39,636 nucleotides of DNA, from NCBI GenBank assembly GCA_965644295.1, contig CBFFRP010000063.1, positions 1 to 39,636 of the forward strand. Direction: 5' to 3'. Made by a program: the position numbers and the translations under genes. This document shows positions 1-39,636 of the stretch, in pieces (the first letter of the stretch is position 1; each line of letters starts with the position of its first letter). This stretch comes from Paraphysomonas bandaiensis. Lineage: Eukaryota > Protista > Chrysophyceae. The notes under the pieces were generated by a model, which worked only from the letters and a program-made list of their open reading frames with translations, was not told where the DNA came from and ran no database searches.

Positions 1-52
1 GAACTGAGGAACTACTCCTCTATCCTCCTTCTCTCCTCCTCGCTCGCTACCA

Positions 53-254
53 TGTTGGGAAATGCTCATTTTACTTAGATCAAAGAGAGATTAAGTTGTT
101 AGACTAGATAGATTTATTAATATCGTTTACACGAATTGTGTTAAACAACACAAGCTCGTTTTGTGCCATGCATAAATCACTACTTCTGTAGACCTTTCGC
201 TACTAAACATATCTTGAAAGAGCAAACTATTTCAGTTTTCTCAATATCATAACA
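53..254 (-). mobile_element. Putative 5' LTR (202 bp) of an LTR retrotransposon whose body runs off the window start
   Basis: On the minus strand the segment reads TGTTATGAT...CCCAACA (TG..CA with TGTT/AACA inverted ends) and contains AATAAA. It is followed directly by a PBS-like TGGTAGCGAG (52..43). The partner LTR is not in the window. Confidence 0.55.
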
Positions 255-344
255 GCATCTACACATCACCATACTTCACTGTATTCTCGTACATTGTCTT
301 CAAGTACCACATTGAATATACTAGGATACAGTCCATATTCTAAT

Positions 345-506
345 ACTTCACTCTGATACCCTACTATTTAACGCTACGAAAGCTGCTTGTGCGTCACCGC
401 AAACACCAAGGTGCAACCACTTTCGTACTCTGTCCTTAAGGTGAACTAGCTCGGATGCTTGACTTTAAAAGGCAGTCCAATACCCCGGATTCCCTTGAGG
501 TGGGCC
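345..506 (+). repeat. Dispersed repeat family A, copy 1
   Basis: Shares blocks such as ctactattt..cgctacg, ggtgcaaccactttcg, ccttaaggtgaac and caataccccggat..ccttgaggtgggcc with the reverse complement of 29848-30040, and more loosely with 6447-6716. Confidence 0.75.
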
Positions 507-653
507 TGCCCCATATTGACAGCGTAACTAATTACTGCGTGCCGCCCTCTAGTGGGTGCTGCTGAGTGTTGCGAACGCGCACCTCTATCTATGTACACAT
601 TGCTCAGTTCAGCAGTTCCCCACTCCGGGTTCTCACTGCATATTCAGTGCTGA

Positions 654-718
654 ATACCATGTGATAATGATGTAGCTAGTTGAGTTCAGTAGGTAGCTAC
701 ATCATTATCACATGGTAT
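654..718. repeat. Perfect 25-bp inverted repeat with 15-nt loop
   Basis: ataccatgtgataatgatgtagcta (654-678) is the exact reverse complement of tagctacatcattatcacatggtat (694-718). Confidence 0.9.
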
Positions 719-1486
719 GGGACTTAAATCAAGTATTAGTTAGGTACCCACCCGGACCCCACCCTGCTCTACCTAAGTACGCGCTCAGAATGGGACACAT
801 ACCATTACTATACAAGTGTCTAATTCTCTACCACGATGAGTGCAGTAGCTGATTTTTATTGACAGAAGTAGTGTACATCATCGAAGTATTGACTAATTAC
901 GAGCATAACAAAACGGCATACTATTATGGAATATCATTACACTCCGTCAGGCCCTCCTCCCAAGTACGATGTACGAGTCCTTGTTTTTCAAGCAGCCAGA
1001 ACTGATAGAGCGTTTACAATTTACAATTCCCATCAGTCTAACTTCTTTGATATTTTTGCAGTTTTGATTCATAATAACTGAAACCTTTGATTAAAATGGC
1101 ATTTTCTGAATGCAGTAATATACAATCATAATGAGGTAGATATTTCATGAAGTGTATAATAAGTATTGAAATATCACATGAATGAAATCAAAGAACATGT
1201 TTGGTTGTCCTTTCTACTATATGTAGATTCAGCATATATATATGATGCAATAACTGCGAACTGTTAGGATACATAGCACAGACAGGCTACCAATTGACTC
1301 TTTCATAAATAGGGTAGGGGGTAGGTTATTGCTCACGTAGCCCACCATCATAAATATAGCCATATTAAAAATAAATGCATATTATGTAGTTATTTTCGTT
1401 TTCTTTGTACTTTTAGTTGTTCGAAACTACAAAATCTTAATCCAGCGAAACTACACCACCTCAATATCCGTTGTCGTCACAGCATA

Positions 1487-3742
1487 TTAAATACGAGTGA
1501 CAATATTCTCCCACAAACCAATCCACCACTCACCGGGCTCTACAATGCGATTCTGCTCCCGCCAACGTGTTATGCAATGCCTGAGGAAGTCATGAGGTAT
1601 GATATCATTTATACGGATAATATTGTGGCAAAGCGGACAGGGACCTTCATGGCGATTAGCAAAATAGTGAATAATAGCATCGCGTTCAAAAGTACATCCA
1701 TACTTATCCATCACAGGATCGTTCATTATTTCCAATGTCAGCGGACAAACGAAGTCAACAGGCACACGATCTCTATTGAGATAGAACCCATCTTGATCGG
1801 GAAGGCGTTGAAGTGTGTGAATCAATCCGGTAATGATAGACAAAGTATTTTGATTCAATACTTGAACAGGCTGGGTGTGGCGCAGAATCGCTGCTTGCAA
1901 TGAGTCTACTTCCCTCTGCAGGTTGCCGCGATACAAACACTGACAACACAGCAGACGAGTCACCTGATTATAAATTTCAACATCATTTGGACCTGTCTGT
2001 CTTGCTCCATATACGCTCTGATAAGTGAAATCGGTGCGAATCTGATCGGCGAGAGTCGCAACATCGAACGCATGTCGCATTATTTCAGTTGTGCGGTGCT
2101 GCCAGCGGTCAACATCGATGCGAAGGCTGTTTGCGAATCCTATTGGTTGCTCTTGCCACTGACTCTCTAGTTGGCGAACTTCGTTACTAAATGTAGCGAA
2201 GTGCCCCATCAGATTTCGGATTTCTCTATCCTTAGCTCGAACCCACGCGCTGCTTATATCAGTGTTGATATTAATGTATTGGCGCGCTTGGCCCAACGAA
2301 ACAAATATTCCTCTGCGGACGGTGTCCATAGTAGCTTCCCAAGTCTTCCAATGAATATTACCCCAATTACCAGTGCCACGAATATGATGATACAATTGGG
2401 AAAAGTTATCAGGATTGGAAAACGTGCTAGCGTAATCATTCATGAGTGTATCAATCGCTGCGCGAATGTTTCGGATCAGGTCATCCAAATTGACCTGCGG
2501 GAAATTAGGTGGAGGATTTCGCAAGTTTTTTAGTTCACTTAGCATGCCGATGACTTCAGTCATCGCGTCCTCCATAGCATTTAAAGTTTCACCCTGCGTT
2601 GTGCCAAGGTATCTCAACCTGTTGCGCCAGTAATCCATGCCGAATCGATCTTCCGCACTTCTTGAAACATTCGATACGAATTTGACTGGTATGCGCACTT
2701 CTCTACGAACATCGCCCGCGTCATTCTTACACAAGACTTTAATGATATGGTTTCTAGCAGTTGCTTCCATCTCTTCGAAGTCCAGATCTGCTGGTGTACG
2801 GGGACCTTCGCCACAGTCATCGTCCGTGCCCAACAGAACATCGGCATGCGTACATACAACAGAAACTTTTTTCATGCGCGATGATGTCGCACACAGCTCT
2901 CGAAAAGCCTGTTGTTCTTGTTTCTCTTTCAGAAATCTACTTGTCCGATCCGTGAACCAAATCTGCTGCCAAGAATCCACAGCCTCAAGGGCTCGCTGGG
3001 ACTTCATATCCACCGCATCAAAGAGACCGGGAGAATCCACCACTATCACATTGCTGGGAAGGTGTTCAAAGTTTCCTTCGATGCGAATGAAATCCACAGT
3101 CATGGCCTGCCATTGATCGGGTGGCGCATTGTCCTCAGGTAGATGAGAATAGATCGTCAGGGCCTCTCGTAACTCCTTCATGGAGTCTCGCTCAAGCACT
3201 AGTGGCTGGCGCCCAATGTTCTGTAAGAGTACACGGTTTTCTTCGTTTGGAGTTAGTGGAGTGGGATTCGCATAGCTGAGGTCGTTACTGAAGCAGTGCC
3301 TTATCAGAGTCATTATAGCTTCGAGTCTGCTATTTCCTTCGACTGACCGATTCCCCTTCAGCATTATCGCCACATATTCAAGGCGATCCTCCATAGTTTG
3401 GGTTGATATGAAATACACCGTTGCTTTGTATGTCTTCATGTCTGGCCGAGAGACAATCTCACTCACCACTGAAGTGGATGACTCTGCCAGTGCACCCGCT
3501 GTAACAACAGTCTCTTGAAGTAACTGATTGATGAATCGCGATTTACCCACTCCTGTGCCGCCATAGAGAGCAACTTTTGTTGGATTTAAGTTAGTTAAAA
3601 TCGTATCGCATCTGTTGATCACGTCACTGATATGGGGCCGAACATCAGCCGCTGTGTCTTCACTCGTTAGTATCTTCTGAAGACACTCAATAATCATACG
3701 GCATTTCGCCTGAACATTTGCTCGTCTAACATCATCCGCCAT
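1487..3742 (-). CDS. Dynamin-like GTPase (SLIP-GC/NUGGC type) fused to a C-terminal U-box domain; intronless, ~751 aa from MADDVRR
   Basis: G1 GGTGVGKS, G2 STS, G3 DSPG, G4-like THAD. SLIP-GC-like motifs YKATVYFIS and HWKTWEAT..RRGIF. U-box DFVCPLTLEIMNDPV..GCTFERDAI..CPLC..LRHCITRW. The first 61 codons of the listed ORF look like UTR. Confidence 0.85.
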   Translation of the reverse strand: MADDVRRANVQAKCRMIIECLQKILTSEDTAADVRPHISDVINRCDTILTNLNPTKVALYGGTGVGKSRFINQLLQETVVTAGALAESSTSVVSEIVSRPDMKTYKATVYFISTQTMEDRLEYVAIMLKGNRSVEGNSRLEAIMTLIRHCFSNDLSYANPTPLTPNEENRVLLQNIGRQPLVLERDSMKELREALTIYSHLPEDNAPPDQWQAMTVDFIRIEGNFEHLPSNVIVVDSPGLFDAVDMKSQRALEAVDSWQQIWFTDRTSRFLKEKQEQQAFRELCATSSRMKKVSVVCTHADVLLGTDDDCGEGPRTPADLDFEEMEATARNHIIKVLCKNDAGDVRREVRIPVKFVSNVSRSAEDRFGMDYWRNRLRYLGTTQGETLNAMEDAMTEVIGMLSELKNLRNPPPNFPQVNLDDLIRNIRAAIDTLMNDYASTFSNPDNFSQLYHHIRGTGNWGNIHWKTWEATMDTVRRGIFVSLGQARQYININTDISSAWVRAKDREIRNLMGHFATFSNEVRQLESQWQEQPIGFANSLRIDVDRWQHRTTEIMRHAFDVATLADQIRTDFTYQSVYGARQTGPNDVEIYNQVTRLLCCQCLYRGNLQREVDSLQAAILRHTQPVQVLNQNTLSIITGLIHTLQRLPDQDGFYLNRDRVPVDFVCPLTLEIMNDPVMDKYGCTFERDAIIHYFANRHEGPCPLCHNIIRINDIIPHDFLRHCITRWREQNRIVEPGEWWIGLWENIVTRI

Positions 3743-4161
3743 GTGTGTAACTTGTGGTGTTGTTGTGATGCTCTGGGTGTATGATAATATAATGAGATCG
3801 TGTAGATATGAATATACAGAGAGAAGACACGCAACATCAGCATGAATAAGTGGTGGAGGATGATTGTGTTGCCCCACTAGTAGAATATTCGAAAAGATGT
3901 AGGCGTCTGGTCTACTTGAATACATGCATCTGTAGAGTTTCTAAAGCAGCATCTTTTTCCAACTATGGACAAAACAATCCCAACATGCATCTACATATGA
4001 ACACACAGGAGCGGGCGGTATACACCGCTGGACATGGACATGTAGATGTATACGTACCTCAATAATACACGTACAGTCACACACGTTTTTAACAAAAAAA
4101 AACTACCCACAAATCCTACCTTTTCTAATTTATTTGGACAAACTACAGCATACACAGGTAC

Positions 4162-4550
4162 TGTATGTATGTATGTATGTATGTATGTATGTATGTATGT
4201 ATGTATGTATGTATGTATGTATGTATGTATGTATGTATGTATGTATGTATGTATGTATGTATGTATGTATGTATGTATGTATGTATGTATGTATGTATGT
4301 ATGTATGTATGTATGTATGTATGTATGTATGTATGTATGTATGTATGTATGTATGTATGTATGTATGTATGTATGTATGTATGTATGTATGTATGTATGT
4401 ATGTATGTATGTATGCATGTATGTATGTATGTATGTATGTATGTATGTATGTATGTATGTATGTATGTATGTATGTATGTATGTATGTATGTATGTATGT
4501 ATGTATGTATGTATGTATGTATGTATGTATGTATGTATGTATGTATGTAT
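4162..4550. repeat. (ATGT)n microsatellite, ~97 units
   Basis: Near-perfect tetranucleotide array with a single ATGC variant. Confidence 0.98.
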
Positions 4551-4641
4551 ATCTAGATATTGGTAGGTAGGTACGAGGTAGGTAGGTATGTTTCGCAGTG
4601 TTCTCAAGTTGAGTATCGTATATATCAGTGAAGGATAGAGC

Positions 4642-6071
4642 ATGTATATATTACGACTTCGAGTGGCGCTATTCCTTGCACTCCTGTCGTACATCGGCAG
4701 TGCATCTGACCACTCTGTCAGCGAGGGGTCGGGTCTGCACGTGTCTTTCACAGGGTATGTATGTCTGTCCGTTCGTTCCTCTCTAGCGGCGTATGCTTAG
4801 TGTGATATCAGGTGGCGGAATTCTCCCCAATCATATGGTATTGTGTGCATGAAGTTGCTTCTCGCCCTTCACAGGTATCACTATCATGCTTATGTGTCAC
4901 GGGCTCAGTCTGTTGCCAGGCGACAAGGCGAGACGATGAGGCTGAGCTTCTTCGATGCTCCCAATTATGGAGCTATGTCTAGAAAGAACGATATATCATT
5001 GGAGTCTATATTCTCTGATGATGACATTGAAACCATTAGAAGTATTCCTCGTCGAGAGAAGGATGATCCAGTAGATGTGGAGTTACGGTTTACATACCCA
5101 CATGATATACGCCCACCTGTTTGGCCACACACAATTTTATTTGTATTCGTGACGGCGGAGTTTTACGTACATAAGCCAATTCAGAATTTGATTATGACCG
5201 AAAAGCCCTGGTTTATCATTATGCCGTCATTCTGGTCAGCTCGCATCATGACTGACTTCGGGGGAGTGCCTCTGAGTAAAATATTCTTATTACCGCATGG
5301 GTACGATAAGCGCGTAATATACCCAATTCCTCTGCGTAGTTTGGGGTGCCAGAGCCTTCGCGAGGAATTAGGTGTGCCTATGGAGGGTATATTACTTCTC
5401 AACGTGGGGGCAGGTACACAAAATAAAAACGTGGAGCTGCTGATAGAGGTTTTTGCCAAACTTAGTGAGGACTATCCCAGCTCAGCGCTGGTTGTGAAGA
5501 CTATGACTGATTTATATTCCTCAGCTATGAATATTCAGGATGCTGTCATGCAAAGTAGGAGTATGACATCCTCTGTGTTATGGTGAGGGTCTTGCTGTAC
5601 TATTCCCTGTATGATTACTTGTGAGGGTGTGTTCATAGTATTTGTAGGCTGGATGGCATTTACCCCGACGAGATTATGGGCACCATATACAGATGTGCAG
5701 ATGTGTACGTTAGTCCATATATGGCGGAGGGCTTCAATATTCCAGTACTTGAAAGCCTTGCTTCTGGAGTTCCAGTTGTTGTATCCCGAGGAGGTCCCAC
5801 TGACGAGTTCGTTTCATCAGAGAGCGGCTTATTTGTTGATACGACTATTTTACAGTACTTAGATGACGGCATGCCGGTGCGCTACCTACAAGTGAATGAG
5901 ACCTCATTAAAAGAAACCTTAAAGTTCGTAATGGATGATTTCTATTATGGAAACAAGGCTTGGCTGTCGAAGGCCAGAAAAGCCGCGGCTCCTTCTGTCG
6001 TTACCTACGAGTGGACTGAAATTGCGGGGAAGTTGCAAGGCTTTATCGATGTTGGGCTAGATATTGTTTGA
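4642..6071 (+). CDS. Glycosyltransferase family 4 (GT-B fold) with N-terminal signal peptide/anchor; 3 exons (introns 4755-4811, 5583-5647)
   Basis: Spliced product reads MYILRLRVALFLALLSYIG...FTG|WRNSPQSYGIV...SVLW|LDGIYP. Motifs PHGYD, NVGAGTQNKN and the GT4 E-x7-E motif ADVYVSPYMAEGFNIPVLE. Both GT..AG introns keep frame. Confidence 0.85.
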
Positions 6072-6122
6072 ATTCAGATTACTAGTAAATATGTATACTC
6101 ATGTAGGGGTATATATGTATAT

Positions 6123-6230
6123 CATGGATAGGTAACAATATATTGCAATACTATTGTCAGATAGCGTCCCATCAATAATATAGCGATACTGTTATAACCG
6201 ACCCAACTATATATTGCTATATATTAGTAT
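6123..6230 (+). mobile_element. Degenerate partial copy of the hAT-type MITE
   Basis: catggataggtaacaatatattgcaatactattgtcagatagcgtcccatcaata matches the left end of the element at 13669. Confidence 0.7.
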
Positions 6231-6446
6231 TAGTAACCAGCAAATAAATACAACATGCATATATTCCATATGAAATACCAGTCATTGATATACAATATCA
6301 ATATGTATTATATTTTATACTATACAAGTATATAAGTCTTACATCTTACATATTATATGTATTATTACCGTAAGTAAACAATTATAATTTATTAAAAATA
6401 CCTTGAAACAAAGCCAGTAGTAAATGTCTTATTAGTAGGCGTTTTA

Positions 6447-6716
6447 AGAGTCAGAACTAATTTAGCATTGCTATATTACTGACTAGTGCTTCACCTGATA
6501 TCCGATATCCTTCTATTTTACGCTACGAACGCTGTGTGTGCAAGCAACAAGGTGCAACCCCTTGCGCACTATCACTCGAAGCAAACGAAGCGAGTAAGCG
6601 GAATACATACCTGACACCTCACATCTGCTAACTGCTAACTTGCTTAAGGATTTTATGAGTCTTTAATGTGAACAGCCCAGATACTCTTGACTCTTGACTC
6701 ACCAGGCAGCGGGCCC
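6447..6716 (+). repeat. Dispersed repeat family A, copy 2 (diverged, ~90-bp internal insertion)
   Basis: aagagtcagaactaat, actagtgct, gatatccttctatttt-cgctacg, ggtgcaacc, gtgaacagcccagat and ggcagcgggccc align in order with the reverse complement of 29848-30040. Confidence 0.65.
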
Positions 6717-7125
6717 AAAGCCATTGATTTATATGGCTATACTTAGTGGATGAATGTAAAAGTTCTATAATTACTGAGATATATGACAAAGTGTGACGAT
6801 CCGTCCTTCCTCTATCCTTAAAGTTCTACTTTTCATCAAAACTTATGTTTCCGGCTCTATCCTTGCATGTTAGCTTCGCTTACCTCCTACATCGTTAACT
6901 CCACTTTTTTATGGTTACTTCGATAATTTCTTCACTCATACTCCCTACTTTGATGTATATCAAAAGACGAGAAACGCCATTCGTAACTAATTGTTTCTTA
7001 AAATGATATTAATAAAATGTTTATTACATCACCATGCAGCAAAAACACATTATTGACATATATTCCTATCCTCTTATTTGATAAACTGTCAGATAAGCAT
7101 GATAGACAGATAGGTCATAGGTATA

Positions 7126-7965
7126 TTACAGATTACCAACATCAGACACAACTTTTCTTTTCTTTGACCTGGGAATGATATTGCCATCACTGTCCCTTCG
7201 TGCACTCATTGCGTCATATATACTATTTATGTATCTCTTTGAGGCTTTTACCCTTGCGGGGAACTTGTCGTACTTTTCCTGACCAAATAAATCAACTATA
7301 ACACGCATTTCAACTCTTTCAGCTAGGCATTTTAAATTAGTCTTCCATTCTACGTAGGAAGTAGACTGATTTTCCATGCAGGGTTTTGGCTCAACAAGAA
7401 ACCCCATCTCGTCATCATTCATTAGGGATAGAGCTTTGTTCAATGCTCGATTTAGTTTCTTTCTTTTGTTGACATTGTCCACCATAGGGTACCTCTTTCC
7501 TACTACTTTATGTAATTCGAATTCGTAATAGTCAATAATAACAGTTGATAAACATAACTTTTCTATAGTTTTATATGGAATGAAGGTTGTATTAGGCAGG
7601 CGCTGCATGTTTAATCTCATAAATGGAAATGCATTTCTTGTAGTAGGGGATGGTCCATGGGAAGGTACTTCAACACTGGGATGCAAGACATCAGATGATG
7701 TAGGCATCTGGGGTGGAGTCTCTGAAGTTCGTTCAGTGGTATCAGTTGAAATCTTTCGAATGCAATTTAAAATATCCATAATAACTGCGTCTTGAGTTTC
7801 TAATTTCTTGTGAAGATCATTTATCGCAATAGTTTGGGCGTCATATTTTCTATGGAGCTCCTGTATATGCTCACGAAGAACGAGATTTTCCTGATGAACA
7901 TCATCTGCGTTTCTTGTGTCTACGTAACTGTTAGTTCTGGTATCCTCATCGCCGACTTTTCTCAT
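7126..7965 (-). CDS. Hypothetical protein (279 aa) with N-terminal coiled coil and C-terminal basic NLS-like motif; possibly transposon-derived
   Basis: Long intronless ORF. Heptad stretch ENLVLREHIQEL..IMDIL, a P/S/T-rich linker, and PRSKKRKV near the C-terminus. No family recognised. Confidence 0.6.
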   Translation of the reverse strand: MRKVGDEDTRTNSYVDTRNADDVHQENLVLREHIQELHRKYDAQTIAINDLHKKLETQDAVIMDILNCIRKISTDTTERTSETPPQMPTSSDVLHPSVEVPSHGPSPTTRNAFPFMRLNMQRLPNTTFIPYKTIEKLCLSTVIIDYYEFELHKVVGKRYPMVDNVNKRKKLNRALNKALSLMNDDEMGFLVEPKPCMENQSTSYVEWKTNLKCLAERVEMRVIVDLFGQEKYDKFPARVKASKRYINSIYDAMSARRDSDGNIIPRSKKRKVVSDVGNL

Positions 7966-8912
7966 GCTTATTATGGTAGTTGATTTGATACTATTATGAT
8001 GTGCTCACTGTGGTCCTTCTGTCACTGTGTGCCTCCTGTTCACTGTGTTGGAATAGATACAACATGAGGGGGGTGTATGTACTGTGACATAGCAAACCAT
8101 ACACTGCTGTATATCATACTGATCTACCTCTCACACTCCACACTCCACACTCCTCCATTGTGTGGAGTGCAAAATATACAGCTTTTTTCTAAAAATCGAC
8201 AATATTTGCAGAATTCTTGGCACTTTTCTCATAACACATCACCCAATCACATCGTCTCGTTCTATATATGATACTGTTCCAAGTTAAGCCTTCAGCGACA
8301 CGACTGAAGGAGCATATATACATACATGCATACATCAATAGGGTGGACGTAGCTCTGCTGAGCCCGTATGCTGTTTTCATTTTCAGCTGTTTGTATATAC
8401 AGTCACCTATATATGTATAACTGTTTGAGCTCATACGATACTTATACAGATAGATGACTGATGAGGAAGAAGAGGTGGAGAACTCAGAGACTGGGACATA
8501 CCTGTTGGAGCTGTGTCCTGGAGGAACCATTATTATAACTATGTCGACAGCTTCACTGATGACATCATTCAGTTCATCGATACTGAATACTGTATACTTG
8601 GATTGAGAATGTCAACACTTAGATGCCGTGTTGCATTTGGTGTTTGAGCTGGAAATGTACATTACCGTCTTATTCTTGAGCCAATGGATACAGAGAAGTC
8701 TTTTTTCTCGCGGCTCATTCCGACCTCCCGAATGTGTTCGCATTTGGTTTAAGAACCATGTTGAGTTACGCCGTATGATACGATATATATTACAATGGAA
8801 GTGAGTTAATAGTGTCTTTGCAATAGGTGAAATCAACTCGTACTTTTAATGGGTAAATATAGTTTCAAATGAAGTAATTTCGGTGACTGGTGAATGACTA
8901 TTTACTATAAAA

Positions 8913-9020
8913 CAGGGCTAGGGAACAATATATTGCAACACTATAGTTAGATAGCATCGCACCAATAATATTGATGAAGCTTTTAATCCTACCCAACAAT
9001 ACTATTGCAATATATTGTAA
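8913..9020 (+). mobile_element. Partial copy of the hAT-type MITE
   Basis: cagggctagggaacaatatattgcaacactatagttagatagc matches the left TIR and subterminal region at 13669. Confidence 0.75.
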
Positions 9021-9204
9021 TGTGGTAGTATCGGCATTCAGTAAGGACACAGTTGCGTAGATTTTATATTTAGTACTAGCCATTACAATCACATGATAAC
9101 CAAACCCACTACGCTGCCAGACAAAGACTACCTGCAGCTTAGCTAGTCACATCTTTCTTCTAACTCATACTCTGAGCCATCATCGTTACTATCAACATTT
9201 TTTC

Positions 9205-9425
9205 AAAATTAATTGAAATATGCATTTGAGTTTGGAGTCGTCTACAAGGGCGGTGATATCGGAATTCTGTCTAACAGTAGGAATCAAATCAGTCACTATC
9301 TTTCAGGTTCTGCTCAAGTGACCGCTGGATGTAGTGACTGATATGATTCCTACTGTTACACAGAATTCCGATATCACCGCTCTTGTAGACGACTCCAAAC
9401 TCAAATGCATATTTCAATTAATTTT
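9205..9425. repeat. Long foldback: 94-bp inverted arms (3 mismatches) with a 33-nt loop
   Basis: 9205-9298 pairs with 9332-9425. One of the three mismatches would be a G-U pair in plus-strand RNA. Confidence 0.92.
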
Positions 9426-10242
9426 CACTATCATCTACTAAGTTAAATGGACGTGTACTCACTCATTAATCTTGCTTGTTATAATTATTATAATCTATAT
9501 CTCTTCTCATTCATCGATTTCATTTTATCTTTACGACCAATCATTTCTCGTAGGATCTTACATCGTCGCTATCTTGTATGATCAATATCTTATATTCTGT
9601 TTTATTACTACAGTAGCTATCATGTTGTTAGTTCTCGTAATACTGTTAACCACTACTGTATTATTCGACTAACGGTCATAATTCCAATACCTTAGAACTA
9701 CAGCCTTTATTGCTCAAACAGCAAAACTCAACACTCCCTCCAATTCAAAGCTGTACAGACAGTCACAATGTGTAATCAATGGATATCAGAACGACTACGT
9801 TAAATACTATAATTGGCTAGGTTGAGTCATTAATTGCTTTGACTAGGTTTTTACACCGAAAATAGTACGACTAGGAAATTCAACCAAATTGACTAGGTTG
9901 AATAATATATCTCGTGAACATATGCTAAACAGATTATACTGAGAACAGATGTTTCGTGATTGTGTTGAGGTTTAAAATTCATACTTGAATGTACGTTGTA
10001 TGCAACAAAACGAGTTTAAGGTTGACATGTAGATCGTTAACTTCACTGCTTCAGTGTAAAGTCCAATTCTAACATTGTAGTAGCATGTCATAGGCGTAAT
10101 AAGAGTTAACTAGCACTCCTTGCATAATAACTGTAAACGTAAACTACACAACGCCCAACATCTTAATTAAATTAACACCCTTGCTACAAGAGACATTTTA
10201 TCGTCTGGGTAGCTGCAAGGCAAAAATGGTCAGAAAAACAAC

Positions 10243-11565
10243 CTACACCTGCGATACTTCCCTAAGCATGTTATTGGATCCCACGTCCATGGGACTTCTC
10301 AAAACTTTATTATTTTCCTCGAGGAGATGTATAATTTCTTCAGTGTTTCGTCGAACACGCTCATCATCAGCGAGAACTCCCATTGATAAATACATTTCAT
10401 TTTGCTCCTTCAAGGAGTTAATCAATAGGCTTCGGCGTTTAAATTCCGAGTCCTCGGCTGACAAGACTTTAGTATCTCCACGTCGAATCACTTTTTTCGC
10501 AGAATTGGGTTTCTTTCTCTTCAATGCCGGACCTTCTTCGTTCGAGGCAGGATTGCTCTTGTCATGTGAAATGTTCAACGTATCCAGCGATCTCCGGCTT
10601 ACTCTTGGGACGTCACTATCATCTCCAAAAGCTTCAATGTCATCCGTTTTTTCAGATACGAAGTAACCCCGACAGCTGCTACCTGCTGGATAACCAAGGT
10701 ATACAAAAGTCAGCCACCAAGATGGATAGAAAGTCGGATCGAACTTGTATTTATTCTCAATCTTTCCTTTGATATCTTCCATATGCAATGACACTTGGAA
10801 TTGGTCTTCACCCTTGTGTTGTCGCTTGTACTGTTGGTGAACCGCATTCCTGGCTAGTTCAAAAGCTCTTTTCGGCCAAAGACGCTTTCGGATAGACAGC
10901 AGTAAGGACGACACATTGATCCCAGGTGGAAGTTTTGCAGGATCAACCCAAAGTGGATTCGCTAATCCATTAATATCCCGTTTTGCACTATGGTACGCCG
11001 ATCTCACTTTGTTACCAAAGAAAATAATCTTTCTCTCTTCAACTGATGTATCAAGCAGTTTACGGGCTCGAAGAAATGACTTGGGTGCATCCGAATCCTT
11101 CAAAGTGGACACATAATTTATGAAACCCTCATCCCAGTTGTTTCCATCAAAGTAGCGAAGAATTCCATTACGATATTCATCTTTCAAATGAGCATCTCTC
11201 ATCCATACATCAAACTGATACGCAAAGGTCTTAAGAAGCTCGTTGGTGGCCATGACAGTATCCTCACAGCTCTCGCCAGCAAGACATGAGACAAAAGTAA
11301 ACAAGTTCTCATAAAGCATTTTACTTCCATTCCTTCCCACTGTATACATCATTATACAGACATGATTAGATCATAGTATTCTCTTACCTCCCTCTCTAGC
11401 CGCATCCATCACCCCTTTAACCTCATGCGTGTCAGGGACATCACTCTCTAGCTCCAGTAGATCGATAAGCTCAGATTCAGATAATCTAAGCACATCCGAG
11501 ATGATACTTGACCCATCAAGGCCATTCACTTCAATACTTCCAATGATAGTATCTGTAGAATCCAT
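10243..11565 (-). CDS. Hypothetical protein (~424 aa), 2 exons (intron 11340-11387); basic NLS-like tract and C-terminal coiled coil
   Basis: The ORFs at 11371-11652 and 10243-11352 join in frame through a 48-nt GTAAG..CTAAT..CAG intron. Contains LKRKKP and an aromatic motif FYPSWWLTFVYLGYP. Confidence 0.7.
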
Positions 11566-12222
11566 AGTAATACTTTGTCCACTGTATGAGTACTGCTGTA
11601 TGTTTGTATAGCTATTAATGTATGGAGAGACACGATTTGTATGTGTATACATGTACGATGTACGTCTCTACTCACAACTAACTATTTGAAATACTCGAAC
11701 ACATACTATGTGCGTACTACACCACTCGCCAGTACTACAACTGTGTGGTAGGTACGTACCACAAACAGAAGTATGCATGTGTTTTCAAAAAGTTACAAAC
11801 CTTCCGAGTACAAATGCATCTGTTTTTAAAAAATCAAATAGACGTTTGTAAAAAAAAGGAAAATGTTCTAGAAAACCACTAATTTTTGAAATATATTTCG
11901 AATTTTCAAAAATCAATCTACACGTACACCAGCAATGCTGTGAGGTACACTGTAACAGTCATCTACATACGCACAGGTGAACGAGTTTCCAGTTTTTTTA
12001 CATCGTAATTTCTTACATCGAAATTATCCCAATTTTTACATAAAAAACACTCCTTTCCCGAAACTCCAAAATTCTCATACTCTGCTCTTAACTATGAAAT
12101 TAACGAGGGGAAGCCTTCACATATACTGTATATGGGGACACCCACAGCCACATCATATCATACCAGCACATGATATGCTGAAATATTATGAGTTTATAGA
12201 CTTATAGTGACGTACTCTACAT

Positions 12223-13264
12223 ATGATAGGCCTGTTTGTTCTTCTTGTTTCTTTATCCTCAGCTATAGGCTCTTCGGCTTCATTTGGAGTGTGCCTGACG
12301 ACTATTCCTCCTAGATTCTCCACAGTGCATCATGTAGTGTCGTCCTGGCTATCTCAGGAGATCCCCCCTGCCACTATAGCCATATTTGTTCCGCGTAAAT
12401 ATAAGAACTTTATCAGTGAGAGTCCGGTATTAAATCTTATATTTAAATAGTGTGTGTCTCACCGATATGCAGAGGGACAAGTCCAGGAATATAGCAGCTC
12501 TAACAAACGAGCTGAAGAAACACTTCCCTGCTGATATTGATAGTAGAAGAATCATTGTGCAGGCTATGGATCAAGACTGGGGGCCAATAACGAAATATGC
12601 GGGTTTGTTGCAGCACTTCCAGGAATTAGACCCCAGCGGTGATATCGATTATTGGGTAATTGGAGATGATGATGTCAGATACTTGGACACTACGCTCTCA
12701 GACTACTGGCGGCGTATTCAGGATGGTGCACCCCCTGTACCAGTACTAACACACTTCAAGATTGAATCTCGAGTGAATGTGAACATTACTGGCGTCTTCA
12801 CTCCAGTGCAGCATATTCAGGGTGTCGACACAGTTCTGCTTCCTCGCCATTTACTTTTACAACAAGCGAAGAGTAATGGCGTTCTTTCGCACGATATATT
12901 CACAACGGGTGTAGAGGAGTTTCATAAAGTCTGTCCTGATTCTTTCTACCAGGATGACTACATAATGTCGTTCCTTGTGGCGATTAGTGGTGCCTCGGTG
13001 GAGTCCGTATGGACAGGTGGCAAGGTAGCGCACCACGTCACTGGAGTTTCGAAGTCGAATCAGCAGATGCACATACACCCGAACGTATTCAAGTGAGTAT
13101 ATGTGAAAGTGTTTACTGTGAGAATAATAATCGTATGTAGACGTGAGGAGACGGCAAAGGCTTGTACCATAGTACATGGAAGTCGAGTTAAAACTTTCCT
13201 AGATACAATACGAAATGCATCGAAAGAGGGAACCCTCAGCGGGACTCGTGCTTCAGAGCTTTAG
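12223..13264 (+). CDS. Secreted-pathway GT-A-like glycosyltransferase, 3 exons (probable introns 12427-12472 and 13093-13140)
   Basis: Signal peptide MIGLFVLLVSLSSAIG. Motifs CLTTIPPR, DWGPITK, a DxD-type IGDDDVRY, QGVD and YQDDYIMS. Splicing restores frame to the stop at 13262-13264. Confidence 0.72.
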
Positions 13265-13668
13265 ATATAATAGTGCAGTGGATTGTTTATAACCCTGATG
13301 ATATTTTCTATACACCAGAGTAGTATAGCCATTGATCCTATTGAATTTTAAATAAGGAATGGATGAAAATATGTCAGTGACGGGCGACGGGATATAAGTA
13401 TTTTATAAGTTGTCATTAGAGTACAATATTTAAACTATATGTTATTATAGACAATCATTTCATTGTTATGTTTATCTAAAAACAAAAAGCACACTGTGCA
13501 GAGGCACCGAAAGTATTCATCAGACAGAAAATAAGCAAAGCGCTTCTTGAATACTACTTAAATACTAGTTTTATTTGTGTGATATTTGTACAGCCTTGAT
13601 ACTTCGATGGTTCTGGAAGAAAATAATTCGCTGAAATAACGTACTGAGCAAGAGACGCTAGGCCAAAA

Positions 13669-13872
13669 CAGGGATAGGGAACAATATATTGCAATACTAT
13701 TGTTAGATAGCGTTCCATCAATAGTATTGATGGATTTTTTAAACCGGTCCTACAATACAATTACAATATATTGCAATAGTATTGTGAGCTCTTTAAACAG
13801 AAACACTATTGATTGAATATTTGACCAGTCCACCAATCAATATATTTTACAATATATTGTTCCCTATCTCTG
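13669..13872. mobile_element. Intact 204-bp hAT-type MITE with 8-bp target-site duplication
   Basis: TIRs cagggatagggaacaatatattg and caatatattgttccctatctctg (1 mismatch in 23). Flanked by GGCCAAAA at 13661-13668 and 13873-13880. Confidence 0.9.
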
Positions 13873-14594
13873 GGCCAAAACAATAGTATTTAGTGCGTTG
13901 TCACTCACCGATAAAGTGTTCGACTGAGATCATTCAGAGAGGAAATAAAGGTTGATAGTTTATCTCAGGGAACATATAGAATTGTAAGCAACCTCTCCAT
14001 CGATAATATTGCAATATATTCTAACCGATAATAATATTCCCAACAATACTATTGTTCTGCTTTACAGTGTGATGGACGAATGCACTGCCATTTCATGAAA
14101 TACATCTCAATGTTAGTCCATTTGACAATGCTTGGCTCGATAATTATTCTCCTTTGCCGTACATGATCATATCAGTGCATGTTAAAATCCATGTTTAACA
14201 GTATTTGGTATGATGGCAGTTGTCATCCTAATTTGTGATCTGGACTTATTGTACTGCCACACCATCCCTCATACTGATGCACTGCGTTGCTCATGTTTGT
14301 CATGAGCTCATTGCTGAGTATCGTTTGAGTGACGACAGCAATTTCAGAGTGAGCGAGCGAGCGAGCGAGCAATACCATCTCAGCCAATCACAGCCGACTG
14401 TTGTGGGAGGATGTACTGCTGGAGAGATGTACCGCTGTATACATAGTATGGTTATGTACTGATATACCGCCGTATGCGTCGACCTGTACTGCTGTGTACA
14501 CTGTCCCGCTATACAGGCAGGCAGGATATCTCGCTCCATATGTATGCCTGTATGCATAGTGCATAGGTAACTCCACTGATAAATCATCTGAAAT

Positions 14595-15822
14595 ATGGCA
14601 CACCACAACTCAGAGAGCTTAAAGATAGCATGTGTAGGTGCGGGATCAATCAGCAGAGAGTTCTGTATGAGATATCTGAAGGATGGAGTAGAAGTAACGG
14701 CTGTGGTTGATATCAACACAGAGGCTGCCTCTCTACTTGCACGAGATGTTGAGCTACGTAAAGCCGGTGCAGTGGTAGAGGGATCCAAGTATCGAGAGAC
14801 AGTTCGAGTGGTTGATGGCGATGAAATGGAGAGTGTGATCCCAGTGACAGTCTCACATCAGCTGCATGATGTCTTGCCATCTGTGGACTGTGTATACATC
14901 GGAACCCCTCCGTCCTCTCATTGTGCACTTGTTCTTCAAGCTCTTGCAGCAGGGAAGCATGTATTACTAGAGAAACCGCTCGCGGTTTCAATGGAAGATT
15001 GTAACGCCATTGTGGACGCCGCCCATGATGCCTACACATCACGTGGGCTGATAGTCAATGTCAATATCGGGATGAGATTCAATCAAGCTATTCATCAGAT
15101 AAAATCTCACATAAAAGATCCTAGTTTTGGTGATGTTGCTTCGATATCGTTACGGCTACATTTCATGCAGTGGCCACGGCCGTGGCAACAACAACTTTGG
15201 GTTGGTCAGAGGGCTGAGGTATGTTGTTCACTGATGTGAGAAATGTGCTGTGAAACGCGTGAGAGACTTTTCTGATGTGCAGAGTAATATATTCCTATGC
15301 GTGTCGAGGCTATGACTCTTCCTTTTTTCTAACAATTTCATAATGCAGGGTGGCCCTTTGTTGGAGGTTGGGACTCACTGGCTGTTTGGCGTGCAAGAAA
15401 TAATGGGGCACGATTGCTTTGAATCTGCATCGTGCTCCACTCTGTATTCAGATGGACCCAACGGTATCCTCTGTGAGTCCGTTGTCAAGGGTACGGTTTC
15501 TCTCCAGGGTGGGGTAATGATGAATATCGATATTTGCTCTTCAAGTGATGAGGCGAAGTCTAAGGGGAAGGACATATATGAGCTCGTGATAACCGGTAGT
15601 GGAGGATTATCACTGGTGCTTTATGATTTCACAAAATTGCGAAGAATACTTCCACATGGTGAAATTGAAGAACTTATACCAGAAGGGGGATCATATGGGC
15701 GAGTGGAGTGTGTTCAGGAATTTGTTAAGGCAATCAGAGGATCTGTTGACGCAAATCTTGTGACTCCAGAGCAAGCTAGAAATGTTCAAAGTATAATACA
15801 CGCCATAAAAAGCTCCGGCTAA
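14595..15822 (+). CDS. Gfo/Idh/MocA family NAD(P)-dependent oxidoreductase, 2 exons (intron 15219-15348)
   Basis: Rossmann motif VGAGSIS; VYIGTPPSSH; AGKHVLLEKP; GGPLLEVGTH. Confidence 0.9.
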
Positions 15823-17560
15823 AATTGCTTGTTCTTTACTTTACCACACTGTAACAATACATTGTGATTTTTTGAACTGTGTGCTCCATGAATATTTATA
15901 TAAGAAGTAATCTAGAGGTACGCATGCAGAATAAGCCTACCTTGGTAATTCCCGCACCGGATATACTGCATAATGCATGCCTCAACACTTTTTATGGTAC
16001 GTTAAATCAGCACATAATGGTTTATGATCAATGAAAGATTGACTGACTTACCACTTTATTCTTGCTACGTTTATACTAAACAACAATATTCTATATCTTT
16101 ATGAGCATAATAGTTTTGCACTCCTCTTTAAGATTTAAGAAATAGTCGATCCCATTTATTCTTTAATCAAAAGAGTTCCATTATAGTTTTAGCCTAGGAC
16201 AGTTCCTTCAAAGTATACTACCAGTGGTTTCGTAGTGTGTCATAAAATTGTGTTGCTGATTTCTTTAACAGAATATTGCATGTTGACAATTAGAAATTAG
16301 AAGCAAAGATTACTTGACACTTATCATTCAAAATTCAAGTCGTTTACCACATTGACGTTGTCACTTCTGTCAATCAAATTTGTGATACTGTCTTTTAACT
16401 ACCGTATTCTGCTTTCAAGCGATGTAATCCTGAAACCTTAAATTACTTGCAGAAAAGCTATTTTGTATTTTGTGACCAAAACGTTACTGTTTTAACTATG
16501 GAAGAGAACGCACGAATTTTGAACTGATATCTTAGTATTTGATCATTAGCTAAAACTGAGGCACATTTTAGCTAATGATAAGCGCATTGTAGCAAATTAT
16601 CAACTATATTAACCATGTATACCACATCACTCCCGGCACACAGCTATATTGCAGACGTCTGAGTCAAAAAGCGGCCTAGATGTCCATCAGTTCTACCTTC
16701 ACAGATATCAAGCCAATTTGTAGGTGCACATATATCCTTGGAGATTACGCTCTAGCACGGGCATTAGAACATGCGATTTATGCCACGAAAGGCAGGTCTA
16801 TCACTCAAGTGGTTTAGCAACGAGTATAACATAGCAGAAGCACAAGTGCCATCTAGGTGTGTTCGGTTGGTGGGGTCGGAATAGAATGCTTTCAAACTTG
16901 AGATGTAGGCAGATGTTTTCTTGGGTTGCTGAGGTTGTTACTCCCTTAAGCAAGAAGGACTGGTATACACCCATATCAGTACTAAAACGCATGCATATAT
17001 TAGGATTAATATACGCACTTTACTCTCTTCCGATGCACAGTGGGAGGTTCCACTTAAGGACACTATCACATGGACTCAACTAGAGTTCCACTTCATGAGA
17101 TACACTGTACAGCCGCATCATATCCATGTGGATGTGCTTATGGATGATGCTGGAAGCTGTGAGCAGATCAAGCAAACAAGCAACACTTCATGAAGTTGAA
17201 AACTAAAAATGGCATGTTTTGAGGAGTTTAAATTTCGAAAAGTGGATAATCAAACTCAAAAAAACAAAGTGTACAGCAGTGGTACAATGGAATAGATGCA
17301 TCTGGAGATGAACTTGCGGACTTGGATTCTACCACTCCTCTGTACCATATGCATGCCTACAGAGTATGTATATGTATATGTCTGTATACTGCTGTGTACA
17401 TGGCGGGCTGTGTGCAGTGCTACTATACCCGCATATACAGCATATATATATATATATATATTACACAGCATATCAATACCTTGCCATTGCCCCGTCCCTG
17501 CGCAGTCGCAATTCGCTGAAGCGACTCAATCACTAGCATTACGGGAGTGATAATTGAGCC

Positions 17561-20028
17561 ATGAGCACGAAGCGGCGCGTGTCTTATTTCTATCAGGGAG
17601 ATGTCGGTTTATATTACTATGGGCCCGGCCACCCCATGAAACCCCATAGGTGAGACACACTGGCCTGCTGCTGATAATATCATGTGTGTATGACAGGCTT
17701 CGCATGACCCATCAGCTGCTACTGGCTTATGGGCTGTACAGGAAGATGGAGGTCTATGTAAGTGCGTGTGTTTGTTGTGTTGGGATTCTTATGTGTTGTG
17801 TTATATAGAAACCAAAGCCAAGTACTGAGCAGCAAATGACTCGATTTCACTCCGAGGACTACGTGGATTTTTTGAAGAAAATATCTCCGGACAATATGAA
17901 GGTCAGTACATAGAATTGCGTTTAGTTTTCTCACTGAAGAGTACATGTAGCAATATGCGAGCTCCATGCAGAAGTATAATATTGGAGAATACACAGATTG
18001 TCCCGTATTTGATGGATTATTCGAGTTTTGCCAAACATACACAGGTTTTTTCTTTTACACTGTTCGAATGTATTTGAATTCTTGGTCGCAGGATGTTCCA
18101 TGGATAGTGCAGTGAAGCTCAACCACGGCTTGACAGACATTGCCGTCAACTGGTCGGGTGGCCTCCACCACGCCAAGAAAATGGAAGCTAGTGGGTTTTG
18201 CTACATCAACGATATTGTTCTAGCCATTCTGGAACTTCTAAAGTACCACCCGAGAGTGCTGTATATTGACATCGACGTGCATCATGGTGATGGTGTGGAG
18301 GAAGCCTTTTATACAACAGATAGGTATGTGCTTGGTAACAAGTTATTTTGTGACATGGCCCTGTACTTCACTGTGTGCTGTATTTTTTAATTCTATATCC
18401 CAGGGTAATGACAGTATCGTTCCACAAATATGGTGACTTTTTCCCGGGTACTGGAGACATCCGGTAAGTCACGTATTGCAGCGCGAAACTATCAATTTAT
18501 GCGCATATCTTAACAACTGGCTGTTTAATTGCTGTTGTGTCAACTTATGCTACGCGGCTAGAATCACTAACTATGACATGCTATGAAGGGATATCGGGGT
18601 AAAGGGTGGCAAGTACTATAGTGTAAATGTACCACTTCAGGAGGGAATAGATGATGCCAGTTATCAGTCCATATTTAAACCCGTGCTGGAAAAAGTCATG
18701 GAGATATACCAGCCCACAGGTAAATATTTTCATGTCAGTGAAGCACGATTCCGACATGCGGACGTCTCCTTGCGCGACCTTTTTAGTGTGCGTGTTTCTT
18801 ATCTGTTTGTGTAGCTGTTGTGCTACAATGTGGGGCGGATTCCCTAACAGGAGACAGACTAGGCGTTTTCAATCTCACCCTCGAAGGTAACACACTTCTG
18901 CCGATTTACTATGAGTACTTCGTTAACGATATTGACTTGATGTTAACAGGGCACGCGAGCTGTGTGGAGTTCATTAAATCGTTTGGACTTCCCACTCTCG
19001 TTCTAGGTGGAGGTGGATACACAGTTCGCAACGTAGCCAGGTAATCAGCTAAGCGATACTCCAGTATATTCTTTGTAACTTGTTGTGGTACCCCTATTAT
19101 GGTCGTATTTGGATGCATACTTGATACTGTTGACATTTTTGACTTTGTGTTTGATAATCGCTTCTGTGAATCAGATGTTGGGCGTACGAGACAAGTGTTC
19201 TGCTTGACACACCTGTAGCCAACGAACTGCCTTACAATGACTTCTTCGAGTACTACGCTCCCGATTTCAAGCTCCATCTCACACCGTCGAATATGGAAAA
19301 CCAAAACTCACCAGAAAGTTTACAGGTTAAGCAAAGTAGCTACTTGTATGACGAAAATAAGGCGATACGACTCTTAATATATGCCACTCTCTCGTTCATA
19401 TCTATGTTTATCCGTGTAACAACTCATTTCCAATTTTCTAAATATATGTTCTTTGTTCTGTAGGATATTACTTCGCGTGTGCTGCAGAATCTGAAGTGTC
19501 TGCAGGGGGCACCGTCCGTGCAGATGCACCCTATTCCTCCAGATTGGGTTATTGATCGAGCAACAACGCAGGTACATGTTTGTAATATGTCCTGCGAATG
19601 TTTGTGTATAGTTGAATTTATTAGTAGATTATGGTATACTTTGTATGTGATAGTTCTATTTGTTGACGGGAATACTGTAGGAAATTGAAGATAATGCCCC
19701 AGATCGGAGTACCCGCAACGACGAAGGCTTGACTCGGGATGGCGCCATCAAGAAAGAGCATCCTGCTGAATTCTACGATGGCCCGAAGGACCATGACAGA
19801 GGAGAGATGGAAACAAGTCAAGGGGCAACATCTCGAGAAAGCACAATGGGGCAGAAGGATAGCAGTGCTGAGGAGACAACTGTGGCTGTTTCACACGAGG
19901 ATGCCATGGAGGTAGATGAAAATGACGGAACTACTCAATCCAACGCTGCTATGGAGTCAACAGAAGCACAGCCAGAGGACACAATTACACCCACAGTGAA
20001 GATGGAAGATGATACCAGTATGGAGTAG
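17561..20028 (+). CDS. HDAC1: Class I histone deacetylase (RPD3/HDAC1-like), 12 exons, acidic C-terminal tail
   Basis: [67 protein letters not shown] and GGGGYT, assembled across 11 GT-AG introns. Confidence 0.95.
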
Positions 20029-21392
20029 TGTAGTGAATATCAATGCAATAGTACGGCAATGTACTAAGTAGTATGCTTTGTAAGGTGTTATGGGATATGT
20101 ACTTAGTCTCTGGGTCAATTGGTGACCTGTCTTTCAACTGCTGATATATGCGTTGATGCCTGATGGACTGAAGAAGTTAACAAATACAACTCATTTATCT
20201 GCAATATATATATGCGGTTTCTGTGTACATGCAAGCTTGGTGTTACCCAATCTTTCACGAGTTTTGATATCAAAACACATACTGTATACTCTTCTTTAAC
20301 AATCCCTAAGTTCTCTGTATTCCATATATGAAAGAGAAAATGGGCTATGACTTCTGCGTTCTGATCTATAAAAACTATATTGTTAGATTTGCACGGTTGG
20401 TTATTGGTTACGGCTGACGTTGTTATATACATTACTACTTTTGCAAATACGGCACATATAGAACTGGACATATACAAACAGTTAGCACTTCATTAAGTAC
20501 ATCTGTAGCTAATAAACCCTATAAGCTGACAGAGCGATAGTAAATTATATTTATAAGTTAAATTTCAAACTATCAACAGACGAGAATTATACATAACTGC
20601 GCATTCTCTTTTCGTCAAAAGAAATACATGGGAATGAGAATGGGTTTATATTTCGGCCAATCCTTGTATATGTACAAAAGTACAATTGACTCGACCATCA
20701 TTTCTAGCCTATTCGTCTTTGTGCGCTGTGCATTACCCTATTCACACATTGCTTTCTTCTCCCAGGAATGAATACGCATTGTCGCCAAAAGCAGCAGCAG
20801 CAATGCACATATAAAACCATCACAATGGACCAATTGGTAAAACTTCAAAACGTTTCAGAGGCCAGTTACGGTTCTCGGCTATTATGGATAGCGATTCAAG
20901 TCGCTCGAACGGGTTTTCATCAGTTGTTTGACGGGGTATATTGCACTGATAAAGTCACGATGACTCTTTCATCTACCGGATGCTCATGCCATACTCTTCT
21001 TGCTTATAACTTACGCCATACATACATATGCATCTTATTGATAGCCTGACTGCATTGAGGTGGTACTGACGGTTTTCGAATTTTTAGCATTAACCACTCA
21101 TAGAAATTACAGTTTTTCATAGTACAGTACTAAAAAAGGATCTTTTCTGTATATATAAAAATCCAAAAATCGGTCTTATTATAATTCAGTTTGACCCATC
21201 AAGATATGACGCTGTGGATTTCATTGTAACGGTTTTGGCCGTGTACAGTTCAGAGTGTGTATATACAGCAGCAGCCTGCAATTGCATGTCTATCAACTGG
21301 ATCCAAATCAGCCAGCTGATCTACTTTTGGTCTTGATCATATTCTCCTATATTCTGGTAGATTGCTGATAAGCACCCTGTACCCCTGGACTG

Positions 21393-24300
21393 ATGGGTCA
21401 AGTGTTTGGGGTTCCCGATACGCAGCCTGATTTTGTTGCATTCGTCAACTGTAAGTCTGCATAATGTAAGTGTATGCATCGACTGATATATCATTTCGTA
21501 GTGCCTCGTGAAGCAATTGAAAGCATATGGATGTCTTTCAACTTGCATGGTGAAGGTTGGGGGCTTGATTGTGACCAACTGAAAGAAATATTCCTCGGTG
21601 CAAGCTATATGAAAGATACTATAGGTAGCTTCTTGATATATGTTACGGATTTTTCCTACTCTTATCGACCAATAGGGTTCCAGATGGAGGATATTATAAA
21701 GCTTTTCAAATGCTTCGACACAGATGAGAATAATTTGATTGATGCACTTGAGCTGCTCATCACTCTTGCTCTTGCATCCGGTAGACTCACACGTGCAAAA
21801 CTTAGTCACTTTGATTATTATGTGCAGGAATGGATACCATCGATAAGCTGTTGTTCTGTTTCAGTATGTATGACTTTGATCAATCTGGCGAATTAAGTAA
21901 AGATGAAGTCTCGTTGTTGCTTCGAACGGCAGTGTCTGGCATGGGAAAAATATGTCACTTTGCGTTACCATCTTCTGAAGACCTAGAAAAAACAACGGAC
22001 TTGATATTCAAGGACGCGGATCGATCAAATGACCACAAGCTTTCTATATATGAATTTCAAACTTATTGTTGCATACACCCTGTTGTATCTAGTTGGTTGC
22101 GGTGCTACTCGTCTTTAGTTACGTCTTATAAGTGCCCAGATGAGGGACTAGACGATCCCGATGTCTCCAACATGACTTTCACCTTTGCATCGAAAAAAAG
22201 TAAACTTGTTCGTGCAAGCAGCTTCAAATCGCTTGCCTCAGTACCAACAAGTGAGCGTCCGTGGTTTAATACCGCTGATTTAATGCTGCCTGAGGAGATT
22301 CCAACAGTACGCCCTGATCCTCCTGAAGATATTCTCGAACCTGTGTGGTTGCACGGCCAGCGGTGTTTCGATGCAAGAGGAATGGTACGTTATGGTGCAA
22401 AAGGAAACATATTGTTTGTAACATCCGCGATTGGAGTCAATATGTCGAAAGATCCCGAAAGTGGTCATTGGAATCAAAAATTCATGTTTGATCACGATGC
22501 CCCGCTGACATGTCTAGACGTCGATAACTCATTGAGAATTGTTGCGACCGCTGATCGTGTGGATGGGGCACTTGGAGGTAACCAAGGAGAGGCAAAAATT
22601 ATTTTTTGGGACTCGATATCTAACATCCAGATTGGGTCAATATCTGTCACGGGTTGCCGAGGGATTCGCTATATAGATTTCTCCCCGGATGCGAAATTCA
22701 TCATTTGCCTCTCAACCGACGAGCAGAATTTTCTTATGATGTATGAGGTCGCCACACTGAGAATGGTATACTCTACCCATTTGGGTTCTGCAAAGATCAT
22801 GGATGTGAAATTTACACACTCCGATAGCATATTTGCAGTCGCTGGTTCTGAAGGAATCGACTTTTTCACTGAGGAAGGTGGAAGTTACATGTCATCAAGC
22901 GGAATGAAGATTTACGAAAAGCGACCAGGTTTATTTCAAGCCGTGGGTAGAGATGCTGCCGGTGTCGTAGTATCATGTCTAAGTGAATTTGAGCGATCAG
23001 ATGAAATGGTCAGTGGTGATGTAAATGGAAATGTTTTATTTTGGAGAGGTAGAAATTGTCTACAGCTTCTGAAGGCTCACAAATGTGCTGTCACCTCTAT
23101 GGCCTACTCTCATAACTCAAAGAAACTTGTTTCCGGTGGGAGAGATGGAAAAATCAATATATATAAGGTTGTCGATGAGCGGAAAAGGCCCGGCACTGCT
23201 AATCGTCGCCGCAATTCATTTCAAGCCCAGCCACAGAACGTCGGACGTACTATTGAGGTCGTGACTAGCTTTGATATGACTAGAGTTGACGTAGTGTGTC
23301 CGGAGATCCGGTCAGTCTCTCTGTGGGAGGACGGGAAGAGAGTTCTTGTTAGTGCGATAAGTGGAGAGATTGTTGAAATGTCATGTGTAGGTGCGACTGG
23401 AGCCATATCTGTGACAGATGTGGAAGGCGATGATGGGGAAAAGGTTCTCCGCGTGGGGGATGATGTAAACGGCGAACCGCTCCTTCGGGCGCACTGGGAA
23501 AAGTTTAGCCAACCTTCCGTGTACGGGCTGTGTAAACTGGCAGCAGGAGGATTTCTGTCTTGCGGCTCGGATGGGATGATTCGTCAGTGGCAAACTGGAG
23601 ATGAAGTACAGCACAAGGAAATTAAGCACGTTGAAATGGGTTCTGGGCTGCGTTGTATTACAACTTCAGCATCAAATATCGCTGTTGGAATGGACGGATC
23701 GAGAAACCAGGAACTCAATGGAACTGTTAAGGTGTTGGGCCTAGAGGACTTCAAATCTGTGGCAGATTTAAAGGATGCGACAGATATGATTACTGCTGTG
23801 GCATTCTCGCCAGATGGGAATGCTCTTGCTGCTGCCTCAGCGGATACGAATGTGTATGTGTACACATCCGCAGATGGTCAGTGGACACTCAAAGGTGCTT
23901 GTACAGGGCATTGTGGTGGTGTCATGAACGTTGATTTTTCTGCGGATGGGCAATTCATCCGCTCTAGTGACAGGACAGAAGAGCTCATCGTGTGGGACGT
24001 TATTGTTAACTTTGGAGCTCAGGTAACTGACCCCGAGACACTAAAACCGGTTACTTGGGCGACAAACACTGTACCATTATGTTGGGATCTCAAGGGCGTT
24101 TTTGACAGCTTGCGTGAGGGCGAAACCGTTGAATGTGTTGACCGTATGCATCACCTTGCTGTGTTGGGACTGTCGTCTGGCGCCATGATACTCAGTCGTA
24201 TTCCTGCATCGGTGACTCATGATCACCGACGAGAGGAAGCACATTGTGGCCGAATCTCTTGCGTCTGTTTCATTGATGATGGTGCTCGTATGGTCACCGC

Positions 24301-27300
24301 TGGTGCAGAAGATGGACTTGTCCAAGTTTGGAAAGCAACGTATGATTTCGATGAACTTGAAGTGACGGAACCTGAAGAGAAAGGCGAAGAGGAAGAAGAA
24401 AATGAACCGGAGAAGAATACATATTATGACAGCGGTGATGATGAAGACTTAATGGAAGTTTCTGAAAGGCCTATGGGTTCTGATGCTGTGCTCTGTAGAA
24501 TTCGAAATAGTATGTTAACTGAAGAGAGAGCAGCGTCTGAGAAAGGTAGTGTCAAGGCTGAGAGTGTGAGCGGCAGGTCATCGAGTCAGAAATCAGTCAG
24601 TCAGAAAAGTGATGGTGGAGCTGATGAAAGCAAAGGCGGAGATGCTTCCGTGGACGAAGATGCGGGGCAAGAAGTTGTTGTTCCTAAAACACCACTTGAG
24701 CTCATCGAAGAGTTTGAGGCAGACCAATTTGTATACGACAAATCGAAATCTGTTGAAGCAAATTGGCTAGCTGCAAACCCATGGGCGAAGAAACTACAAG
24801 TGACCGAGGATAGCCTCAAAAGTACCCCCGCGGTCCCCCCTCCCCGAGCGGAAATTCAATTAGATTGGATATATGGTTTTTCTGGTCGAGGAACCCGCTC
24901 TTCTGTCCAATATTGCGCTGATGGAAATATTGCGTATCCTGTATCCACTGTTGCAGTGATTCTTAATAAAGTTAAAGGCGTTCAAACCCATTCAATGAAC
25001 CATTCTGATGAGATAACTTGTTTGGATGTGCATCAAGCCTCTGGTAAAGCTGCAACCGGCCAGCGGTCTACGGAATGCGTCTTTGTCTCCGTCTGGGCTA
25101 CAGATACAGGGAAATGTCTCAGACATTTAAATTGCGGAGCTGTAAATGCGGCTTCAGCTATTTGCTTTTCTCCCAGTGGTGAATATGTAGCGGTTGCCTG
25201 CCAAGATTTGACACATAGTATTATTATTTTTGATTGGACGAATAATGTACTGAAGTGTCGTGTACCTGGTGGTTCGACTAAGGTGTTGGGTCTCGTGTTC
25301 AGTGTTGCGACGTGCGATACGCATGGTACTCTGCGCCTAATGCAAGTTGGTCTCGGTCACTTTCATGTGCTCAAAATTAAGGGTAGGCAAATGTCGTCCA
25401 AGAGAGGGAAGTTCGGTGGTGCGAAACAAAACGTTCTTTGTGCTGCTGCCCTGCCACTTTCTACTAAAGAAGGGAATGAATTCGCTATAGGTTTGGAAGA
25501 TGGCTCCATTGGTGTCATTGCACGCGGCGAGAAAAACATCTCTAACTCAGTATCTATTCACTCTAAGTCTGTTACTGCTATGTGTGCTGTCAAGCTTACC
25601 GACGGAAATGAAGACGAGAATTGTACGTATAAGCTTGTCTCTGGTGGGGCAGACGGTATGATTAAGGTGTTGAATCAAGATTTGGAGCCACTTTCGGAGT
25701 ACAATGTGTACAAGGAAAGCTATGGTCTTTATATTATGGGCAAATGTAGAGGTATTAAGTCTCTTTGTGTGGACAAGTCATGTCGAAAGATTCTATATGG
25801 TACTGCAGGCGGTGAAGTTGCTGAGATTGATATAAATGACGGTAGCGATTTGAACGGTGCGCCCCTTGTAAGTAGCCACTGCCGTGATGAGCTACACGGT
25901 ATGGTTACTCATCCAATGAAGTTGGAAGCCGCCTCTGTCGGAGATGACAAGACTCTGCGTGTCTGGCATCTCGAGAAGAGAAAACTAATGGCAATGCTTG
26001 AGCTCCCAGATATAGCACGCACAGTGTGTTATTCTCCCACTGGTCAAATAATTGCAGTTGGACTTGGTGGACATGTTCACGGAGAAAACAGAGTGCCAAG
26101 GAAGTGCGATGGACACGTGGTGATTGTATCTTATATGCAAGGTTCGCTTCGTATCGTGCATGAAATATCTGACAGTCGAAAACCAATATCGTGTCTTGCA
26201 TTCAGTGCAGATGGGTCTGAATTATATGTCGGTTCTGAGGATGGCAAGGTGTATGTGTACAATATTCATGAGGATTTCAATAAAATTTTTGAATATGGCC
26301 AGCACACTGCTGGTATAACGGGGATTGATATATCTGAAGATGGAAAAATACTCTGTACATGTGATATGTTTAACAATGTGATATATTGGGACCAATCGGA
26401 TGAAGATAAAAGAGGTGAAATTCTAGATGAATCGAAGATTCGTAAGGTACTCCCTAAAACAAAATGGTTTGTAAGACAGAATGTTTTGGGTTTGGACTCC
26501 ATTGGAGTTCAAAAGGTTCCATTTGAAATGGGACACGCGCTATGCTTATCGGAATCTCGAGATCGCTCGTTGTTAGCAACTGGTGATTGCAACGGTGGAT
26601 TGTCATTGTTTCACAGCCCTTGCAAAAAGCCAAGTGCCCCTTTTACGGAAATGATTGGCCATTGTCCTGGAGGTATATCTCGTGTATCCTTTGCTACTAA
26701 AGACAAGTATATACTTACAGCTGGAAAGTATGATCGGTCTTTGTTTCAGTGGAGATTAGAGAAATCATCTGGTGATGAAGATGGAGAAGTACTGCCATCG
26801 AGACCCACAACTACCATGAAACTAATGGAAAAACTTGGAACGGACAAAGAACTGGATGCGATGACGGAAGTTACACCACTCAGTTTCAACAACGACTCGA
26901 TGTTAATTAATGGAGTTAATTTTGCGAAGGATAGTACTCCTGAGCTTCCGAAAGTCAAACCGCAAAGTTTGTCGGTGCTAGGTTTATCGTGTGCTTCATT
27001 TACGAAGCAGGTTACTGCGCTACCTGTAGGATACTACTGTGGGTCTGGCGATGTAATTACTTGTGCCGGATGTCTACCAGTAGCTATAAGCTCCAATCGA
27101 ACTATCCAAAGTCACTGGCAAGTTCCGAAGAACGAGTTTGGATATAATGAAGATATTGGTGTTATTGCAGTCAGCACTGATGGAAGGACAGTTGCTATGT
27201 GCGAGAAAGCTCCCGGACTGGTGAATCCGTTGAATTCTGCAGAAAATTTCCAAGGAAGACAATTTGTATTTAATGGATCGAATGGTATGCTACTGAGTGT

Positions 27301-29022
27301 TCTACCGGGTACGATTGGTGGAGGCGTTGTTTCCGCCACTTTTTCCCACGATTCCCATTCGTTAGCATGTGTAGGTTGTTGTGCTCATCATTCTTTTACA
27401 ATTTTTCATTCTGTGGAGGGTAACTGGAAAGACCCCGTTCGACTGTTTCATGGTCAAATTGACACAAACCCTGTAACAGTTGTGGTATCAATCATGCAGT
27501 CCCCAACAAACATGGAATTTCAGTACGCCACTGCTGGGCGAGGGCGATTGAGGCTTTGGAAAGTTCGCGGCCGTAACGCTGTGTCATCACCTTGTGATAT
27601 ATCTGGTCCTATGGAGGCGATAACGGCAATGGTGTCTGTTGGAGCTGGACAACTCATTACAGGTGATGCTTCTGGAACGGTCTCTTTGTGGGATGGAAAG
27701 TCTTGTCTAGAGACGATTTCGAAAGCTCATTCCCGTCGTGTTTCAGCTGTATGTTACTTCGAGTCTTCTCAAAGCAGAGGTGGTATTGTTGGGTTCATGA
27801 CAGCCTCTAACGACACAATAAAAATTTGGAATTTAAATATGGAAGTCTTGCAAGAATTTGCAGTGGTTGATGTTCTATTTCGTGTCAATAGAGTTGTAGA
27901 AAATACGTATGTTACTTCGATGTGCACTGACAGTGTATTTAAACGTCTTTTGATTACACTTTCGAATTCTCTTATCGCGGAAATATCTATTGATTCTGGT
28001 GCTGTAATGCTACTCACGGAGGGGCACACCAGTGGGAGTTTTGTTGCGATTGCTGCTCACCCGAAAGAACCTCGTATTCTTGTAACAGGAGGTTACGATG
28101 GTTGGTTGAAGTGCTGGGATATACGTAGTCAAGCAGCGTTAGAAGTTTTGAACGTGGGGGAGCCCATAAGTTCTATTGTATTTCGTGATGATGGGCAATC
28201 CTTTGCAATATCTCTCAATGACACTGTGACTATAATGGAATTTGATGTGTTTGCTGCTAGTAAGTTTAAGGTTATGCATAAAATATCTAAAGTTGGAAAA
28301 GGGAAAATTCCACTTCTGAGATATTCACCGGATGAATCTGTCCTTGCAGCTGGTAGTGCCGATGGTCATATTTATATTCTGGATGTGGATAATAAATACT
28401 CGAAGACAGGCAATTTGAAAGGGCATACTCGTGCTATTGAAGGATTCGACTTTTCTAAGTCTGGAAAGTACCTACGTTCATTTTCTCGTGATCCTGAGAA
28501 TGAAGCTGCAATTCGCACGCTTTTCCATGTTGTTGAAAAGGGTTCCACATCAACTTACGAATTGATTGAGCAACCGGATGACCTAGTCCCACTTACACGA
28601 GCTTCATGGAAAACCGTTTCATCTCCTGCTGCCCCCGAGGGCAGAGGTATGCGGGTATCGGAGAATCAGATTGCAGCTACCTCAATTCCGGTCATTGTTA
28701 CGAGCACGGCAGTTAGTGTGGATGGAGAGCTACTTGCAGTTGGGTACTCTGACGGAAATGTTAAATTATTTAGGTATGTGCACTATTGAATAGTAACAAC
28801 AATGTATTGATTTTGATGTACAGAAACCCTGCTTGTTCTGTGGATGCCCAGTCAGTTGATTTGATCGGACATGCTAAAGGAGGCGTTGCATGCAGTTTCA
28901 GTGCAGACGGAAAGTATTTGTACACTGCAGGCTCTATGGATGGGTCTGTTATTGTTTGGGACATGTATGGAGGAACAAAGAAAAAAGTAGTTATAGGTCG
29001 CTTGAGCTCATTCGACTTCTAA
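21393..29022 (+). CDS. EF-hand plus EML5/6-like (three HELP/WD40 modules) microtubule-associated protein, ~2,500 aa, about 5 exons
   Basis: Exon 1 reads MGQVFGVP. EF-hands DTDENNLIDALE, DFDQSGELSKDE and DRSNDHKLSIYE. HELP-like motifs WLHGQRCFDARG and LDWIYGFSGRG. Many WD40 repeats. One ~6.9-kb exon; last intron about 28774-28823. Confidence 0.88.
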
Positions 29023-29271
29023 GTTCAGTGAATTACCAGTAAAATATATTATTACTCTGCTGTGTATGCTATGTTGATTCAATAATAATGCTTTGTGAGG
29101 TGAAATAGTTTGTGTGTTGCAGTGCTAGGATTGGAATGCACTAGACGGGTATATAATGAAACGTGACATTTTATCCGAAACAACTGAACTTTAAACTTCC
29201 TCAATAATCTATTGTTTAAAATATGATAATCATTCACGGTCACTCACTAAATTTACATCGTCAGTACTACC

Positions 29272-29320
29272 CAGGGCTGGGGAACAATATAATGAATTGC
29301 AATATATTGTAAATATTGGA
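29272..29320 (+). mobile_element. TIR fragment related to the hAT-type MITE
   Basis: cagggctggggaacaatat...ttgcaatatattg resembles the MITE left end. Confidence 0.5.
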
Positions 29321-29847
29321 TATATGGTGAACCGATCAAATATTCTATACTGTTTCTGTTCAAGTAGCTCACAACTCACAATATATTTTGCAGCCAATAT
29401 ATGGATAGTCACATACGAAATGATTCTTAACTTCTTAACTGTAGGGTGCAAAAAATAAATATCCGGAAAAAGAAGAAAAAGCCTATTTTTAATGATAATA
29501 TCTGGTTTTAACATACCTATATCGCTCGCTCTGCAGAACTCCATACATGAACAGTACTTCTCTTAATATTATATACAATCTTGATGTCAATGAACTCATC
29601 GGTAACAAAGGGAAGAGAAAAAAGCAAAGAGATGTGACAAAACCTGACAAAGGCATTAGAACTGATAGTCGGGAAGTTAAAGCAGATTAAGAATGCTTCC
29701 TTGCTACTTCCCTCAACAAAGACGGACTCTTATCGGTCTTCTCGGGAAACTAAGATGACGCATATATAGTCAGCAGTCAGCAGATATTATTAGTGTCACT
29801 TGTGTAGACGTCTTTGAGCCTTGATGAATAAATTGGCATTCGGGAAT

Positions 29848-30040
29848 GGGCCCACCTCAAGGGCATCCGGGGTCCGGGGTATTGGGCTGCCTACTGAAGT
29901 CCAGCATCCGGACTGTTCACCTTAAGGGAAAAAAGCGAAAGTGGTTGCACCAAAAGCAGCTCACGTAGCGCGAAATAGTAGGATATCATAGTTGAGCACT
30001 AGTTATATAAATTGTTTTGCTACATTAGTTCTGACTCTTG
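29848..30040 (-). repeat. Dispersed repeat family A, copy 3 (inverted)
   Basis: Reverse complement aligns with 345-506 and 6447-6716. Confidence 0.75.
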
Positions 30041-30546
30041 CATGCCAATGCCAAATGCTAAAAATCAGTCATTCCCTACTACCTACTACTAGTTAGTTAA
30101 ATTGTTTTGCAGATCTTAGATAGTCATGATTTTATACGCAACAAATATTTTTCAGTTCAGTAACATGATTTATGTCGTTTCGTTAGGTCTTATAATGCTG
30201 TTTAGTAACGGACATAATTCAATTCTTACAAATTGTCGAAACTCAACAACATTCAATTTAGTTATCAAAGTAAATAAGAAAAAAATGAGTTAGCAATAGA
30301 TAGATTATTATTACGTACGCATAATCTAAGTACTTGATTTCAAAGATACCTCGTCTAAAATATTTTGCCAATTTTTCTAATAATCATTGTACCTTCAGTG
30401 AAATATCAGTATTCCTATGATATGACATCGGTTACGTTATACGAACAACACATGACATGCAGCTGCATAAGCTCTAGTTAGTATGACGTCCATAGCTGGC
30501 AGGTGTAATCTTTCGTATGTCATGCCTACATTACTTTGTACAATAA

Positions 30547-31740
30547 TCAGTTTACAATGACTTGAGTTGGTGATGGTGATATGGTCATCTTGGATATATC
30601 ACCGCTTGGAGAAAGAATACCAGTTTCATCATTCACTTCAAATGGTACGATGTTATTCGTCTGCAAATTTGCAACTAGTAGAATCGCGCCACTTTTAAAC
30701 AAATTGAAGTGTCTAGGTTGGTCTCCATAGGTACTGATGTGCTGTCGAAGAAGTAACTGACGGTTGTCACTGATTTCGAACACAGCAATACTACTCAAAT
30801 TCAGTGACGGAGATGAAATATCTCGATTGCTGACATAGACCACATCGCCGCAAGAGGAAATTTGAATTTCCGCCGCAGCCATGTAAGTGGGATCTTCTCC
30901 CTCTCGCAGTGTAGATATCGTGTTCAGGTACCCCTCTAAACTTCCATCGGCACGATTATATGAGTAACTCGATAAGGTACTCTCGAGTTCATTTACAACA
31001 AAAACAATATCAATAAAAGGGTGAACATATAAATGCCGTGGGCCAGGATTTGAACCTGGCACTTCAACAATGCGTCGAGTTTCAGGAATAAGCAACCCAC
31101 GGCTCAGATCGTACTGATATACCCTATTCAGGCCCAAGTCATTCACCAGAATTCTGCTAGGGGTCGTAAAAGTGACTTCATGAACATGTGATGCGTTGAT
31201 AACGTCACAAGATGATACAGGGAATGTATTATGATCTATGATCTGCGTCGGCTCCATCAATACTCCATCTATCACTTGAATTACACCAATCGTCCCAGAG
31301 CAGTAATTAGAGATGTAAAGATAACCATCACTTGAATCAATGGCAATATGAGCCGGACTGGCCCCTCCAGATGATACCCTGCAATATATTGACATTCAGC
31401 TTCATATCAAAATGTTTTCATAATTGAACCTGTTGATAAGCTTCAAATTGCCGTTCCATTGAACGCGAAAGGATGCAACTGCCCCTGAATACTGACCGTT
31501 AAAGTGCTCCACTTCATTCACTGCATAAGCAAAACGACCACATGAACTAAATACAATCCATGAAGGATTGTTTCCAGATTCACTAGAGCCTATGAATTGA
31601 AGGGAGAGATCGTCGCTGAGTCGATACCTCTCAATACGATCTGTGTACGAGCCCACATACAGATACTTGTCTGAACCGTTACTTTCATGTATACTGGAGA
31701 CTACCTGTGCTGAGATTAAGAGTAAAAAGAAATGCATCAT
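30547..31740 (-). CDS. Secreted lactonase, 7-bladed beta-propeller (6-phosphogluconolactonase/Pgl-like), 2 exons (intron 31379-31429)
   Basis: Signal peptide; LYVGSYT, NPSW, YAVNE, SNYCSG, SHVHEV, DLGL, PGPRH, VVNEL, YVSNR, PRHF. Confidence 0.9.
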
Positions 31741-31830
31741 GGATTGTGTCCTAGATAATCTACCTCACAAGACTCATCGATACACATCTATAAGCTCTAT
31801 AAGCTACACAATATACTGCAGCTGTATAGG

Positions 31831-32098
31831 CATGTATGCATGCATGTATGTATGTATGTATGTATGTATGTATGTATGTATGTATGCATGCATGTATGTA
31901 TGTATGTATGTATGTATGTATGTATGTATGTATGTATGTATGTATGTATGTATGTATGTATGTATGCATGCATGTATGTATGTATGTATGTATGTATGTA
32001 TGCCTGTATGTATGTATGTATGTATGTATGTATGTATGTATGTATGTATGTATGTATGTATGTATGTATGTATGTATGCATGCATGTATGTATGTATG
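31831..32098. repeat. (ATGT)n microsatellite with ATGC variants
   Basis: About 65 tetranucleotide units. Confidence 0.97.
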
Positions 32099-32148
32099 GA
32101 CTGCATATGTGAAACTCTGTGGGTTTTTTCCTCATCTAGAAACCCCAC

Positions 32149-32243
32149 CTGTGAAAGGAAATGTTTCACATATGCCTCGAATACGGACAAAAATATAGTA
32201 GATAATCATATTCGATGCATATGTGAAATATTTCCTTTCACAG
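32149..32243. repeat. 35-bp inverted repeat (2 mismatches, 25-nt spacer) upstream of the Crypton relic
   Basis: ctgtgaaaggaaatgtttcacatatgcctcgaata pairs with tattcgatgcatatgtgaaatatttcctttcacag. Confidence 0.85.
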
Positions 32244-32396
32244 AAAAACCGGCACTTTTATATGAGGAAACTACAACTTTATAGGGAAATAGCCACTTTA
32301 TTAGTTGTAAAACACTGTTAAAATACTCTACTATTCTCCTTGAACGTCATATCCGTTAGTGGCATATATCAATATTCGACCATACTTACTGCAAAC

Positions 32397-33168
32397 ATGA
32401 GTGAGACAGATTCAGACAGGGAGGAAGCATTGCTTCAATAGTGAAGAGGAAGTGGCCGTATACGCCGACAGCCGGTTGTGTCTGTTAACTCCAATGCTGA
32501 TAATGTATCTGACTATAAGATGAAACGAACAAAAGCAGGAATGAAAGCAGCATACTAGAAAAAGGTTGGCCATATTGTAGCGTGGTGTATAACAGCGTAC
32601 CCTGAAGCTCTGATGATGATGAAAATTTGAAGATTCCATTCCCGAAAGACATCTCTCTTGAGTACTTCGGCCATCTGTTCACACCGGCTCACGAAGGAGC
32701 GAAAGAGGGAAGCTAAGGGCCCCAGATGACATTCCAGAAAGTGAACCTGACCCCTCTAGTAGATCCCACATTAAGGGATATAGAAGCCCTATTGTCTACT
32801 TATATACCTTAAGAAATATGAAGCTAGTCGTGGATGTAGTCTTAGACTTAGAACTAAGCCAGGCGATAGATGGCTATGAGAAAGACATCAATGAACTGAA
32901 GAAGGAAGGACTCATGAAACCAGAAGAGGGTAAAAGTCCGTTAAAAATGAATGGCTATAAAATTTTAGCGACGAATATGATGTTGATGGTTCCCTGTGCT
33001 ATTGCAGGCAGTTAGTCCTATATCTTGTTCATGTAGGCATATTTTGTACTGATGTGGAATATAATGAGTAGATCTGATTCAGTAGCTTGATTGATGTTTG
33101 AATATTTTGACTGGAGAGGTGATGCAACGCTTGTTCAAGAGCAAGGAGACACAAACTGGACAAAATAG
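32397..33168 (+). pseudogene. Decayed, 3'-truncated Crypton (CryptonS-like) tyrosine recombinase
   Basis: Reading through stops and frameshifts gives IKGYRSPIVYLY, EGKSPLKMNGYKILA, FVLMWNIMSRSDSV (first catalytic Arg) and FDWRGDATLV. The HxxR and catalytic Tyr region is absent. Confidence 0.75.
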
Positions 33169-33912
33169 ACTAGTAATGAAACATTCTCTAGTGCGCTGAA
33201 TATAATTGTGAATCATATCGTAAGTGTTCATAAGTTAAAGCATATGGATACAGTTTCGTACGGTAGCTTGTACAATGCAATCTGCAAGTTGAAATGTGTA
33301 TGGAATTGATAAATGTCACTTCTTTAAATTTAAGCAGTAGAAATCAAACTCTTGACAAACAGCTCTATAAGGCTGAAAAAAAACGGGGAGAGAGAGGAAA
33401 GGACAAGCCTTTTTCTACCCCATATGCCCCTCAAGGGGCCTCTTCTCTTCGAGTGTTTCCAATTACAACCTTCGGTTGTAATTCCTTCTCTTTGCTAATT
33501 TAACTTTATATATTATTAATAACTTTTAATTACTTTATATATTATTTATATTCTTAAATAAAATTAATTACTTTATATATTATTTATATTGTTATAATAA
33601 AAAGTAATATAGATAGTAAAGTAGATTTAATAAGTAGATTTAATAGTAGATATAGGGGGAGGGAAAAATTAAAATGAAAAATAATTTAAATTTGTAAAGG
33701 TTGTAAAACCCCGGGATTCTACCATAAAAACTACTTATTAAATCTACTTTGTTATCTATATGACTTTTTTATAATAATGTATAATGGCAATGCTTAAAGC
33801 TCTGGAATGTAGTTGTAGTGATATAATGGCGAAGCTTTAAGCAAAAACTCATAAAACCTTGAATTCTAATTTAAATATAGAATATAATAATGTAATGCTA
33901 TATTATATATAG

Positions 33913-35508
33913 ATGTCAATTTATACAAAGCCCAAAACAAGCAATAATGCCATTTTCAATGCAGAAAATCATAAACAGATTGAAACAGCAAGAGTAATAT
34001 TAAATATGGCGGAATATGCAAGATTAGACAATGCTAAATTTACAGCGAACGTTGAAATCTTGAATGGTAATAACTTAACCATAAACAATGAACCCCAAAC
34101 AGTTGCTTTCACAGATTCAAAAAATAATATGTTGTCAGATATGAATACAAGATTATTAAACCTCACTGGAAATGAAATACAAACATTAGACGGTATAAAT
34201 ACCAATGAAACTATACAATCACAATTGAACACATTGACAGAAAGTTTTAACGGTCTTGATGCTCTCCAAGATTTAGACTTAATTAATATACCGAATTTGC
34301 AGATGGATGTAGCAAACTTACAAGCCCAAGATATAACATTACAGAACAATATTGACACTAAACATGATATAATAGATGTAAATAATAAGTTGGATTCTTC
34401 ATTAGTGTATGATTCAACAGAATTAAACACAATGGATAATATAATAGTAAGTTTACAAGATCAAATAACTAATAATGACACTGATATAACAAACTTACAA
34501 AGTGACAAACACGATTTAATAGATGTAAATAATAAGTTGGATTCTTCATTAGTGTATGATTCAACAGAATTAAACACAATGGATAATATAATAGTAAGTT
34601 TACAAGATCAAATAACTAATAATGACACTGATATAACAAACTTACAAAGTGACAAACACGATTTAATAGATGTAAATAATAAGTTGGATTCTTCATTAGT
34701 GTATGATTCAACAGAATTAAACACAATGGATAATATTATTTCTAGTTTGAAGACTCAAATAATAAGCAATGACACAGACATAACAAACTTACAAAGTGAC
34801 AAACACGATTTAATAGATGTAAATAACAAGTTGGATTCTGGATTAGTTTATGACTCGACAGAATTAAACACAATGGATAATATTATTTCTAGTTTGAAGA
34901 CTCAAATAATAAGCAATGACACAGATATAACAAACTTACAAAGTGATAAACATGATATAATCGATGTAAACAATAAATTGGATTCTTCTTTAGTTTATGA
35001 CTCTACATTTACTGACACAATTGATAACTTGCTAAGTACAATAGACGGCAATATTACAACACTTGAAAATACAAAATTGAATTTAACAGGCGGAACAATT
35101 ACAGGAAATATAACAACTAAACAAATAAGCGAATCCATCAGCACAACATATACGTTTTCTTCAAATGTGTTGACATATAATTATAGCAATGGTTCAATCA
35201 TATATTTCAATGGTTTAACAAGTGATACAAATTTTGAACTTGATATAACGAATATTAATTCAAGTAACTTAACAAATACTTCTTTCACAGTGTCAGTTAT
35301 AATAGATACATCAAGTTATAAAGCACATATAAACACTTTAAAAGTTAATACAGTTTCAGAAACGTTGAATGTGTCAGGAGGACTCGCAAATGTTAATGTA
35401 GACGACGTGACAACATCAGGAGCAATATTACAAACAATAACAATAATATATACTAACTTAGGAACATCACCAACGAAAGTAATATCAAATATAGGATCAT
35501 ATTATTAA
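33913..35508 (+). CDS. Fibre-like viral structural protein with ~4.5 tandem 49-aa repeats
   Basis: N/D/T-rich 531-aa ORF. Repeat unit KHDLIDVNNKLDSSLVYDSTELNTMDNII..DTDITNLQSD. Tail-fibre-like KLNLTGGTITG followed by a beta-rich C-terminal domain. Confidence 0.75.
   Translation: MSIYTKPKTSNNAIFNAENHKQIETARVILNMAEYARLDNAKFTANVEILNGNNLTINNEPQTVAFTDSKNNMLSDMNTRLLNLTGNEIQTLDGINTNETIQSQLNTLTESFNGLDALQDLDLINIPNLQMDVANLQAQDITLQNNIDTKHDIIDVNNKLDSSLVYDSTELNTMDNIIVSLQDQITNNDTDITNLQSDKHDLIDVNNKLDSSLVYDSTELNTMDNIIVSLQDQITNNDTDITNLQSDKHDLIDVNNKLDSSLVYDSTELNTMDNIISSLKTQIISNDTDITNLQSDKHDLIDVNNKLDSGLVYDSTELNTMDNIISSLKTQIISNDTDITNLQSDKHDIIDVNNKLDSSLVYDSTFTDTIDNLLSTIDGNITTLENTKLNLTGGTITGNITTKQISESISTTYTFSSNVLTYNYSNGSIIYFNGLTSDTNFELDITNINSSNLTNTSFTVSVIIDTSSYKAHINTLKVNTVSETLNVSGGLANVNVDDVTTSGAILQTITIIYTNLGTSPTKVISNIGSYY
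34359..35030 (+). repeat. 147-bp coding tandem repeat, ~4.5 copies
   Basis: Period of 147 nt measured between successive gatgtaaataataag copies. Confidence 0.92.
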
Positions 35509-35556
35509 AAATATATAAAACAATTTAAAAAATATTATATATATATATTATATATC

Positions 35557-35724
35557 ATGCCTAGAGAAATTAAAAGAAAGTGCAAACATTGTGATAAAAC
35601 TATAAGAAGAATAAACAAAGATTGGGAGTCAAGAGAATATCATAAGAAATGTTATAAAGAGATTGAAGAGATGAAGTCAATGATTATGAATATGGAGAAA
35701 TATAAGAAAGTGTATAATTTATAA
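35557..35724 (+). CDS. Small CxxC...HxxC zinc-finger protein (55 aa), absent from the ORF track
   Basis: MPREIKRKCKHCDKTIRRINKDWESREYHKKCYKEIEE...; preceded by tattatatatc-ATG. Confidence 0.7.
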   Translation: MPREIKRKCKHCDKTIRRINKDWESREYHKKCYKEIEEMKSMIMNMEKYKKVYNL

Positions 35725-35787
35725 ATTTTGTTGTCATTATAGTTAGTTAGTATTATATATACATATGTATATGTAACGTTTCAAAAA

Positions 35788-36111
35788 TTAATAGCCTTGT
35801 TCAGGTTTAATATAAGTGCCGTGTTGGTCATCATATTCTTTTAATAGTTTTTTTCGTTTTTCATAAGCTTTAGTTTTTTCAAGTTGTTCACTTGGTAAGT
35901 TTCTATTAATAGGATTCTTATAATATATTTTTTGTCTTTCATCTAATAATTCAATACTTTTCAATTTCTTTTGTATATCCAAGTCTTTAATCAATGCTTT
36001 ATATTCATCTATTTTTTGATTCAGTTCATTAATTTCTCTTTGAACTTGTGGTTTTCTAGATTTAGAAATACTGTATAATTCATTTTTTAAACAAATAACA
36101 AAATCGCTCAT
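35788..36111 (-). CDS. Hypothetical viral coiled-coil protein (107 aa)
   Basis: K/E-rich ORF with AT-rich codons, preceded by tctattatatacag-ATG. Confidence 0.65.
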   Translation of the reverse strand: MSDFVICLKNELYSISKSRKPQVQREINELNQKIDEYKALIKDLDIQKKLKSIELLDERQKIYYKNPINRNLPSEQLEKTKAYEKRKKLLKEYDDQHGTYIKPEQGY

Positions 36112-36146
36112 CTGTATATAATAGATTTAGAAATTGTTTTATATAT

Positions 36147-36678
36147 TTATTTCCCGAATTTTTTACCAGGTTTTAAATATTTCAATTCATCTGTATTATG
36201 AGACTTCAAAAGATTATTAGTTCTTGAATTGAATACATGTGTTTTATTATCATTGGAATTGAAATGATTTAAAGATGATACAGGGTCATTATGTGTTTTA
36301 ATATCTATTTGATTGTCATTAGTTCTTCTTGTCATTTCTAAAGGAGATATTGCCTTATTAAATGTAATAACGTTTTTTGAATTCTTCCCTACTTCTTCTG
36401 CAACGATGCCACCTAAAGAATGCCCTAATGTGTGCATGTTTTCAGTTCCATATTTCTTTTCTGCTTTCTTTTGTATCTTTTTAGCATGCTTAAATCTATT
36501 TCCTCTATGTCCAAATAATAAGCCTGCATCAGTTAATACATCTTGTTTCATCTGCTGTTAAAGCACCACCTTTCATTTCATAATATAATGCTCTGCACAC
36601 AGGGTCTGATAAGGCCTCATTATACTTCATATTATTTTGTTCGCTATATTGTTTTACGTGTTGTATCCATTTTGACAT
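36147..36678 (-). pseudogene. Lipase (class 3-like alpha/beta hydrolase) of PLV/virophage type, apparently internally deleted and frameshifted
   Basis: The 3' part has TLGHSLGG, ITFN, DPVS and a C-terminal His. The 5' part (ATG at 36678, MSKWIQHVKQYS..KGGALTADE) is in another frame. The RGT-type segment expected before the lid is missing. Confidence 0.65.
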
Positions 36679-36959
36679 ATCAATACTATATATATTACAC
36701 ATATATAATAAAATGAAATAGTTTTATAATGCGATTAATAAAATTGGGAATATTCTTTGAATAATAACTTTAACTAGAATCTCAACAATCAACGATTTAA
36801 TGAGAGCCTTTAAGAAGCTTTCATCGTCATTGAAAAAAAAATTCTAAGTCTTGTTGCTAATCTTCTGAATATGTTACTTCTTTTAACTTTATACATTACA
36901 TTATTGATACTATGTAATAAATATGTTTCATCATTGTTAAAATATGGTTTCATTATTTC

Positions 36960-37144
36960 AGTTGAAGTGTAAACTTCGCTTCCGTAGTTTTCCTATCACA
37001 TACGCACTACGTATTATGAATGAATGGATAGTATGTCACATGCATGCATATCCATTCATTGTCATCACACATTGACATGTTTACATCAGTTGTCCTTAAT
37101 ATATAATATACCTTTTCTCCTCTAAAGTACTTCATACTTTAACT
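36960..37144 (+). repeat. 5' LTR, 185 bp, AGTT...AACT
   Basis: Identical by eye to 39456-39636 over 181 bp. Confidence 0.9.
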
Positions 37145-39455
37145 TGGTAGCAGATGGTTACGATAACCAACCTTATTTATTTGTTTGTTCGCCTCCACAT
37201 CACTGGTGGAATGACGGCATCAACATATGAAACAAGCCTGTCATCTGTACACAGACGAAATACACGATGTGCTTCCTTTGAACTCTGCTGTTTCTCGAAA
37301 ACTCGAAAATCCGGGGGTTTTTGGAATCAATTTCCGGAAAATATGTACCTTTTTGTTCAAACTCGGAAAATCGTTTTTTTAAAGAGAATATTTCCGGAGA
37401 ATATGCATTTTTTTTGGGCACTGAAAACAAATCGACAGTCTGTCTGTTCCTTGTTTGTGTTCCTGCAGTGTGTATTATATGACTTTAAGGAGATGACAGT
37501 GTATACACTAATGCACATGTCCATTCCAGCCAGTCTGATTTTGATGACTTGTCTCCACCATGTGTGCTGATTTTGACACCTTGAGACGCTTTGTCCGGTG
37601 ATACACCAGGAGTGGTTAGACTTCATGTTGATGGCTGTGAATATTCTTTCGATGACTACTATTCGCCTTCTCAGGGAGTCAACCCTGCAGTAAGAGATCG
37701 CTTGTTATGAGCTATATGTTAGCCTCGCACAGCAGTTGTGTTTGAGAGCATGGATTCTCTTCTCTTTATTCAACGAGAGTAGTTATTTATCAAGAGTTCG
37801 ACGATGGTGATTGCTTTATCTTATCCACAAGGGTTTCACTGTACACCAGCTTGTACTCCAATACGTGTTCCCAGAGGATGTTGCTCTGTTCATCAGCAGC
37901 ATATATATATTATATATGGATTATTATCTTCGTCTGCTTCTTTCTCTGGTGATGTATCAGATATAATGGTTATACACCATTTGTTGTTGCTCTGTTTGGC
38001 GTATCATGTATATCGGCTTACAGTAGAGCACTTCAATCAGGACTTATGTCTTTATATTTATCTATCTGATGAATTATTGAGTGCTGATCTCTTCCGTCCA
38101 GTATATATTATGGTTGAGAGCAGTATCCCCTCCCAATATTGTGATATCTCAGGACATGTATAGTTATATGGTTCTAGATACTACGGATGTTCAATTCATT
38201 CAGCATTCTTTTACCTTTCCAAGCACGGGAGCGGATTTATGATAAATCCGACGATGAACTTAACCACGAGGATGATACCGACGGGAATGACCCCTCTAAA
38301 CCTAGTTCCGAACCCGATGTTATTGTGCATGACGAGAAATCTGTTGGAGCAGCCAACGAGCCAGCTACCTCAGAAATCGCGTTACAGCCGGCTTTCGATA
38401 TGACCCCTCAGACTGAAGGTCGTTCCTTCAATACGACGGGAACATCATCGCAACAGCCCCAGGAAAGAGTATAGTTTATTGCCCCCTATTTATGGCAGGC
38501 ATATCATATTTTAGCCCCTTATCATTATAAAAGGCAGGCATATATATCTCTTTTATTTCACTAGTATGGAATAGTGCTGGCTTTGTTCCACAGGTAGAAC
38601 AGCCTCACAATCAGAGTTTTAACTCTGCTGCCCTACTATTATAGAGGCACTGATTATCTTAATCTGCATTGCGCACTTTCATGCGATATATGCAATTATC
38701 AGTTCAGCGTTTGTATTTACCTGGCTCTATATAGTCCAGTGATTTAATATGTTTCATCTGTTCTTTCATTGTTGTCATGTAGACATTCAACAGAAAACAT
38801 TTCCATATTAAGCTGTTCATGATTTTCAAGCATTTCAAGGTGACAGGTATATAATACTATATTGATTATAATCATTAAGATTCACTTGTTATGCATATTA
38901 TCTATCTTATATTCTGATGTATCATACTTATGATATGAACATTAAATTATGATACTATATTTTGTTTGTTTAACCATGTCAGGCAATATTACAAGCATAT
39001 ATAGTTGATTCAATTCTTCGTCTACTCCATATGAACCTCGTATGTTGTCATAGCGTGGATTGATTTGCTTTGAAGTTTGTGACTTCTTCAGAACTATAGT
39101 GGTTCTACGATACGATGACCGTTGTGTTCATAATATCAGTATATATATATATACATATATTATATATACATATGTCATTACCTATATATTATATTAGTGG
39201 GAGTGTATGACTCGTAGATGGTATGCCCCATCTGGTCCTCTGCACACACTATATCTTATAGTTATGGTATATATATTCTATTATTGGATACTTTCCCTTT
39301 TGTTTTCCCATGCATCCATTATACCATCATGGTTTTCTTTTCGGGTTTTCAGTATCTATTCTATTTTCAGTATCTATTCTATTTTCAGTATCTAGCTTAT
39401 TAGTACCTAGTTTTCATGTTGTCCATTACATACGTACGCTTAGTTTTAGGGGGAG

Positions 39456-39636
39456 AGTTGAAGTGTAAACTTCGCTTCCGTAGTTTTCCTATCACATACG
39501 CACTACGTATTATGAATGAATGGATAGTATGTCACATGCATGCATATCCATTCATTGTCATCACACATTGACATGTTTACATCAGTTGTCCTTAATATAT
39601 AATATACCTTTTCTCCTCTAAAGTACTTCATACTTT
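39456..39636 (+). repeat. 3' LTR (truncated by window end)
   Basis: Direct repeat of 36960-37140, preceded by a polypurine tract. Confidence 0.9.

Follow-up and report, generated by a model that had tools for sequence, protein, structure and literature searches.

A predicted NUGGC/SLIP-GC-type GTPase joined to a C-terminal U-box in Paraphysomonas bandaiensis, a candidate effector in genetic conflict

Two kinds of protein recur in cell-autonomous immunity: dynamin-like GTPases (Mx, GBP, bacterial DynA/LeoA) on one side and RING/U-box ligases (TRIMs, PUBs) on the other. To our knowledge, the only characterized protein that joins a dynamin-like GTPase to a RING/U-box ligase is RNF112 (ZNF179/neurolastin), a neuronal housekeeping factor with an N-terminal C3HC4 RING and a G domain of the GBP/atlastin branch. 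Like the protein described here, RNF112 carries a dynamin-superfamily GTPase and a RING-class E3 in one chain; unlike it, RNF112 has a three-helix middle domain, is brain specific, and is encoded by a single-copy gene. One study reports that the G domain of this RING-bearing dynamin-superfamily GTPase dimerizes in the transition state and that its autoubiquitination does not depend on the dynamin-like properties (PMC12012479).

Other described systems share one half of this architecture. The bacterial dynamin-like proteins (Nostoc BDLP, Campylobacter DLP1/2, SynDLP, IniA, and LeoA) and mitofusin/Fzo1, which are the best solved matches to our protein over the G domain, neck, and trunk, bind membranes via paddles or transmembrane segments and lack an E3, whereas our protein has no such hydrophobic segment. 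Plant PUB E3s join their U-box to ARM, TPR, or WD40 repeats rather than to a GTPase. NUGGC (SLIP-GC), a GTPase of germinal-center B cells, is described as nuclear and as promoting B-cell genome stability (PMC12107551).

The gene examined here, hereafter the focal gene, is an open reading frame (ORF) on the minus strand at positions 1487-3742 of Paraphysomonas bandaiensis contig CBFFRP010000063.1; the window, meaning the whole stretch of DNA analyzed, spans 39,636 nucleotides. Its features are the following.

1235-3991, minus strand: duplicated unit common to the six copies in the genome (the ORF plus ~250 bp on either side, namely 5' flank/UTR and 3' flank)
1487-3742, minus strand: full coding sequence of 751 codons, followed by a TAA stop at 1487-1489; start conserved in six paralogues
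3587-3742, minus strand: two N-terminal helices (aa 1-52), neck/BSE-like; helical in the model and aligned with G-BSE constructs of dynamin and mini-mitofusin
2783-3586, minus strand: dynamin-type G domain (aa 53-320), its helical insert lying between switch I and G3; Dynamin_N in 32 of 37 family members, and fold matches
3539-3562, minus strand: G1 P-loop GGTGVGKS (aa 61-68); G61, G66, and K67 nearly invariant in the family
3473-3475, minus strand: G2/switch I threonine T90; column invariant in the paralogue-level alignment A1, family motif TTAVPTEI
3026-3037, minus strand: G3 DSPG (aa 236-239); D236, P238, and G239 nearly invariant
2840-2851, minus strand: G4 variant THAD (aa 298-301); TYAD in three paralogues, TKLD in the nearest outside relative
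1793-2782, minus strand: helical stalk/trunk (aa 321-650) without a transmembrane segment, from the AF2 model, fold matches, and hydropathy
2249-2371, minus strand: central conserved motif (aa 458-498), W..H..T..A.M..R.G.F.S...N.DI, common to DUF7605 proteins
1925-2035, minus strand: principal hot spot for diversifying selection (aa 570-606), comprising the loop 575-586 and flanking helix ends, with an indel in one paralogue
1547-1765, minus strand: U-box (aa 660-732), from Pfam and solved PUB relatives
1490-1531, minus strand: helix at the C terminus (aa 738-751) bearing the family-wide WW..W motif, kept even by relatives that lost the E3 domain
4162-4550: (TGTA)97 array

The frame is open for 812 codons (1487-3925, minus strand), and the start proposed in the preliminary description of this DNA, at 3742 (MADD...), is conserved in all six paralogues, giving a protein of 751 aa. 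The focal gene is intact, expressed, and, as that description had it, intronless, and its nucleotide-binding motifs are conserved. Its frame is continuous, and RNA-library contigs spanning 1435-3895 show no joint inside the ORF. In these libraries (one poly(A) metatranscriptome and two guessed to be RNA), coverage is confined to ~1435-3895 and the flanks lack depth; in a DNA-like run, unlike the RNA libraries, the flanks are covered as well. Introns do occur close by, again as claimed, since the adjoining glycosyltransferase gene shifts frame over a GT..AG gap of ~92 nt.

The GTPase motifs had been called complete, and G1 GGTGVGKS, T90, DSPG, and THAD each fall in family-conserved columns. G4 was correctly read as THAD rather than TKxD, but this is no peculiarity of the focal gene: GTHAD also occurs in DUF7605 relatives, so THAD is a trait of the clade. 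The motif keeps Thr and Asp and loses the Lys, with TKxD found in P0001 and several other relatives; nucleotide affinity or specificity may therefore differ. On the focal protein alone, Pfam Dynamin_N scored 15.8 bits, below the cut-off of 27, which was passed by 32 of the 37 aligned relatives (best E value, 2.8e-21). P0001, whose homology to the focal protein has an E value of 2e-72, scored 44.6 bits.

Structure prediction gave a consistent picture of the region upstream of the U-box. An AF2 model built with a 7-sequence alignment was discarded (pLDDT 48.7) in favor of one built with a 37-sequence alignment (pLDDT 84.2). Foldseek matched this model to BDLP, DLP1/2, SynDLP, mitofusin, Drp1, MxB, and dynamin (probability 1.0; E values, 1e-12 to 1e-7), and VIA ranked Campylobacter DLP, SynDLP, Fzo1, IniA, and mitofusin highest (Z 21.6 to 18), with 5owv as the best structural match. 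Residues 1-650 are thus confidently predicted to adopt a dynamin-like fold. G-BSE constructs align over model residues 1-651 in VIA, and their alignment ranges suggest that the last stalk helix (aa 631-646) packs back on the G domain; the U-box starts ~14 residues past this helix. The predicted complex of two G domains (aa 50-325) with GTP scored 0.06, a value that points neither way on dimerization. The top fold matches are of BDLP, mitofusin, and classical dynamin type rather than of the GBP/atlastin branch to which RNF112 is assigned, and the E3 is C terminal and U-box-like. We conclude that a C-terminal U-box-like E3 on a BDLP/NUGGC-type scaffold represents a fusion independent of RNF112.

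A SLIP-GC-like middle region had also been proposed, and profile-profile and fold comparisons bore this out even though Pfam does not detect it in the focal protein: hmmscan gave no DUF7605 match at E values up to 1. hhalign against Dynamin_N+DUF7605 proteins returned a probability of 100% and an E value of 6.9e-44, aligning query residues 8-550 with template residues 5-627 over 515 columns, a span that takes in the first two thirds of DUF7605, including its core motif. The top row of an Atlas shape search was "nuclear GTPase SLIP-GC-like" (TM 0.50, residues 1-644), and Atlas feature matches likewise went to SLIP-GC-like clusters. From these comparisons, residues 1-650 belong to the NUGGC/SLIP-GC (Dynamin_N + DUF7605) branch. 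Shared with the focal protein are an N-terminal helix, the G domain and its helical insert, the stalk, a THAD-type G4, and the central W..HW.T..A..R.G.F.S motif. NUGGC-type proteins differ in having no E3; in the focal protein, what would be the last third of DUF7605 has diverged or been replaced, and the U-box and the WW..W helix come after it. In the 37-member alignment, DUF7605 was matched in seven proteins, exactly the seven that lack an E3.

The C-terminal U-box, noted at the outset, was recovered by Pfam at aa 660-732 with an E value of 3.7e-10 and a score of 40.2 bits, above the cut-off of 21.4; the match covers profile positions 1-72 of 73. Plant PUB U-boxes align end to end with these C-terminal 73 residues, with CP[IL][ST], DPV, G.T[FY]ER, and the final CP conserved. 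The putative E2-contact positions (CPL, DPV, and the final CP) are invariant in all six paralogues, while the equivalent of the RING "linchpin" arginine is R in four paralogues and His in the focal copy. The ligands C2, C5, and C6 of zinc site 1 are absent; at site 2, C-x-H has become Y-G-C and the final CPLC stays, and judged by sequence a residual metal site may persist. The C-x-H pair is missing from all six paralogues and present in many distant relatives.

These features bear on whether the domain might instead be an SP-RING of the Nse2/PIAS type, making the protein a nuclear GTPase that acts as a SUMO ligase for chromatin or repair factors. Pfam zf-Nse passes its cut-off marginally on the focal protein (29.7 bits against 27) and matches 15 of the 37 relatives (best E value, 5.4e-11). 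The family E3 consensus keeps only the second zinc site (C-x-H + C-x-x-C), much as the Nse2/Mms21 SP-RING and many relatives of the focal protein have a single zinc site, and NUGGC itself is described as nuclear (PMC12107551). However, it is C-x-H from this very site that the focal clade replaces with Y-G-C, and close relatives such as P0004 (a fragment) also lack the last Cys. The higher score belongs to the U-box model, which is matched along its full length, and the best solved relatives are ubiquitin-ligase U-boxes of plant PUBs (1e-8 to 1e-6), compared with 1.5e-4 for Nse2. We therefore consider a SUMO ligase very unlikely.

The union of GTPase and U-box in one intronless gene was confirmed and extends well beyond this genome. 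An exhaustive profile search returned 19 matches at E values of ≤1e-30 and 195 at ≤1e-10, including more than 20 full-length relatives, and the architecture is shared by at least 26 distant clusters of ~750 to 800 aa each. In the 37-member alignment, Pfam found Dynamin_N in 32 proteins, U-box in 13, and zf-Nse in 15, with RING models matching 7 to 12. The E3 domains of the family include the full RING and the U-box-like form as well as a one-zinc form in between, all within a single clade, and the E3-bearing set forms one clade against the DUF7605 outgroup (SH-aLRT 100). The fusion is family-wide, and a single origin accounts for it most simply. The family is widespread in environmental protists, and the fusion is ancient. 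No meaningful name was attached to any of the 20 relatives' clusters that we looked up, the literature yielded no description of a Dynamin_N + U-box/RING protein of this type or of DUF7605, and NCBIfam gave noise-level matches only (e.g., DynA at 6e-6 for P0001). To the NUGGC/SLIP-GC branch, which is poorly understood, the family adds an independent, ancient, and widespread fusion present in environmental microbial eukaryotes, and its full RING, one-zinc, and U-box-like domains within one clade offer a natural series for RING/U-box interconversion.

Within the P. bandaiensis genome, counting paralogues and testing for diversifying selection, both proposed earlier, revealed six intact copies and positive selection. 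The six are 80 to 83% identical and form one recent clade whose nearest outside relative is only 25% identical. Selection was measured by pairwise counts and by a pruning-likelihood site model. Pairwise dS ranged from 0.04 to 0.18 and overall dN/dS from 0.5 to 0.86, and no region was significantly above a dN/dS of 1 in the pairwise window test; the signal emerged only when sites were allowed to differ. The comparison of codon models M2a and M1a, a site test that gene conversion can inflate, gave a likelihood ratio of 82.9, with 18.7% of sites at an omega of 3.7; ten null simulations gave values of ≤2.7. With each segment on its own tree, the signal was significant in residues 1-320, 321-500, and 501-650 and not in 651-751. 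Selected sites lie mostly in the stalk, and none of the signal is in the U-box. The candidate sites number 53, with clusters at residues 439-486 and 570-606. The N-terminal helices are the most conserved part (dN/dS of 0.12 to 0.16; 0.06 to 0.16 when taken with the G3 region). The codon alignments thus show that the G domain core, N-terminal helices, and U-box are conserved among paralogues and that stalk loops are positively selected. With six diversifying paralogues and unnamed clusters, the reading of the gene as a conserved, single-copy, annotated housekeeping family fails.

Duplication and diversifying selection on a stalk loop are described as hallmarks of antiviral Mx genes (PMC4687636). 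Mx proteins (MxA/MxB) also share with the focal protein the G domain, BSE, and stalk, and both MxB and MxA are among the fold matches. They differ in lacking an E3 and in belonging to the classical dynamin branch, and antiviral activity is demonstrated for Mx and only proposed for the present family. The match of paralogue expansion and stalk-focused selection to the Mx pattern nevertheless makes an immune or conflict role, which we infer to be plausible, more likely. Positive selection among paralogues can also stem from subfunctionalization.

One alternative would be housekeeping quality control of membranes or organelles, with a mitofusin/BDLP-like remodeler ubiquitinating itself or its partners on damaged or fusing membranes and paralogues serving different compartments. 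The closest solved folds (Campylobacter DLP1/2, BDLP, SynDLP, mitofusin/Fzo1, and IniA) are tethering or fusion proteins, and RNF112 is an existing example of a dynamin-superfamily E3 that works in endosome and mitochondrial biology. Against this, a hydropathy scan found neither a transmembrane nor a paddle-like hydrophobic segment in the focal protein (maximum 19-aa hydropathy, 1.19). The six copies are recent, judging by their dS, and carry ~19% of sites at an omega of ~3.7; they form a single clade far removed from its nearest relative, and none of the 20 clusters of relatives has an informative name. On balance, we regard a quality-control function as unlikely.

Selection on the stalk could alternatively reflect specialization of partners rather than recognition of targets. 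The stalk is the oligomerization surface in dynamins, and copies that hetero-oligomerize like bacterial DLP1/DLP2 would have stalk sites coevolving as interfaces. The best structural match, 5owv, is an obligate bacterial dynamin pair, and on contig C379 two copies face each other head to head across 880 bp. This pair is, however, the youngest and most similar of the set (dN 0.025) and not a diverged heteropair, and an omega near 4 on a fifth of sites is rare for interface coevolution. Partner specialization thus seems quite unlikely to be the driving force.

Relaxed constraint could in principle produce elevated dN/dS as well, if the family were selfish, virus derived, or decaying and had spread by retroposition, a mobile element, or a virus. 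Introns occur in this genome but not in the gene, the duplicated unit approximates the transcript in length, transposon genes and a D5-like primase fragment occur within 10 kb of some copies, and overall pairwise dN/dS is high (0.5 to 0.86). In the focal copy, moreover, a TAA stands at the site of a Gln codon in the paralogues, and this nonsense codon removes the acidic tail of 5 to 15 aa that they possess. Yet the six ORFs are otherwise intact: stop-creating changes make up 3.85% of all possible point changes, and neutral drift would have given 4 to 7 stops per lineage. With this and the strong purifying selection on the N-terminal helices and the G3 region (dN/dS of 0.06 to 0.16), we rejected a pseudogene reading. 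The unit ends carry no terminal repeats and no poly(A) tail, and the 5' flank with its likely promoter was copied too; neighbors differ at each locus, and two IMG/VR scans recovered no relatives. We judge a selfish or decaying origin highly improbable.

Our preferred interpretation, to which we assign about an even chance as a whole, mechanism included, is that the focal protein is a predicted soluble, single-chain enzyme, a NUGGC/SLIP-GC (BDLP/mitofusin-like) GTPase with a C-terminal U-box E3, that pairs a module for Mx-like recognition and assembly with a TRIM-like E3 output in the same chain, for use in genetic conflict. The variable stalk surface would bind a target that keeps changing, for example a structure of a virus or other parasite, or a marked membrane. 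GTP binding would then drive G-domain dimerization and assembly, as in other dynamin-superfamily proteins, and assembly would bring the neck-proximal U-boxes together. These could recruit E2~ubiquitin and attach ubiquitin to the target that is bound, or to the assembly as such, leading to degradation or signaling. The independence of autoubiquitination from dynamin-like properties in RNF112 would count against a GTP-licensed E3 in the focal protein. A more ambitious version, which we consider doubtful though worth stating, is that these proteins form a protist class of restriction factors with Mx logic and TRIM logic in one chain: the six paralogues would be a recognition repertoire against the host's algal viruses, endogenous virus-like elements, or transposons, with ubiquitination switched on by GTP-driven assembly on the target. 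If the family does act in defense, it would be among the first candidate innate-immunity effectors of such algae, whose immune systems are almost unknown, and a tractable handle on the role of NUGGC-type GTPases.

The tie to viruses suggested in the preliminary description was not borne out. Two IMG/VR scans (profiles A1 and A5), which use short peptide patterns only and are of limited sensitivity, gave no relatives, and a viral origin was set aside. PADLOC returned noise only, with a LeoA model at an E value of 0.016. Within their 10-kb flanks, the other five copies have unrelated host genes and assorted transposon genes for neighbors, with nothing shared among them; carriage in a defense island or on a mobile element was likewise rejected, since neighbors differ at every locus. 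The surroundings of the focal gene had been characterized as repeat rich, which holds for the (TGTA)97 array at 4162-4550 and less so for the LTR element and polinton-like-virus fragment, which lie ~30 kb off.

The minus strand of the window holds one long open reading frame (ORF), 1487..3925. The Met codon at 3742 (MADD/MTDD) is the start kept across the aligned copies, gives a protein of 751 residues, and matches exactly the start coordinate proposed in a preliminary description, which had also reported complete GTPase motifs and a clear C-terminal U-box. Motifs G1 to G4 were all found, each in a column conserved across the family, and Pfam U-box matched at full length (E 3.7e-10, 40.2 bits; cut-off, 21.4).

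Features of the window protein (gene at 1487-3742, minus strand)
aa 53-320: G domain
aa 61-68: G1, GGTGVGKS
T90: G2
aa 236-239: G3, DSPG
aa 298-301: G4, THAD
aa 321-650: stalk
aa 660-732: U-box

Queried alone, the window protein matched Pfam Dynamin_N weakly (15.8 bits; cut-off, 27), and its GTPase class was therefore settled through its relatives and predicted structure. G4 is THAD rather than TKxD, as described previously, and the motif is common to the window protein and its DUF7605 relatives. Because THAD retains the guanine-specifying Asp, having lost the Lys, and occurs in those relatives, the window protein would be expected still to use guanine nucleotides, perhaps at lower affinity. 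No transmembrane-like segment was found in it (top 19-aa hydropathy, 1.19), and it is predicted to be soluble. The window copy stops at TAA (1487-1489) where the other five copies in the genome (L002-L006) have a Gln codon, and it thus misses the acidic tail of 5-15 residues seen in the others; if the TAA is read through, the frame downstream of it still resembles the paralogue tail.

A word-based search returned only one relative, P0001 (785 aa; 25% identity over 96% of length; E 2e-72), which matches Dynamin_N at full length (2e-11) and has a canonical G4 (TKLD) and a C3HC4 RING at the position of the window protein's U-box. When 1.84 billion representatives were searched exhaustively with a profile, 4579 matched, 195 at E<=1e-10 and 19 at E<=1e-30, and >20 full-length proteins of ~730-830 aa showed the same layout; the weaker matches were mostly to the U-box alone or the G domain alone. 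Four longer relatives forming a sub-clade (P0013, P0015, P0021, and P0024) carry an N-terminal extension of 200-280 aa and a degenerate E3 region. One of them, P0015 (L012:1473-5243; NCBI assembly), has a C-terminal Ser/Thr-Tyr-like protein kinase as well and is thus a GTPase-(E3-like)-kinase chain.

Pfam matches among 37 aligned family members
Dynamin_N: 32
zf-Nse: 15
U-box: 13
RING models: 7-12
DUF7605: 7

All seven DUF7605-matching members have the E3-less NUGGC/SLIP-GC architecture. By hmmscan the window protein lies outside the DUF7605 family, but profile-profile comparison shows it to be homologous to these proteins: 19 E3-bearing members aligned with the seven at 100% probability (E 6.9e-44, 515 columns; query 8-550), through the N-terminal helix, G domain, stalk, and core motif W..HW.T..A..R.G.F.S...N.DI. 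A tree built from non-E3 columns places the E3-bearing proteins in a single clade apart from the DUF7605 outgroup (SH-aLRT 100); within it, the window clade groups with P0001 (support 98). Clusters looked up for 20 relatives came from one NCBI assembly and otherwise from Logan, ENA, or JGI assemblies, and none had a meaningful name, being unnamed, "hypothetical protein," or, in one case, evidently misannotated. Our literature search found no publication describing this dynamin-like GTPase-E3 architecture.

The E3 domain itself varies across the family.

State of the E3 domain
Full C3HC4 RING: P0001, P0007, P0008
C-x-H plus C-x-x-C only (a single, SP-RING-like zinc site): common intermediate
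U-box-like: window clade, P0016, fragments P0004, P0009, P0018
RING/U-box wholly lost, terminal WW..W helix kept: P0014, P0022

The one-zinc, SP-RING-like intermediate explains the zf-Nse matches. That P0014 and P0022 keep the WW..W helix after E3 loss suggests that this helix has a structural role independent of the E3, e.g., docking on the neck. The best solved sequence relatives of the window U-box are plant PUB U-boxes (~1e-8). Its putative E2-contacting loop positions (CPL, DPV, and the final CP) are invariant in 6/6 paralogues. The residue following the last Cys corresponds to the allosteric "linchpin" Arg of RING E3s; four copies have Arg there, the window copy has His, and the remaining copy has Gly.

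An AlphaFold2 model of the window protein (37-sequence alignment; pLDDT 84.2, pTM 0.63) matched the dynamin superfamily exclusively in Foldseek, led by bacterial dynamin-like proteins at ~1e-12 (5owv, BDLP 2j68/2j69, SynDLP, and IniA) and followed by Drp1, mitofusin/Fzo1, MxB, dynamin, OPA1, and LeoA; VIA-align Z scores were 21.6 for 5owv_B, 20.9 for SynDLP, and 20.3 for Fzo1. The SLIP-GC-like middle region noted earlier was borne out by the profile-profile match and by the Atlas shape search, in which a chordate "nuclear GTPase SLIP-GC-like" cluster ranked first (TM 0.50, residues 1-644); the Atlas feature search also included dynamin-family and SLIP-GC-like clusters among its matches. RNF112 differs in both domain order and fold-match profile, so the window protein is not its relative. 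Model range 1..651 aligns with G-domain-plus-BSE constructs (dynamin, Dlp1, and Vps1) and mini-mitofusin. From these ranges, the N-terminal helices and last stalk helix (631-646) are predicted to pack at the G domain in a neck/BSE-like manner and the U-box, starting ~14 residues past that helix, is expected next to the G domain rather than at the tip of the stalk.

In a poly(A) metatranscriptome run and two others whose RNA origin is a guess (one is flagged "probably DNA"), contigs are confined to ~1435-3895; a DNA-like run covers the flanks too (900-1434 and 4003-4100). The RNA-library contigs contain no splice joint within the ORF, in agreement with its description as intronless, and one (1732-1873) bridges the stalk/U-box junction. 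Being short and 90-99% identical, they may derive from paralogues or related strains, and they demonstrate presence in RNA libraries rather than one full-length transcript.

The 62.5-Mb assembly contains five more full-length copies, of which contig C379 carries two and contigs C297, C475, and C410 a single one; the six share 80-83% protein identity. Pairwise Nei-Gojobori dN/dS among copies was 0.49-0.86; it dropped to 0.06-0.16 across the N-terminal helices and near G3 and rose to 1.3-1.7 in alignment columns 561-620. Overall dN/dS over three independent pairs was 0.66, below 1 (P 2e-5), and, with 3.85% of point changes creating a stop and ~110-180 changes per lineage (from branch lengths), the ORFs would not have stayed open under neutral decay. 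The test for diversifying selection proposed in the preliminary description favored M2a over M1a (LRT 82.9, P ~1e-18) in our own codon-likelihood implementation (F3x4; rescaled M0 branch lengths; NEB rather than BEB; six sequences). In ten simulations under M1a, LRT never exceeded 2.7.

Site models and tests by segment (each segment on its own tree, by which alone gene conversion among paralogues is allowed for)
M0: lnL -6237.48, omega 0.85
M1a: lnL -6155.33
M2a: lnL -6113.89, omega 3.7 at 18.7% of sites
aa 1-320: P 1e-4
aa 321-500: P 2e-4
aa 501-650: P 7e-8
aa 651-751 (U-box and tail): P 0.62

Posterior exceeded 0.8 at 53 sites, with clusters at aa 439-486 and 570-606. The G-domain core, N-terminal helices, and U-box are constrained, whereas the stalk loops are diversifying.

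Domain make-up, fold class, conserved nucleotide-binding and E2-facing residues, and expression are established, and the window protein is predicted to work like a NUGGC/SLIP-GC-branch dynamin-like GTPase with an added E3. By analogy with the dynamin superfamily, GTP would drive G-domain dimerization and assembly; the variable stalk surface may recognize a target, like the Mx stalk loop; and neck-proximal U-boxes, once juxtaposed, could activate transfer from E2~Ub to the target or to the assembly, as in RING/U-box enzymology. As presented in PMC12107551, citing Richter et al. (2009, 2012), all that is known of NUGGC is that it is a nuclear GTPase enhancing B-cell genome stability. New here is a GTPase-E3 fusion that is independent of other such fusions, runs through the whole family, and lacks annotation; its evolutionary signature resembles that of Mx. 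Of the earlier reading as an immune or quality-control effector, the GTPase-U-box architecture stands; an immune role is what we infer as the best-supported single hypothesis.

The duplicated unit comprises the ORF and ~250 bp on either side and lacks terminal repeats and a poly(A) tail. The C379 copies (L003/L005; 138188-143580), the youngest pair (dN 0.025, dS 0.035), are arranged head to head with 880 bp between them and share a 5' flank copied in inverted orientation. Neighbors across the six copies are unrelated host genes (glycosyltransferase, LanC-like, VPS13, formin, mitochondrial carrier, kinase, DHFR-TS, actin-like, and Myb) and assorted genes of mobile elements (DDE transposase, Copia RT, and a D5-like primase fragment). 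No neighbor recurs from one locus to another, and two IMG/VR scans with short peptide patterns found no family relative; neither a defense island nor a mobile carrier is therefore apparent. Individual elements include a D5_N primase-like ORF fragment ~9 kb downstream of the C379 pair (L028:9129-9950), a Copia-type polyprotein ORF (RVT_2, 1268 aa open; L029:2-3805) <=10 kb from the C475 copy, and a DDE_3 transposase ORF (L025:348-1388) <=10 kb from the C297 copy. The genome also encodes several silicon transporters above the Pfam cut-off.

Other features of the window
4162-4550: near-perfect (TGTA)97 microsatellite, ~170 bp upstream of the duplicated unit, producing spurious long ORFs in several frames
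4843-6071, plus strand: GT4/GT1-family glycosyltransferase gene, two frames split by an apparent GT..AG intron of ~92 nt (~5555-5646)
21830-28789, plus strand: single 2319-aa ORF with many WD40 beta-propellers, matching the two EML (echinoderm microtubule-associated protein) propellers very strongly (E 1.7e-159 and 1.6e-90)
33000-37000: sharply AT-rich block (GC 0.26-0.29 versus ~0.40 elsewhere) holding a 531-aa ORF (33913-35508) with weak Pfam matches
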